Shown piece after piece: positions 1 to 39,827 of a stretch of DNA of 39,827 nucleotides; the first letter of the stretch is position 1, and every line of letters begins with the position of its first letter. The position numbers and the translations under genes are program-made. Under the pieces are notes generated by a model. The model was not told where the DNA came from. It worked only from the letters and a program-made list of their open reading frames with translations, and did not search any database. The DNA lies in the IMG/VR virus record IMGVR_UViG_3300015262_000002, positions 1 through 39,827 of that record. The stretch is one strand, 5' to 3'. The stretch comes from a virus. Lineage: Duplodnaviria; Heunggongvirae; Uroviricota; Caudoviricetes.

Positions 1-219
1 ATGGACCAAGAGATTCTTCTACGTCATGCTAGTCAACGACAACCTCACACTTGTCAAGGACAGAGTTTGAATTTCTACGTACCAGAAGATGGTAGTGAGG
101 ATCTGATTGCCACGCTGCTTACCAAGCTGTTGTTGGATGACAACGTAATCAGTCAATACTATATTTATTCACGTTCTGGTGTTGTTGTCAAGGATGAGTG
201 TATTTCCTGTGCTGCTTAA
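1..219 (+). CDS. nrdA: Ribonucleotide reductase class Ia alpha subunit, C-terminal part (gene begins before window)
   Basis: Q-G-Q-S-L-N motif, YY-x-x-x-R-like segment and terminal C-I-S-C redox pair; followed by a terminator. Confidence 0.8.
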   Translation: MDQEILLRHASQRQPHTCQGQSLNFYVPEDGSEDLIATLLTKLLLDDNVISQYYIYSRSGVVVKDECISCAA

Positions 220-225
220 CTGAAT

Positions 226-247
226 AGCCCGCTTCGGCGGGCTTTTT
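226..247 (+). terminator. Rho-independent terminator
   Basis: AGCCCGC-TTCG-GCGGGCT then TTTT. Confidence 0.9.
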
Positions 248-399
248 CACACCTGTAATTTGACGACGAACGGTAGTAGACAACCTAACGTATACCACCT
301 ATTATTGGAATCACACGGAAGGGGGAAGGCAAAGAAGCCAAGCTGACGAGTAATTGCGAAAGCGTAATTTCTTACAATCCAGTTTTCTAGGTGAATAAC

Positions 400-603
400 A
401 TGAGTAAAAACAAGGTGGTGAGTCGAGTCAGCGCGGTTGTGGGTAGTGACATTCGTCACGTGTACACAGCGGACGGGGAACAACTGCTTGGAATGATCCT
501 GAAGATGGGACGTGGAAAATACCGCGTACTACGGATGGACGGGAAAGAACGCACCAAAGAAACGCTCACAGAAGCGTTTAAAACCATTCGTAGGGCCAAC
601 TAA
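400..603 (+). CDS. Hypothetical basic protein
   Basis: AGGTG SD before ATG 400. Confidence 0.7.
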   Translation: MSKNKVVSRVSAVVGSDIRHVYTADGEQLLGMILKMGRGKYRVLRMDGKERTKETLTEAFKTIRRAN

Positions 604-619
604 TAAATAGGAGTATTAC

Positions 620-898
620 ATGAACGAAGCGTATGAAGTCGAGCTGACAGACGTGGAAGCAAGCTTCATTCCTACACCATTCACCGTTGTCTTGGGAGTG
701 GAACGACAAACCACTTTCAAGGTTGACAATGATGAAAAGGTTCAAGGGTTTACAGACGTTGAATGGCAAGTGATTTACGCTCGTGCAATGGTTGCAGACA
801 GATGGACGATCTTACCACAAGATTTATACGATGAGATTGACGACAAGTATGGTGATCTGATAGGCGATAAGCTCTGGCGTCTAACCTTGTCCGTGTGA
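620..898 (+). CDS. Hypothetical acidic protein
   Basis: AGGAG SD; ends before terminator. Confidence 0.75.
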   Translation: MNEAYEVELTDVEASFIPTPFTVVLGVERQTTFKVDNDEKVQGFTDVEWQVIYARAMVADRWTILPQDLYDEIDDKYGDLIGDKLWRLTLSV

Positions 899-914
899 TG
901 CTGAGTGTAAGATG

Positions 915-939
915 GCCCCGCATTGTCGGGGCTTTTCTT
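915..939 (+). terminator. Rho-independent terminator
   Basis: GCCCCG-CATTGT-CGGGGC then TTTTCTT. Confidence 0.85.
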
Positions 940-955
940 CGTCTGTAGAAAGTGC

Positions 956-983
956 TTGACAAGGTGGTGTGCTCTGATAGAAT
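956..983 (+). promoter_or_regulatory. sigma70 promoter, 16-bp spacer
   Basis: TTGACA-N16-TAGAAT with TGn extension. Confidence 0.8.
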
Positions 984-1007
984 GACCACATCGAGAGGAG
1001 AAACACC

Positions 1008-1199
1008 ATGAAATGTGCATTCTGTGGATATGAAAATGGATGGGTCTGGGATGGTCCAGTAGGTCGTGAAGTGGTGGGTGCCCATGGTGAGTTCTACCAT
1101 CTGGTAACAGCTACCCGAAAGGTCAAGCACTCTGAGGAACACTGGCCTGTTGTGATGTGTCCTGTATATACCTGTCAACGCACCCAGTTGGAGACGTAA
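1008..1199 (+). CDS. Hypothetical protein with CxxC and C-terminal Cys (possible Zn binding)
   Basis: AGGAG SD; CAFC ... CPVYTC. Confidence 0.7.
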   Translation: MKCAFCGYENGWVWDGPVGREVVGAHGEFYHLVTATRKVKHSEEHWPVVMCPVYTCQRTQLET

Positions 1200-1388
1200 A
1201 TGAACCAGTTTGAAGAATTCTATGACATGTGTCAGGAAGCGATCGATCCTCACTTGATCCCACAAGGTCATGGTGGGTACTCGGTAACCCAAAACAGCCT
1301 GATTCCGAGCGTTGTTGAAAGCTTGGAATATCTCATTGAATTTTGGGTTGCCAACAGAGACAAAGAGGGTATAGACTTGTGTTTATGA
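1200..1388 (+). CDS. Hypothetical protein
   Basis: Abuts previous stop. Confidence 0.65.
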   Translation: MNQFEEFYDMCQEAIDPHLIPQGHGGYSVTQNSLIPSVVESLEYLIEFWVANRDKEGIDLCL

Positions 1389-1404
1389 TTAATGGAGCTG
1401 TGAA

Positions 1405-1653
1405 ATGATCCTCAATATGCAACAAGATGACACTCGTAAATGGGTTGCTTGTGTGGTAGCAGCAAGCGATGGTGTGCTGTCTGAGAACTTTAACAAAATG
1501 GTCAATGCTTCCGGTTGGGATGACAAACAAATTGACTTTCGTATCACCATGAATGGTGTTGAGTTCACCAACCTTGACGGTTTGTTTGACCGTCTACACA
1601 AACATTACACCGAACAGAACGAACGTATCGCTGAACTGGAGCGTGGACAATGA
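1405..1653 (+). CDS. Hypothetical protein
   Basis: GGAG SD; ATGA overlap with next ORF. Confidence 0.7.
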   Translation: MILNMQQDDTRKWVACVVAASDGVLSENFNKMVNASGWDDKQIDFRITMNGVEFTNLDGLFDRLHKHYTEQNERIAELERGQ

Positions 1654-1910
1654 ATCATCGTAACCAAGACCTAATCAACAAGAAGTGTGGACTGATTGAA
1701 AGCTTGGGTTTTGAAGTTTGGCATAATGACTCTGACTCATCATTTCAAACACAGAACACTACCTTCGAGGGGTTTGACTTCTCCGCAACAGCACCAGATG
1801 TACAGTCAATCCTTTACACAGCGTTGACTCACGTATACAATCTTGGCCTTGAGCAAGGTAAATCTCAGGTTCGACAAGATATAAAAGCAGCTTTTGGGAT
1901 TGGAGAATGA
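1650..1910 (+). CDS. Hypothetical protein
   Basis: ATGA-coupled ORF. Confidence 0.7.
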   Translation: MNHRNQDLINKKCGLIESLGFEVWHNDSDSSFQTQNTTFEGFDFSATAPDVQSILYTALTHVYNLGLEQGKSQVRQDIKAAFGIGE

Positions 1911-2116
1911 CTCATTTCATTGGTGTTGACCCTAAAGACGTGATCATTGAAGACCTGAAGCGTACACTTGGTAGTCTTGAACGAACGTTACGTGCAGCTG
2001 GTGCAATTGATATGCAGATGTACCACAACTCTCGCGATGGTCAATTGGCTTCTGAGTTCATCAAAATGGCAAATGCAGCTCGTGCATCACTAGATTTTGC
2101 GGAGAGTTTGAAATGA
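1907..2116 (+). CDS. Hypothetical protein
   Basis: ATGA-coupled ORF. Confidence 0.7.
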   Translation: MTHFIGVDPKDVIIEDLKRTLGSLERTLRAAGAIDMQMYHNSRDGQLASEFIKMANAARASLDFAESLK

Positions 2117-2340
2117 GTAAGAAAGCACAGATTAAACGTAGCTGGGTTGTCTATCCACCAAACTACAGTTGGCAACAGAATGATCCTTATTATTACATAC
2201 CTTTCCTTAAAGATGCATGGAACAAAGCCTGCTCATTAGGTGAAGGTGCTGAAGTGGTTGAGCGGATTGAACAAACTTATCGAGACGGAGCATGGTCTTC
2301 GTCCGGTGGTCGGTCTTACACAGTGGAGAAACGGAAATGA
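2113..2340 (+). CDS. Hypothetical protein
   Basis: ATGA-coupled ORF. Confidence 0.7.
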   Translation: MSKKAQIKRSWVVYPPNYSWQQNDPYYYIPFLKDAWNKACSLGEGAEVVERIEQTYRDGAWSSSGGRSYTVEKRK

Positions 2341-2486
2341 ATCGTAATTACGTAGCCAAGCACATGAACACGTACAACCGTGCCAGTGTAGAGCTTGACA
2401 AACGGGATAAGTATCTACAAGAAGCTTATGAAAAAGAAATGGAAGGTGAATTTGAGGATGAGCAAGATGATCGCATTCCTGAATGA
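2337..2486 (+). CDS. Small hypothetical protein (MNRNYVAKH...)
   Basis: ATGA overlap at 2337; start trimmed from track. Confidence 0.65.
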   Translation: MNRNYVAKHMNTYNRASVELDKRDKYLQEAYEKEMEGEFEDEQDDRIPE

Positions 2487-2661
2487 GTATGGATACCCAA
2501 TAATGTTCTTTGAACTGTTACTTACCGTCGCGGTTGTGCTGTACCATCGTAATCGCAAGGTAACCAAGGAAGACAATGATGTTATCTTGGCGAGTGTATC
2601 CAAACGAAGTGAAAGCTTCCTAATGAATCGAACTGAAAGTAAATGGGGAACTGGTGATTAA
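2458..2661 (+). CDS. Hypothetical single-TM protein
   Basis: GAGG SD before ATG 2458; hydrophobic segment. Confidence 0.6.
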   Translation: MSKMIAFLNEYGYPIMFFELLLTVAVVLYHRNRKVTKEDNDVILASVSKRSESFLMNRTESKWGTGD

Positions 2662-2846
2662 TGGCTATTTTTGGATATGTTGTTTACATGATAGTAGTTG
2701 GTTGGATCAGTCTGATTACGCTAGCTGTATTCTCGTGGCCTTCAGCTAAACGTTGGGATGGCGAGCGTACAGCATTGATCATGGTGTTCCTCTTGGTTTG
2801 GACTGGTGCTGTGCATTGGTGGCCTTTTACAGTGACTGTCAGTTGA
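2661..2846 (+). CDS. Small two-TM membrane protein
   Basis: TAATG overlap; two hydrophobic stretches. Confidence 0.7.
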   Translation: MAIFGYVVYMIVVGWISLITLAVFSWPSAKRWDGERTALIMVFLLVWTGAVHWWPFTVTVS

Positions 2847-3215
2847 ATGAGAACAGCAACGTTATACTCGACTGAGCAGCGTAAGGTACGTGTCTATGGT
2901 GGATACCTTCCTTACCATGTTCGTGGCCCAATACGCGCTATAAACTCTGACGATATCTTTGAGAAGGACGAGGTGAGTACTGTTCATCACCTACCTATTG
3001 AACGTTGGGTATTCGACGGTAATGAGTTCTTTATCGCACTTGACCCAACACTACGAGACATCGTAGACTCAATGATTGCTACATCTGAAAAAGCTGTACG
3101 TGATATTTGTCATGTGAGAATTGCTAGGTTAGATCATGAAATAAACCTGTTGCAATCCCGTACAATATGGTCTATGATCTGTTCCAAGTTTAAGAGGAAG
3201 AAACAAAATGTCTAA
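2847..3215 (+). CDS. Hypothetical protein
   Basis: Packed ORF in operon. Confidence 0.7.
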   Translation: MRTATLYSTEQRKVRVYGGYLPYHVRGPIRAINSDDIFEKDEVSTVHHLPIERWVFDGNEFFIALDPTLRDIVDSMIATSEKAVRDICHVRIARLDHEINLLQSRTIWSMICSKFKRKKQNV

Positions 3216-3606
3216 AGTAATCATGGGTGAGATTGGCATCACTCGGAATAGTAACGGGTTCGTCTACATTCGAATTGAGGACAGTTCCAGTCATTCACAG
3301 TTCGTTGAGCTGAAGCTGACGTTGGAGCAGTTCGCTGAAGCGGTTACTGGGTTGCACACGTCAGATGTTGAGATGACTGTACGGAACCTCGACCGTGTTG
3401 GTAAACGTCGTGTACGTGAAGAACGTAGTGTGGTATGTCCACTTAATACATACAAGAAGGAAGAAATACGACAATGGATGGCAGATCATTGTCAAGAAGA
3501 AGGATGGGTGGTTGACGATTATCTTGGTAGTCAGAACTCAGTCAAATCGGTTGACGGTGGAACTCTTCTCAAGTATGCTGTCACCAAATACGTAGAGGTA
3601 CAGTAA
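3208..3606 (+). CDS. Hypothetical protein
   Basis: Packed ORF with GAGG SD. Confidence 0.75.
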   Translation: MSKVIMGEIGITRNSNGFVYIRIEDSSSHSQFVELKLTLEQFAEAVTGLHTSDVEMTVRNLDRVGKRRVREERSVVCPLNTYKKEEIRQWMADHCQEEGWVVDDYLGSQNSVKSVDGGTLLKYAVTKYVEVQ

Positions 3607-3607
3607 C

Positions 3608-3859
3608 ATGATTCTGTTAGCTAAAGCCGTTCTGATTGTAAGTATGATGCAAAATGCTGGTAATGCTACAGTAGGTAGTGAGAGCGTGTCAGTTGTCTCT
3701 AACATGGATGAATGTCGAGGTGTCATGATCGCCCACATGTCAACTAAAGGTGAGGTTATTGATGTGGCTAGTCAAACTGATTCTCTGAAGTTTACCCAAG
3801 TGAGTCCCGGTTGGATGACCAACAACATCAAGTATAAATTGACCTGTAAGGAGTTGTAA
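3608..3859 (+). CDS. Hypothetical protein with signal-peptide-like N-terminus
   Basis: MILLAKAVLIVSMMQNA; two Cys. Confidence 0.65.
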   Translation: MILLAKAVLIVSMMQNAGNATVGSESVSVVSNMDECRGVMIAHMSTKGEVIDVASQTDSLKFTQVSPGWMTNNIKYKLTCKEL

Positions 3860-3860
3860 C

Positions 3861-4262
3861 ATGGCCGCCAATCCACAACTGGTTAAAGAAATGGGAGTGA
3901 GTGAGAGCAATGTCCTACTCATCAATTCACTTCATGAACAACTTGAATACCTGATTGAGAATGCTGATTGTTCTGAAGACAGAAGTTGGACACATACACT
4001 TGTAGAGCGAGCAGAGTTCGAACTGCAACGTCTGTGGGGTTTCACACAAGACAGTTGGTATCACACATGGTGTAAAAGGCTCAGTGACCGCTTCAGGGAG
4101 GTTGACTACCTCGGTGCTGTGTATCGGTGTAGAGACACTGACAAAACCCGTACAATCGACGGCTGTGCGCTCCATAGTGGTGGTTTAATTGGTGTGGGTA
4201 ATGGCTTCATCGACTTCGGTGTTGTTGTTCGTATTGTAGGCAATCTTGAGAGGATAAATTGA
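3861..4262 (+). CDS. Hypothetical protein
   Basis: AAGGAG SD. Confidence 0.75.
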   Translation: MAANPQLVKEMGVSESNVLLINSLHEQLEYLIENADCSEDRSWTHTLVERAEFELQRLWGFTQDSWYHTWCKRLSDRFREVDYLGAVYRCRDTDKTRTIDGCALHSGGLIGVGNGFIDFGVVVRIVGNLERIN

Positions 4263-4534
4263 TGTTGAAAGTAAGTGTGGAACGTACCGGTATTAAACCT
4301 GTGTTTGAAGTAGGTGAGCTTGTTGAACTGGACATGTCGCTGCATGAAGAAGGTAAGAGTTATGTCGTGCTCGTTACCAAAGCACCATCCCACACATCAA
4401 CAACGTTGTTCGGTGGTACTGTTGTGCAGTGTGATAAAGATGGTAATGACATCTTTGTTGGTGATCATAGTAACAACTTCTCACGACATGCGTTCATCAA
4501 GTTCGTTGGTCGATTGACAATGGTGAGTTCGTGA
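4259..4534 (+). CDS. Hypothetical protein
   Basis: Overlap-coupled ORF. Confidence 0.7.
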   Translation: MMLKVSVERTGIKPVFEVGELVELDMSLHEEGKSYVVLVTKAPSHTSTTLFGGTVVQCDKDGNDIFVGDHSNNFSRHAFIKFVGRLTMVSS

Positions 4535-4677
4535 GGCGAGAAAAGCGTTGGACGTTCTTATGGCTCGAATACGAACGTATTGGTTGGGTTGAAGAACTGA
4601 CGTTGTTCGGCTTTACTTTGTATCGTCGATCAGGTAGTCTTATCGAACTTCTTGGATTCCATTGGGTGCAGAAATGA
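4531..4677 (+). CDS. Small hypothetical protein, 48 aa (not in track)
   Basis: GTGA overlap at start, ATGA overlap at end; fills gap. Confidence 0.55.
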   Translation: MRREKRWTFLWLEYERIGWVEELTLFGFTLYRRSGSLIELLGFHWVQK

Positions 4678-4991
4678 CATTAGATGAACAGCTTGAAGCT
4701 AAAGGTTTTGCTACAATTGCTGAACGCCTGAAGTGTGAGCAACCATTAGATGTATTTGCTCGTCACGTTGGTGTACATACACTCGAAGACTTCGTTAAAT
4801 GGATTGAGGTGGAACGTCGAACATACATGGAGATGGTTGCACGTCATGATTTAGAGATTCGTGATTTGAATGACGACATTGCTGACTTTGTACTTGGTAA
4901 GAGTGCTATCCTATGGGAAGTTCATGTTAACCTGTTGCACGTATTGAAAGGAATGCAAGATGGAGTTCGACCGCAAACAAGAACTAATTGA
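4674..4991 (+). CDS. Hypothetical protein
   Basis: ATGA-coupled start at 4674. Confidence 0.7.
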   Translation: MTLDEQLEAKGFATIAERLKCEQPLDVFARHVGVHTLEDFVKWIEVERRTYMEMVARHDLEIRDLNDDIADFVLGKSAILWEVHVNLLHVLKGMQDGVRPQTRTN

Positions 4992-5139
4992 GTTTCTACG
5001 TGAGAACTTGGTTATCACTATTGGTCGTTATGAAGAGTATTATAGCAACCCTCATCTTGAGGTTAACTTAATCTTAGATGGTGAAACGATCAGTACCTCA
5101 ACATGCACAATTTATGATGGTGATCGAAATGAAGGCTGA
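4960..5139 (+). CDS. Hypothetical protein, 59 aa (MEFDRKQELIEFLREN..., not in track)
   Basis: AAGGA SD; fills gap. Confidence 0.65.
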   Translation: MEFDRKQELIEFLRENLVITIGRYEEYYSNPHLEVNLILDGETISTSTCTIYDGDRNEG

Positions 5140-5419
5140 TACGGTCGATAAAGTACTGAACATCATTGAAAGTCTTTACCCTGACTTCAAAGAGTATGCT
5201 GACAATGAACAGTTCCACTACTGGATGGAGTATGCGTGTGAACTTGATGAGCTTATGTTTCTGGCTGGTGAAGTAGATAAAGATTACATTGACTATTTGA
5301 ACAAGCGTATATTTATGTTATCCAGTAATAAACCAGAGCATCAAGCATGTACTGACGTTGCTAGTACATTGGAAGAAGCAATACCATCTAAATTTAAAGG
5401 AGTGTTTGTATATGAATGA
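5129..5419 (+). CDS. Hypothetical protein
   Basis: Start trimmed to MKADTV. Confidence 0.65.
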   Translation: MKADTVDKVLNIIESLYPDFKEYADNEQFHYWMEYACELDELMFLAGEVDKDYIDYLNKRIFMLSSNKPEHQACTDVASTLEEAIPSKFKGVFVYE

Positions 5420-5636
5420 AGTTGAAACCAACGTGACCTACAAGGTCCGTATCTCTTACAAGAGTGGTTATGTCCTTGATGGGTGGTTTGATAAGATGGA
5501 CATTAAGTCTAGTGGTGGGGCTATTACCAGTGTTGAGTGGAAGGTTTCAGCATCTGAGAACATGAAGATCCTGCACCTTGGTGTTGATCAAATTGAATCT
5601 ATTATTCAAATCGATGTTAAAGATAAAGTTGAATAG
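5412..5636 (+). CDS. Hypothetical protein
   Basis: AAGGAG SD before ATG 5412. Confidence 0.7.
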   Translation: MNEVETNVTYKVRISYKSGYVLDGWFDKMDIKSSGGAITSVEWKVSASENMKILHLGVDQIESIIQIDVKDKVE

Positions 5637-5640
5637 TTAG

Positions 5641-5669
5641 TTGCAAACTAAGTAATACTCTTGTAGTAT
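5641..5669 (+). promoter_or_regulatory. sigma70-like promoter
   Basis: TTGCAA-N17-TAGTAT. Confidence 0.6.
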
Positions 5670-5704
5670 AACACATCAAATCAAAGTATTAGTAAGGAAA
5701 TAGA

Positions 5705-5854
5705 ATGAACAATGTAACTCGCTTCCCAAACACTCGTCGTAAACTTGATTGGAAGCAAGAGGAACAGTTGAACACTGGTAAGAAGCGTGATCAACAACGT
5801 CGGGATGATCGTAAGGTTGGTCGGCAAGTTAAAGCAATTGGTGAAGAAGAGTAA
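5705..5854 (+). CDS. Small charged protein, 49 aa (not in track)
   Basis: AAGGA SD; own promoter and terminator. Confidence 0.7.
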   Translation: MNNVTRFPNTRRKLDWKQEEQLNTGKKRDQQRRDDRKVGRQVKAIGEEE

Positions 5855-5870
5855 AAGATAATAACTAAAG

Positions 5871-5897
5871 AGCCCGCCATTGAGCGGGCTTTCTTTC
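5871..5897 (+). terminator. Rho-independent terminator
   Basis: AGCCCGC-CATTGA-GCGGGCT then TTCTTTC. Confidence 0.85.
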
Positions 5898-6064
5898 ATC
5901 TTCAATTTGTAAACCAAGTTTTGGATTTGATAGAGTATTTTGAGTTTCTATTTTTGGCCTAAAAATCCCCTACACCCCCTTTTTCAATATTGGGAAAGTA
6001 GTTTTCGATTTGGGTATTTTCAGAAATTCACTGGTAGGAAATTTGAATTGGAAACGACATGAAA

Positions 6065-6079
6065 TGATAATCATTCTCA
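6065..6079. promoter_or_regulatory. Fur-box-like 7-1-7 site
   Basis: TGATAAT-C-ATTCTCA, one mismatch to TGATAATnATTATCA. Confidence 0.5.
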
Positions 6080-6473
6080 TATGAGATAGGGAGTGAGACG
6101 GATTCGCATTTAGAACCTTGAATGTTTCTCATTCCTATTCTAAAAACAGGTTGCGTTTGTATCATCCACACTTCGACCTTCGGAATCCCGACGACAATTG
6201 AATACTACAGTGAGTTTAGCACGTATACAACACTTATTTTAATGCGTGTTGACAATCATTTGCATTCGTAGAATGACACCCACTCTCCTTGTTTGTCTCC
6301 AGTGCTCGACGTTCCTTCGTCTGCGTTGCCTGCTGTGTATGATTATATACCAGCTGCAAAACAATACAAGCGCTTTCTCTAAATCTTTTAACCTTGACAG
6401 CTTTTGAAAAGTGTGCTATTCGCACGCGCCCGTCTCCTCATATTGCAGTGTGAAAAGAATTTGAAATAAGGTG

Positions 6474-6501
6474 TTGACTCCTTCTCTAAATGCTGTAGAC
6501 T
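6474..6501 (+). promoter_or_regulatory. Early promoter, 16-bp spacer
   Basis: TTGACT-N16-TAGACT. Confidence 0.75.
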
Positions 6502-6542
6502 TCACCTTATCGAAAGCAAACAAGCTTAAGGAATCGGAAAAA

Positions 6543-6938
6543 ATGAACATTACAGAACAGCAAATCCAATCGTTTATTGAAGGCTATTTGACAGCAGCAC
6601 TCTGGTCGTCTACCGATACCTTGAACGGTGAAGATGTCAACCTTGATGACTTCGAATGGGCAGATGGTGAGGCTGAGAAGCTGCACGCGGATTGCCGCGA
6701 CTTCATTGCAGCCAATGCTGTAGACTTGTGGGCATACCCCGATCACTACACACCAGCAAGTGGATACGACGTGTGGGAATGTATGGGTCATGACTTCTGG
6801 CTTACTCGTAATGGTCATGGTGCTGGCTTTTGGGATCGTGGTTTGGGTGATATTGGTGACCGTCTGACAGCGGCAAGCAAAGTGTATGGTGGTGTCGATT
6901 TGTATTTGGGCGATGATGAATTGGTTTACGTCAGCTAA
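6543..6938 (+). CDS. Acidic early phage protein (GHDFWLTRNGHGAGFWDRG motif), function unknown
   Basis: AAGGA SD; first ORF behind module promoter. Confidence 0.8.
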   Translation: MNITEQQIQSFIEGYLTAALWSSTDTLNGEDVNLDDFEWADGEAEKLHADCRDFIAANAVDLWAYPDHYTPASGYDVWECMGHDFWLTRNGHGAGFWDRGLGDIGDRLTAASKVYGGVDLYLGDDELVYVS

Positions 6939-6946
6939 ATAAACCC

Positions 6947-6974
6947 TTGACCATTCTCTAAATGTCTGTAGAAT
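6947..6974 (+). promoter_or_regulatory. Early promoter, 16-bp spacer, inside an 11-bp inverted repeat
   Basis: TTGACC-N16-TAGAAT; TTGACCATTCT/AGAATGGTCAA. Confidence 0.8.
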
Positions 6975-7009
6975 GGTCAACACCAACCAAGCAAACAGGA
7001 TTTACGAAC

Positions 7010-7192
7010 ATGAAAACCTTGATTCTCAATGATGAACAACACGCTTTGCTTGTCTCTCTTTTGCAGGGTGACATTCTGGAAACAGAACAAATGATTGACG
7101 ACCATCAAGAAAACCTTATGGTTACAAAAGAAGAATTGCAAGAATACCTTGCACGTTCTGAAGAACTTCTGAAACTGGTAGAAGGAATCTAA
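7010..7192 (+). CDS. Hypothetical helical protein
   Basis: AGGA SD; start trimmed. Confidence 0.7.
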   Translation: MKTLILNDEQHALLVSLLQGDILETEQMIDDHQENLMVTKEELQEYLARSEELLKLVEGI

Positions 7193-7193
7193 C

Positions 7194-7502
7194 ATGAAAG
7201 CTTCCGAACTGTTGACACTAGGTCTTGAAAACTATAAGATTGGCTCTTTCATGTGTCATGAACTTGACTATCTTGAAGCGCAAGGTGAGGGTAGAAGTGA
7301 CGCACACTTGTATCTGCATTATAAGATCCAAGGTTTACTAGCGCCGCATGATACAATTGTTTTACACAACCTGTTGCGTTACACTAACAAGAAATACGAA
7401 GGGTATAACAAGCGTTATGGTCACAACTGTCAAGCCTGTTACAAAATGCGTGTTGCATTCTGGCGTGATATGATTGTAGAATTGAAAGAACAAGGTTTGT
7501 AA
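7194..7502 (+). CDS. Hypothetical protein
   Basis: Packed ORF. Confidence 0.7.
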   Translation: MKASELLTLGLENYKIGSFMCHELDYLEAQGEGRSDAHLYLHYKIQGLLAPHDTIVLHNLLRYTNKKYEGYNKRYGHNCQACYKMRVAFWRDMIVELKEQGL

Positions 7503-7537
7503 ACCCCCATTAACAATTAGACAGAAAGAGTAAGACA

Positions 7538-7921
7538 ATGCAACAAGTTAAAGGAATGCCGCTAGTAGATTTTGAATGCTTAGTTGCTCGCAAGTATCGC
7601 GACAAAGTAACAAGTTCAAAGACTCGCAACATTGAATTTAAACTGTCATTGAATGAGTTCCGACAGTTGCTTATGCGTAAGAATTGCGCGTATACCGGTA
7701 TTCCACTGACGTTGCACACACAAGGCAACCAATCTAATACTGACTTGTCAATTGAACGTGTTGACAACAGTCGTGGGTATGTCAAGGGAAATGTTATTTC
7801 CGTTTGTCATGCTGCAAACAATATCAAAAGTGTGTTTGAAGATCCTAGTACTTTCTTGACTGTTAAAGATGCGGTTAAGATGTTCGCCAGTATTGAAAAG
7901 ATGACAACACAGCTAAAATAA
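7538..7921 (+). CDS. HNH-like fold protein resembling T4 Srd-type proteins
   Basis: CAYTG ... SIERVDNSRGYVKGNV ... C-H-x-A-N-x-x-K. Confidence 0.55.
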   Translation: MQQVKGMPLVDFECLVARKYRDKVTSSKTRNIEFKLSLNEFRQLLMRKNCAYTGIPLTLHTQGNQSNTDLSIERVDNSRGYVKGNVISVCHAANNIKSVFEDPSTFLTVKDAVKMFASIEKMTTQLK

Positions 7922-7924
7922 TCG

Positions 7925-7952
7925 TTGACACACTGATTCAATGCTGTAGAAT
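7925..7952 (+). promoter_or_regulatory. Early promoter, 16-bp spacer
   Basis: TTGACA-N16-TAGAAT. Confidence 0.8.
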
Positions 7953-7999
7953 CAACCAAATAAACCAAACCACTAACCATTTGTTAAGGATTAACCGTA

Positions 8000-8128
8000 A
8001 TGACTTTGTTCTTCAAGAGCCGCACACTTGCCCGTCAATTCACTAGCATCAACGGCAAGGTGGTTGACCATGGTACGGACGCGCCTGTAGGTCGCCGCTG
8101 GGGCTTCCTGATCAATAAGGTAGTGTGA
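8000..8128 (+). CDS. Small protein, 42 aa (MTLFFKSRTLARQF..., not in track)
   Basis: TAAGGA SD behind promoter. Confidence 0.7.
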   Translation: MTLFFKSRTLARQFTSINGKVVDHGTDAPVGRRWGFLINKVV

Positions 8129-8131
8129 CCC

Positions 8132-8500
8132 ATGACTATCAAAAGTATCGTAGTATCAACAAAACCTTTCAAGTTTAACGTTGGTGACCAACTGTTCACT
8201 TGTGAGTTCTTCGGCGGTAAAACGCTAACTGTTCTTTCACCGGTTGAAATTAACGGCGGGATTGAAAAGGTCAAAGTCTTGTGTACTGGCTCTGACAAGT
8301 GTTACTCGTTTTGTGTTGGTCGTGAAGACTACATTTTTCCGGGTGATTTAGGTGTGCCGGGTTTTGCATATGATGACCGTAAATGCAGCCTGTTCCGTAG
8401 CAAGAAAGCAGCAGACGCACATGCAGGTGTTTATTCCAAATGGCTTGATCGAAACCCTGTTGATCTGGGTGAGTCATATTTTGGTCACTGGTACGACTAA
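8132..8500 (+). CDS. Hypothetical protein
   Basis: ORF ending before terminator. Confidence 0.7.
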   Translation: MTIKSIVVSTKPFKFNVGDQLFTCEFFGGKTLTVLSPVEINGGIEKVKVLCTGSDKCYSFCVGREDYIFPGDLGVPGFAYDDRKCSLFRSKKAADAHAGVYSKWLDRNPVDLGESYFGHWYD

Positions 8501-8519
8501 CAGAACAAAGTATGTAATG

Positions 8520-8542
8520 AGCCCCGCTTTGTCGGGGTTTTT
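8520..8542 (+). terminator. Rho-independent terminator
   Basis: AGCCCCG-CTTTGT-CGGGGTT then TTT. Confidence 0.85.
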
Positions 8543-8580
8543 CATTGCCTGAAATAAATGCAAATCTTTGAAAATAGTTG

Positions 8581-8608
8581 TTTACTCGTTTTCTAAACGT
8601 TGTAGAAT
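8581..8608 (+). promoter_or_regulatory. Early promoter, 16-bp spacer
   Basis: TTTACT-N16-TAGAAT. Confidence 0.7.
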
Positions 8609-8659
8609 AGGCGTCAAGAAAGGGGAAAAGCCTCTTTCACCACTAAAGAGACTAAGAAC

Positions 8660-8983
8660 ATGACTACAATTGGCCAAGTAGCTGACAAGATTGTTAAAGA
8701 TCGTCTTGACCTTGATTATGTCAAGGACTGTGGTAAGAATACTGTCGGTGAAGTGTACCAAGCTGAATATGGTTATAATGGTTTGACTGATACATCCTGC
8801 AAAGACTATTTGCAAGGACTTCCATCGTTGTGTACAGTTCCGTTCTATAACAATGAAATCCTAGAAATCCTTAAAGAAAACGGAATCACAGTCAAATCTG
8901 AGAAAGCACAACAGACATTGCTTGACAAATACTGGCAAGCGTGTGGTGCTGCGCTTCACAAATACATTCGGCGTGAAAAATAA
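8660..8983 (+). CDS. Hypothetical early protein (YLQGLPS motif)
   Basis: ORF between two promoters. Confidence 0.75.
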   Translation: MTTIGQVADKIVKDRLDLDYVKDCGKNTVGEVYQAEYGYNGLTDTSCKDYLQGLPSLCTVPFYNNEILEILKENGITVKSEKAQQTLLDKYWQACGAALHKYIRREK

Positions 8984-8986
8984 AGC

Positions 8987-9014
8987 TTGACCATTTCTCT
9001 AAACCTGCTAGAAT
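8987..9014 (+). promoter_or_regulatory. Early promoter, 16-bp spacer
   Basis: TTGACC-N16-TAGAAT. Confidence 0.8.
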
Positions 9015-9063
9015 TACCACACAAGGGAGGCAAATAGCCTCCCAAATCAAAGGAAGTAAAGCA

Positions 9064-9270
9064 ATGTTGATCTTCAATTATGAAACCAAGAAGGTAATGA
9101 AAGAAGCTATTGGTCAACCGTTGAAATACACTGAAACTTCTATGTTCGGTCCTGAATACAAAATGGACGGTGTGATGGTTGGTTGCAATCGTCCACACTT
9201 GACAGGCTACAAACGTGAGTTTTTCGCTGAGATAACTGTAAAAGATGGTAAGATCGTAAAAGTCAAGTAA
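9064..9270 (+). CDS. Small conserved-looking phage protein (ETSMFGPEY / NRP / REFFA motifs)
   Basis: AAGGA SD; motif recalled from many phages, function unknown. Confidence 0.75.
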   Translation: MLIFNYETKKVMKEAIGQPLKYTETSMFGPEYKMDGVMVGCNRPHLTGYKREFFAEITVKDGKIVKVK

Positions 9271-9293
9271 CGTAAATTATTGATTATAGAGTG

Positions 9294-9322
9294 TTGACAG
9301 CGTTAGCACTCTATGACAAGAT
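9294..9322 (+). promoter_or_regulatory. Probable promoter within hairpin
   Basis: TTGACA-N17-CAAGAT with TGn; ATAGAGTG/CACTCTAT arms. Confidence 0.55.
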
Positions 9323-9363
9323 ACTTACCACAAGCAAGACAACTTCTCTAAAGGAATACGATC

Positions 9364-9702
9364 ATGAAATCCGAACAATTCTGGAATGTTGACAACGTTA
9401 AAACTTTCAAAGGCTTCGACGTTAACAATGGTGAAGTGTCTGTATCTGAAAGTGAATATGTAGATTATCTTGATGAGGTTTACGGTGACGTGCAAGTGTG
9501 TGGTATGACTTTCGGTTCTGGTAGTCTTTTGCAAGATGCTGATCCTACTGCTTTCCGTTGCGGTAAAGGTGATTACGAAAGCAGTTTGCAATCGGAACTC
9601 GAAGAACAGTTGGAAAACGAAGATTCAAGTGATATTGATTTTGTTGAAGGTGATGAGGACGACCTTGACGACGAAGAAGACGAAGAAAGCGACGACGAAT
9701 AA
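9364..9702 (+). CDS. Highly acidic early protein (candidate DNA mimic)
   Basis: 37 D/E versus 5 K/R in 112 aa. Confidence 0.8.
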   Translation: MKSEQFWNVDNVKTFKGFDVNNGEVSVSESEYVDYLDEVYGDVQVCGMTFGSGSLLQDADPTAFRCGKGDYESSLQSELEEQLENEDSSDIDFVEGDEDDLDDEEDEESDDE

Positions 9703-9784
9703 CAGTTGATTTATAGGAGCGCCCAGCGTTGGGCGTTCTTAGTAAGTCAATTGACTTAATACAAACGGACTAATGAGGTGTAAC

Positions 9785-10033
9785 ATGGCTATTCGTGAAT
9801 TATTGAAATATGAAACAGTTGACGGTATGTTACATGACACCGAATCGGCTGCAACTATCCACTATGTTACATTGCTAGAAAATGAATTCGGAAAACTTAT
9901 CGACCAACTTACAATCGGAATGGGGTCTATTGGTCCAAGTGACCGGCTGAAAATGCTCAAGAATGCAATGGGTGACCGTGCTAATGCCATTAATATAATG
10001 GCATCAATAATTAACACGGTTGAATTTGAGTAA
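9785..10033 (+). CDS. Hypothetical protein
   Basis: GAGGTG SD before ATG 9785. Confidence 0.7.
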   Translation: MAIRELLKYETVDGMLHDTESAATIHYVTLLENEFGKLIDQLTIGMGSIGPSDRLKMLKNAMGDRANAINIMASIINTVEFE

Positions 10034-10134
10034 TGGCTATTCTAAAACGTAAGAAGAAATGTATGGGTTGTGGTGCTATGTTTAGTAATTACCCCGGTAT
10101 GTTTTGCCGTTACTGTCATGTAAAGGAAGATTGA
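10033..10134 (+). CDS. 33-aa Zn-finger-like peptide (CxxC...CxxC, not in track)
   Basis: TAATG overlap; CMGC and CRYC. Confidence 0.6.
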   Translation: MAILKRKKKCMGCGAMFSNYPGMFCRYCHVKED

Positions 10135-10137
10135 ATC

Positions 10138-10470
10138 ATGGCGAATGAACATACACCGTTTGTACGGTCCTGTGTGGCTCTATGGCTTGCTGGAACAGTA
10201 CAGACGCAATGGTCTGTAGCTGATGTGATATATGACCTTAAAGAGAAGCACACGAGCTTAGACGGCGTTGATGTGTCCAAGGCTGTCAGCAATGAACTGG
10301 TAAGGCTTGAGTACATTGGTAAGCTGATAAGCACACAAGGTAGTTTAGAGGATGGTTGTGGGGTTGGTCGTCCTCCTCGTGTCTATCGTCGTCGTACATG
10401 CCCACAACTGATGTCCGTATTCCTTAAAACACCGACGAATGGTAGTGTACAACAGTTCCAAACGTGCTAA
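10138..10470 (+). CDS. Putative winged-HTH DNA-binding protein
   Basis: Helical core then GRPPRVYR wing-like motif. Confidence 0.5.
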   Translation: MANEHTPFVRSCVALWLAGTVQTQWSVADVIYDLKEKHTSLDGVDVSKAVSNELVRLEYIGKLISTQGSLEDGCGVGRPPRVYRRRTCPQLMSVFLKTPTNGSVQQFQTC

Positions 10471-10532
10471 TCTACAAACGTACAAAGACAGCATGAAAGT
10501 TCGCAGTAGCTGCCTGTAATGACTCTTAACTG

Positions 10533-10802
10533 ATGATTATTGAGGTTTGCCAAATGGATATTCGTGAATACAAGAAACACCGTGTAGCTTTGCGTAACAG
10601 CGCTATGAGCATGAGTGTTGATGGTCTGCAAGAGAGTATCAAAGCTGACTGGAAAGAGCCTCAATGGCCTAGTGTGCTGTTTGACGCCATGAATGATGCA
10701 CTTGAGCGCAAGATGGGTAAACGCGCTTATGCTGTATGGTTTAACAACCTGTCAACTGTTGTAGAGAACACCGAAGAGAGTGTAGAGGTAGCACAGCCAT
10801 GA
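10533..10802 (+). CDS. Hypothetical protein
   Basis: Packed ORF; start uncertain. Confidence 0.65.
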   Translation: MIIEVCQMDIREYKKHRVALRNSAMSMSVDGLQESIKADWKEPQWPSVLFDAMNDALERKMGKRAYAVWFNNLSTVVENTEESVEVAQP

Positions 10803-11044
10803 AAAAGCTTTGCACATACAGCAGTAACGTACACACTCACAGTTCACAGGTTGATCGTATAGCACGTATATACGAAAGTGAAACACCAGTGTTTAAAGGT
10901 TGTCGCTTTGAAGTTAGTACACACTCTGGTGGCGTTGGTGTTGATTGGGACTTTAAACCATTCAAGACCTTGCAAGATGCGCAATGCTACGCGCTTCAGT
11001 TTATTGCACCGTCACACATTCTTTGCAAATTCAAACCGGACTAA
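10799..11044 (+). CDS. Hypothetical protein
   Basis: ATGA-coupled. Confidence 0.65.
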   Translation: MKKLCTYSSNVHTHSSQVDRIARIYESETPVFKGCRFEVSTHSGGVGVDWDFKPFKTLQDAQCYALQFIAPSHILCKFKPD

Positions 11045-11262
11045 TGACCATGATTCTCACACCTAAACAAGCCACAATCCGTATCCGTAAACACCTTAAC
11101 AAAGGTAACGGAATATACATTGATGGTCGTTACTATGATGTCCGTGTAAAGGACGGTGTTCTACAGGTTAGCGATTGGAATAGCTGGTTTGACGTTAAAG
11201 ACGGTGCAGAGTTTCGTGGTTCGCATGGTGAACAGTTATTTATTTATGAAATGGTTAAATAA
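11044..11262 (+). CDS. Hypothetical protein
   Basis: TAATG-coupled; start trimmed. Confidence 0.65.
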   Translation: MTMILTPKQATIRIRKHLNKGNGIYIDGRYYDVRVKDGVLQVSDWNSWFDVKDGAEFRGSHGEQLFIYEMVK

Positions 11263-11266
11263 ACGC

Positions 11267-11294
11267 TTGACACCTTTTCTGAAAGCTGTAGAAT
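11267..11294 (+). promoter_or_regulatory. Early promoter, 16-bp spacer, bracketed by 9-bp inverted repeat
   Basis: TTGACA-N16-TAGAAT; CTTGACACC/GGTGTCAAG. Confidence 0.85.
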
Positions 11295-11339
11295 GGGTGT
11301 CAAGAAGGGAGAAAAGGTTCTCCCGAAGGAGATAAGACG

Positions 11340-11570
11340 ATGGATATTCAAACAGCAAAGAAAATCGGTGAGATCATGGAGACAGCAGCCGAACTTTATC
11401 GCACAAGCGATAATACTCAGTTTGCCAGTGATATGACTTTTGATGAATGTGTTGGTCGCACCTTCTGGAAATCGTTTGATCGATATGAACAAAGCGCATT
11501 AATGCAATGGGTTTATACTGACCTTTGTGATATGGGTTTCACGCCATTAGAGCGTTATCAGAATTACTAG
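11340..11570 (+). CDS. Hypothetical protein
   Basis: AAGGAG SD. Confidence 0.75.
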   Translation: MDIQTAKKIGEIMETAAELYRTSDNTQFASDMTFDECVGRTFWKSFDRYEQSALMQWVYTDLCDMGFTPLERYQNY

Positions 11571-11623
11571 ACAACCGCCCCTTAATTGGGGCTTAGTCAG
11601 TATAACTAAAGGGAGTTTACAAC

Positions 11624-11875
11624 ATGTCAATCTGGGCAACCATCGCAGTAGTTTGCACAATGTCAGCTTGTAATGATTATGTGATCGATACAGCACAGAA
11701 CGTGCAAGATGCGAACACTAACACCCATGCACAAGATGATCGTTTTCTAGCCTTGTGGGGTGATGAAAAGTTGTTGACCGATTGGCTCACAGAGTTTAAG
11801 ATTGGTGAGACTGTTTTCGAAATCGTCTCGCTTGAAATGGAAACGAAAGAAATTGTAGAGGATGATGCACCATGA
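11624..11875 (+). CDS. Hypothetical exported/lipoprotein-like protein
   Basis: GGAG SD; hydrophobic N-terminus ending MSAC. Confidence 0.65.
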   Translation: MSIWATIAVVCTMSACNDYVIDTAQNVQDANTNTHAQDDRFLALWGDEKLLTDWLTEFKIGETVFEIVSLEMETKEIVEDDAP

Positions 11876-12057
11876 TGCCTTGGGAACAGTTTACACAACT
11901 GATAATAATTATTCTCATTGGTTTAGCTGTTGCGGTTGGTGTTCTCATGTACCTTGATGGGTATTGGACTGCTGAAAGGGTTGACAAACGGCGGTTAAAT
12001 GCTAATACCTTTTCGGCGATCGACAGACGCCACCAGATGAAAAGAATGCAAAAATAA
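11872..12057 (+). CDS. Small single-TM protein
   Basis: ATGA-coupled; hydrophobic run then basic tail. Confidence 0.65.
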   Translation: MMPWEQFTQLIIIILIGLAVAVGVLMYLDGYWTAERVDKRRLNANTFSAIDRRHQMKRMQK

Positions 12058-12070
12058 TTTACTTATTCTG

Positions 12071-12098
12071 TTGACTTCTTGTCAGTACCTGCTAGAAT
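12071..12098 (+). promoter_or_regulatory. Early promoter, 16-bp spacer
   Basis: TTGACT-N16-TAGAAT. Confidence 0.8.
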
Positions 12099-12131
12099 CA
12101 TAAGTAAGGAAAACAACAAAAGAGGTGTAAC

Positions 12132-12236
12132 ATGGATAAGGAATTAGTTAGAACATTGTGGTATGTACTTGCAATCGATGTGCTTATTGTGATGATTGCA
12201 GTTATGCATCACTTCCCTAAACCACCGGTAATGTAA
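12132..12236 (+). CDS. 34-aa membrane peptide (not in track)
   Basis: GAGGTG SD; hydrophobic core. Confidence 0.65.
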   Translation: MDKELVRTLWYVLAIDVLIVMIAVMHHFPKPPVM

Positions 12237-12298
12237 TAATATGAAAGCTCATAACTTCCTTAATGTAATAATATGAAAGCTCATAACTTCCTTAATGT
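12229..12298 (+). repeat. Perfect 32-bp tandem duplication
   Basis: TAATGTAATAATATGAAAGCTCATAACTTCCT x2 plus TAATGT. Confidence 0.95.
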
Positions 12299-12467
12299 GT
12301 TCAATATTGCAAAAGCACAGTATCTTCTGGAAAATAACCTAGATTATGCTGCTATGTCCGACGATCTTGTTATGGTAGTTGCACATGACAATACAGTGTG
12401 GATATGTAAGGATGACGGTGTTAGTTGTGCGCTTAATGCATTAAAGTTGGTACAACGTATTGTTTAA
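12273..12467 (+). CDS. Hypothetical protein
   Basis: ORF starting in second repeat copy. Confidence 0.65.
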   Translation: MKAHNFLNVFNIAKAQYLLENNLDYAAMSDDLVMVVAHDNTVWICKDDGVSCALNALKLVQRIV

Positions 12468-12533
12468 GTACATTGTCAGAAAGTTCTAAGAACTAATAAG
12501 AACTTTCGAGCAATGTACTAGAAGGTATTAGGT

Positions 12534-12695
12534 ATGTATGTTAGTTTAATGAACTTAGTTATTATTGCTTTTCTTGCACTTGTGTGGTCTACAAGTAGTT
12601 GGTTAAACTATTTGATTAAGTTTGGTCTAATTTGTGCAACAGCTGTGAATACGGTTGTTCTATTAAAAACCCTCGGTTATATCGTGCAAGTCTAA
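12534..12695 (+). CDS. 53-aa two-TM peptide (not in track)
   Basis: Manual translation; hydrophobic throughout. Confidence 0.55.
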   Translation: MYVSLMNLVIIAFLALVWSTSSWLNYLIKFGLICATAVNTVVLLKTLGYIVQV

Positions 12696-12705
12696 GGAGA
12701 TAAAA

Positions 12706-12861
12706 GTGTCTAATATGTATCGTGTGGCAATGACTGACAGTATTGATGGTAATAAGTTTACCTTTGCTATTGTTTATCCAGCGCGTAATGCAAACGAAGC
12801 TGGTAAGTTGGCGATTAATGAATAGGCTTTGCCTATTGTTTCAACTCGTCAGGTGATATAA
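12706..12861 (+). pseudogene. Small ORF with in-frame TAG at 12823-12825 (possible nonsense lesion)
   Basis: AAGGAG SD, GTG start; frame continues to a TAA forming TAATG. Confidence 0.45.
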
Positions 12862-12864
12862 TGT

Positions 12865-12975
12865 TTGTCAGACAACGAACTAAAGAGCCTGTTGCAACTC
12901 GTACACCCTGATAAACATGGTGGTAAAGAGAGTGCAAAGGTTATTACTCAAAAGATTAACAGTCTTCGGAGTTAA
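12865..12975 (+). CDS. 36-aa miniature J-domain-like peptide (HPDKHGG)
   Basis: LLQLVHPDKHGGKESAKVITQKIN; TTG start after AGGTG SD. Confidence 0.5.
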   Translation: MSDNELKSLLQLVHPDKHGGKESAKVITQKINSLRS

Positions 12976-12977
12976 TT

Positions 12978-13142
12978 ATGTTGGTTATGAAACGAAGCGG
13001 TAAACCATTCAAGTGTGGTAAGATAGTTGCGTCAGTGGTTGGTTACACTATCAACGAACAATGCCCTAAACGCTCTAAGGCTGCTGTCATTCAAGATGGA
13101 ACAGTAGTTAATCTAAACCGACTGATTTATAATTGTAAATAA
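12978..13142 (+). CDS. 54-aa hypothetical protein (not in track)
   Basis: GGAG SD; KRSGKPFK motif. Confidence 0.6.
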   Translation: MLVMKRSGKPFKCGKIVASVVGYTINEQCPKRSKAAVIQDGTVVNLNRLIYNCK

Positions 13143-13151
13143 AGGTGTTGT

Positions 13152-13466
13152 ATGAAAACTTCTGAAATTCTGGTAAATGCTCGTGCTTTGATTGCAAACC
13201 CTTTGCACTGGATGCAAGGCGACTATATAAAAGAGGCTGAGAATGAGCCTACCTGTTATTGTTCATTGGGTGCCATTGGTAAAGTGGTTGGTGTTGACTG
13301 GTATGGTGAGGTTAACAATATGATGGCTGCTAAGCTTCTAGCACGTGTTGTAGAAGGTGAAATACCAGCAGACCACACCTTTGCACCATACAACGACAGT
13401 CACACTCATACCGAAGTATTGGTAGCCTTTGATAAGGCAATTGCACTGGCTTTAACCACTGAATAA
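13152..13466 (+). CDS. DUF6197-like phage protein
   Basis: W-x-QG ... CYCSLGAI ... YND ... EV-x-x-x-FD-x-AI pattern. Confidence 0.6.
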   Translation: MKTSEILVNARALIANPLHWMQGDYIKEAENEPTCYCSLGAIGKVVGVDWYGEVNNMMAAKLLARVVEGEIPADHTFAPYNDSHTHTEVLVAFDKAIALALTTE

Positions 13467-13470
13467 CCAT

Positions 13471-13486
13471 TGTTCCACGTGAAACA
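13471..13486. promoter_or_regulatory. parS: parS-consensus palindrome, copy 1
   Basis: TGTTCCACGTGAAACA fits TGTTNCACGTGNAACA. Confidence 0.75.
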
Positions 13487-13490
13487 CTAG

Positions 13491-13516
13491 AGCCCCGCTT
13501 TGTCGGGGCTTTCCTT
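13491..13516 (+). terminator. Rho-independent terminator
   Basis: AGCCCCG-CTTTGT-CGGGGCT then TTCCTT. Confidence 0.8.
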
Positions 13517-13552
13517 CGTCTACATTTTCTTTCAAACGTCTGAAAATAAAGC

Positions 13553-13580
13553 TTGCAACCTTTTCTAAAGCGTGTAGAAT
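13553..13580 (+). promoter_or_regulatory. Early promoter, 16-bp spacer
   Basis: TTGCAA-N16-TAGAAT. Confidence 0.8.
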
Positions 13581-13629
13581 TAACCATACCAGAGAGGAAA
13601 AACCCTCTCGAACAACAAAGGTGACGAAC

Positions 13630-13995
13630 ATGAACAAAGTCTGGAAGTTCACAGCAGAACAAAAGCGTCAAATCCGTGAAGCAGCACAGAAAGCCAGCGG
13701 TTTTAAACGTGTGAAGCTTGAAGCTGGACAACGTGTTTCAACTGTGAATACAGGCGCTGACTTCAAGGTTTCCACCAACAGTATATTGGTGGATGATTCT
13801 CCAGACTTTTGCAGTAAGTCTGACTTGTGGGACCAGCAAGATTGGGCTTTCATTGTCAAACATGGTGTAGAGTTGACCGATGACGGTCGGGCATTTGTTG
13901 ACTTTTACGTATACAGTGTTGGTGATTATGGTCAACTTGAAACGAATATCGGTGTGTATTACGCTGACGGTAAAATCCAACGAATTAAAGTTTGA
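13630..13995 (+). CDS. Hypothetical protein
   Basis: AAGGTG SD before ATG 13630. Confidence 0.75.
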
Positions 13996-14003
13996 GGTGT
14001 AAC

Positions 14004-14357
14004 ATGACCGTATATTACGAGTGGGATGTAGAAGAAGTTGCAAATGCTGACATGACTTCTTGTGGTCAAGACTTTGCAAAAGATGATGTCATGGAACACT
14101 GGCACCAGACATCATATAAAGACTGCTTAGAATTCATTGCCAAAAATCCACCAGAACAGAACGTCCGTTATGATACCGTTCTAGTTCGTGATGACGACGA
14201 CAGACGAGCATGGGCGTATATGAGTGACGGTGAGCTTGACGACTGGTGTTGTGATGCTGACGGGATTGAATACCGAAAAGTTCCTAAACGGTATCATGAT
14301 GAGGTGAAAAGAATTCAAAATAAACCGTTGACGCCTATTCTAAAACCTGTAGACTAG
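14004..14357 (+). CDS. Hypothetical acidic protein
   Basis: GAGGTG SD; 3' end overlaps next promoter. Confidence 0.75.
   Translation: MTVYYEWDVEEVANADMTSCGQDFAKDDVMEHWHQTSYKDCLEFIAKNPPEQNVRYDTVLVRDDDDRRAWAYMSDGELDDWCCDADGIEYRKVPKRYHDEVKRIQNKPLTPILKPVD
14328..14355 (+). promoter_or_regulatory. Early promoter, 16-bp spacer
   Basis: TTGACG-N16-TAGACT. Confidence 0.75.
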
Positions 14358-14384
14358 GCTCATCCAAACAACTGAGGTTGCAAC

Positions 14385-14456
14385 ATGACTTACGTTCTCT
14401 GCTCTCTGATGACAATTCTCGTATGCATAGCAGTCTGGTCTGTTGTAACCATCTAA
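14385..14456 (+). CDS. 23-aa membrane peptide (not in track)
   Basis: GAGGT SD directly behind promoter. Confidence 0.55.
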   Translation: MTYVLCSLMTILVCIAVWSVVTI

Positions 14457-14463
14457 TCGGAAT

Positions 14464-14790
14464 ATGAACATGTTGTTAGTCAAGATTGAAAAGTACCGCA
14501 CACACTGGTCACTGCGAATGCTTGCAGGTAAAGATAAAGGGTTACTTGTGTCAACCTGTTTTGATTCCGAAGAAGAAACCAGTACATATGCCGCTTCTCA
14601 AGTGTATGAGCTTGTAAGGAGTACAGCACTCTATAAGCGAATTGAAATCGTCAAAGGTGTGTGGAACAGTATGTTTTATGCCTTCGACCTTGACGGTAAT
14701 CAGGTACTGACTGATTACCGTTTCAGGACTGAGAAGGCATTGAAGGACATTATTGATTGGCACATTGACTGTCTAGAAAGAGGTGTGTAA
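14464..14790 (+). CDS. Hypothetical protein
   Basis: Packed ORF. Confidence 0.7.
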
Positions 14791-15158
14791 TGTCATCCAA
14801 AACAATATTTACTTTGTCAATGGTTATTTGTATGAATATATGTGCGGCACCTTATTACGGACCGGTCAACATTAACGGTATGACCGTACCCGGTAACATT
14901 GATTTAAATGCACGTCCAACAGTTCACAACCAAGATGGATCAATTAGCACAGTTCGAAGTATATCTGTGAACTTTGGACATGGTGAAACACTCATTCCAA
15001 CGGTTGCCGATGACGGCTCACATGTCCTATCTGATCAAGAAGCCATTGCTCAATATCGTCACACTGGTCAACATCTTGGAACATTTGACAGCATAGAGTC
15101 AGCTGATAAATATGCTCAGTCATTGCACGAACAACAGGCCATACAATACCTAAAATAA
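14790..15158 (+). CDS. Signal-peptide protein carrying a [21 protein letters not shown] domain
   Basis: GAGGTG SD; hydrophobic N-terminus. Confidence 0.75.
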
Positions 15159-15174
15159 AGATTTGACCATACAG

Positions 15175-15196
15175 AAAGCCCTTGATTGGGGCTTTT
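15175..15196 (+). terminator. Rho-independent terminator
   Basis: AAAGCCC...GGGCTTT then T. Confidence 0.75.
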
Positions 15197-15215
15197 GCCT
15201 ATGTGTTAATATTCC

Positions 15216-15243
15216 TTGCATATCTGTCATATACTGATAGAAT
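15216..15243 (+). promoter_or_regulatory. Promoter, 16-bp spacer, no credible ORF downstream
   Basis: TTGCAT-N16-TAGAAT with TGn. Confidence 0.7.
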
Positions 15244-15301
15244 ATTGTCATGGTGTGGAATTTAGCACGAGACAAACAGAGAGAGTGGGCAACGTTCCTA
15301 G

Positions 15302-15354
15302 TTGGCATGATAATAGCATACAGTATAGAGAACAGAGTTGGCACGCTTCTTGGT
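15302..15354 (+). promoter_or_regulatory. Two tandem sigma54-like -24/-12 motifs
   Basis: TTGGCATGATAATAGCA (GG-N10-GC) and TTGGCACGCTTCTTGGT. Confidence 0.45.
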
Positions 15355-15472
15355 ACGACGTTTTAATCCAAAAGACATGGCAGTGTGAAGGGTAGGTTAT
15401 AACGTCGCTCAAAACGCATTACAGAGCGTTGTAGAGCCTATGAATTCTTTTCTAAAAGATTGAAAATAATAC

Positions 15473-15500
15473 TTGCATGGTTTTCTAAACACTGTAGAAT
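15473..15500 (+). promoter_or_regulatory. Early promoter, 16-bp spacer
   Basis: TTGCAT-N16-TAGAAT. Confidence 0.8.
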
Positions 15501-15550
15501 TGAACACATAGAGAGGCAAAACAGCCACTCAAACAGCTCAAGGTGACAAC

Positions 15551-15814
15551 ATGAACATGATCAAAACCGTAGCAAACACTCACGAACTGCAAAACGGTGA
15601 TGTGATCTTTAATTGTGGTGTTTACTTCATTCTGTCAGACCGCAAAGAGTGGCCAATGACTGGTGATGATAAGGTTGAAAATGGTTGTGTGGTCACCTTG
15701 AAAGGTAATCCAGTTGGTGAGGTTGAACACCACAATTTTCCAGTTAGTTGGCTCAAAGACTACAGTATCCAAGGCAACAAACGTGCAACATGGTGCAAAA
15801 TCACCGCTGAATAA
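15551..15814 (+). CDS. Hypothetical protein
   Basis: AAGGTG SD. Confidence 0.75.
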   Translation: MNMIKTVANTHELQNGDVIFNCGVYFILSDRKEWPMTGDDKVENGCVVTLKGNPVGEVEHHNFPVSWLKDYSIQGNKRATWCKITAE

Positions 15815-15819
15815 AGTTG

Positions 15820-15848
15820 TTGCACTGTGGGTGTGGAGTCGATACAAT
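15820..15848 (+). promoter_or_regulatory. sigma70 promoter
   Basis: TTGCAC-N17-TACAAT. Confidence 0.7.
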
Positions 15849-15881
15849 GGCTTCACAACCACACAAAACCGAGTAAATATC

Positions 15882-15989
15882 ATGGGAAGTTACAAGGAAG
15901 CTCTGGTAGACTTAGCTCTTTTGATTGTCACTCTAGTCGTCGGCGGTTTGATTGTTCTCATGCTTATAGATGTTGCTCAAAGTCTATAA
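15882..15989 (+). CDS. 35-aa membrane peptide
   Basis: Start trimmed; single hydrophobic helix. Confidence 0.6.
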   Translation: MGSYKEALVDLALLIVTLVVGGLIVLMLIDVAQSL

Positions 15990-15997
15990 ATAAAAGC

Positions 15998-16033
15998 TTG
16001 TACATAGAGCATTCTCTAAGGTAGAATGCTCTA
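15998..16033 (+). promoter_or_regulatory. Promoter with 11-bp inverted repeat over -10
   Basis: TTGTAC-N18-TAGAAT; TAGAGCATTCT/AGAATGCTCTA. Confidence 0.65.
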
Positions 16034-16058
16034 ACACCAACCAATGAGGTACAGCGAC

Positions 16059-16268
16059 ATGACTAAGACCAAATCCTACTACAGCCTCCTGATTCTTCAA
16101 GATGGCAAGTGGTGCATCCATTTTGGTGATTATGACCGTCAAGTGGTAGAGGATGAAAAGCAAGATTTTCAAGAAGGTTATGGTGCAGCCTGTAAGATGA
16201 AAATCATTAGCACTGGCGATAGTCAGGCCGCGATTGACGCTAAAGTTTTCGAATTAAACAGTAAATAA
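16059..16268 (+). CDS. Hypothetical protein (W-x-IHFGDYDR motif)
   Basis: GAGGT SD before ATG 16059. Confidence 0.75.
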   Translation: MTKTKSYYSLLILQDGKWCIHFGDYDRQVVEDEKQDFQEGYGAACKMKIISTGDSQAAIDAKVFELNSK

Positions 16269-16271
16269 AGT

Positions 16272-16300
16272 TTGTAACCTTTCTCTAAAAGGTATAGAAT
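16272..16300 (+). promoter_or_regulatory. Early promoter
   Basis: TTGTAA-N17-TAGAAT. Confidence 0.7.
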
Positions 16301-16350
16301 ACATTTAACGAAACGGGGAATGTTCCCCGGCTCTCTTCTGAGGTGACACC

Positions 16351-16539
16351 ATGAACACTTCCCATCAAGAGTTTGCAACCTTCAAAGCTACCACCAGCGC
16401 TTTGCTCAATAACATGGTGCCAGCTCCAACCATCCGCGAAGCTTCTGCTATCGTTGCTCAGGAAGCCAAGAAGTGCGGCTACAATCCAGCGGCTGTTTCG
16501 TTTCGTCTTTCAACTACTGGTGTTTTCACCGTCGTCTGA
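16351..16539 (+). CDS. Hypothetical protein
   Basis: GAGGTG SD. Confidence 0.7.
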   Translation: MNTSHQEFATFKATTSALLNNMVPAPTIREASAIVAQEAKKCGYNPAAVSFRLSTTGVFTVV

Positions 16540-16564
16540 TAATTCTCTAAAAGGAATCACTGTA

Positions 16565-16804
16565 ATGAAAACCATCTTGACTCTTTCAAATATCAATGTA
16601 AACAATTTCCGTACCATGCATGACATCGTTGGTACTGCTGGTTATGCTGGGAGCCTAAAGCTGGTTAATGAAGAAACATACACGGTTGATCTTGGCGATG
16701 TTGAATCCCGCCTTCGTGCCATGATAACCGAGCAAGAAGTAAAGATTATGATCGGTGAGCTAATCATGCTCACTTCCATCAAAGTTGAATCCAGAACAAT
16801 CTAA
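16565..16804 (+). CDS. Hypothetical protein
   Basis: AAGGA SD; start trimmed. Confidence 0.7.
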   Translation: MKTILTLSNINVNNFRTMHDIVGTAGYAGSLKLVNEETYTVDLGDVESRLRAMITEQEVKIMIGELIMLTSIKVESRTI

Positions 16805-16810
16805 ACCAAT

Positions 16811-16826
16811 TGTTCCACGTGAAACA
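16811..16826. promoter_or_regulatory. parS: parS-consensus palindrome, copy 2
   Basis: TGTTCCACGTGAAACA, identical to 13471-13486. Confidence 0.75.
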
Positions 16827-16828
16827 TA

Positions 16829-16850
16829 AAAGCCCCGAAAGGGGCTTTCT
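16829..16850 (+). terminator. Rho-independent terminator
   Basis: AAAGCCCC-GAAA-GGGGCTTT then CT. Confidence 0.8.
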
Positions 16851-16959
16851 CATACAAGCAATAATTATTCTCATTATCATCAGTTGTTAGCATGATGTAC
16901 CCGATTATCACAGATTGTTAGCAGAATCAACCTATTCTATGGGTATTTCTTGTACTGTA

Positions 16960-16989
16960 TTGACATAAACAGCATTTTCTTATTATAAT
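16960..16989 (+). promoter_or_regulatory. Consensus sigma70 promoter facing hairpin array
   Basis: TTGACA-N18-TATAAT. Confidence 0.7.
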
Positions 16990-16999
16990 GCCCTATGTC

Positions 17000-17736
17000 C
17001 ACCCGTAGTAACGGGTGAATAGGTATTAGAGAGACAGGAAAGAGTGGGGATAAACCCCACAAGAACAAAGAGTATGTATTAAAGAATACTATTATAACGT
17101 ATAACGTTATAGAATTACCTATTGTTATGTATACATAACAGGCGTACATATCAGATATAGAAACAGGGTAGTAACCCCTGTTCTCTCCCCTTGTATACGG
17201 TAGTATACCCTCTGTAACCTCCTACAGTACCACTCACTGCATAGCAGTGCAGTACCCCTACCATGTGCATAGCACATCATGTACCGCTTCTTACAAAGCC
17301 TTATAGACCATGGCTTACAAGCCATAAGCATATAACAACATGTCGTAATAACGACATAATAGTACCTATTCTGATATATAAGACTATTCGGGGATAAGCG
17401 TACATTGGGACAATGGGCTAAGCATCCCACACTCACTATCATCCCATTATATGGGATAGAGTATAAAATACCCTTGATTTATCAAGGTAAATAATAATCA
17501 ATATCATTTACTAATACGTGCATTCTGCACAAATAAATGGATAAAAGGTGTACATTCTGCCCGCATGGGCGTATAGTGAAACATTGTGGTAAGGCTGTGC
17601 AATGCAGCCATATAGAGACAACCACTCATACCCAACCCATCGATAGACAATACCTTCACGGTGCATACCAAGGGAGGGAATACAGCTGTGCGTGTAATAG
17701 GTATTATGTAAAATGCGATTGAATGCTAATCATTCA
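17000..17736. other. Gene-free array of about 18-20 short stem-loops
   Basis: Successive 4-8 bp inverted repeats with 3-6 nt loops; arms mutually unrelated. Confidence 0.8.
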
Positions 17737-17761
17737 CATATGGTGACCAACCGAATCACTT

Positions 17762-17778
17762 AGCAAGGTTTATGCCAA
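17762..17778 (-). promoter_or_regulatory. sigma54-consensus site facing hairpin array
   Basis: Minus strand TTGGCATAAACCTTGCT (GG-N10-GC). Confidence 0.55.
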
Positions 17779-17941
17779 CTCTAGGGATTTTAGAATTATA
17801 TCGACGGGTGGTAGCTGCCTGAAGTCCGGGGCGTTAAACTCATCAGAGCTACTTATGGGGTAATAGGGGATTTAGGGTTGTCGGATTTCCAAATGAAAGC
17901 CAAATTGAGAAGTGCAAAATAGGGAAAATGAAATTTCAGGC

Positions 17942-17968
17942 AAAAAGAAACCCTCGGTTAAGAGGGTT
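17942..17968 (-). terminator. Terminator of leftward genes
   Basis: AACCCTC-N6-GAGGGTT with TTTCTTTTT on minus strand. Confidence 0.8.
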
Positions 17969-17986
17969 GATAATAAAGTATAAAAC

Positions 17987-18532
17987 TTAAAGAAGGTGTT
18001 TCCAAGTCTTACCTTCTGTGATCATTCTTGCTGTACCCTCGGATATACCAAACTCTTTAGCAAGTTTTGTCCGTTGACCGTAAATTCCTTTTACTTCTTC
18101 CCAGCGTTTACGCAGTTCAATAACTAGATTGTCAGTCATGACAGCAAGATGATGATCTGTACCTTTTGCTACACTATCAACCACTTTCTCAAACTTAACG
18201 CTTCTTTGGTAGTGTTCCTTGTTATCATCAGGTAAGACCCATTCAAGATTAACCATTGTATTATTTTCGATATTTAAATCTTTGTGGTTGACTTCCAAAT
18301 CATCCATTGCTGGGTTTGGTTGGAATGTAATCATCACCAGACGATGAACCAACATTGACTTTCGTTTACCATCTCCGTAATATAGCTGGACAGTAGTATA
18401 CCCGACTGTGTTCGGACTACCTTTTAGAACCTTCTCAACCTTCCGGTATGGTTTTACAAGACTCTTAACCCTACCCAAATTACTCACTTGATAACAACCT
18501 TCAAACCCTGCGATATCTTTCCATTCTTCCAC
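17987..18532 (-). CDS. NUMOD4-HNH homing-type endonuclease
   Basis: EEWKDI...YQVSNLGRVKS; VHRLV ... VNHKD ... NN ... NLEW. Confidence 0.9.
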   Translation of the reverse strand: MEEWKDIAGFEGCYQVSNLGRVKSLVKPYRKVEKVLKGSPNTVGYTTVQLYYGDGKRKSMLVHRLVMITFQPNPAMDDLEVNHKDLNIENNTMVNLEWVLPDDNKEHYQRSVKFEKVVDSVAKGTDHHLAVMTDNLVIELRKRWEEVKGIYGQRTKLAKEFGISEGTARMITEGKTWKHLL

Positions 18533-18553
18533 TCTACTTTCTCCTTAAACGTG

Positions 18554-18576
18554 AAAAACCCCTACAATGAGGGGTT
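18554..18576 (-). terminator. Rho-independent terminator
   Basis: AACCCCT-CATTGT-AGGGGTT then TTT on minus strand. Confidence 0.8.
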
Positions 18577-18602
18577 GTTTTGTTAATCATTTGTACACTA
18601 TG

Positions 18603-18836
18603 TTAGAACCACCGTGAATCCTCATGAACTACAAAGTCATTGTACTCAGGATACGTTTCATCAATGTATACACGTAGTTCACTTTCGTTTTCTGCCCAGC
18701 CACCTACAATGTCTGTTTCAATCAGTACATTACCTAATGAATCGAACACAGTTAGCTCTTGTGCGCTGTATGAACAGCATTCACAACCTTCCACATAGCT
18801 GTCATATGTGTATTTGATTACGTATTGATTCGTCAT
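18603..18836 (-). CDS. Hypothetical acidic protein
   Basis: ATGA-coupled. Confidence 0.7.
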   Translation of the reverse strand: MTNQYVIKYTYDSYVEGCECCSYSAQELTVFDSLGNVLIETDIVGGWAENESELRVYIDETYPEYNDFVVHEDSRWF

Positions 18837-19327
18837 GCTGCTTTCCTTTTATCTGCTTTCCATAGTTGATTGGCGTGTTCTTTAACCGCTAATTGTGGTC
18901 GTCGGCGTGTGCACCATGCCTTGATTGCTTTTAAGTCTCTACGTTGTGCTTCTTCACACCATTTAAGTCTTGCCCATGTCAAATTTGTTTTTAGTTCAAG
19001 TACATCAACCAGTGTAAAGCGAGTACTTGACATCAACCAATGTTCTTTTGTGACATGTGAGTCATATACATTATATGGAACACGTGCTTTTACTTGTCTA
19101 CGTGTGCGATAGACATACACCTTACCTGTTTCACCTGACCTACAATCAGAGCCTACGTCAATTGCCGACATGCAATGTGCGGCTGTTGGTGCTACACATA
19201 TTCTTTTAGTATATGGTTCACCTTCTGACATTCCCCAAGGTTGACGAGGGTGTAGAGTCATTGTAGTACCCATATCTTTCTCGGTAATGAAATACCAATA
19301 CCTTGAGTCATGCCATTTCATGATCAC
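18833..19327 (-). CDS. Hypothetical protein (E-x-x-x-x-RICVAP motif)
   Basis: Coupled ORF. Confidence 0.75.
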   Translation of the reverse strand: MIMKWHDSRYWYFITEKDMGTTMTLHPRQPWGMSEGEPYTKRICVAPTAAHCMSAIDVGSDCRSGETGKVYVYRTRRQVKARVPYNVYDSHVTKEHWLMSSTRFTLVDVLELKTNLTWARLKWCEEAQRRDLKAIKAWCTRRRPQLAVKEHANQLWKADKRKAA

Positions 19328-19512
19328 ACCTTAATTAAAATGGCATTCCGCCAAACTTGTGGATAAGTTACAAACTCTCTCTGATCGATTACAGCATGTA
19401 CCCGGATACCAGATTGTGTATAACCATCCATGACGAAAGTAACCACGTCAAATACAAATGGTTCAATTTCCTCAAGTACAACTTTACCAAGATAACCTAA
19501 ATCAATGTTCAT
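19324..19512 (-). CDS. Hypothetical protein
   Basis: Coupled ORF. Confidence 0.65.
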   Translation of the reverse strand: MNIDLGYLGKVVLEEIEPFVFDVVTFVMDGYTQSGIRVHAVIDQREFVTYPQVWRNAILIKV

Positions 19513-19780
19513 TGTCGCTCTCCATTATTTCGAATACAGCACCTTCAATTGTAGGGTATGGTTGCCAGTGACTAACGAGATATAGTGAGTCATATCGATT
19601 CCCACTCTTTCCCCAAGTTGACCAACCTTCAGAATCAATATCATGTAGACGTGCTGCGAATACTTCTCGTAGTGGTTTCTTTTGTCTGTCGTACCAGTCA
19701 CCCATATTACGATCTTGAATGACTAACGCCCAAGTACCAATTGGTGGTAGTTCATCTAGAACACTAATCCATTCAGTCAT
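19502..19780 (-). CDS. DUF551-like protein
   Basis: N-terminal EWISV-x-x-ELP and C-terminal VSHWQP-x-P. Confidence 0.65.
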   Translation of the reverse strand: MTEWISVLDELPPIGTWALVIQDRNMGDWYDRQKKPLREVFAARLHDIDSEGWSTWGKSGNRYDSLYLVSHWQPYPTIEGAVFEIMESDNEH

Positions 19781-19938
19781 TGTGGAAATCCTTCAACGGC
19801 TTCATACCAATATGTGTTACAAGGCCACTCGATACCCAAGATTGTTACTTCTTCGATGACTAGTTGCTCACTGCTTATATCACCACAATAGACAACAATG
19901 TTATCTGGTCCACGATAGTAAATTTCATAGAATGTCAT
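19777..19938 (-). CDS. 53-aa hypothetical protein (not in track)
   Basis: ATGA-coupled to next ORF. Confidence 0.55.
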   Translation of the reverse strand: MTFYEIYYRGPDNIVVYCGDISSEQLVIEEVTILGIEWPCNTYWYEAVEGFPQ

Positions 19939-19954
19939 TCGTAATCACTCATAA

Positions 19955-20221
19955 TTAATCAAAGAAGTGAGGACAGTCTGTGTCAACCAGAGTTGGACCG
20001 TCTACAGGAATACCATATGTATCAAGTTCAATATTGGCAGCTTTAGTTGCCTCTTCGATTGTGCGGTAGCGGAAAATCGATGATGAGCCATCACCACCGT
20101 ATGTAAACCCAGTGATAGGAAACCAGTCTTCACCTTCTGGACACCAGATTTCTACTACTTGGTTTTCACCACATTGTACAACCATGTCTTCAAGATTATC
20201 AATCAGGTCACGAATATTCAT
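19955..20221 (-). CDS. Hypothetical protein
   Basis: ATGA-coupled to phaZ. Confidence 0.65.
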   Translation of the reverse strand: MNIRDLIDNLEDMVVQCGENQVVEIWCPEGEDWFPITGFTYGGDGSSSIFRYRTIEEATKAANIELDTYGIPVDGPTLVDTDCPHFFD

Positions 20222-21024
20222 ACAGCCTCCAAGAAAGAGTGGATAATGGGTGTACAGCGTTCGATGTCGGTCAGTAGAAACAGATGACCGTCATTAAATA
20301 CATGTTGCACACTGTTGGGAATCAAGTTGGACAACACATGCATGTTAACCAGTGGAATGATTGGATCGTCATTACCACACAGTACCAATGTCGGTTGTCT
20401 AAGTGTGTGCAACCAAGTTAAACTGCTCCAACCGAACAACGCACCCATTTGATACTTGTACCCTTGTTCAAATGTGGGTGTCTTATCTGCAATCATCTTA
20501 CGTGCGTGAGACAGTCCTAACTTCTTGTCATGTCGGAAGCTACCACCATAAATATCTGGCGTAATACGTGCTGCAAACTCCAAATCAGTGTAGCGTTTAG
20601 GACTAGACATCAGACCAAGCACTTTGAAACTAGGAGGAACAGAGAGTACACCATGTGATGTGGCAGCAAGAATCAACTTACGACAACGTGTCGGGAACGA
20701 GTAAGCAAATTGCTGAGCAAGGAATCCACCCCAACTTAAACCGAGTGCATCCACATATTGAACACCAAGTACGTCCAGCATCTTACTTACAGTCTGTGCA
20801 AGACCTTGCATTGTGTACGCACCTGTAGTTGGTAAACTACTTCCACCAATTCCCGGTACATCAAATGCAATCACTGACAACTCTGGTGGTAGACTGTCGA
20901 TGAATGGAAGTACTAGTTCCAAACTTGCACCAATCCCATTAAAGAATAGCACCGGTACAGACGAACCTTCTCGAATTGCTACCCGAATAACCTGACCATC
21001 TATATTTATTGTTCTAATGTTCAT
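20218..21024 (-). CDS. phaZ: Intracellular mcl-PHA depolymerase (alpha/beta hydrolase)
   Basis: FNGIGASLEL, FDVPGIGGS, GLSWGG lipase box, AQQFA, GNDDPIIPLVNM, DGHLFLL as in Pseudomonas PhaZ. Confidence 0.88.
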   Translation of the reverse strand: MNIRTINIDGQVIRVAIREGSSVPVLFFNGIGASLELVLPFIDSLPPELSVIAFDVPGIGGSSLPTTGAYTMQGLAQTVSKMLDVLGVQYVDALGLSWGGFLAQQFAYSFPTRCRKLILAATSHGVLSVPPSFKVLGLMSSPKRYTDLEFAARITPDIYGGSFRHDKKLGLSHARKMIADKTPTFEQGYKYQMGALFGWSSLTWLHTLRQPTLVLCGNDDPIIPLVNMHVLSNLIPNSVQHVFNDGHLFLLTDIERCTPIIHSFLEAV

Positions 21025-21302
21025 CGTCTAACTCCATATGTACGCATTGGTGGAGCAGGTGGAGGACTACCTGATATTCGAGCAGCCTCAGAAGCATGAC
21101 GATGATCAATTTGATCATTACAATGACTCACAGATGCGGAACAATCACCACACGAGTAATGATAGTCATAACGAAAGACAGGCCATTTATAACCTCTCTC
21201 TTTCTTGAAGTCTTGTTTGCAGAATTCACATTTACGCCAAGTGAAGAGAGCGTAATGAATTCCAACATCGTGTTTGTTCACCAACTGTACTCGCTTAACC
21301 AT
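21021..21302 (-). CDS. Hypothetical Cys-containing protein
   Basis: CEFC and CGDC pairs; start uncertain. Confidence 0.6.
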   Translation of the reverse strand: MVKRVQLVNKHDVGIHYALFTWRKCEFCKQDFKKERGYKWPVFRYDYHYSCGDCSASVSHCNDQIDHRHASEAARISGSPPPAPPMRTYGVRR

Positions 21303-21513
21303 AATAACCAACAACAGTAGGGTTTGGAATTGATTTTACATATTCCTGTTTATCAATCGCATCCTGTTTCCAACCAGCGATAACACTTTCACAATGTTCA
21401 ATCGTTGAATAGGCTGTTTCCAATGACCAGAAGAACAGAAACTCGCGTTTGTAGATACGGAAGATGTAATCGTCTGGGGCAGTGTAGTGTTTAACAATTT
21501 TGTACTGTTTCAT
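21295..21513 (-). CDS. Hypothetical protein
   Basis: Coupled ORF. Confidence 0.65.
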   Translation of the reverse strand: MKQYKIVKHYTAPDDYIFRIYKREFLFFWSLETAYSTIEHCESVIAGWKQDAIDKQEYVKSIPNPTVVGYYG

Positions 21514-21989
21514 GCTGGAATACCCTCGTAAATTTCATTGAAGTGACCACGGATAACCATTCGACGTAGTGCACTGTACATATAGTCACTCTCAGCCTGC
21601 TTGTTCGCATGGAATGGTTTGTCAAACCACGCTGTGTTTGGTGGAAAACCATGAACTTTCATTATACGCTTACCAGTTGTCTCAAGCAAACCCCATCCTG
21701 TTGGAAGTTCATCAACCTTGATTAATCCCTTTGGTGTCAGCATAAAACGCCAATCACCCATGCCAATTGATGGATTTACACGGAACTTCTTCTTCCTATC
21801 AGCTAAGAAGTCAGCACGACTCGTTTTGCATTCGATGAGGCATGATACACCACTTCGAAAGCCAAGGCAATCAGGCATTTCACCAGAGTTGGTACTTGCT
21901 CGAAACTTATCATGAAATACAACACCGAAACCATTTGACTTTAGGAACTTCTCGGCCTGTAGACACAGACTGTCGTGTGTAATTGTCAT
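21510..21989 (-). CDS. PD-(D/E)xK nuclease, MmcB-like
   Basis: EMPD ... IECKTSRADFLAD ... G-x-WRF ... ELP-x-GWGL. Confidence 0.7.
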   Translation of the reverse strand: MTITHDSLCLQAEKFLKSNGFGVVFHDKFRASTNSGEMPDCLGFRSGVSCLIECKTSRADFLADRKKKFRVNPSIGMGDWRFMLTPKGLIKVDELPTGWGLLETTGKRIMKVHGFPPNTAWFDKPFHANKQAESDYMYSALRRMVIRGHFNEIYEGIPA

Positions 21990-22261
21990 GGCGTGCAGAA
22001 CTCATTACGTCCGCAATAGTTTTCACTACCGTACATCTCACTTAGTTCACAATCTGGCTGATAACTTTCGCCGCATGACCGACAGTTCAAAGTCCAACCG
22101 CAATCACGAGCAGTATCATCCATAAATCCAATTTGATCGTTCTTCGAATGAACTGTTTTACGTAAGTCGTATACAATACCCAGAAGGTTACTGACTGTGG
22201 CACCTTCGGGTGAGTGTTGCGCACCTTCAAGGAACGTTTTTACAAAATCATCTTTCGTCAT
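21986..22261 (-). CDS. Hypothetical protein with C-terminal Zn-ribbon-like Cys
   Basis: CRSC ... CGRNEFC. Confidence 0.65.
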   Translation of the reverse strand: MTKDDFVKTFLEGAQHSPEGATVSNLLGIVYDLRKTVHSKNDQIGFMDDTARDCGWTLNCRSCGESYQPDCELSEMYGSENYCGRNEFCTP

Positions 22262-22722
22262 TAAATATTCTCCAGTCTAATTATACCTTCGGAACGTTGG
22301 TCCACTCGTTGAGCACCACAAACAACTACTTGCCAATCGCCTGCTCCTTGTGGATGTTCAAGTGTTCCGCTTATCTTGCGAAGTTCTTTGAACTCTTTAC
22401 CCCATGGACCAGTGATCAGCAATGTACGACAACCTGTACTCTTGGTAATACGATGAAAACTATCTTTCGGAATGAACAGGAAGCGTTTACGACTGCGTTT
22501 CAGTGGAACAATCTGATCTTGGTCAACAATCTCTTCCATGTAATCACCAGAAAGCAGAATGCTCACGGCATTGAAGGCGTGAGTATGGAATCGATCTTGG
22601 TCACCATCTGTTTTATGGAAATGGAACAACTTAATACTGAAGAATCGCTTCCATTCGAGAATAGTAAGTTCGGTAACTGACTGATCACCAAGATTGATCT
22701 TCTTAGTCTTCCAGAATACCAT
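22261..22722 (-). CDS. Cupin-fold protein
   Basis: FHTHAFN ... SG-x-Y-x-E ... FHRI ... TLLITGP. Confidence 0.7.
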   Translation of the reverse strand: MVFWKTKKINLGDQSVTELTILEWKRFFSIKLFHFHKTDGDQDRFHTHAFNAVSILLSGDYMEEIVDQDQIVPLKRSRKRFLFIPKDSFHRITKSTGCRTLLITGPWGKEFKELRKISGTLEHPQGAGDWQVVVCGAQRVDQRSEGIIRLENI

Positions 22723-22910
22723 TAGACAGTTTCCTTAACGAATATCTTCTGAGTGACATTGCTAATAAAGTAACCACCAAGCAACATGTACGTCAAGTTC
22801 TCAAATGCAGAAACCGGAAGTTTACCGTAGCACAACATGATCGTGAATACTGTTTGGAACACAACAGCAAGCCAAAACTTACGACTGATATATTTATCTA
22901 CAGTGTCCAT
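22722..22910 (-). CDS. Small two-TM protein (holin-like pattern)
   Basis: SRKFWL then two hydrophobic helices. Confidence 0.55.
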   Translation of the reverse strand: MDTVDKYISRKFWLAVVFQTVFTIMLCYGKLPVSAFENLTYMLLGGYFISNVTQKIFVKETV

Positions 22911-23110
22911 TAGTCAACAATCTCAATGTCAATATAACATTCAAGAATTGAAAGCATGTGACTTTCACTCTCACACTTGCTCAAGTCGATACCATGATGT
23001 TTACCAATGTTGAGCATATGCTGACCAATCCAAGTCTGAGTGCCCATGAATACATCATCCTGATACAGACTAAAGACCGTACAGGCGTCATCCAATTTAA
23101 TCTTGTACAT
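22910..23110 (-). CDS. Hypothetical protein
   Basis: Packed ORF; start uncertain. Confidence 0.6.
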   Translation of the reverse strand: MYKIKLDDACTVFSLYQDDVFMGTQTWIGQHMLNIGKHHGIDLSKCESESHMLSILECYIDIEIVD

Positions 23111-23285
23111 AGTATTCCTCTTCAATTTGTGTTCCCCAGATGGTCATTGCCTTATCCAGAGTGTAATAGTAAATATTGGCGTGTCGTTGAAATGTTAGAT
23201 CCTTTCGAATCTCTTCATTCATTGGTTGGTCACGCCAGAACTTTGGTGGATCTGGATTGCACTCAGGACAATTGTTCACTATCAA
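23097..23285 (-). CDS. Hypothetical protein
   Basis: Coupled ORF. Confidence 0.5.
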   Translation of the reverse strand: MIVNNCPECNPDPPKFWRDQPMNEEIRKDLTFQRHANIYYYTLDKAMTIWGTQIEEEYYVQD

Positions 23286-23539
23286 CGTTTACTCTTTCCG
23301 CTTGTCTTTACCATCGTGAACACGAATCCGTAGATTGCCCAACCAATGAATGCAATGACACATAGGAAGAAAGTTACAATCATTAAGTCAGTGAAGTTCT
23401 TTAACATGAAGAACAAGAACCACATTGTAGCGATAATGCCGACAATCAAACCGATTGTTTTCAGATGCAGTTTCGTATTATCACCAAACCCATTGTACTT
23501 GTCAACAATTTTGTTGAACAATGCCTTTATTTTACCCAT
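23282..23539 (-). CDS. Two-TM membrane protein
   Basis: Two hydrophobic segments; GAGGAG SD. Confidence 0.7.
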   Translation of the reverse strand: MGKIKALFNKIVDKYNGFGDNTKLHLKTIGLIVGIIATMWFLFFMLKNFTDLMIVTFFLCVIAFIGWAIYGFVFTMVKTSGKSKR

Positions 23540-24051
23540 GGTTTACTCCTCAATAGTGATTGTAGTTCTTCAAGTGTGTATTCATCTAAATCCAATTCAG
23601 ACTGAAAACCTTGACCAGCAATTTTCATCATTCCCTTACCAGCTTTATCGTTGTCACCAATACCAATCAGATTGTATGGTAGCGTGTGTAACCAACTCTT
23701 CATTGGTTTAGGATTAGCTGTCAACAACGCTAAAGCATTATGTCCAAGCATATGTAAAGCAGACGCTTTAAATATTCCTTCAACAAGATATAGATCCTCT
23801 TTTGTTCTGTCAAGCACTTCAAGTCCCCAACATGCGTTAACACCTCGTTGACTGTATGTGAAATAACGTGCTTCATTTGGTAAGTTTAGTCTTTTGAACT
23901 CAACTTCAGGTCTGTACTGTTGAAATCCAGCAAATTGACCAGCAAGGTTGGTAAGATACACGGTGAGGACGTTGTTGTCAACGTCCAATACCTGATTCAC
24001 ATACCTAGTTGGGTCATAATGTCGTGTCAGCAGGTGTTTGATTAAATTCAA
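23527..24051 (-). CDS. Stand-alone TOPRIM-domain (primase-like) protein
   Basis: LYLVEGIF and GDNDKAG motifs. Confidence 0.7.
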   Translation of the reverse strand: MNLIKHLLTRHYDPTRYVNQVLDVDNNVLTVYLTNLAGQFAGFQQYRPEVEFKRLNLPNEARYFTYSQRGVNACWGLEVLDRTKEDLYLVEGIFKASALHMLGHNALALLTANPKPMKSWLHTLPYNLIGIGDNDKAGKGMMKIAGQGFQSELDLDEYTLEELQSLLRSKPWVK

Positions 24052-24251
24052 TCGTAAAGCTCCCGTTCATTGATATACATACTACGGTCCTCATAACTAC
24101 CGGGTACAACATATCGGAAACGAATCCAGTTTTCATACTGACTTTCCATGATAAACCGTAAGGCTCCTTTTCGAGTTAAATGGTGTGAGCATTCCCAGCT
24201 GTCATACCCACACGGATCAACCTCATATACGATGTAAATCTTACGACTCAT
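24048..24251 (-). CDS. Hypothetical protein
   Basis: Start trimmed to ATGA overlap. Confidence 0.65.
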   Translation of the reverse strand: MSRKIYIVYEVDPCGYDSWECSHHLTRKGALRFIMESQYENWIRFRYVVPGSYEDRSMYINERELYD

Positions 24252-24439
24252 TCCATCTGACTCCCATCCAGATTTCGAATTTGTGTCATCACACCGTCGT
24301 ATGTATGTGTATACCGACGCTGTACTTTCTCTAACCAAACTCGCGTTTCCTTATCTGGTCCAGTGTTCACCCAAATTGGATACCAAGCATACCAGTCGTG
24401 CCACTCAAACTTGTTCTTCTGAATTATCTTCTTTCTCAT
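24248..24439 (-). CDS. Hypothetical protein (WH-x-W-x-AWYP motif)
   Basis: Coupled ORF. Confidence 0.7.
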   Translation of the reverse strand: MRKKIIQKNKFEWHDWYAWYPIWVNTGPDKETRVWLEKVQRRYTHTYDGVMTQIRNLDGSQME

Positions 24440-24819
24440 CGTCCGTTCCTCACTCCAAAATGTTTCAACAGAATGTCATTCATCTCAGCAAACAACTTCG
24501 GACTTGTTTCACGCATCTTAGCCATACCAGTTCCAATCCCATTATGTGGGAACACAATCGTATGTCGCTTTGCTAAAACGAATAGTTGTCTCAAAGCCTT
24601 TTTCACATGTTCAAACTCACAAGGACTATCTGTGAAGAATGAACCAGCTTTCATTGATGGGTAACGTTTGGTTGGTATTCCAAATGCATTAGGTTCGTTA
24701 CGGATACACGCTTGCCCAGCTGTACCATACCCGGCTAAATTATCGCCAAATATAAATACTGAGCTGGGGAATTCGCGACACTTACGAACCGTTAGTTCAT
24801 TAGTGTATTCAATTAACAT
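24436..24819 (-). CDS. Conserved-looking phage protein (FIFGDN...GQA.IR.EPNA.GIPTK)
   Basis: GGAGG SD; function unknown. Confidence 0.7.
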   Translation of the reverse strand: MLIEYTNELTVRKCREFPSSVFIFGDNLAGYGTAGQACIRNEPNAFGIPTKRYPSMKAGSFFTDSPCEFEHVKKALRQLFVLAKRHTIVFPHNGIGTGMAKMRETSPKLFAEMNDILLKHFGVRNGR

Positions 24820-25384
24820 TAATCCTCCCTTTTTCTAACCTAGCAAGTATAGCATTTTTTACACGAGGGTCAGATTGTTTATCTGCTAACTCGATTGTTA
24901 TTTCATACTTGCGGTTATACCAAGCTTCTTGTGCTTCAATTTGTGTGCTATATGTACCAACATATTCACGGTTTTTGTTTCCTCCTATTACAACCTTATA
25001 ACCAGATTTTCTTTTCTCAATACCGATCTGGTCCTCAATTAAATTATCCAAGGATATAGTGAAATTGTTAACGTGCCTGCTTATAAACAAACAAGTTTCA
25101 GGACTATAAACCTTGTTGCCTTCAATTAGTAAGTCTTTATCAAGATGTTTGCCTTCCCAATCTTGTTCCTGCATCCATGTTTTGAAGTTAATAAAGGAGT
25201 GCCATCGTTTATCTACAGAACATCCGATATATGTAGGTTGTTTAACTTGGAATTTTTCGTCGTAGCAACGCTGAAGCATACCTCTCCATTTTGTATAGTA
25301 TTCACACAAAACTTGTTTACCATTAATTATCTGGCTAATACTGTAGTCAGAATCGTTAATCCCAACACCATATACCTTTTTCAT
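24809..25384 (-). CDS. HNH-type endonuclease with C-terminal AP2-like domain
   Basis: VYGVGIND, W-x-x-MLQRCY, LDKD, YSPETC, VGTY-x-T-x-x-EA. Confidence 0.8.
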   Translation of the reverse strand: MKKVYGVGINDSDYSISQIINGKQVLCEYYTKWRGMLQRCYDEKFQVKQPTYIGCSVDKRWHSFINFKTWMQEQDWEGKHLDKDLLIEGNKVYSPETCLFISRHVNNFTISLDNLIEDQIGIEKRKSGYKVVIGGNKNREYVGTYSTQIEAQEAWYNRKYEITIELADKQSDPRVKNAILARLEKGRINVN

Positions 25385-25539
25385 TCTGGTTCAACTGCTC
25401 CACGTTTACGTGCTGTGTGAAATACTTCAAAGTTGATAAGTGCAAGTTGTTCATTCGTCAACTTGTCGATATCGCGAAGTGTACGCTTGAAGTTATTGAA
25501 CACATTCTTATCCTGACCATCAGGTTGTACTAGTTTCAT
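25381..25539 (-). CDS. 52-aa hypothetical protein (not in track)
   Basis: ATGA overlaps at both ends. Confidence 0.6.
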   Translation of the reverse strand: MKLVQPDGQDKNVFNNFKRTLRDIDKLTNEQLALINFEVFHTARKRGAVEPE

Positions 25540-25718
25540 CGCTGTCCCTCGCTACCTGTAAAATGCAGTTGCCAACCAACCATTTCAACACCATTGAACA
25601 CTCGCTTAATTGCTAGTTCGTCTGGTCCAACAAACCGGCAATAGTCAAGTGCAGCATCAAGATTCTTGAACATACGCTCGTGAACCATTGGTGTTTGCAC
25701 TTCTCCAATCAAAGGCAT
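25536..25718 (-). CDS. Hypothetical protein
   Basis: Packed ORF. Confidence 0.55.
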   Translation of the reverse strand: MPLIGEVQTPMVHERMFKNLDAALDYCRFVGPDELAIKRVFNGVEMVGWQLHFTGSEGQR

Positions 25719-26452
25719 TTCACACTCCTCACAAATTCGTCTGTTAGTTCCACTAAGTTGATTTTACCGCTGAAGAAACTACCACCATCGATAAAAACCA
25801 TGTTCCCATATTGCTCAACATCATTGCTGTCAGTTGGTGTATGCCCAACTAGCACAAGATCAACTCCTGTCACTTCACCCTGATACTTCTTACTATACCA
25901 CGTGCGAGCCCACTGTGCTGTAGCCATACCATCCCACTCCAACTCAGCCTTGGTGATGTTCAGCCACTTGTTCCAGTCGTTGTACGGGACTTCAGCGTGG
26001 ATCATACCAACCTTGTGACCGTTTGGTAACAACAATTCAATACCGAGTGGCATGTTGCTGAATGCTTCGTGGATCAATATCTTATCAAGGTCTGTCAATC
26101 CAGCGTTCCAGATCCAATCACCACCGTGTGCTTTCAATGTCAACACACTTCGATTGTTAGGATGCCAGTGAGCTTCAAACCCATCAATATACATTCTTTC
26201 GTGGTTGCCTTGAATGCTATGAATCCACGGTTCATTCACATAATCCAGAACATATCTACTGTCAGGTCCACGGTCTGTCCAGTCCCCTCCTACAAACAAC
26301 AAATCTGTTTGTCCGTTGAATGCAACTTCGCTGTGAGTGATTTGCAGCAAGTCATAGTGACCGTGCAAATCACTCACAGCGAATACTCGACCTTTGAAAT
26401 CTCGCAGATCGTACTGTGCGATGTGTCCGCACGATCCTATAATTTTACGCAT
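25709..26452 (-). CDS. Metallophosphoesterase (lambda-type Ser/Thr phosphatase family)
   Basis: DLHG, GDWTDRG, GNHE, HAE, GHTP motifs. Confidence 0.9.
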   Translation of the reverse strand: MRKIIGSCGHIAQYDLRDFKGRVFAVSDLHGHYDLLQITHSEVAFNGQTDLLFVGGDWTDRGPDSRYVLDYVNEPWIHSIQGNHERMYIDGFEAHWHPNNRSVLTLKAHGGDWIWNAGLTDLDKILIHEAFSNMPLGIELLLPNGHKVGMIHAEVPYNDWNKWLNITKAELEWDGMATAQWARTWYSKKYQGEVTGVDLVLVGHTPTDSNDVEQYGNMVFIDGGSFFSGKINLVELTDEFVRSVKCL

Positions 26453-26462
26453 GTTATCTCCT

Positions 26463-27083
26463 TTAGCTAATTACATCAAACTTTTCATATACAACCCAAC
26501 CACCTTCCGTCTCAGGTCCGTCGTTGTCGATCACGTAAGCTCCTGCTTTGAAGTAGAACGGATATTCATCCCAAAGAGGGCTTACGTCAAGCACGTAATA
26601 TGATTCATTAATTGTAGCATGTAGAACACCATCCATACCCAATACGACACCATATTCAAATGCTTCACCGAGTGCACATGGAACAGACAGTACTTTACTT
26701 GCTGAGCTTGTTGGTGTAAGTCTAAAATCAATCCTTGCAAACCCATTCCACCATGTAACCATCAAGAATGGGTTTGGTGCTTTACTAGCATGGATTTGGC
26801 CGACGATTACTTTACCACTACTTGGTGCCAATTCAACTCTAACAGTACCAAACATTGCATTTAGCGACTCACCTGCTCGCCAATTATATGGTTCGCTTGA
26901 TTCAGGAAGTGTCTGACGACTCTCTGTACGTGGACTGCTACTTGAACCAGAGGTATCACCTTGCACAGAACACCAGTAGTTTGTATGACCTTTTGGGTCT
27001 GTCCATACTAGGTCACTTGGTGGTACGTCTGGATACAAATAGACAGTACCATGCGCTGTTACATTACCAAAACTATACATCAT
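26463..27083 (-). CDS. Polysaccharide lyase family 7 (alginate lyase-like)
   Basis: PRTESRQ, GQIH, YFKAGAY; true start may be 27080. Confidence 0.8.
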   Translation of the reverse strand: MMYSFGNVTAHGTVYLYPDVPPSDLVWTDPKGHTNYWCSVQGDTSGSSSSPRTESRQTLPESSEPYNWRAGESLNAMFGTVRVELAPSSGKVIVGQIHASKAPNPFLMVTWWNGFARIDFRLTPTSSASKVLSVPCALGEAFEYGVVLGMDGVLHATINESYYVLDVSPLWDEYPFYFKAGAYVIDNDGPETEGGWVVYEKFDVIS

Positions 27084-27088
27084 TTACC

Positions 27089-27619
27089 TCATGCGTATTT
27101 ATTGATTATATCCATAATCTGACTAGGTGTGTGGTCCTTATCAACACCATTTTCGAATCGCATCTTGTAACCTTTAGGCCACATACCTGTGCAGTCAATG
27201 TCAAGCTTAGCCGCTGCAATCAATCCAGCAAGATCAGCACCTGTCTGACCACCGCTTACCACATGATCAAGCTTCCAATGCTCGTGTACTTGCTTGAGCA
27301 CTTGCTGAACCATGTGGTTAACACCTTGTTGGTCGAAACCATGCTTACTATACGTGTAAATCCCGTTGCCCGCAACGTTTACTATTCGACAATCACTGTC
27401 TCTCAGCAGTTTATACAACTCACGACTTGCTGGTATCCAATCGGTTGCAAACACACGAGCATTGAGATGGACAATACCATTCTTTTGTGCTGCTTTAGTT
27501 GTAAGCTTCTCGCCTGCGGTGGAAAAGTCCACCGCAATAGCAAGAGTTACACCTTGAACTGCGTTGTGCCAAGTACGTGGTCCGTATGAAGAACTTGTAT
27601 GCTCAAGTAGATTAATCAT
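27089..27619 (-). CDS. SLOG-superfamily (MoCo-carrier-like) protein, apparently circularly permuted
   Basis: SSSY-x-x-RT, NVAG and SGGQTGAD motifs, with SGGQTGAD C-terminal. Confidence 0.65.
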   Translation of the reverse strand: MINLLEHTSSSYGPRTWHNAVQGVTLAIAVDFSTAGEKLTTKAAQKNGIVHLNARVFATDWIPASRELYKLLRDSDCRIVNVAGNGIYTYSKHGFDQQGVNHMVQQVLKQVHEHWKLDHVVSGGQTGADLAGLIAAAKLDIDCTGMWPKGYKMRFENGVDKDHTPSQIMDIINKYA

Positions 27620-28862
27620 AAGGAATGAAAGTTCCTTCAACCAAGTAACCTTCACGGATATACTGACCAACACCAAACTGAGGAAGCAGTGTACCTTTAT
27701 ATCTGGTTTGGAACTTCACATTCAAGAACTTACCTTTCAATGTTCCTTTCTGTAGCAGGAATACTTTACGCTCGCCCATATCACCCATCACACACTGGAA
27801 TGTCAAGTCGTTGATATCATTCTTCAACACAAACACAGCGTTGCCTTGTTTGTCCTCAACAATATCGAGAATCAGGAACTCTGCGTCCATGAATGTCTTG
27901 AACTTATGAAGGTCACCGCTACGTTTACCACTTTCGTATACACCCTTCTTGTTGCGAAGCATGTAGCCTTCGAAACCCCAACCAATTGCACGAGGATGAT
28001 GAATTGTACGAAGGTTATCATCACCAGTTACAATATCATAATCAGTCATCTCAAGGAATTCACCAAGCAGATGTTTCCGATCAGCGTGAACTTCATCCAT
28101 GGCACGAAGTCGAGTTTCAAAGTCGCCGTCCATTGGGATGTCAAAGATAAAGAACTGAAGTTGTGGTCGAATTCGATGAATCAACTCAGCATTGTGCAGT
28201 TCTTCTGCCAGTGTTGGATTCTCAACACGATCTTTACTTGGGCGACGATAGTCAGGACCACGTTTTGCAATGTCGCGTTTTACTTTGTCAATTTCTTTCT
28301 GAGTGTCGGTGCGTTTAGTTGCTGATGTAATATCCTGAAGAACTTGACCATGCAGGTAAACTTCACCATCGAACACTTCACCATCGTGCATAAACTCACT
28401 CAGAGCTTGTTCAAGGTGAGGAACGTCATATGGTTGACCAGTACGCGAGATAAGGAATACAGTACCAACGTGCTTACTTGCAATGCATCGTACACCGTCA
28501 TACTTCACAGAACCGTAACACGGAAACTTAATACGACTACCAACCTTGTTATAGTCAGATGCCAGCATTGGCAACAGTGGAACACTAGTCAGTTCCTCTT
28601 TATTCTCGCGATAGTTCCTATCAAGTTGTTTCTTTATGCGACCTTCAGCCTGAGATACAGCTTGTTCGTAAGCATTACGACCTTGTTTACCTTCAAACAC
28701 CCATTCAGTCTTGGTTGTCAACTTACCGTTTTCTTTACCATGACTAATCGAGATGAGTGGTTGCGAATATTCATGGTCAACATGATCCGCCATATAAACC
28801 TGAATCGACCAAACCTTTACACCTTTACCTTTATCAAGTCCGTACAGATTCTTCTCAAACAT
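27612..28862 (-). CDS. lig: ATP-dependent DNA ligase
   Basis: KYDGVR, FDGEVY, FDI, EGYMLR, KFK motifs; start trimmed to MFEK. Confidence 0.92.
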   Translation of the reverse strand: MFEKNLYGLDKGKGVKVWSIQVYMADHVDHEYSQPLISISHGKENGKLTTKTEWVFEGKQGRNAYEQAVSQAEGRIKKQLDRNYRENKEELTSVPLLPMLASDYNKVGSRIKFPCYGSVKYDGVRCIASKHVGTVFLISRTGQPYDVPHLEQALSEFMHDGEVFDGEVYLHGQVLQDITSATKRTDTQKEIDKVKRDIAKRGPDYRRPSKDRVENPTLAEELHNAELIHRIRPQLQFFIFDIPMDGDFETRLRAMDEVHADRKHLLGEFLEMTDYDIVTGDDNLRTIHHPRAIGWGFEGYMLRNKKGVYESGKRSGDLHKFKTFMDAEFLILDIVEDKQGNAVFVLKNDINDLTFQCVMGDMGERKVFLLQKGTLKGKFLNVKFQTRYKGTLLPQFGVGQYIREGYLVEGTFIPYD

Positions 28863-29106
28863 CAATCTTCTCCATTGTAACTGAGTAACCCAAAAGGGAT
28901 GAATCGTTGTAAACAAACTTCAGAGCATAGTGACTAATGTTTGCATACGGATTCTGTAGAATCCATTGGGCAACGTAACACTCTTGGTTGTCATACAGAA
29001 ACTTCATTGCCTGATTACGAAGTTGCTCACGTTTCTCGATGTCGTTAGACTGATCACCATTTGCAGCTTCAAACATTGCATTGACATCTTCTTGCTTAAC
29101 GATCAT
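28855..29106 (-). CDS. Hypothetical protein
   Basis: Coupled ORF. Confidence 0.7.
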   Translation of the reverse strand: MIVKQEDVNAMFEAANGDQSNDIEKREQLRNQAMKFLYDNQECYVAQWILQNPYANISHYALKFVYNDSSLLGYSVTMEKIDV

Positions 29107-29291
29107 TCAACCACCTCACTACTAACTAGTTCTTTACCAATAAGTTCTTTGATAACTGCTCTTGCTTCATCAATTGTCTCTCGATCAGTTATGCAGTTCC
29201 ACCTATTATAGTCTGTTGGTGATTGTTTATCGATTTGGAATTTTGTACTACCATCTCCGTAAGTGTTTTTAACAATTCGGTATTTACTCAT
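29103..29291 (-). CDS. Hypothetical protein
   Basis: Coupled ORF. Confidence 0.7.
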   Translation of the reverse strand: MSKYRIVKNTYGDGSTKFQIDKQSPTDYNRWNCITDRETIDEARAVIKELIGKELVSSEVVE

Positions 29292-29485
29292 GCAACCACC
29301 TTGTATTCAAACTCACCAGAGAACACAGCTTGACAATGCCCGTATTCAACTTCTACAACTGGAATTTGTCGGATATATGCAGAGCCACACTTACCGAAAA
29401 AACCTTCAGTGTGAATCAGTTCACCATTCTTATTGTAGATAGAGACTGTCGCATCACCATACAATTTATCAACTAAAATCCTCAT
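29288..29485 (-). CDS. Hypothetical protein
   Basis: Coupled ORF. Confidence 0.7.
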   Translation of the reverse strand: MRILVDKLYGDATVSIYNKNGELIHTEGFFGKCGSAYIRQIPVVEVEYGHCQAVFSGEFEYKVVA

Positions 29486-29901
29486 ACGCTCTCCTCATAT
29501 TGTTCAACATGAACACCGTGACGTTTCAGAAACTCAATACCCTCAGTCATTCGATATTGCTCATCATAAAATACACCGACAACACCAGCTTGAAACATCT
29601 GCATTGCACACGGAAGGCATGGACTGAGAGTGACAATAACATTTGCACCCTTCAAAGAAATACCTTCACGTGCGGCCTTTGCCACCAAGTTGCTCTCACA
29701 ATGTAGAACTTCTGGGTGTGTTAGTTCAGGCGACAGTTCGCAAACATTGTCATCGCCAGATGGTCTACCGTTCCACGAGTATACCAGAACATCTTGTGGT
29801 GTTACAGCAATACCACCAACCTTCTTTCGAACAGCATGTGACAGCTGAGCAAATGCCCGAGCTGTCTGCATGTAAGGACGTATCATTTTATGTTTCATCA
29901 T
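29482..29901 (-). CDS. dCMP deaminase
   Basis: HCESN and PCLPC zinc motifs. Confidence 0.88.
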   Translation of the reverse strand: MMKHKMIRPYMQTARAFAQLSHAVRKKVGGIAVTPQDVLVYSWNGRPSGDDNVCELSPELTHPEVLHCESNLVAKAAREGISLKGANVIVTLSPCLPCAMQMFQAGVVGVFYDEQYRMTEGIEFLKRHGVHVEQYEESV

Positions 29902-29990
29902 TTCCGAACATCCATAATCATGCAATAAGTCATCGACAGTATGAAAATGATGAAACTAATACCAAGACCACACATTATGATATCAATCAT
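29898..29990 (-). CDS. 30-aa membrane peptide (not in track)
   Basis: Fills gap; ATGA-coupled to deaminase. Confidence 0.5.
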   Translation of the reverse strand: MIDIIMCGLGISFIIFILSMTYCMIMDVRK

Positions 29991-29992
29991 AA

Positions 29993-30556
29993 TCAGAAAC
30001 CATAACGACGTTGATCACGTTTGGTCATGAACTTGACATTGTGGTTGTGGACAACAAAACCTTTCTTCTTAGAGTACGTTGCACTGACGAAGTTAACAAT
30101 TTTGCAAGTTCCAGCAAACAACGATGTGATCTTATCGATATTATCGTAGTCAGAAACGAAGTCACGGAATTCCTGATTCGGAGTAAACGAAATAAGTTCT
30201 GCAAAAGACTCTTCAGCGTATTCGTTGTGAAGTCGGATCGCAGTGTTAACACTCAAACGAGCCTGACCGATACGAAAGAACTTTGGTTGGAAGAAACCAG
30301 TAAGGCGCTCACCACCAACGGTTGGTTTGTAGGTTGGTTCGTACCCGATTGCCGCCATGAAGTTGACCAGAGATGCTTCTTGAATTTCGGAAGTGTCGCT
30401 AAGACCAGTATTGTTCATCTTTCTCTCCATTTGATTATCATGATATTCACATATTTCACTTTCACACTTAGGACACATCAACCTATCGTCACCATACGCA
30501 ATTGCATGATCGAAACAGAAGTGTGGGTGTCCATCGTTTTGATTTATAAGACTCAT
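29993..30556 (-). CDS. Hypothetical protein
   Basis: Coupled ORF; N-terminal CxxC. Confidence 0.7.
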   Translation of the reverse strand: MSLINQNDGHPHFCFDHAIAYGDDRLMCPKCESEICEYHDNQMERKMNNTGLSDTSEIQEASLVNFMAAIGYEPTYKPTVGGERLTGFFQPKFFRIGQARLSVNTAIRLHNEYAEESFAELISFTPNQEFRDFVSDYDNIDKITSLFAGTCKIVNFVSATYSKKKGFVVHNHNVKFMTKRDQRRYGF

Positions 30557-30843
30557 CGTTTTTGTTGCCCTTTACGAGTTGCAGTTCCAGTGCAACTAAG
30601 TCCACCTGATTCCAATCGACTTACCGTCTTCTGAATCTTTGCTGGAACGACAGTATATTTACCTTTCCCATATTCTTTGTCGATATGCGATTGGGCAACC
30701 ATTCGATCAGATGTCTTCAAGAAAACGTAATCACCGCTTGCTGGTCGAATGTAAAAACTACCCGGTGGAATGAACTCATAATCGGTGAACTCTTTATATT
30801 CAACAATTACAGTTACCAATGGTTTTACTTTCTTCTCAGCCAT
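30553..30843 (-). CDS. Hypothetical protein
   Basis: Start trimmed to MAEKK. Confidence 0.75.
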   Translation of the reverse strand: MAEKKVKPLVTVIVEYKEFTDYEFIPPGSFYIRPASGDYVFLKTSDRMVAQSHIDKEYGKGKYTVVPAKIQKTVSRLESGGLSCTGTATRKGQQKR

Positions 30844-30844
30844 A

Positions 30845-31009
30845 TTACAACTTCTCTTCAATCAGATTGTCAATGTCGGATTTCTCTGTAGAAGGAAGCG
30901 AATAAATCATTTCACGTAGATCAGGGGTCAACAATTGCAATTCATGATGACTGTAACCAAGTGCTTTCGCTGCATCAATTACATAATCTACTGCTTGATC
31001 AAGTGTCAT
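30845..31009 (-). CDS. Hypothetical protein
   Basis: ATGA-coupled start at 31009. Confidence 0.6.
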   Translation of the reverse strand: MTLDQAVDYVIDAAKALGYSHHELQLLTPDLREMIYSLPSTEKSDIDNLIEEKL

Positions 31010-31329
31010 ACACGGTCCTCGTAAATAATCTTCATACCCAATCGCATTGCAATCAGTTGCTCCAAACATGCACCACGTGACATTTCCCAACCTTTCAGCA
31101 TATACATCACCCCGCATTGACCAATTTGTGTTAGACAATACGCCATATAATCTTCCCAAGTTGCATCTTCAACAACACCTGCATCAGCAGGATTCAACAC
31201 AGTCAAACCTTGGGCACGAAGTTCGGAAGCGACACGATTGAAGTTGTTAAAGTTATAGTTCTCAATACCAGTCATCGGTCCCGCTACATAGGCTGTATTA
31301 GCTCGTTCTTCTTTCAACAACACACTCAC
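31006..31329 (-). CDS. DUF4406-like (nucleoside deoxyribosyltransferase-like fold) protein
   Basis: YVAGPMTG ... LNPA ... W-x-x-S-x-GA-x-LE. Confidence 0.75.
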   Translation of the reverse strand: MSVLLKEERANTAYVAGPMTGIENYNFNNFNRVASELRAQGLTVLNPADAGVVEDATWEDYMAYCLTQIGQCGVMYMLKGWEMSRGACLEQLIAMRLGMKIIYEDRV

Positions 31330-31529
31330 AGACCGTACTCCTCTTTCAATTCATCAACAAGATCGTCAGCGTGACGATTCTCAAGTGCATCAAACAACTT
31401 TGCAATCAGTTCATCAGCCTTGTCAGCAATACTTGCTGCTTCATCACGACACTGATAGAACCCTTCATGGTAATCACCATATGTAAAGCAATTGGCTGGA
31501 ATATTATCAATTCGTTCGGAAAATTTCAT
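31326..31529 (-). CDS. Hypothetical protein
   Basis: AGGAG SD before ATG 31529. Confidence 0.7.
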   Translation of the reverse strand: MKFSERIDNIPANCFTYGDYHEGFYQCRDEAASIADKADELIAKLFDALENRHADDLVDELKEEYGL

Positions 31530-31692
31530 TAACATCTCCTTTAACATTTCGTGTATCAATACAAAAGTAAGCGAAGTGATCGTCACCGTCGTAGTTGTTC
31601 ATCCACTCTTCAGCATCATCATGATCGAGGAACACTTCAAGAATCTGAGTGTCATGTGAGTCAACACCTTTCACAATATGAACTTTAATCAA
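31507..31692 (-). CDS. Hypothetical protein
   Basis: GGAGG SD. Confidence 0.65.
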   Translation of the reverse strand: MIKVHIVKGVDSHDTQILEVFLDHDDAEEWMNNYDGDDHFAYFCIDTRNVKGDVNEIFRTN

Positions 31693-31888
31693 GAGAAACC
31701 TCCATCTTATTTACTTCAATGAACTCAGGGTGATCATCTAACGTGAAGTTGGTCCACGTGTAACGCCAGTAACCATCATGTAGTTCGTAATCTTCATAGT
31801 GTACACCACCGATATGACTGCGTGCAACCGGTTGTATTCCAACTGTGGCGTCTAGCTTAGACTGCCAACTTACGATAGCACCTGACAT
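31685..31888 (-). CDS. Hypothetical protein
   Basis: Coupled ORF. Confidence 0.65.
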   Translation of the reverse strand: MSGAIVSWQSKLDATVGIQPVARSHIGGVHYEDYELHDGYWRYTWTNFTLDDHPEFIEVNKMEVSLD

Positions 31889-32157
31889 TACAATTTACTC
31901 TCGACAACTTCAGTCCAATGAGCACCACCATTATAGTGATAAGTTTCGAAGAAAATGTAACCAGTCTCATCACAAACACGAACATTGTTTATCTGATCAA
32001 TTTCACCACGTTGAACTTCCCACTTAACAGTGTAGATTTCACCATCAATAACAACGTAGCCATTTTCACTGTATGTTTCGTATTCATCCTGTCCAAAATG
32101 TTCAGTGTCGATATGAGTAGGGATCAATATACCCTTGTTGTACTCCATCTCGCTCAT
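31888..32157 (-). CDS. Hypothetical acidic protein
   Basis: Start trimmed to MSEME. Confidence 0.7.
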   Translation of the reverse strand: MSEMEYNKGILIPTHIDTEHFGQDEYETYSENGYVVIDGEIYTVKWEVQRGEIDQINNVRVCDETGYIFFETYHYNGGAHWTEVVESKL

Positions 32158-32158
32158 A

Positions 32159-32329
32159 TCAGTCACACTCTTGATCGTATTGGAACTCAGCAATATCAAT
32201 CAGTTCACCAATCGCATCATCAACTTCCCAACTGGTGAACCCAGCGAGCTTAGCAGATACACGAGCAGACTTCAGACTTTGCAGCATGTCAGCCAGTGCA
32301 ATTTCACGAATCTCTTTTTGGGTAATCAT
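32159..32329 (-). CDS. 56-aa hypothetical protein (not in track)
   Basis: GGAG SD, ATGA overlap. Confidence 0.6.
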   Translation of the reverse strand: MITQKEIREIALADMLQSLKSARVSAKLAGFTSWEVDDAIGELIDIAEFQYDQECD

Positions 32330-32487
32330 TTATTCATCTCCAGTACTGTTGTTTGCCATGATTGGCCTGAAATGTATTTCTTCATTACATCTTTAACTTC
32401 TTTGTCGCTGAGTGTTCGTCCTACAGCTTCTTTGACATTTGTATTATACCACATCCACCCACCAATTGTATCTTTTGTTACCTTCAT
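32326..32487 (-). CDS. 53-aa hypothetical protein (not in track)
   Basis: Abuts HD gene stop. Confidence 0.6.
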   Translation of the reverse strand: MKVTKDTIGGWMWYNTNVKEAVGRTLSDKEVKDVMKKYISGQSWQTTVLEMNK

Positions 32488-32922
32488 TTAGAAACCACCC
32501 AGAAGTTGAATCTGTTTGCTGTATTTGTTGATACGCTTTGCACTACAAGAATTGATGCTGTTCATCAGATTGGCAGCAGTATCACATAGTTTTACTTTAA
32601 GTGCAAGCTCATCCATTCGAATATTATTTATATACTGTTCGTATCTTGTGAACTCATCTTTCGTAACAAGACTAATTGCATTAACAACTTGATGTGAAAA
32701 CCCTAGACTGAACAACTCGCCTGTTGTGGTATTCGTGTCTTCAAGAATATCATGAAGTAGACACGCAGCTCTAAGATCATCAATACAGTCAGCACCACAA
32801 CCATAAGTTCGAACTGCAATGTTTTCCACTTGGTACAGATGAAACATGTATGGGTGTTCACCATACAGTTGACCATCATGTTTCTTGAGTGCTAGTTCAC
32901 GGGCTTTGGTTACTTGAGTCAT
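32488..32922 (-). CDS. HD-domain hydrolase, SpoT/Mesh1-like
   Basis: PY-x-x-HL, LLHDILEDT, VKL-x-D-x-x-x-NL. Confidence 0.8.
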   Translation of the reverse strand: MTQVTKARELALKKHDGQLYGEHPYMFHLYQVENIAVRTYGCGADCIDDLRAACLLHDILEDTNTTTGELFSLGFSHQVVNAISLVTKDEFTRYEQYINNIRMDELALKVKLCDTAANLMNSINSCSAKRINKYSKQIQLLGGF

Positions 32923-32946
32923 ACTTATCTCCTTGTTTGTTCGACT

Positions 32947-32974
32947 ATTCTACCAGAATTTTTAAGCCTGTCAA
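32947..32974 (-). promoter_or_regulatory. sigma70 promoter, 16-bp spacer
   Basis: Minus strand TTGACA-N16-TAGAAT. Confidence 0.8.
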
Positions 32975-32990
32975 CCACTTTCTACAGACG

Positions 32991-33013
32991 AAGAAAAGCC
33001 CGCCGAAGCGGGC
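32991..33013 (-). terminator. Rho-independent terminator
   Basis: GCCCGC-TTCG-GCGGGC then TTTTCTT on minus strand. Confidence 0.9.
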
Positions 33014-33020
33014 CATCCAG

Positions 33021-34826
33021 TTACACCATCAGTTTTGCACGAATCTCATCAAGGGATGTTTGGTTGTAGAAACTACCATCCAAGAATCGAATCTTCAGCA
33101 TGTTGGATTCACTCTGTTCAACCTCACGAGTGACATTATCGGTCAATACATACTCACCATCAACCAAACCAACATACAACAGACCTTTAGCACTCTTCTT
33201 CTTACTATCAGTCTTTGGATCTTTGAAGATTGGAATCTCTTTACCGTTGACTTCTGTATAAGTTGCCTTAACTGCAAAACCGAACGTATCACGTGTTACA
33301 CATTGGTAAGTGTAAGAACCAACACCGAACATTGCATTACCTGAAGCATAGCCCTTGTCAAACAGTCGCTCAAGGATTGTTTGGCAACGATTGGTAGTAA
33401 TCGAGTCGCCATAGATCAAACCAATATGGTCATTCATCAAGCGGTGTCCAGTGGAAGTTTCAGTGTATCCGAAGATATCCATCAATACTTCAACAGCACC
33501 TTTCTGCTCTACAGTCAGGTCAACTTCACGAGCATACCAACCAGTGAAGTGTTTACTATCATAGTAACGTTCTTTGTGAACATATCCGTCGATTGAAACA
33601 ATAACTCCATCCGATGTACGACCAATAAAGCTTGCCTCATCACCACCATCAAGACCTTCAACAACACTGTAACCAATGTCACTAATTGAATCACTAGCTT
33701 CATCAGATTGCTCATCCAACTCAGCGAAAGTGTGCGGAATGCAAATAATCTTAGCACCACAAATCACTTCAACAGGATCACCAGAGTCTGGACGAATAAC
33801 CAAACGACCGGGAGTAACACCATTCGATTGACGACGAAGGATAACTTCTTTCAGATATGGAAGACCACGAGAAATCAAACCGTAGAAGTCAAAGCTGTCA
33901 GCTACATAAGACAGAATACCAACTGGAAACTTCAACATCAGTTCATACATGAACATGATTTCAGCAATCAGTCGAGGATCTTCACTATTCGAAACCATAT
34001 CAAGATAAATCTGAGCTTGCTCTGGATTCTTGAACTTGTAACTTAGTTCTGCAAGTTCTTGTTCAATTCGCAGAATGTTACTTGTGCTTACAGCGTGCTC
34101 AGTTGCAGGTACAGAACAAGCTACAAAGTTACCGGCCTTATAGTACTGTTGAGCGTATAACACAGTACCCAGCGAATCACTACCCAAGAAACTACCAACG
34201 TGACCGAAACCAGAACGTGCAGCATCTTCAGGACCAGACATGCCACGGTCAGCAAAGCTGTGTGCTTGGATATTAACTACTTCAAGAGCAGTACCTGTAC
34301 GAATTGCATAGTCGGTCAACATCGCTCGGTATTCAGCAGCAATAGTTGCAGCCGTGCTTGGTTTCCAAGTCAGGTTACTGATTACAGTTTCAAGGAAGTT
34401 AACCAGCCAGAAAGCGTGTTTCACAGTGTTACGAATAGTCAGGACAGGAATGCCCATGTTTACCTTAGTGCCTTCATCCAGAGTACGGATTTCCAGCGGG
34501 AGATAACCAAGATCATGCAACTTCGACAGACGATCAACAGTAATGATGTCGTAACCGAAGTAACTGTCACACAGAAGTTTGAAACGACCGAGTGCAATAC
34601 CTTTATCCATCTTGAAGAAGTCATCCCACATTTCAACGACTTCCATCACGGCACCTTGGTGACCAATTACAACCAACTTGCCATCATAATACTTCGTGCA
34701 CGAACGACGATAAATACTATCCGAACGCGGTGTCAGGTTTGACGATACAACTTCAGTACCATCTGCATACATGTCCATGTGGCCAAGTTTATAGCCATCA
34801 CTCATGAAAGCGGCAAAAAGTTTCAT
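33021..34826 (-). CDS. namat: NAMPT-family protein; probable Namat of NARP1
   Basis: SDGYKLGH, H-S-F-x-x-RG, VPATEH, S-x-V-x-DS, IRPDSG, LIYGDSI, FGVGS; paired with PRPS-like gene. Confidence 0.88.
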   Translation of the reverse strand: MKLFAAFMSDGYKLGHMDMYADGTEVVSSNLTPRSDSIYRRSCTKYYDGKLVVIGHQGAVMEVVEMWDDFFKMDKGIALGRFKLLCDSYFGYDIITVDRLSKLHDLGYLPLEIRTLDEGTKVNMGIPVLTIRNTVKHAFWLVNFLETVISNLTWKPSTAATIAAEYRAMLTDYAIRTGTALEVVNIQAHSFADRGMSGPEDAARSGFGHVGSFLGSDSLGTVLYAQQYYKAGNFVACSVPATEHAVSTSNILRIEQELAELSYKFKNPEQAQIYLDMVSNSEDPRLIAEIMFMYELMLKFPVGILSYVADSFDFYGLISRGLPYLKEVILRRQSNGVTPGRLVIRPDSGDPVEVICGAKIICIPHTFAELDEQSDEASDSISDIGYSVVEGLDGGDEASFIGRTSDGVIVSIDGYVHKERYYDSKHFTGWYAREVDLTVEQKGAVEVLMDIFGYTETSTGHRLMNDHIGLIYGDSITTNRCQTILERLFDKGYASGNAMFGVGSYTYQCVTRDTFGFAVKATYTEVNGKEIPIFKDPKTDSKKKSAKGLLYVGLVDGEYVLTDNVTREVEQSESNMLKIRFLDGSFYNQTSLDEIRAKLMV

Positions 34827-34996
34827 TATTTCTTCTCCGTGATAATTTTAGTAAGTACTTCAATAAGCTCAGGAATCTCATCGTGAAACAAAACGATTGC
34901 ATCCCAAGTGTCTGGACCAACGCCTAAAATAATATGGTCACCACCTTTCTTAACATATATCTCAGGATCACATTTCAATCGAGTTGGTGCAGCCAT
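34826..34996 (-). CDS. 56-aa hypothetical protein (not in track)
   Basis: AAGGAG SD; TAATG overlap with namat. Confidence 0.7.
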   Translation of the reverse strand: MAAPTRLKCDPEIYVKKGGDHIILGVGPDTWDAIVLFHDEIPELIEVLTKIITEKK

Positions 34997-35008
34997 GTTT
35001 CTTTCTCC

Positions 35009-35332
35009 TTAAAATACGTCTCTACTTTCTAGATATTTAATGTGTGAACGCAATTCAGTCGTCAACCAATTGAAAGCCGTCCTCAAATCTTGAACAGGTT
35101 TATCACAGACAACTTCAAAACGATCCTGATTGTAACGGGCAATCTTGAAGTTATCATTAATGATCGAGTACATCGTAGGTCGATCAAATGGTTCATCATT
35201 CACCAAAGCATAAGTATGAGCCGGTTCAATTACTTCAGCTACCTTGTAAACTTTTCCAACAGTAATACCACCCGGTGGACCACGACGTAAATCAGAGCGC
35301 GGTGTGGTGATTTGAACGCATCTAACCTTCAT
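35009..35332 (-). CDS. Hypothetical protein
   Basis: AAGGA SD. Confidence 0.7.
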   Translation of the reverse strand: MKVRCVQITTPRSDLRRGPPGGITVGKVYKVAEVIEPAHTYALVNDEPFDRPTMYSIINDNFKIARYNQDRFEVVCDKPVQDLRTAFNWLTTELRSHIKYLESRDVF

Positions 35333-35341
35333 TTGTAATCC

Positions 35342-36181
35342 TTAGTATACCGAAATGATACGGACAATACCGTTATTCTTGTCGCTTATGATGCTGTCCG
35401 TAGTATAGATTGTGTCATAGTGCTTTGCAACAACATCTACACCTTTCGAGAACAATCCGTGTGTAACGGCAAGGTCAAGATTAGAAACATTACCTGTAGC
35501 CTCAAGAAGCTGTGCTACTTCGATGAATGTACGACCACCATCACACAGGTCATCCAAAACCAAGATGTTAGCGGATTCAGGAACATAGTCAAGCACTTTC
35601 AAACCGATGATCTTACCAGTAAGCTTGTCGCGTTCTTTTGCACAGGTGATAACACCAGCAGCACCAACAGCTTTTGCAAACGCTTCACACTTCTTACTTG
35701 CACCAGCATCTGGAGCAACAATGTAAACTTCTCGAAAACTCGGATAGATATTACGGAAGATATCTAATTGAGTAACCTCAACCATGTTATCAATACAAGC
35801 ATCAGCGACGATACTGTGGGCGTCAAGGACGAACACTGATGAGAAACCCATAGAGTTGATCATCTTTCCAATTACTTTCAAGCTGTTAGGCTCACCAGCA
35901 TTCACAGCACGATCTTGACGGCTGTATGGAATGTAAGGTAGTTCCAATTCCAACTTAGCAACAGGGTATTGACGTTTTACAGCATCAACAACCATCGCAA
36001 GTGCAATGATGTCATCATTGATTGTAAACCCCTCACTACCAAAGATGCAAGTGATTTTAACCAGATCGTTTGTAAAGTCTTTTGCCTGACTACCCACTTG
36101 GATATCAACCCCGACACAACCGTCAGGAAACTTCCATTGACGAACAGTGGTTTGTATATTACCCACGTTATACTTAATCAT
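35342..36181 (-). CDS. adps: PRPS-family protein; probable Adps of NARP1
   Basis: FPDG, PY-x-PYSRQDR, D-x-HS, APDAGA, LDDLCDGGRTF, THGLFS. Confidence 0.88.
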   Translation of the reverse strand: MIKYNVGNIQTTVRQWKFPDGCVGVDIQVGSQAKDFTNDLVKITCIFGSEGFTINDDIIALAMVVDAVKRQYPVAKLELELPYIPYSRQDRAVNAGEPNSLKVIGKMINSMGFSSVFVLDAHSIVADACIDNMVEVTQLDIFRNIYPSFREVYIVAPDAGASKKCEAFAKAVGAAGVITCAKERDKLTGKIIGLKVLDYVPESANILVLDDLCDGGRTFIEVAQLLEATGNVSNLDLAVTHGLFSKGVDVVAKHYDTIYTTDSIISDKNNGIVRIISVY

Positions 36182-36414
36182 TTTTCAACTCCAGTAACCA
36201 ATTCAAGTTCATTAGGGAAAACATACCAATAATCATGCCCATCCATATACTCAGCACGAATGTGACCATCATCATCTGGTTCATCAACAATGATCCTAAC
36301 GATTTCACCTTCATCAAAGAAGTGACCACTATCAAAATTGCGACCAAATAACAAGGAAATTTTACTCTCTGGTAGAACACGGCAAATATCACCGTTGACA
36401 AATACATTTTTCAT
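36178..36414 (-). CDS. Hypothetical protein
   Basis: AAGGAG SD before ATG 36414. Confidence 0.7.
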   Translation of the reverse strand: MKNVFVNGDICRVLPESKISLLFGRNFDSGHFFDEGEIVRIIVDEPDDDGHIRAEYMDGHDYWYVFPNELELVTGVEK

Positions 36415-36519
36415 TTTGACTTCTCCTTTAGTGGTCTGTCTTCCCAGTTCCACTGTTTAGATGCTTCAGTGTGATGGACTTGTTTTGTTTTAACGCAAGT
36501 CCAGCTATTCACATTCATA

Positions 36520-37398
36520 CTAAAACTCAATGTACGGATCGGCTACTGCGATCACGTTAGGGATTTTCAGTTCATGCCAAAGACGAATCATCTGAGGACG
36601 GTCATCAACACAGGCAACAATGTTATACTTATGTGCAAGGTTTGTCCAGAAGATTTCTTCCTTTACGGCATTATCTTTTCGGAAGTCACCATTCTTGCGC
36701 ATGAACAAATGATGCCAGAACATACTTCCTACATGTTCGTCAAGCCATGCGGACGTTTCACCCACACAAATATCGTCTCGACCTGAGCAGATAATGATAG
36801 CATAACCCATCATTGCGTAGTTGCGCAACATTTGAATTACGAATTCACGAGGTTTATCTTCACCGACACGTTTCCATTCAAATGGACCACGACCATCCAT
36901 GTGTGCGATGGTGCCGTCCACATCAAAAATGATTGCCTTTGGAAGACTTTCATCAGCGACATAAGTAATTCGACCAACGTAATCGTTGTAGTCTTTAAAC
37001 TGGCGATAAATAATACCTTCACCAACACCGTTTGGTCGAAGACGATCACGCTTGTAAGCAGTCTCTTGTGCTACATGAAATTCTTTGATTTCAACAACAT
37101 AACCAAGGTCTTGCAGAGTTCGTACCAGATTGTTACGCCGACCAGCATTCAAGTTAGTGTCACTGATTACAATGTTCTCACCACGAGCCCAACTTTCCAT
37201 AACCATTTGTTCATGGGTTCGAGTTACTTCCTTTTCATTCTTACCATTAAACTTGTAGTTGCTCCAGTTGGAACCCGGACATACGACATTGAATCGAATG
37301 TAATCCCGATTGATATCACGGAAACCTTGAGCTACAAGCTCATTCGCAAATGTGGTTTTCCCACTTGCACTTACGCCGACTGTTACATAAGCTTTCAA
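36520..37398 (-). CDS. pseT: Polynucleotide kinase/3'-phosphatase (T4 PseT-like)
   Basis: P-loop GVSASGKT; HAD DVDGT; SGR; DDRP. Confidence 0.9.
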   Translation of the reverse strand: MKAYVTVGVSASGKTTFANELVAQGFRDINRDYIRFNVVCPGSNWSNYKFNGKNEKEVTRTHEQMVMESWARGENIVISDTNLNAGRRNNLVRTLQDLGYVVEIKEFHVAQETAYKRDRLRPNGVGEGIIYRQFKDYNDYVGRITYVADESLPKAIIFDVDGTIAHMDGRGPFEWKRVGEDKPREFVIQMLRNYAMMGYAIIICSGRDDICVGETSAWLDEHVGSMFWHHLFMRKNGDFRKDNAVKEEIFWTNLAHKYNIVACVDDRPQMIRLWHELKIPNVIAVADPYIEF

Positions 37399-38510
37399 AC
37401 TACATACTCCTTTAGAATGTCCATTTTATAAGTATCACGTTGATCGTTGAATGCTTCAATAACACCTGTTTTCTTAGATCGAGCTTGGAACAATGCAGCT
37501 TTAAAAGGATATTTCTGAGCTTCAATCGCAAAGTCACGCTGGTCATCAGTGTACTTGATCAAACTATACACATCATACATATGAACGTCAAGCGCATTCT
37601 TAGCCTCAACATACGGAATAAACACTTCACGGTCTTCTGGGAAGTATTGTAAGTATTCATCTTGCTCATTCACCAGTACCAGTTGCATGATTCGTTTAGG
37701 ATTCAGTCCTTCACCACGAATATGATGAACAGCTACGTAAGCTGGCGACTTCACTTTTGCAATCGGAACACCATCTTGGTAGATAACGTAACCTTCGTCA
37801 AGGTCTTTCAATTCACGAGAAGTACGCAGACATTCTTCGACGGTATCAAATCGGTATTCTTTGATTTCATGTGCACCAAACAGCAACACTTGATCTTTCT
37901 CGCTTTTAATGTAATCACCAGAATAGTTACCACGGCAAGCAAGGTAATGAAGTTTGTATCCTTCATAACGCTTGACAACACGATTTTCTACACTTGTCAG
38001 TTCAAAGATGTAAGTGAAGCCTTCCCAAAGGAACATTTTGCATTTACCTTGGAACTCATAATCATTCTTGCAACCAAGAGCAACCCAAACCAATTCTTGG
38101 AAAGTAACACCGTAACCCATGCAATCACTATCACCATACGCTGTACCCTTCGTAGAGATGTACCAGTGACCTTTGTGGTTGTATATCTTAATCAGGCTAC
38201 CATCAACCTTTTCAAAGGCTACAGCACGCTTCCAGTCAATCTCAGGCATGACATTCAATGCCTCGCCGTAGTTGAAAAATCTGTCCATGCTACGCGACAC
38301 AACCTTCAGTGTTCCAGCTTCCAGAATCAGACTGCGACATTCCATCACAATTGGATTAGTTTTTGGGCTATCAATCTGGTTGTAATTCAGAACCAGAAGG
38401 TCATCCACTTTCTTTACACTGATTGCGAACTGTTCGGTGAGTGCTGCAAGACCTTCGTCAAGATCATGAAGGGATGTGCTGTGCTGCTTGATGAATTCGA
38501 TTACTTTCAT
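37395..38510 (-). CDS. rnl1: RNA ligase, T4 Rnl1 family
   Basis: ECRSLIL, FFNYGE, EKVDGSLI, FEL-x-S-x-x-NR-x-V, EGYV, K-x-KS. Confidence 0.88.
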   Translation of the reverse strand: MKVIEFIKQHSTSLHDLDEGLAALTEQFAISVKKVDDLLVLNYNQIDSPKTNPIVMECRSLILEAGTLKVVSRSMDRFFNYGEALNVMPEIDWKRAVAFEKVDGSLIKIYNHKGHWYISTKGTAYGDSDCMGYGVTFQELVWVALGCKNDYEFQGKCKMFLWEGFTYIFELTSVENRVVKRYEGYKLHYLACRGNYSGDYIKSEKDQVLLFGAHEIKEYRFDTVEECLRTSRELKDLDEGYVIYQDGVPIAKVKSPAYVAVHHIRGEGLNPKRIMQLVLVNEQDEYLQYFPEDREVFIPYVEAKNALDVHMYDVYSLIKYTDDQRDFAIEAQKYPFKAALFQARSKKTGVIEAFNDQRDTYKMDILKEYVV

Positions 38511-38640
38511 TTTGTTTCTCCTTGATTGAGTGGTGTACGGCAACCGGGACATACTGAAGCTGGTCCAAAACAGATAAACCCAGACACTCCACATTCACAT
38601 TTAAAGTACATTTGATGTCTCTCGTTGGTTGATGTCGGCA

Positions 38641-38668
38641 ATTCTACACCATCTATTCACCATGTCAA
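38641..38668 (-). promoter_or_regulatory. sigma70 promoter for rnl1-pseT operon, 16-bp spacer
   Basis: Minus strand TTGACA-N16-TAGAAT. Confidence 0.8.
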
Positions 38669-38677
38669 CGACTATTT

Positions 38678-38796
38678 TCACCACCCTCTGAGGTAGGTCA
38701 AATACAATCTCACCACCCTGTCAGGTAGGTGTGTCACCACCCTCAGAGGGTCTGAAGTAAGAAAGACTGAGTAAGACAGATAAGTAGTAAGAAAGA
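38678..38796. repeat. Iteron-like direct repeats
   Basis: TCACCACCCT-N3-AGG-type unit at 38678, 38710, 38734; AGTAAGA(A/C)AGA x3 after it. Confidence 0.8.
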
Positions 38797-38801
38797 AAAG
38801 C

Positions 38802-38830
38802 TTGCGTACACATCCTCGCATGGGTATGGT
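38802..38830 (+). promoter_or_regulatory. Possible sigma70 promoter
   Basis: TTGCGT-N17-TATGGT. Confidence 0.45.
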
Positions 38831-38864
38831 GTGTGGAATTACAGAACAGAGTGTAGGAAAAAAA

Positions 38865-39338
38865 ATGAGTAGTGAGTTTTACAAGGCACCTAAGAATCTG
38901 ATGAGTGCTACAGGATTCGTAAGTAAATCAACAGGTGAACCAGTAGACCTTACTGCTGTTGATAAGCTGGTACTGATCTATATGTACGCAAGAACCACGT
39001 ACTTCAACAATTCAGGATGTGGTCATTATGAAACACAGGTCACCATTGGTAATGCAATCGGTTTGGAATGGAAAGCTGTAGCAAGATCGTTAAAGAAGAT
39101 GTATGATGGTGGTGTACTGGATGCTGACAAACCAAGATCGAATGGTAACAAGAGTTGGGTGTATAAGAGTGTGAACCTTGACATTAATTTCTTTGGAACC
39201 AAGAGAATTCAAAAAGAAGTGAACATAGTGGTTGACAAGGTTGTAGAACCTAGTATCATGGAACCACAAGCAAACGACATCGAATACTGTGAATACGATG
39301 ATGAATTTTTACAATCAGTGAGGTTTCGAGATGAATGA
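38865..39338 (+). CDS. Winged-HTH protein, replication-initiator-like
   Basis: DKLVLIYM ... ETQ-x-x-IG-x-x-IG ... V-x-R-x-LK-x-M-x-x-x-G-V; AGGA SD before ATG 38865. Confidence 0.55.
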   Translation: MSSEFYKAPKNLMSATGFVSKSTGEPVDLTAVDKLVLIYMYARTTYFNNSGCGHYETQVTIGNAIGLEWKAVARSLKKMYDGGVLDADKPRSNGNKSWVYKSVNLDINFFGTKRIQKEVNIVVDKVVEPSIMEPQANDIEYCEYDDEFLQSVRFRDE

Positions 39339-39570
39339 TGGAATTATGAATACTTGGGATGTCGTTAACAACCATGGTCACGGTCACGTGGTGTATCGAT
39401 GTGCAAAACAAAGTACTGCTGAATACCTACGTGACTGGTGCGAAGCTGAAGAGTGGGATCGGTTTCTGAATACCTCAAAACGTTTGTACGGTGTTTACCC
39501 ACATGTCATACCATTCATGGAAAAAAGAATCGATACATTTTCAGTAGCAGAGAGCGAGGTAATTTTGTGA
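39331..39570 (+). CDS. Hypothetical protein
   Basis: Overlap-coupled. Confidence 0.65.
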   Translation: MNDGIMNTWDVVNNHGHGHVVYRCAKQSTAEYLRDWCEAEEWDRFLNTSKRLYGVYPHVIPFMEKRIDTFSVAESEVIL

Positions 39571-39746
39571 GTTTTGATTTTGGTGATAACAACTTTCACG
39601 GTGGTGCAGTGTTAGCAGATGATTCATGCGGTTCAGCAAGCCTCACAACCCACACAGGAGACGTTTTAATCTTTAAGGTGGATCATGACCCAGAATTCAC
39701 AATGAGTGGCGTCTATGACCCTTGTAGCTCGTTTGAGAAGTGGTGA
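39567..39746 (+). CDS. Hypothetical protein
   Basis: GTGA overlap with GAGGT SD; start trimmed. Confidence 0.6.
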   Translation: MSFDFGDNNFHGGAVLADDSCGSASLTTHTGDVLIFKVDHDPEFTMSGVYDPCSSFEKW

Positions 39747-39750
39747 CATA

Positions 39751-39827
39751 ATGTGCACAGTGGTCAATAAATACAAAGAGGAGTATGATGTCTATATCGG
39801 AAGAGGATCAGCATGGGGTAATCCATT
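39751..39827 (+). CDS. DUF4326-family protein, N-terminus (truncated by window)
   Basis: DVYIGRGS-x-WGNP. Confidence 0.75.
   Translation, partial: MCTVVNKYKEEYDVYIGRGSAWGNP

Follow-up and report, generated by a model that had tools for sequence, protein, structure and literature searches.

A phage of about 104 kb that looks virulent from its sequence carries two identical 16-bp sites (TGTTCCACGTGAAACA) matching parS, the centromere of its probable host genus, Pseudomonas. These sites occur beyond chance expectation, form part of a regional cluster conserved across the clade and vary among relatives in the way that real parS sites do. In the explanation favoured here, both 16-mers are probably cis-acting parS sites of the host type, maintained by selection, which load host ParB and so couple the phage to the host ParABS system.

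Two parS sites between stop codons and terminators

A pattern scan of the whole 103,827-bp genome returned TGTTCCACGTGAAACA as an exact 16-mer twice, both times on the + strand and within the window (the 39,827-nucleotide stretch of DNA under analysis; Table 1), with no other consensus match. The original prediction of two identical copies in a shared intergenic context was borne out at both sites, where a TAA stop codon is followed by a short spacer (CCAT at site 1, ACCAAT at site 2), the 16-mer, two further bases and a terminator-like hairpin. Each copy consists of one GTTCCAC and one GTTTCAC half and matches the 16-bp parS inverted repeat tGTTNCACGTGNAACa exactly. Under an order-2 Markov model, 1.4e-3 exact matches to TGTTNCACGTGNAACA are expected per genome, or 0.054 with up to one mismatch, and a backward-pattern control gave 0 matches in the whole genome. 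A near-match at 31750 was rejected as a third site, as its three mismatches place it at chance level. Half-sites occur as often as expected, being neither enriched nor avoided, and the enrichment is therefore limited to full palindromes.

The two copies also share flanking sequence (AACCA..T upstream and AGCCCCG..GGGGCTTTC downstream), and may thus be paralogues of one parS–terminator cassette rather than the products of two independent events. For the stretches folded, the hairpins following sites 1 and 2 gave –17.4 and –14.3 kcal/mol, respectively. The 16-mer itself has a minimum free energy of 0, which rules out a reading as RNA structure and fits the expectation for a protein site in duplex DNA.

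Table 1 Features surrounding the two parS sites (positions in the window)
Feature	Position	Strand	Description
Gene upstream of site 1	13152..13466	+	104 aa, DUF6197 / phrog_762; stop 4 nt before parS
parS site 1	13471..13486		TGTTCCACGTGAAACA; kept in G001, G002, G003 and G006, variants in G004 and G005
Intrinsic-terminator-like hairpin	13489..13512	+	Directly 3' of site 1; 9-bp GC-rich stem, short U run
Sigma70-like early promoter	13553..13580	+	Repeated TTGnnn-16-TAGAAT family; third element of the conserved parS–terminator–promoter cassette
Downstream gene	13621..13995	+	124 aa, phrog_19710; SYP and phiPMW homologues mark the syntenic position
Final gene of the + strand small-gene block	16373..16804	+	143 aa, phrog_1585; stop 6 nt before site 2
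parS site 2	16811..16826		Same 16-mer; junction of + and – strand gene blocks
Terminator-like hairpin	16829..16848	+	Directly 3' of site 2; 8-bp stem, GAAA loop
Promoter and hairpin array, no parS	16960..17778	+	Perfect sigma70 promoter (16960-16989), then ~700 nt of conserved non-coding hairpins

Genome context and probable host

Profile searches of the whole genome gave no match to ParB_N, HTH_ParB, AAA_31 or CbiA (ParA) at E<=1 and found no tyrosine integrase, while control genomes gave matches in every ParA, ParB and integrase search; the integrase search covered the tyrosine type. The predicted absence of parA and parB from the window therefore extends to all 103.8 kb, including the parts in which a phage parB had still to be looked for. 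The sites are not accompanied by parA and parB as in the partition cassette of a plasmid-prophage, and the lack of ParA, ParB and tyrosine integrase is the combination expected of a phi29-type virulent phage that borrows host parS.

Megablast of the 12–18 kb region against GenBank phages gave no match, and blastn returned short patches only. Hosts of the closest isolates are P. plecoglossicida and P. putida, and a PhaZ-like gene of the phage has 55-60% identity to Pseudomonas proteins; on these two grounds the host genus is probably Pseudomonas. A search of bacterial assemblies with a primase fragment, for evidence of a carrier state or a host, did not find the phage. The sites had also been placed on the first-injected DNA, a claim that was not upheld: they lie at the distal end of the small-gene block and not at any known terminus, and the 123-bp terminal repeat of the record may be an assembly overlap. 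The GC skew flips at 16-17 kb in step with the switch of the genes to the other strand; this was rejected as an origin signal, so no origin is called.

Conservation and selection in related phages

Scanning relatives for conserved intergenic parS, as had been proposed, identified one to five sites (<=1 mismatch, with N allowed at positions 5 and 12) in each of 10 of 11 related genomes, and 28 of the 29 sites are intergenic. Site-bearing relatives include the Pseudomonas phages vB_PpS_SYP (hereafter SYP; five unique sites), phiPMW (three) and Ep020 (five), as well as six metagenomic sisters from IMG/VR (G001-G006; one to three each), and backward-pattern controls in the relatives were all 0. 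Within each site-bearing relative, all sites fall inside one stretch of 2-8 kb, either at the far end of the small-gene block, in syntenic position, or where the gene strand switches. Not all are followed by hairpins; some lie before ribosome-binding sites, before promoters or inside the switch-region array. No sites were found in the relatives G007, Kremar, EM and SPA05, so lytic growth can proceed without the feature. As G007 has no DNA similarity in the parS region, its missing sites are not readable as the decay of a homologous site.

Alignment of the site 1 cassette (A1) across seven phages showed that, within this intergenic cassette, conservation is highest in parS, with 13 of its 16 positions invariant. 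The upstream genes are unrelated between phages, and the gene preceding site 1 is not conserved among the relatives that keep the site. The promoter region recurs several times in relatives, and blastn homology with them starts exactly at parS. Decay of the palindrome with retention of the terminator would have spoken against a parS function; instead, the palindrome is retained and the hairpin stems drift by compensatory changes. Site 2 is shared with G002, in which DNA homology begins at 16808. The promoter and hairpin array lacks parS in this phage, but the aligned region contains a site in G003, G004 and G006, and a parS lies in comparable surroundings, outside the alignment, in G005 and SYP. 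The place aligned to the relatives' parS is occupied by a different palindrome (ATCCCATTATATGGGAT, 17441-17457), and an Rfam search of 12-19 kb, including the array, found no family.

All 12 mismatches among the sites fall at positions 1/16 or in the central CpG, with none at positions 2-4 or 6-7. Across the 29 sites, position 5 is C in 40 half-sites and T in 18 and nothing else, so that positions 5 and 12 carry C/T and G/A only. As read from these sequences, variation is restricted to positions that real parS tolerates. The genome of phiPMW has no CACGTG (0 versus ~21 expected), and all three of its sites keep both arms around a CACATG core (TGTTCCACATGGAACA); selection therefore acts on the arms and not on the hexamer.

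Correspondence with the Pseudomonas centromere

Both the literature and a census of host genomes agree with the match of the phage sites to chromosomal-type parS and to Pseudomonas half-sites. TGTTCCACGTGGAACA is the sequence of P. aeruginosa parS2/3 and of P. putida parS, GTTCCAC and GTTTCAC half-sites are both bound by Pseudomonas ParB, and P. aeruginosa parS1/4 differ at position 16 (PMC4368675, PMC7022226). Mismatches at positions 1/16 together with C or T at position 5 in the phages therefore follow the same pattern as functional P. aeruginosa sites. In our census the consensus was present in 98 of 101 Pseudomonas genomes, mostly as one copy (~1 per 6 Mb, range 3-9 Mb) and often ~3-4 kb into a complete contig, and the phage sites thus match the centromere of the probable host genus. 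The C/A hybrid form carried by this phage is rare in Pseudomonas chromosomes, being found, among the matches listed, in G021 and G072 only. The phage sites resemble chromosomal parS in belonging to the TGTTCCACGTGGAACA family, in tolerating a change at position 16 and C or T at position 5, and in a sequence quality that corresponds to the high-affinity class, and like P. aeruginosa parS1-4 several sites are clustered within a few kb. Unlike chromosomal parS, they are not near oriC, and the replicon that carries them does not itself encode the cognate ParB.

Precedents among phages

The original prediction knew of no description of such sites in phages of this kind. This does not hold, as host-type parS sites are described in the virulent Bacillus phages phi29 and Nf, where the host protein Spo0J (ParB) binds them (Meijer et al. 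2005 via PMC2731898). phi29 has five parS sites, and host Spo0J is reportedly used for prespore segregation and spore entrapment (PMC2731898). The principle is thus already known from phi29 and Nf with Spo0J, and the present case is a variant of it. Like the phage described here, they are considered lytic, lack their own partition genes and carry several copies of the host-consensus parS, and TGTTCCACGTGAAACA is the standard B. subtilis parS for in vitro work; in a phi29-like IMG/VR contig, it occurs in pairs at both ends. However, the phage described here is an unrelated, tailed, ~104-kb phage known from sequence alone, and the sites of its clade form one internal cluster beside early-operon terminators and a hairpin array. 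The benefit described for phi29, spore entrapment along with Spo0A boxes, is not directly transferable because Pseudomonas forms no spores.

Centromere sites also occur on the genomes of the plasmid-prophages P1 and N15 and in mycobacteriophage parABS, where they serve inheritance of an extrachromosomal state, but these phages are temperate and encode their own ParA and ParB with a private parS (PMC7157519). Similarly, the Spo0A boxes of phi29 and Nf and the CtrA boxes of alphaproteobacterial phages place a host cell-cycle or cell-state protein on phage DNA and so tune infection to host physiology, the CtrA case being termed 'lytic deferment' (PMC9437464). Those are transcription-factor boxes at promoters, in contrast to the centromere-type sites found here, which mostly lie at operon ends.

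Host ParB and other possible partners of the sites

ParB nucleates at parS as a CTP-dependent clamp, slides over adjoining DNA and interacts with ParA. As the phage encodes neither ParB nor ParA, the sites most likely load host chromosomal ParB. The resulting partition complex would have its centre where the sigma70-driven small-gene block ends and at the adjacent strand-switch and hairpin-array region, and would, by analogy with phi29, link the phage genome to ParABS of the host. Positioning or partition of the phage DNA could result, the most plausible setting being a starved or slow-growing cell in which the lytic cycle is held back. A possible second effect is local ParB-mediated silencing of the early region. 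We infer both the binding in vivo, from the sequence, and the benefit to the phage, from the phi29 precedent. Some observations argue against loading of host ParB. The sites lie between a stop codon and a terminator, where strong early transcription would keep displacing ParB, and 15 of the 17 asymmetric sites face the same direction with respect to transcription, a bias that a symmetric ParB dimer does not explain and that may reflect shared descent or use of the GAAACA half as a weak reverse-strand U tract. In addition, the CACATG cores of phiPMW should weaken ParB binding, because an intact core matters in P. aeruginosa.

SMC loading, Wadjet mimicry and ParB titration had been put forward as possible purposes in the original prediction. 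The same premise of ParB binding would also serve titration or host takeover, in which the parS sites of replicating genomes draw ParB, and thereby ParA, SMC or MksBEF, off the host origin and so upset how the host segregates its DNA, divides or controls replication, or in which they label phage DNA as 'self' to SMC-family defences. At ~100 times the density of parS on Pseudomonas chromosomes, replicating phage genomes would together hold more sites than the 1-4 strong ones of the host. Titration, however, needs copy number and not position, and the tight clustering of sites in one 2-8 kb region per relative argues against it in its pure form, as do the low counts (1-5) and the several relatives without any. 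Pseudomonas ParB is moreover non-essential, its loss being mild with a few percent anucleate cells (PMC4368675, PMC7022226), so that the gain within a short lytic cycle is unclear, and we regard this explanation as unlikely.

It is distinctly unlikely that the palindrome is instead the operator of a phage protein, such as an early or middle regulator, a replication initiator or a termination factor, which resembles parS by convergence or mimicry. Intergenic palindromes repeated beside terminators and promoters are typical of regulator sites, the orientation bias suits a transcription-linked role, and most of the small early proteins belong to no known family. The identical core change in all three phiPMW sites could reflect co-evolution with a binder, but is accounted for by the total avoidance of CACGTG in that genome. 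Convergence could hardly make phages that have diverged agree with the host centromere at 14 of 14 specified positions, and the genome has no ParB-like or HTH_ParB protein. A phage-encoded binder was also sought by presence and absence, and no gene co-distributes as a binder should. The only ORF of this phage that is common to SYP, phiPMW and Ep020 and absent from four site-less relatives encodes a 62-aa acidic protein (23097-23285, – strand) that adjoins the primase and has no family match. A ParB-superfamily DndB-like gene beside the sites of SYP and Ep020 was rejected as the common binder, being absent from the present genome and phiPMW and present in the site-less Kremar.

Finally, a 16-mer with no protein partner, belonging to a mobile or recombinogenic cassette (palindrome, terminator and promoter) that spreads by duplication, marks module boundaries or aids bidirectional termination, would suit the common flanks, the start of homology at the palindrome and the reading of TGTTTC as the T run of the same hairpin in a reverse-strand scan, but is very improbable given that some sites lack hairpins, that the palindrome has no RNA structure and is better conserved than the hairpin, and that neither mobility nor termination explains the exact host-centromere match or the arm retention in phiPMW.

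Implications for lytic Pseudomonas phages

Under the favoured explanation, loading of host ParB at selected parS sites, a more specific proposal is possible though doubtful. Host ParB at the parS cluster would act as both switch and tether, silencing the early region and hairpin array in slow-growing or starved cells, with ParA then partitioning the quiescent genome between daughter cells, which would amount to a spore-independent, ParABS-dependent carrier state in a supposedly strictly lytic clade. The cultured relatives phiPMW (P. putida) and vB_PpS_SYP (P. plecoglossicida) make the idea directly testable. If host ParB does load at these sites, they would be natural substrates for studying how ParB-CTP loads onto a foreign replicon under heavy transcription, and centromere borrowing would be a strategy that recurs among lytic phages and extends beyond the spore-entrapped phi29 to Gram-negative, non-sporulating hosts. 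It would also open to molecular study pseudolysogeny and carrier states, which bear on phage ecology and on the rating of phages as 'strictly lytic' for therapy and biocontrol.

parS-like sites and their genomic setting

Two identical sites of the parS type (the bacterial chromosome centromere site, at which host ParB loads), each intergenic between a stop codon and a hairpin, had been put forward in the original prediction, and the exact 16-mer TGTTCCACGTGAAACA is indeed present in both places on the + strand (see table). These two copies are the only matches to the consensus TGTTNCACGTGNAACA in the entire 103,827-bp genome, of which the window covers bases 1–39,827, and where an order-2 Markov model gives a chance expectation of 1.4e-3 exact matches and a backward-pattern control found none. 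On folding, the 16-mer by itself forms no RNA structure and therefore reads as a protein site on duplex DNA.

The genome (41.8% GC) carries small + strand genes downstream of sigma70-like promoters over its first 16.8 kb, and from ~16.9 kb the gene strand switches to −, with primase, ligase, NAD-salvage and RNA-repair functions among the − strand genes. The primase may be split among several ORFs. The terminal direct repeat measures just 123 bp and may represent an assembly overlap. Judged by protein similarity, the closest isolates are the Pseudomonas phages vB_PpS_SYP (SYP; P. plecoglossicida), phiPMW (P. putida, Plaisancevirus) and Ep020, with Otagovirus and Pakpunavirus more distant. A PhaZ-like alpha/beta hydrolase shares 55–60% identity with proteins encoded on chromosomes or plasmids of P. 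fluorescens, P. lini and P. serbica, which supports a host origin for this gene and makes Pseudomonas the likely host.

Features of the phage genome around the parS-like sites and strand switch (positions in the window)
Feature	Position	Strand	Description
Site 1	13471–13486	+	4 nt past stop of 104-aa DUF6197 gene; then hairpin
Hairpin after site 1	13489–13512		9-bp GC-rich stem
Promoter segment after site 1	13543–13620		TTGnnn-16-TAGAAT family; several copies in each related genome
Site 2	16811–16826	+	6 nt past stop of last + strand gene (16373–16804); then hairpin
Hairpin after site 2	16829–16848		8-bp stem
Switch-region array	16960–17778	+ (promoter)	Perfect sigma70 promoter (TTGACA-18-TATAAT), then ~700 nt conserved, apparently non-coding
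Palindrome ATCCCATTATATGGGAT	17441–17457		At aligned parS position, here and in sister genome G002
HNH endonuclease gene	17987–18532	−	Close to primase region
PhaZ-like hydrolase	20218–21024	−	
Possible primase ORF	23097–23285	−	
Possible primase ORF	23527–24051	−	174 aa; matches only mid-part of DNA primase profile (phrog_849, positions 148–337 of 435)
Possible primase ORF	24048–24819	−	

Distribution across related phages

Whole records of the relatives were searched at ≤1 mismatch, with backward-pattern controls giving zero matches in all. SYP carries five unique sites (one duplicated within its 351-bp terminal repeat), phiPMW three, Ep020 five, and psageK4 and PPSC2 one each, while the metagenomic IMG/VR sisters G001 to G006 carry 1, 3, 3, 3, 2 and 2, respectively; G007, Kremar, EM and SPA05 have none. 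Intergenic positions account for 28 of 29 sites, and gene-order comparison places the sites at the same location in every carrier, namely the final 2–8 kb of the small-gene block plus the non-coding switch region ahead of the − strand replication block. About 13 share the layout seen here, with a stop codon ahead of parS and a hairpin or promoter after it; five are flanked by a stop codon or hairpin on one side and the next ribosome-binding site on the other, and about ten fall within the switch-region array. Of 17 asymmetric sites, 15 have the same orientation with respect to transcription.

The array itself comprises many short hairpins with compensatory changes among relatives, has no Rfam match, and is a candidate for a structured RNA or for an origin region. 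A parS lies inside the aligned region in G003, G004 and G006, and in a similar context in G005 and SYP. The recurring promoter segment downstream of site 1 may act as a patch of homology through which early-gene modules are exchanged.

Selection on the palindrome

Decay of the palindrome beside a retained terminator would have argued against a parS function, and the opposite was seen. When the intergenic cassette around site 1 (parS, terminator hairpin and promoter) was aligned across seven phages, 13 of 16 parS positions were invariant, whereas the hairpin stems vary by compensatory changes, the promoter is moderately conserved and the upstream genes are unrelated; DNA homology with G001, G002, G003 and G006 begins at exactly parS base 1. 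Across the 29 sites there are 12 mismatches, every one of which falls at positions 1/16 or the central CpG, with none at positions 2–4 or 6–7, and positions 5 and 12 show only C/T and G/A despite any base being permitted. Part of the invariance across these sites reflects ascertainment at ≤1 mismatch, but the placement of the mismatches does not. Functional P. aeruginosa parS sites vary in the same way (position 16, and C/T at position 5), given that parS2/3 are perfect while parS1/4 depart from them at position 16, and that GTTCCAC and GTTTCAC half-sites are occupied by ParB as well (PMC4368675, PMC7022226). Isolated half-sites occur at expectation in four of four complete genomes, and enrichment is confined to full sites.

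In phiPMW (NC_041880.1), which has no CACGTG in 103 kb versus ~21 expected, all three sites are TGTTCCACATGGAACA or its complement, so that this phage kept the parS arms while the core hexamer was purged. CACGTG is also scarce in the whole G007 genome (one versus ~13 expected) and likewise depleted in EM and SPA05. Such depletion suggests that some hosts have a restriction system of the PmlI/Eco72I type, which the phages avoid.

The consensus is present in 98 of 101 Pseudomonas species genomes, mostly as a single copy in 3–9 Mb and nearly always as TGTTCCACGTGGAACA, and the phage density of this host centromere sequence is therefore ~100 times that of the host. In complete contigs it often lies 3–4 kb from the contig start. 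The phage sites, grouped regionally close to the switch region, are reminiscent of the parS clusters that chromosomes carry near ori.

Candidate binding proteins

The reported lack of parA and parB in the window extends to the whole genome, in which no ParB_N, HTH_ParB, ParA-type ATPase (AAA_31, CbiA) or tyrosine integrase was found, with positive controls detected in each of the ParB, ParA and integrase searches. Since no ParB-fold protein is encoded by the phage, the economical choice of binder is host ParB. A private phage protein would be the alternative, but no candidate emerged: a presence/absence profile left a single ORF of this genome that is common to SYP, phiPMW and Ep020 but lacking in all four genomes without sites, a 62-aa acidic product adjoining primase that has no family match. 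A 484-aa DndB-family (ParB/Srx-superfamily) protein is encoded in SYP (7671–9125, −), with a parS just past its stop, and in Ep020 (68186–69625, +), with a parS immediately ahead of its ribosome-binding site; it was rejected as the common binder, having no homologue in the present genome or phiPMW yet being encoded by the site-less Kremar (91284–92729).

Function and precedent

Full-text literature searches turned up no description of parS sites of the host type in Pseudomonas phages; the phiPMW genome paper covers promoters and terminators without mention of these sites, and phages go unmentioned in a 2020 review of chromosomal ParB. The precedent is phi29, which carries five host-type parS sites, with Spo0J reported to help bring the phage genome into the prespore while Spo0A boxes suppress the lytic cycle (PMC2731898). 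The exact 16-mer occurs in at least 120 IMG/VR contigs, among them four ~11-kb loci of sample 3300045988 (L053, L074, L105 and L119) with pairs 25–42 bp apart near their ends. The phi29-like contig L105 (11.8 kb) has such a pair at each end, in inverted orientation; its products include a protein-primed polymerase of the phi29 type, the gp16 ATPase and the phi29 capsid protein.

Pseudomonas does not sporulate, and whereas the phi29 benefit concerns the prespore, the present phage has a probable Gram-negative, non-sporulating host. By analogy, the likeliest counterpart would be positioning or partition of phage DNA during delayed lytic growth, to which ParB-mediated silencing could be added, as excess ParB silences parS-bearing plasmids. 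Two observations are awkward for positioning or partition: early transcription runs through the sites, and their orientation is biased. Shared descent may account for the bias, as may a second function of the GAAACA half, which could act as a U tract on the reverse strand. Simple titration of ParB fits poorly with sites clustered regionally near the switch region.

The parS-like feature is real and conserved and is almost certainly functional; most likely, it is a centromere borrowed from the host. It would place the phi29 principle in a new setting, Gram-negative and non-sporulating, in which cultured relatives exist for testing its benefit.

Follow-up and report, generated by a model that had tools for sequence, protein, structure and literature searches.

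A covarying mini-hairpin array beside a predicted short direct terminal repeat in a Pseudomonas phage genome

Introduction

For phages with short direct terminal repeats, the recognition of the junction between genome units, its cutting on two sides and the duplication of the repeat are still modelled largely on T7, whose short repeat needs both cutting and duplication. A hairpin-ended processing intermediate that contains the repeat has been seen in T7 (summarised in PMC4281155) and never explained. In the T7 record, promoters are annotated that read outward to the two ends: A0 (at 224, leftward) and phiOR (at 39229). Because the T7 ends lack a hairpin array (we count one perfect hairpin in the first 1.5 kb and four in the last 1.5 kb), we use T7 as a functional analogy only and claim no membership for the locus described here.

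Two other systems have structured DNA near a genome end. The virion RNA polymerase of phage N4 uses promoters that are extruded DNA hairpins, with stems of 5–7 bp and 3-nt loops, near an end with a repeat of about 0.4 kb. In T5, the iss is a conserved non-coding stretch of about 1.2–1.7 kb at the edge of the terminal repeat, filled with palindromes and repeats, with poorly conserved flanking genes and an HNH endonuclease gene sometimes inserted nearby (10.1101/866236).

Closer to the present locus are the Pseudomonas phage genera Pakpunavirus and Nankokuvirus (PaP1, PAK_P1 and Adele; PAK_P3 and PAK_P5). Repeats of Pakpunavirus-type relatives have been mapped by run-off sequencing, read coverage or PhageTerm, and the accounts of mapped ends in the two genera that we consulted do not mention hairpin enrichment. 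The terminus of PAK_P3 (“gp113”) is the only feature of that genome reported to be untranscribed (PMC4933390).

Here we describe a non-coding region in a 39,827-nt stretch of a tailed phage genome (IMGVR_UViG_3300015262_000002, positions 1 to 39,827; hereafter the window), in which a dense array of mini-hairpins had been predicted at 16960–17778. The hairpins are more likely to be part of a DNA end-cutting and packaging signal than of a decoy RNA.

Results

Layout of the region

As predicted from motifs and alignment, 16960–17778 would begin with a sigma70 promoter, continue with ten hairpins that run up to the left cut, and take in the first 360 bp of a terminal repeat. The features of the region and its flanks are listed below from left to right; a caret marks a cut.

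16811..16826, no strand assigned: host-type parS of 16 nt, TGTTCCACGTGAAACA, on the left margin of the non-coding stretch
16831..16846, plus strand: terminator-like hairpin AGCCCC-gaaa-GGGGCT followed by TTTCTC, closing the plus-strand early-gene module; also in relatives
16873..16932, plus strand: two 29-nt direct repeats with the core TTGTTAGCA..A..A.CC, upstream of P1; conserved in phiPto-bp6g and L118
16960..16989, plus strand: P1, a TTGACA-18 nt-TATAAT promoter directed rightward into the array; 12 of 12 consensus positions matched
17000..17357, no strand assigned: core of the array, lying in unique DNA and made up of ten perfect mini-hairpins (17000–17017, 17044–17060, 17093–17111, 17123–17140, 17162–17182, 17193–17208, 17235–17249, 17263–17277, 17310–17325 and 17340–17357), recognized by enrichment and covariation
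17390..17428, no strand assigned: two-tier stem-loop with the predicted left cut; outer stem GGGAT/ATCCC, inner hairpin CATTG-gga-CAATG
17421..17835, no strand assigned: predicted 415-bp direct terminal repeat, from AGCATCC... to ...CCGGGGCGTT, by alignment
17441..17487, no strand assigned: hairpins ATCCCAT-tat-ATGGGAT and CCTTGA-ttta-TCAAGG, within the predicted repeat
17701..17736, plus strand: conserved GTATTATGTAAAAT, then hairpin TGAATG-ctaat-CATTCA
17762..17777, minus strand: sigma54-like TGGCAT-N5-TTGCT, one mismatch
17784..17945, plus strand: GGGATTTT, GACGGGTGGTAG and the right cut motif, followed by GGGATTT/AAAATAGGG repeats that are rich in G; conserved in all relatives
17835^17836: predicted right cut, GGGGCGTT^AAAC
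17949..17968, minus strand: intrinsic terminator of the minus-strand module
17987..18532, minus strand: HNH (NUMOD4-type) homing-endonuclease gene beside the region

The original prediction had a perfect TTGACA/TATAAT promoter facing the array from the left, and P1 is exactly that; four of its -10 positions (T36, A37, A39 and T41) are invariant in a seven-sequence alignment. The 29-nt repeats upstream look like operator sites. The sigma54 site proposed to face the array from the right is near consensus and its TGCC...AGCA core is invariant in relatives, but sigma54-like matches across the window (2 found vs. 1.66 expected) are not above chance. A strictly convergent junction is not found in every genome: in L118 and phiPto-bp6g the region is followed by a gene on the same strand.

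Several of these elements vary among relatives. The parS lies inside the predicted repeat in several of them instead of at the left edge, and in three aligned relatives (L140, L141 and L126) its palindrome occupies the first hairpin slot of 17441..17487. Within the predicted repeat, which contains no genes, GTATTATGTAAAAT resembles a -10 element, and the core of the hairpin that follows it resembles the centre of a Fur box. The G-rich repeats sit just outside the predicted repeat. Since the relatives compared (phiPMW, phiPto-bp6g and L118) have no HNH gene at this position, the gene is probably a mobile insertion that lies outside the element.

Density and composition of the array

With a stem of at least 6 bp and a loop of 3–6 nt, 13 perfect hairpins occur in 16960–17778, compared to 1.17 ± 1.10 in 2000 dinucleotide shuffles, among which the maximum was 6. 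The excess holds for stems of at least 7 bp (5 vs. 0.32 ± 0.60) and of at least 5 bp (20 vs. 4.35 ± 2.08), the latter count agreeing with the 18–20 stems originally estimated, and every hairpin that had been given as an example was recovered at its position. When only 16990–17420 is considered, there are 11 hairpins, one overlapping alternative included, against 0.87 ± 0.95 in shuffles. A scan of the whole 103.8-kb genome gave 14 hairpins in the 17–18 kb bin, 7 in the runner-up and at most 6 in each of the rest; 16960–17778 is thus the sole hairpin peak of this Pseudomonas phage genome. Folded as single-stranded DNA, each of the 13 hairpins has a free energy of -3.2 to -8.0 kcal/mol. The ten perfect stems between P1 and the predicted left cut, in about 430 bp of unique DNA, are 6–8 bp long.

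The arms differ from hairpin to hairpin and direct repeats in the array are only short and two-copy, so that the description of the arms as unrelated is mostly apt; two stem tops nevertheless recur, (T/G)GC-ata-GC(A/C) and GT-a(g/a)ta-AC. CRISPR, ToxI-like and iteron arrays were rejected, there being no head-to-tail copies of one unit. Loops ending in TA, which had been singled out as frequent, account for 8 of the 15 perfect hairpins in 16949–17975, but the trait is not conserved (2 of 18 in the relative vB_PpS_SYP, hereafter SYP). We also considered intrinsic terminators, defined by a G+C-rich hairpin with a U-tract, and rejected them: the array hairpins all lack a T-run on the plus strand, and a few score weakly as terminators on the minus strand.

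Conservation and covariation in relatives

Regions homologous to this one were located in phiPMW, SYP and M1 by synteny, motifs and hairpin density; blastn searches from the window gave no link to these three genomes. When the sequence collection was scanned with an AT-rich motif, more than 118 loci came up; almost all were chance matches, and L118 was the only real one. A second search pattern yielded a false positive in a coding region (L125), and a 24-base pattern had no match in the metagenome contigs.

The array is kept in ten phiPMW-like relatives. All nine homologous regions (9/9) have 10–15 perfect hairpins per kb, and the SYP region has 18. The more distant relative G004 retains the array and the boundary motifs; in M1 the boundary motifs are present but hairpins are fewer, and a clear P1 is missing from both genomes. 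A hairpin peak is also seen in G005.

Compensatory change, which had been suggested as a check, is present in 31 of 78 stem pairs, with 87% strictly Watson-Crick cells. Covariation controls gave 3–11 pairs when partners were slid and 16.9 pairs (maximum 26) in 1000 column shuffles. RNAalifold on the aligned relatives reported 34 pairs with double changes; the long-range pairs that it also proposed (columns 35–45/954–964 and 317–321/906–910) involve invariant columns only and were set aside. The structure of the hairpins is conserved and their sequence is not, which bears out the earlier suggestion that shape was selected rather than duplicated.

Conservation extends in part to loops and C-rich linkers, such as CCCTACC and TAACCTCCTAC. 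We saw no ORF conserved across the aligned regions.

A predicted direct terminal repeat

The SYP record (OQ183418) starts and ends within the homologous region, with an exact 351-bp repeat; each end of this repeat coincides with one of the region's two most conserved motifs, both invariant blocks in the alignment. Its boundaries are ...GGCTA^AGCC... and ...GCTATT^AAGCC. As the SYP paper has no termini analysis, this overlap could be an assembler artefact. The mapped ends of other phages share the same pattern: ...TCA^AGCCATT... and ...CTTGTT^AAAC in PAK_P3, set by read coverage (Henry 2015 S1 Table), and ^AGCGAC... and ...GTGGTT^AAGT in Adele, determined by PhageTerm (PMC12846349). A left boundary YA^AGC and a right boundary of approximately GTT^AA are shared by Adele, PAK_P3, PAK_P5, SYP (with its GCTATT^AAGCC on the right) and, by alignment, the window. 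Because the ends of the SYP repeat and the mapped ends of PAK_P3, PAK_P5 and Adele match motifs in the window, we predict a 415-bp repeat at 17421–17835, where the physical ends of this genome would lie.

The predicted left cut, GGGCTA^AGC at 17420^17421, falls in the two-tier stem-loop, whose inner hairpin covaries across relatives. The eight closest phiPMW-like regions, G004 and PAK_P3 all have such a covarying hairpin, 3–6 nt upstream of the left cut; the hairpin is farther upstream in M1, and Adele has none. Outside the phiPMW group, the best matches to the large terminase (TerL) are mostly from Pakpunavirus-type Pseudomonas myophages, at about 39% identity over 93–96% of the protein.

A long terminal repeat spanning 5.9–17.9 kb was considered and rejected, as nothing beyond a 21-nt Fur-like motif and the 10-nt TAGGGGATTT is common to its two non-coding regions. 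On these sequence comparisons, the boundary evidence favours the 415-bp repeat. The metagenomic contigs of the clade break at arbitrary places, and the end overlap of one of them (G000) is only 123 bp and lies elsewhere.

Comparison with described termini

The termini of Pakpunavirus and Nankokuvirus resemble the present region in several respects besides their homologous large terminase (39% identity). Their repeats start with AGC... and end with ...GTT followed by AA, and the terminus is largely gene-free and rich in perfect 6–8-bp hairpins with 3–4-nt loops. The Adele repeat has 12 hairpins vs. 1.16 ± 1.07 in shuffles, and 11 are found across the left boundary in the PAK_P5 terminus region, where shuffles give 1.85 ± 1.33. 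PAK_P3 has a hairpin only a few bases ahead of its left cut; the gene-free gap alone contains 3 vs. 1.24 and is not significantly enriched, since the PAK_P3 hairpins begin farther upstream. There are also differences. Repeats in the two genera are 750–1190 bp long compared to the 415 bp predicted here, their hairpins are mostly within the repeat and some stems recur (GATAGC/GCTATC and GGCTTC/GAAGCC, three times each) instead of all being different, and no strong promoter reads into the terminus.

Compared to N4, the region has ten or more hairpins rather than three, and these have no common flanking promoter sequence. All ten ORFs of at least 400 aa were scanned for a virion RNA polymerase and none is polymerase-like; the largest encode a tape-measure protein and a J-like tail fibre (the 1499-aa ORF). 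The authors of phiPMW likewise found no RNA polymerase in that phage. Lacking a giant virion RNA polymerase, the hairpins were ruled out as N4-type promoters. The differences from T5, with its 10-kb repeats, two-step DNA transfer and sequence-conserved elements, are the short repeat predicted here and the covarying stems.

DNA-like and RNA-like features of the hairpins

An RNA under selection for pairing would show strand-specific rules, with G.U tolerated and A.C not, and one strand folding better than the other. Neither was observed. G.T and A.C cells number 7 vs. 5, 12 vs. 18, and 21 vs. 32 at stem flanks in three ways of counting, and local-fold z-scores of about -2 to -7 were obtained on both strands, neither being consistently stronger. 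About 70% of loops are of 3–4 nt, those of 3 nt being commonest. Almost purely Watson-Crick stems, equal folding of the two strands and short loops fit DNA hairpins better than RNA, although the lack of G.T/A.C and strand asymmetry is a mild argument for DNA only. Rfam gave no match at the gathering score (at E ≤ 1, only a chance-level sRNA match on the minus strand), and a tRNA scan found nothing.

Discussion

We give an even chance to the array being a DNA-level signal for genome-end processing, loosely T7-like. The stretch would then cover the inner flank of a short direct terminal repeat together with the start of that repeat, at the place where concatemers become genome units. Once the duplex is opened by transcription from P1, a replication fork or supercoiling, the palindromes could form hairpins on both strands, offering the terminase or its nuclease a structural landmark beside the cut. 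The hairpins may also keep the strands apart, so that the repeat could be copied via strand displacement or hairpin-assisted synthesis, as proposed for T7. We infer both hairpin extrusion and a role of the hairpins in cutting or in duplication of the repeat. Among the three functions originally suggested, signals for single-stranded DNA priming or end duplication fit best, as the array abuts a left repeat boundary assigned by homology. A 6–8-bp stem is short for a cruciform to extrude from an intact duplex, the need for ten or more hairpins is not explained by end processing, and M1 has fewer of them.

A broader version of this reading, which we advance tentatively and with the balance against it, is that phiPMW-like siphoviruses, Pakpunavirus and Nankokuvirus all mark the left repeat boundary with extruded DNA mini-hairpins. 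The terminase would cut at the base of the covarying stem-loop, reading both structure and YA^AGC, and the array would be required for opening the junction and for duplicating the repeat.

Some RNA is probably produced, since P1 matches the promoter consensus, is retained in about ten relatives and points into the array. It is nevertheless unlikely, if not negligibly so, that the array is a gene for a non-coding RNA of about 0.8 kb starting at P1, whose chain of mini stem-loops would serve as a regulator, as a decoy or as a leader that pauses RNA polymerase on its way to the repeat. This would account for a consensus sigma70 promoter kept in the ten closest relatives, with the first hairpin 5–10 nt past the expected start, and for compensatory stem changes, partly conserved loops and C-rich linkers in a region where the alignments reveal no conserved ORF. 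It would not lead one to expect that G.U is not favoured over A.C, that the minus strand folds as well or better, or that 3-nt loops dominate; neither a plus-strand terminator nor an Rfam family was found, and in G004 and M1 the region persists although no clear P1 is present. Moreover, parS and Fur-like palindromes, which look like sites for proteins that bind duplex DNA, fill hairpin slots in relatives, and the analogous hairpin-rich terminus of PAK_P3 is reported to be untranscribed (PMC4933390). The decoy or sponge RNA of the original prediction finds no support in the pairing, strand, Rfam and PAK_P3 results, but the conservation of P1 reading into the array leaves that idea some room. 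A sponge for host DNA- or RNA-binding or defence proteins might be suspected from the host-type parS and the Fur-like boxes in or beside the region, but most palindromes change sequence between relatives, so that sequence-specific host proteins cannot be their common ligand. That possibility, together with a T5-like injection-stop signal, we regard as very unlikely. Like the T5 iss (10.1101/866236), the region is an untranslated, palindrome-rich stretch of about 1 kb, better conserved than the flanking genes and beside a repeat boundary. Of the features examined, the injection-stop proposal fails on the absence of a conserved T5-type set of direct repeats, on a predicted repeat length of about 0.4 kb where T5 has about 10 kb, on stems that covary where the T5 elements are conserved in sequence, and on DnaA boxes: T5-like phages carry eight, paired (10.1101/866236), and TTWTNCACA is missing from both strands of 16800–18000 (7 in the whole window).

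Two further explanations invoke transcription in other ways. In a transcription-primed replication origin, comparable to those of ColE1, T4 (oriF/oriG) and T7, hairpins would keep the P1 RNA folded and an RNA-DNA hybrid at the G-rich blocks would prime synthesis. The order of promoter, structured DNA and conserved G-clusters on the RNA-like strand (GGGATTTT, TAGGGGATTTAGGG and AAAATAGGG) suits such an origin, the secondary origins of T7 coincide with end-proximal promoters, and the cumulative GC skew turns at 16–17 kb, although the coding strand changes there too. We consider it improbable: neither an iteron-binding initiator nor an AT-rich unwinding element was identified, and it leaves unexplained both the match of the boundary motifs to mapped repeat ends and the strictly Watson-Crick stems. 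There is only a slender chance that the array is a bidirectional transcription buffer, in which RNA hairpins from either strand would slow or stop polymerases from both modules and keep a packaging site free of transcription. The array does lie between two modules that each end in a terminator, its stems work on both strands, and the PAK_P3 terminus is silent though its flanking genes share a direction. A strong promoter within the buffer and aimed into it makes little sense, however; the hairpins have no U-tracts, proper terminators already flank the region, and conserved loops and linkers and a covarying hairpin by the cut are not predicted by a buffer.

Should the array prove to be an RNA gene, it would encode an unusual bead-string RNA running off the genome end. 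Under the end-processing reading, the element offered here is a mutable cis signal, with a cut in a covarying stem-loop and a hairpin array of free sequence and constrained pairing. It predicts the physical ends of phiPMW-like genomes that have been deposited as arbitrary circles, and small ORFs annotated in the region (e.g., phiPMW gp59-62) are probably spurious. For phage engineers, the region is best left undisturbed. The element recurs in therapeutic Pseudomonas phage genera (Pakpunavirus and Nankokuvirus) whose ends are already mapped. If true, the broader reading for all three groups would mean that ends in this packaging class are processed in a structure-specific manner, and the array would be the first defined cis signal for the class.

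Genomic Context

This phage, whose genome opens with the 39.8-kb window, encodes a lambda-J-like tail fibre, a tape-measure protein, a T7-type primase-helicase, a DNA polymerase, a ligase, and NAD-salvage genes. Its large terminase shares 78% identity with that of Pseudomonas phage phiPMW, 65–70% with those of vB_PpS_SYP (SYP) and vB_PsaM_M1 (M1), and about 39% with those of Pakpunavirus-type myophages. The hairpin array lies in a gap between two modules, each ending with its own terminator:

16811-17975, non-coding region between the plus-strand tiny-early-gene module and the minus-strand nucleotide-metabolism module

An HNH/NUMOD4 homing-endonuclease gene (17987-18532, minus strand) is inserted directly beside this probable terminus region. 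The relatives compared, namely phiPMW, phiPto-bp6g, and contig L118, lack it there; HNH insertions are also present in repeat regions of T5-like phages (10.1101/866236). A second gene-free stretch (window 5860-6470), at the opposite edge of the early module, carries a terminator, inverted TAGGGGATTT, T/A tracts, and an exact Fur-box core, AATGATAATCATT; this core is a 21-nt motif that agrees with 17722-17742 at 19 of 21 positions. The 1-kb bin of the stretch holds four hairpins.

Hairpin Enrichment and Covariation

In 16960-17778 we counted 13 perfect hairpins (stem ≥6 bp, loop 3–6 nt), against 1.17 ± 1.10 in dinucleotide shuffles (n = 2000; maximum 6). Counts were likewise 20 vs. 4.35 ± 2.08 for 5-bp stems and 5 vs. 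0.32 for 7-bp stems. All hairpins listed in the original prediction are present at the positions it gave, and by these counts their density exceeds the shuffled background. Genome-wide (103,827 bp), the 17–18 kb bin contains 14 hairpins, the runner-up 7, and all others at most 6. Computed single-stranded DNA folding energies for the 13 hairpins range from −3.2 to −8.0 kcal/mol, each being stable.

Homologous non-coding regions were recovered from phiPto-bp6g, phiPMW, SYP, G004, M1, and six IMG/VR contigs (L118, L126, L127, L128, L140, L141). The flanking genes vary among relatives while the region itself is retained, and every one of the ten closest regions has 10–18 perfect hairpins per kb. 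For a seven-sequence alignment (A1), RNAalifold gave 125 pairs. In 34 of them both partners had changed, and almost all of these 34 belong to local hairpins. In a control of 78 local pairs, 87% of cells were strictly Watson-Crick and 31 pairs were compensatory, compared to 3–11 with slid partners and a mean of 16.9 (maximum 26) in 1000 within-column shuffles. Examples are the series ATGTGC-ata-GCACAT, ATGGGC-ata-GCCCAT, CTATGC-ata-GCATAG and CACCCGT-agta-ACGGGTG, CTGTGCT-agta-AGCACAG, CTCCCGT-atta-ACGGGAG. The excess of compensatory changes over both controls therefore indicates that hairpin shape is under selection, as had been proposed.

In phiPMW (KU862660 20814-21442; locus L006), ORFs gp59–gp62 and several “phage-specific promoters” and terminators are annotated within the homologous non-coding terminus region; these annotations are probably spurious.

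Predicted Terminal Repeat and Cut Site

The SYP record (107,173 bp) begins and finishes within the homologous region, with an exact 351-bp repeat (1-351 = 106823-107173). Since termini were not analysed in the SYP paper, this repeat alone could be an assembler artefact. Two observations argue against that: when aligned with relatives, its ends land in the region's two most conserved blocks (in the window, GGYTA^AGC on the left and GGGGCGTT^AAAC on the right; ^ marks the cut), and the same ends occur at mapped repeats of terminase-related genera. Coverage-defined ends in PAK_P3 and PAK_P5 (Nankokuvirus) are ...TCA^AGCCATT... ...CTTGTT^AAA (Henry et al., 2015, S1 Table, PMC4309531), and those of Adele (Pakpunavirus), from PhageTerm, are ^AGCGAC... 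...GTGGTT^AAGT (PMC12846349); we verified these motifs on the sequences themselves. Alignment predicts a 415-bp repeat at 17421-17835 in this phage, and 16960-17778 would therefore comprise a promoter (P1), the array in unique DNA, and the first 360 bp of the repeat. The region is probably the genome terminus; its predicted ends are based on a single deposited record together with motifs that agree between genera.

The array in unique DNA (16990-17420) has 11 hairpins vs. 0.87 ± 0.95 in shuffles, and the entire predicted repeat has 3 vs. 0.66, a count reached by 16 of 500 shuffles. In the eight closest phiPMW-like regions, as well as in G004 and PAK_P3, the left cut is preceded at a distance of 3–6 nt by a covarying 4–6-bp hairpin, which is further upstream in M1 and missing in Adele. 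An outer stem joins upstream bases to the first bases of the repeat (in the window, GGGAT...^AGC ATCCC), and as DNA the structure is predicted to fold at −4 to −13 kcal/mol. We regard this hairpin and outer stem as a lead toward a putative cut-site feature.

The exact 123-bp overlap of the whole-genome contig ends (1-123 = 103705-103827), far from the predicted terminus, was rejected as a physical repeat and attributed to assembly circularisation. A long-terminal-repeat reading found no support in the boundary analysis.

Host-type parS palindromes, GTTCCACGTG(G/A)AAC, were confirmed at window 13472-13485 and 16812-16825, just ahead of terminators. Others occur in L140, L141, L126, phiPMW (L006, about 20510 and 20737), and SYP (locus L146, 294-309 and 963-976); in several relatives one lies within the predicted terminal repeat. 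According to a Hi-C preprint on PAK_P3, the early region has a “hairpin-like” fold whose tip is two gene-free, untranscribed sequences; ParB/SMC loading at parS-type sites would be one testable cause.

Hairpins at Termini of Other Phages

The 1165-bp Adele repeat contains 12 perfect mini-hairpins vs. 1.16 ± 1.07, and the PAK_P5 terminus region 11 vs. 1.85 ± 1.33 (five inside the repeat and five immediately to its left). In G004, G005, G008, and M1, one region alone holds the genome-wide hairpin peak, and except in G005 it is the homologous one. The outgroup control, T7, showed no such enrichment. The publications consulted do not mention the hairpins; in the PaP1 paper the genome was said to lack complicated secondary structure. 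The only feature reported as untranscribed in the PAK_P3 transcriptome is gp113, “the predicted genome terminus” (PMC4933390), which in the RefSeq record lies within the gene-free gap 62818-63738, overlapping the coverage-defined repeat (62771-63516).

Two further repeat families, both in terminus regions, are candidate small-terminase binding sites: about six direct copies of CCCTC(T/A)AGATGTT(A/G)CTAAC at about 3560-3760 of L128 (G008), and about eight copies of CATTGTGTAAC, in both orientations, in the PAK_P3 repeat (62800-63450; L153).

Promoters and Flanking Signals

The left-hand promoter claimed originally, P1 (TTGACA-18-TATAAT, 16960-16989), matches consensus at 12 of 12 positions. The claimed sigma54 site, TGGCAT-N5-TTGCT (17762-17777, minus strand), exists, but with one mismatch and at a frequency not above chance in the window; its core is invariant among relatives.

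Two 29-nt direct repeats (TTGTTAGCA core; window 16873-16932), 30–90 nt upstream of P1 and kept in phiPto-bp6g and L118, are probably binding sites for a P1 regulator. The conserved hairpin TGAATG-N5-CATTCA (17720-17736; A1 columns 809-825) matches the centre of a Fur box at 12 of 13 positions and lies directly 3' of a conserved TATAAT...GTATTATGTTAAAT block; together these could be an iron-regulated promoter within the terminal repeat. A conserved single-stranded linker, TAA(C/G)CTCCTAC (window 17212-17222; A1 columns 274-285), includes CCTCC, the core of the anti-Shine-Dalgarno at the 16S rRNA 3' end, which is relevant only if the plus strand is RNA.

DNA or RNA

Cells with G.T and A.C were equally rare (7 vs. 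5; 12 vs. 18; 21 vs. 32 at stem flanks), and local-fold z-scores were about −2 to −7 on both strands, neither consistently stronger. Loops are 3 or 4 nt long in about 70%. The region had no Rfam family match, and no plus-strand terminator was found for the array. Such agreement between the strands is more readily explained by DNA hairpins, or by both strands being used, than by one transcript, though it does not prove the point, since wobble pairs might be avoided in short RNA stems too. A hairpin-rich RNA driven by P1 would have its first hairpin at the expected 5' end, and P1 is kept in the ten closest relatives, but a clear P1 is missing from the homologous regions of G004 and M1, and we think this explanation rather unlikely.

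An R-loop origin would account for a promoter followed by G-clusters but leaves the boundary match unexplained, and is improbable. A transcription buffer between the modules is very unlikely, being ill-suited to an inward-pointing promoter. The T5-like injection stop or sponge initially suggested fails on three counts, with T5-type DnaA boxes absent from 16800-18000, a repeat length that does not fit, and stems that covary instead of conserving sequence; we give it hardly any credence.

Proposed Role in End Processing

In a concatemer, the order would be early genes, terminator, P1, hairpin array, left cut, repeat, right cut, and G-rich repeats. Once the duplex is opened, whether by transcription from P1, passage of a fork, or supercoiling, the palindromes of each strand would be free to fold, and the terminase would find in these hairpins a structural landmark at the left cut. 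Another possible effect of the hairpins is to keep strands separated during copying of the repeat. The nearest precedent is T7, whose record annotates promoters reading towards both ends (A0 leftward, phiOR), and for which a hairpin-ended intermediate containing the repeat has been described; repeat duplication has been modelled there through strand displacement and through primase (as summarised in PMC4281155). That the hairpins of this phage act as DNA in end processing, with putative extrusion and a putative role in cutting, is a reading we consider finely balanced.

Follow-up and report, generated by a model that had tools for sequence, protein, structure and literature searches.

Why does a bacteriophage carry a gene resembling phaZ of Pseudomonas, and what would the encoded enzyme do in an infected cell? 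In Pseudomonas, phaZ is situated between phaC1 and phaC2, whereas the phage gene described here occurs without phaC, which is a feature of the genetic context and not of the enzyme itself. According to De Eugenio et al. (2025; PMC12504323), intracellular depolymerization of mcl-PHA has been ascribed to Pseudomonas alone, and a full-text literature search did not retrieve any publication on a phage-encoded mcl-PHA depolymerase. The enzyme family is known, but its phage-borne lineage and the putative role on a phage are undescribed.

The window, i.e. the whole stretch of 39,827 nucleotides that was analyzed, corresponds to the initial 39.8 kb of a virus record of 103,827 bp. This record has direct terminal repeats and a CheckV value of 100%; the carrier is a complete phage. 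It has a GC content of 41.8% and encodes a terminase, a portal, a protease, a major capsid protein, a DNA polymerase, a primase-helicase, and ligases. The carrier is a lytic (virulent) phage of the phiPMW-like type. Its large terminase (TerL) shares 78% identity with the terminase of the Pseudomonas putida phage phiPMW (Plaisancevirus, 103,218 bp) and 70% and 65% with the terminases of two further Pseudomonas phages. The gene order near phaZ is collinear with phiPMW and comprises RNA ligase, PNK, PRPS-like, NAMPT-like, DNA ligase, and Ser/Thr phosphatase genes, followed by small minus-strand ORFs. These small accessory ORFs show hardly any conservation between phiPMW and the carrier, and a megablast search of the phaZ region against deposited phages gave no match. 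The phaZ-like gene itself is located in a minus-strand early/middle block, among take-over and nucleotide genes. At a distance of 5.4 kb from it, a PL7 alginate lyase is encoded, which points to an alginate-making host. Because of the terminase kinship to phiPMW and the nearby alginate lyase, the host is probably Pseudomonas; the first-pass annotation, made from the sequence alone, had read the depolymerase gene as a pointer to the same host, and both the terminase and the lyase agree with it. The same annotation had described an operon without phaC, a statement that holds across the complete genome: neither tblastn with PhaC nor a search with PF07167 detected phaC in the 103,827 bp. Acyl-CoA synthetase (PF00501) and phasin (PF05597) genes were likewise not found in the phage genome.

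Among the TerL relatives of the carrier, phaZ is present only in G001 (TerL identity of 100%). No match to the depolymerase model TIGR02240 was obtained in the complete genomes G002 (TerL 98%), G003 (94%), and G004 (85%), or in phiPMW. Natural sister phages exist both with phaZ, such as the present record and IMGVR_UViG_3300041407_000052, and without it, such as IMGVR_UViG_3300041411_000053. In G002, a 76-aa ORF is found in place of phaZ, and the slot keeps its neighbors: to one side lie ORFs of 160 aa, 72 aa, and 90 aa (the last one Cys-rich), to the other an ORF of 59 aa. Since the 76-aa ORF fills the same slot, phaZ is thus a cassette that can be exchanged within a hypervariable accessory block, and the comparison shows the gene to be accessory and dispensable. 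What this genome adds is a natural control, i.e. sister phages that differ by a swap of the phaZ cassette.

Within the block, the gene is closely interlocked with its neighbors (Table 1). The stop codon of the upstream 97-aa ORF and the start codon of phaZ share an ATGA (21021-21024), as read from the sequence, and a second ATGA connects phaZ to the ORF downstream. These overlaps with both adjoining phage ORFs bear out the translational coupling into a phage operon that had been proposed at first reading. Neither the upstream 97-aa ORF nor the downstream 88-aa ORF matched a Pfam family. A scan of the region revealed neither a promoter nor a terminator belonging to phaZ alone. The borders of the likely transcription unit are given by the best sigma70-like site upstream of phaZ and the first strong terminator-like hairpin downstream; in the promoter scan, consensus sites were no more frequent in the region than in shuffled sequence. 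Within the best explanation, phaZ is predicted to be transcribed and translated together with its neighbors.

Table 1. Coordinates of the phaZ-like gene, its motifs, and surrounding features in the window.
Feature	Position	Strand	Remarks
phaZ-like CDS	20218..21024	-	268 aa; ATG start 21024-21022, TGA stop 20220-20218
Ser97 (nucleophile) codon, in GLSWG (residues 95-99)	20734..20736	-	corresponds to Ser102 of PhaZKT
Asp220 codon, in NDDP (residues 218-221)	20365..20367	-	corresponds to Asp221 of PhaZKT
His247 codon, in DGHL (DGH = residues 245-247)	20284..20286	-	corresponds to His248 of PhaZKT
FNGIG loop (residues 28-32), lid-core joint	20929..20943	-	motif position in the protein; role known from PhaZKT (PMC12504323)
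phaZ start region	21021..21035	-	GGAG Shine-Dalgarno 21035-21032, 7-nt spacer, ATGA 21024-21021
ATGA, phaZ stop and start of downstream 88-aa ORF	20218..20221	-	read from sequence
Upstream Cys-rich 97-aa ORF	21021..21314	-	90-aa counterpart adjoins the slot in phaZ-less G002
Downstream 88-aa ORF	19955..20221	-	59-aa counterpart borders the G002 slot opposite the 90-aa ORF
Likely transcription unit	17949..23505	-	weakly delimited: promoter-like sites no commoner than in shuffled sequence
Best sigma70-like site upstream of phaZ	23505-23477		score 11/12
First strong terminator-like hairpin downstream	17968-17949	-	
PL7 alginate lyase	26463-27083		

The phaZ product matches the NCBIfam model TIGR02240 (poly(3-hydroxyalkanoate) depolymerase) with 313.9 bits (E = 8.8e-94) over model positions 4-264 of 276. 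TIGR02240 is an equivalog model with a curated cut-off of 250.6 bits, and the score of the window copy, although above it, is among the lowest of the viral copies. The runner-up NCBIfam family, 3-oxoadipate enol-lactonase, reaches 94 bits only. Pfam reports solely the general alpha/beta-hydrolase fold (Abhydrolase_1), and PHROGs assigns 'esterase/lipase' (PHROG 789) with 87.8 bits, far below the TIGR02240 score. Identity to the PhaZ proteins of about 80 Pseudomonas-group species, among them P. aeruginosa and P. oleovorans, amounts to 53-57%. The initial description of a full-length PhaZ-like hydrolase with intact Ser (GLSWG), Asp (NDDP), and His (DGHL) residues stands, with a score at the equivalog level and with all three motifs located where they had been placed. 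As the counter-case, that description had named a protein closer to generic esterases; this was examined, and the TIGR02240 score and the tree both speak against it. A generic esterase/lipase identity (PHROG 789 or Est1-like) was rejected since both matches are far weaker than that to TIGR02240. Sequence comparison confirms the phaZ product as a PhaZ-family enzyme at the equivalog level and not a generic esterase.

For the PhaZ of P. putida KT2440/KT2442 (PhaZKT), a triad of S102/D221/H248 and a lid spanning residues 133-192 have been described, and deletion of the lid, the FNGIG loop, or the YYWQLF hinge (190-195) inactivates the enzyme (De Eugenio et al., 2025; PMC12504323). The fold of the phage protein comprises an alpha/beta-hydrolase core and a helical lid (about residues 128-207). 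An AF2 model calculated from 69 sequences (pLDDT 94.3, pTM 0.92) shows helices across residues 133-207 and a lid of full length, and the alignment to Pseudomonas PhaZ reveals no deletion in the lid. The Ser/Asp/His triad is invariant in 241 of 241 aligned homologues. At least 98% conservation is seen at 62 positions of this alignment; 15 of them lie in the lid and are common to phage and chromosomal proteins. FNGIG is present, with N29, G30, I31, and G32 conserved to at least 98%. The hinge segment reads YKYQMG as compared to YYWQLF in PhaZKT, with Y189 and Q192 preserved family-wide and W, L, and F replaced. Divergence is greatest in the lid (47% identity vs 58% in the core), and 17 columns, most of them in the lid, set the chromosomal clade apart from the remaining sequences. 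The N-terminus (MNIRTINIDGQ) contains no hydrophobic stretch on inspection, by which the signal peptide was judged, and makes up the first beta-strand in the model; inspection and model together predict a cytoplasmic protein. From the intact catalytic and lid motifs, the phaZ product is, within the best explanation, predicted to be a catalytically competent serine hydrolase.

Structure comparisons are less informative about the substrate. Searches of the PDB by sequence and by fold returned generic esterases (Est1, 6eb3/8v16) and, lower down, a PHB depolymerase of Bacillus thuringiensis; the Est1 match (6eb3) reaches only E = 9e-21 with 26-29% identity. A fold search of BFVD yielded nothing close, solely generic alpha/beta hydrolases. 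To our knowledge, no structure has been solved for the PhaZ family, which is why fold searches return generic esterases only. With generic alpha/beta hydrolases returned from both PDB and BFVD, these searches do not discriminate between substrates.

The phage copy shows signs of a functional, long-resident gene. Another genome, assembled independently, contains it with 94% nucleotide identity, and comparison with the sister phage revealed 29 synonymous and 4 non-synonymous differences, corresponding to a dN/dS of 0.038. Other viral pairs range from 0.07 to 0.15, similar to the chromosomal value of 0.105. These ratios indicate strong purifying selection on phaZ. Its GC3 is 0.37 as compared to a mean of 0.82 in bacterial phaZ, its GC content matches that of the phage, and over 40 viral loci the GC of phaZ tracks that of the flanks (r = 0.94). 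From the GC tracking, the phage-like GC3, and the dN/dS, it is therefore concluded that phaZ copies have long resided in their phage genomes; the window copy is not a recent capture from a Pseudomonas chromosome. The gene displays features of a putative auxiliary metabolic gene, i.e. location on a complete phage, operon integration, selection, phage-adapted GC3, and patchy presence.

Similar genes recur in other viruses. IMG/VR contains 40 loci with a phage-type phaZ of 52-61% identity, in addition to one near-identical phage at 99%. In 15 of 16 tested records, no homologue of the carrier's TerL was detectable, and 11 of the 16 are complete genomes of 48-307 kb. The flanks of the loci harbor phage genes, e.g. 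for a jumbo-phage virion protein, DNA ligase, an endolysin/tail protein, and a methyltransferase. No phaC was found within 6 kb of the IMG/VR phaZ loci, and no PhaC_N domain in the 18 whole viral records searched. All viral representatives tested score above the TIGR02240 cut-off. In deposited phage genomes, the sole full-length relative is the 'esterase/lipase' of the Ralstonia jumbo phages RP12 and RP31. The 80 best bacterial loci all belong to the Pseudomonas group, and 75 of them have phaC on both sides; species-representative bacterial genomes contain no copy more than 57% identical to the window protein. Metagenome proteins reach 60-71% identity on contigs that are phage-like in size; the contigs of P0003-P0006 (67-71% identity) measure 91-106 kb, a size that suggests a phage origin. 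Hence, phaZ is a recurrent phage gene type and not a one-off.

In Pseudomonas lini, an orphan phaZ copy of low GC was observed. A prophage around it was considered and rejected; the genes next to it are of the polysaccharide-synthesis, histidine-kinase, and LysR types, and none is a phage gene.

The relationship between phage and chromosomal proteins was inspected in a tree of phage-type and Pseudomonas PhaZ, obtained by a quick search with 27 distant representatives as outgroups. Phage-type and Pseudomonas PhaZ form one clade (SH-aLRT 99), outside of which the RP12 copy is placed, and the chromosomal, phaC-flanked PhaZ proteins form one tight clade with a support of 100. The window PhaZ is placed beside P0003-P0006 (98) in a subclade (95) to which the chromosomal clade does not belong; this subclade is among the most diverged. 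Quick trees drew the chromosomal Pseudomonas clade nested among viral sequences. This nesting was rejected: a constrained tree grouping all 49 non-chromosomal sequences has a log-likelihood 36.5 units higher (AU p = 0.89). These data do not reject a single phage-type lineage that is sister to the chromosomal Pseudomonas clade, with an origin separate from it.

PHA can form a large share of the dry mass in soil and rhizosphere pseudomonads. In the best-supported reading, which we regard as reasonably probable, the phage would mobilize this store to feed its replication. Made along with the neighboring early/middle genes, the PhaZ-family enzyme would attack the native mcl-PHA granules of the host during infection and release (R)-3-hydroxyalkanoic acids. 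Acyl-CoA synthetase and beta-oxidation of the host would convert these monomers to acetyl-CoA and reducing power, both of which would sustain the replication of the phage in nutrient-limited cells that store carbon. The phage would contribute the depolymerase alone, with every later step left to the host. In this scheme, we infer which substrate is used in vivo, when the gene is expressed, and that the phage gains in fitness. The triad, FNGIG, the lid, the TIGR02240 score, the phage context, the dN/dS, and the recurrence in phages with unrelated terminases support the reading, and Bdellovibrio provides, by analogy, a precedent of a predator profiting from prey PHA. Several points speak against it. 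The lid is the most diverged part of the protein, and the hinge is altered; complete close relatives and phiPMW do without the gene; and PHA is a source of carbon and energy and contains neither N nor P. Moreover, the family member in Ralstonia phages may indicate a broader range of substrates on phages; Ralstonia stores short-chain PHB, not mcl-PHA.

The divergence of the lid gives rise to another explanation, considered unlikely, in which the protein is a PhaZ-derived esterase acting on a different ester than PHA granules, such as 3-(3-hydroxyalkanoyloxy)alkanoic acids or other lipids. The former are rhamnolipid precursors and contain the same ester bond as PHA. The main argument is provided by the 47% identity of the lid together with the altered hinge and the clade-discriminating columns. 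It is accompanied by the observation that the exchange S184F in the lid hinge of PhaZKT moves activity from PHA to soluble esters (PMC12504323), by the occurrence of a family member in RP12/RP31, and by plain esterases being the nearest solved structures. However, the equivalog-level score argues for the same function, no generic-esterase family scores near it, the 15 highly conserved lid positions are shared by phage and chromosomal proteins, and the FNGIG loop is intact.

A further possibility, to which a rather low probability is assigned, accepts PHA as the substrate and places the benefit elsewhere than in energy, e.g. in the clearance of bulky granules that impede virion assembly or lysis, the freeing of granule-bound proteins such as phasins, or the blocking of carbon flow into storage by the host. 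The family evidence is identical to that for energy supply, and the position of phaZ among early/middle take-over and nucleotide genes also speaks for it. The lack of acyl-CoA synthetase or beta-oxidation genes for the monomers on the phage has been counted in its favor, but the downstream pathway already exists in the host, so that this absence is expected under both readings. That phaZ is a non-working gene, either misassembled host DNA or a neutral passenger heading for loss, as its absence from close relatives and its location in a hypervariable block might suggest, is disfavored and highly improbable: ATGA overlaps join phaZ to the phage ORF on either side, its GC3 resembles that of the phage, another genome assembled independently contains it with a low dN/dS, and the record is complete with terminal repeats.

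Beyond the mobilization of host PHA by this phage, a wider proposal is put forward tentatively, as possible rather than probable. Phage-type PhaZ would constitute a distinct, old, and widespread viral lineage, by which unrelated virulent phages routinely raid the polyester store of their hosts; the presence/absence polymorphism would reflect selection by the PHA status of the host, and the P. lini copy a flow back to chromosomes. If true, storage-polymer mobilization joins the known auxiliary metabolic functions of phages, phage success is linked to the nutritional history of the host, and a large natural set of lid variants becomes available for an enzyme whose ongoing engineering is aimed at the recycling of bioplastics.

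Among the known systems, PhaZKT is the natural reference. The phage protein resembles it in the TIGR02240 family assignment, the triad, the FNGIG loop, the lidded alpha/beta-hydrolase fold, and the absence of a signal peptide. Unlike PhaZKT and Pseudomonas PhaZ in general, it is phage-borne without phaC, phasin, or phaD, and with 268 aa it is shorter at both ends than its counterparts of 281-286 aa. Its lid is diverged, its hinge reads YKYQMG, and it is placed in a phage-type lineage outside the chromosomal clade. ORF269 of RP12/RP31 (Ripduovirus) is a full-length homologue (45% identity, 291 bits with TIGR02240); in contrast to the window protein, it falls outside the core clade, belongs to phages of a Ralstonia host, and is annotated as a generic esterase only. 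The phage-type PhaZ proteins from IMG/VR share with the window protein one lineage, a stand-alone location without phaC, and purifying selection, whereas their carriers are mostly unrelated by TerL.

Two further systems are comparable in role. For a prophage vOTU of Gloeobacter, a 2026 metagenome paper (PMC13436329) has proposed a PHB depolymerase as an auxiliary metabolic gene for carbon use. By metagenome annotation, this enzyme is of the short-chain PHB type; it is not of the mcl type represented by TIGR02240 and not encoded by a virulent phage. PhaZBd of Bdellovibrio bacteriovorus HD100 degrades the mcl-PHA of the prey, from which the predator benefits (PMC7174725). It is an extracellular-type, lid-less enzyme of another family and belongs to a bacterial predator, not to a virus, but may be regarded as a functional analogue of the phage enzyme.

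The terminase proteins of the window's phage and of its phaZ-bearing sister IMGVR_UViG_3300041407_000052 are 100% identical, whereas in the accessory block compared (window 19550-22231) the DNA identity amounts to only 94-95% around phaZ and to ~70% just downstream of the gene (window 19550-19772). This combination of identical terminases with a diverged accessory block indicates that mosaic exchange has taken place inside the block. In the phaZ-less sister, a short ORF occupies the exact phaZ slot, bordered by homologues of the neighbours that phaZ itself has in the window (Table).

Features in the window and in related loci
Feature	Location	Strand	Remarks
NUMOD4-motif protein, homing-endonuclease-like	window 17987-18532	-	neighbour of phaZ
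DUF7831 protein	window 24436-24819	-	neighbour of phaZ
PL7 alginate lyase ORF, 206 aa	window 26463-27083	-	Pfam Alginate_lyase2, E = 1.1e-28
dCMP/cytidine deaminase	window 29482-29925	-	neighbour of phaZ
NAMPT-like protein, 601 aa	window 33021-34826	-	
PRPS-like protein, 279 aa	window 35342-36181	-	
76-aa ORF	L143:2405-2635		IMGVR_UViG_3300041411_000053 (TerL 98% identical); exact phaZ slot
Phage-type PhaZ, 268 aa	L047:4500-6000		Pseudomonas lini CC269, NZ_JAUSSR010000005.1
ORF269, annotated 'esterase/lipase'	L127:4980-5795		Ralstonia phage RP12; also in RP31
Six tandem ORFs, each ~307-331 aa	L004:6886-12667	-	ORF listing of 228-kb IMG/VR jumbo phage

PhaZ of the phage type, i.e. of the lineage outside the phaC-flanked Pseudomonas chromosomal clade, is also encoded by P. 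lini CC269. This protein shares 57% identity with that of the window and scores 333 bits against TIGR02240, the NCBIfam poly(3-hydroxyalkanoate) depolymerase model (cut-off 250.6 bits). Its gene is situated outside any pha cluster, on an island of ~1.5 kb with a GC content of 47-49%, and the flanks (54-59% GC) harbor polysaccharide-synthesis, histidine-kinase, and LysR genes; phage genes were not found in them. The P. lini copy looks like a single-gene transfer of phage-type PhaZ into a bacterial chromosome. Among jumbo phages, the RP12/RP31 protein also exceeds the TIGR02240 cut-off (291 bits), with the RP12 copy placed outside the core clade of Pseudomonas and phage sequences; Ralstonia is a producer of short-chain PHB. 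In the 228-kb jumbo phage, the tandem ORFs directly downstream of phaZ may constitute a paralogue array.

The alginate lyase ORF of the window provides a second hint at an alginate-producing, Pseudomonas-type host. It shows middle-gene, not tail-gene, surroundings.

The NAMPT-like and PRPS-like genes are immediate neighbours in the window and could encode either candidate Namat/Adps or a true NAMPT/Prs pair. Such a pairing is the hallmark of NARP1 (Namat + Adps), a phage NAD+ reconstitution pathway serving as counter-defence against NAD-depleting immunity. The two genes are likewise adjacent, in the same arrangement, in the phaZ-less Pseudomonas putida phage phiPMW.
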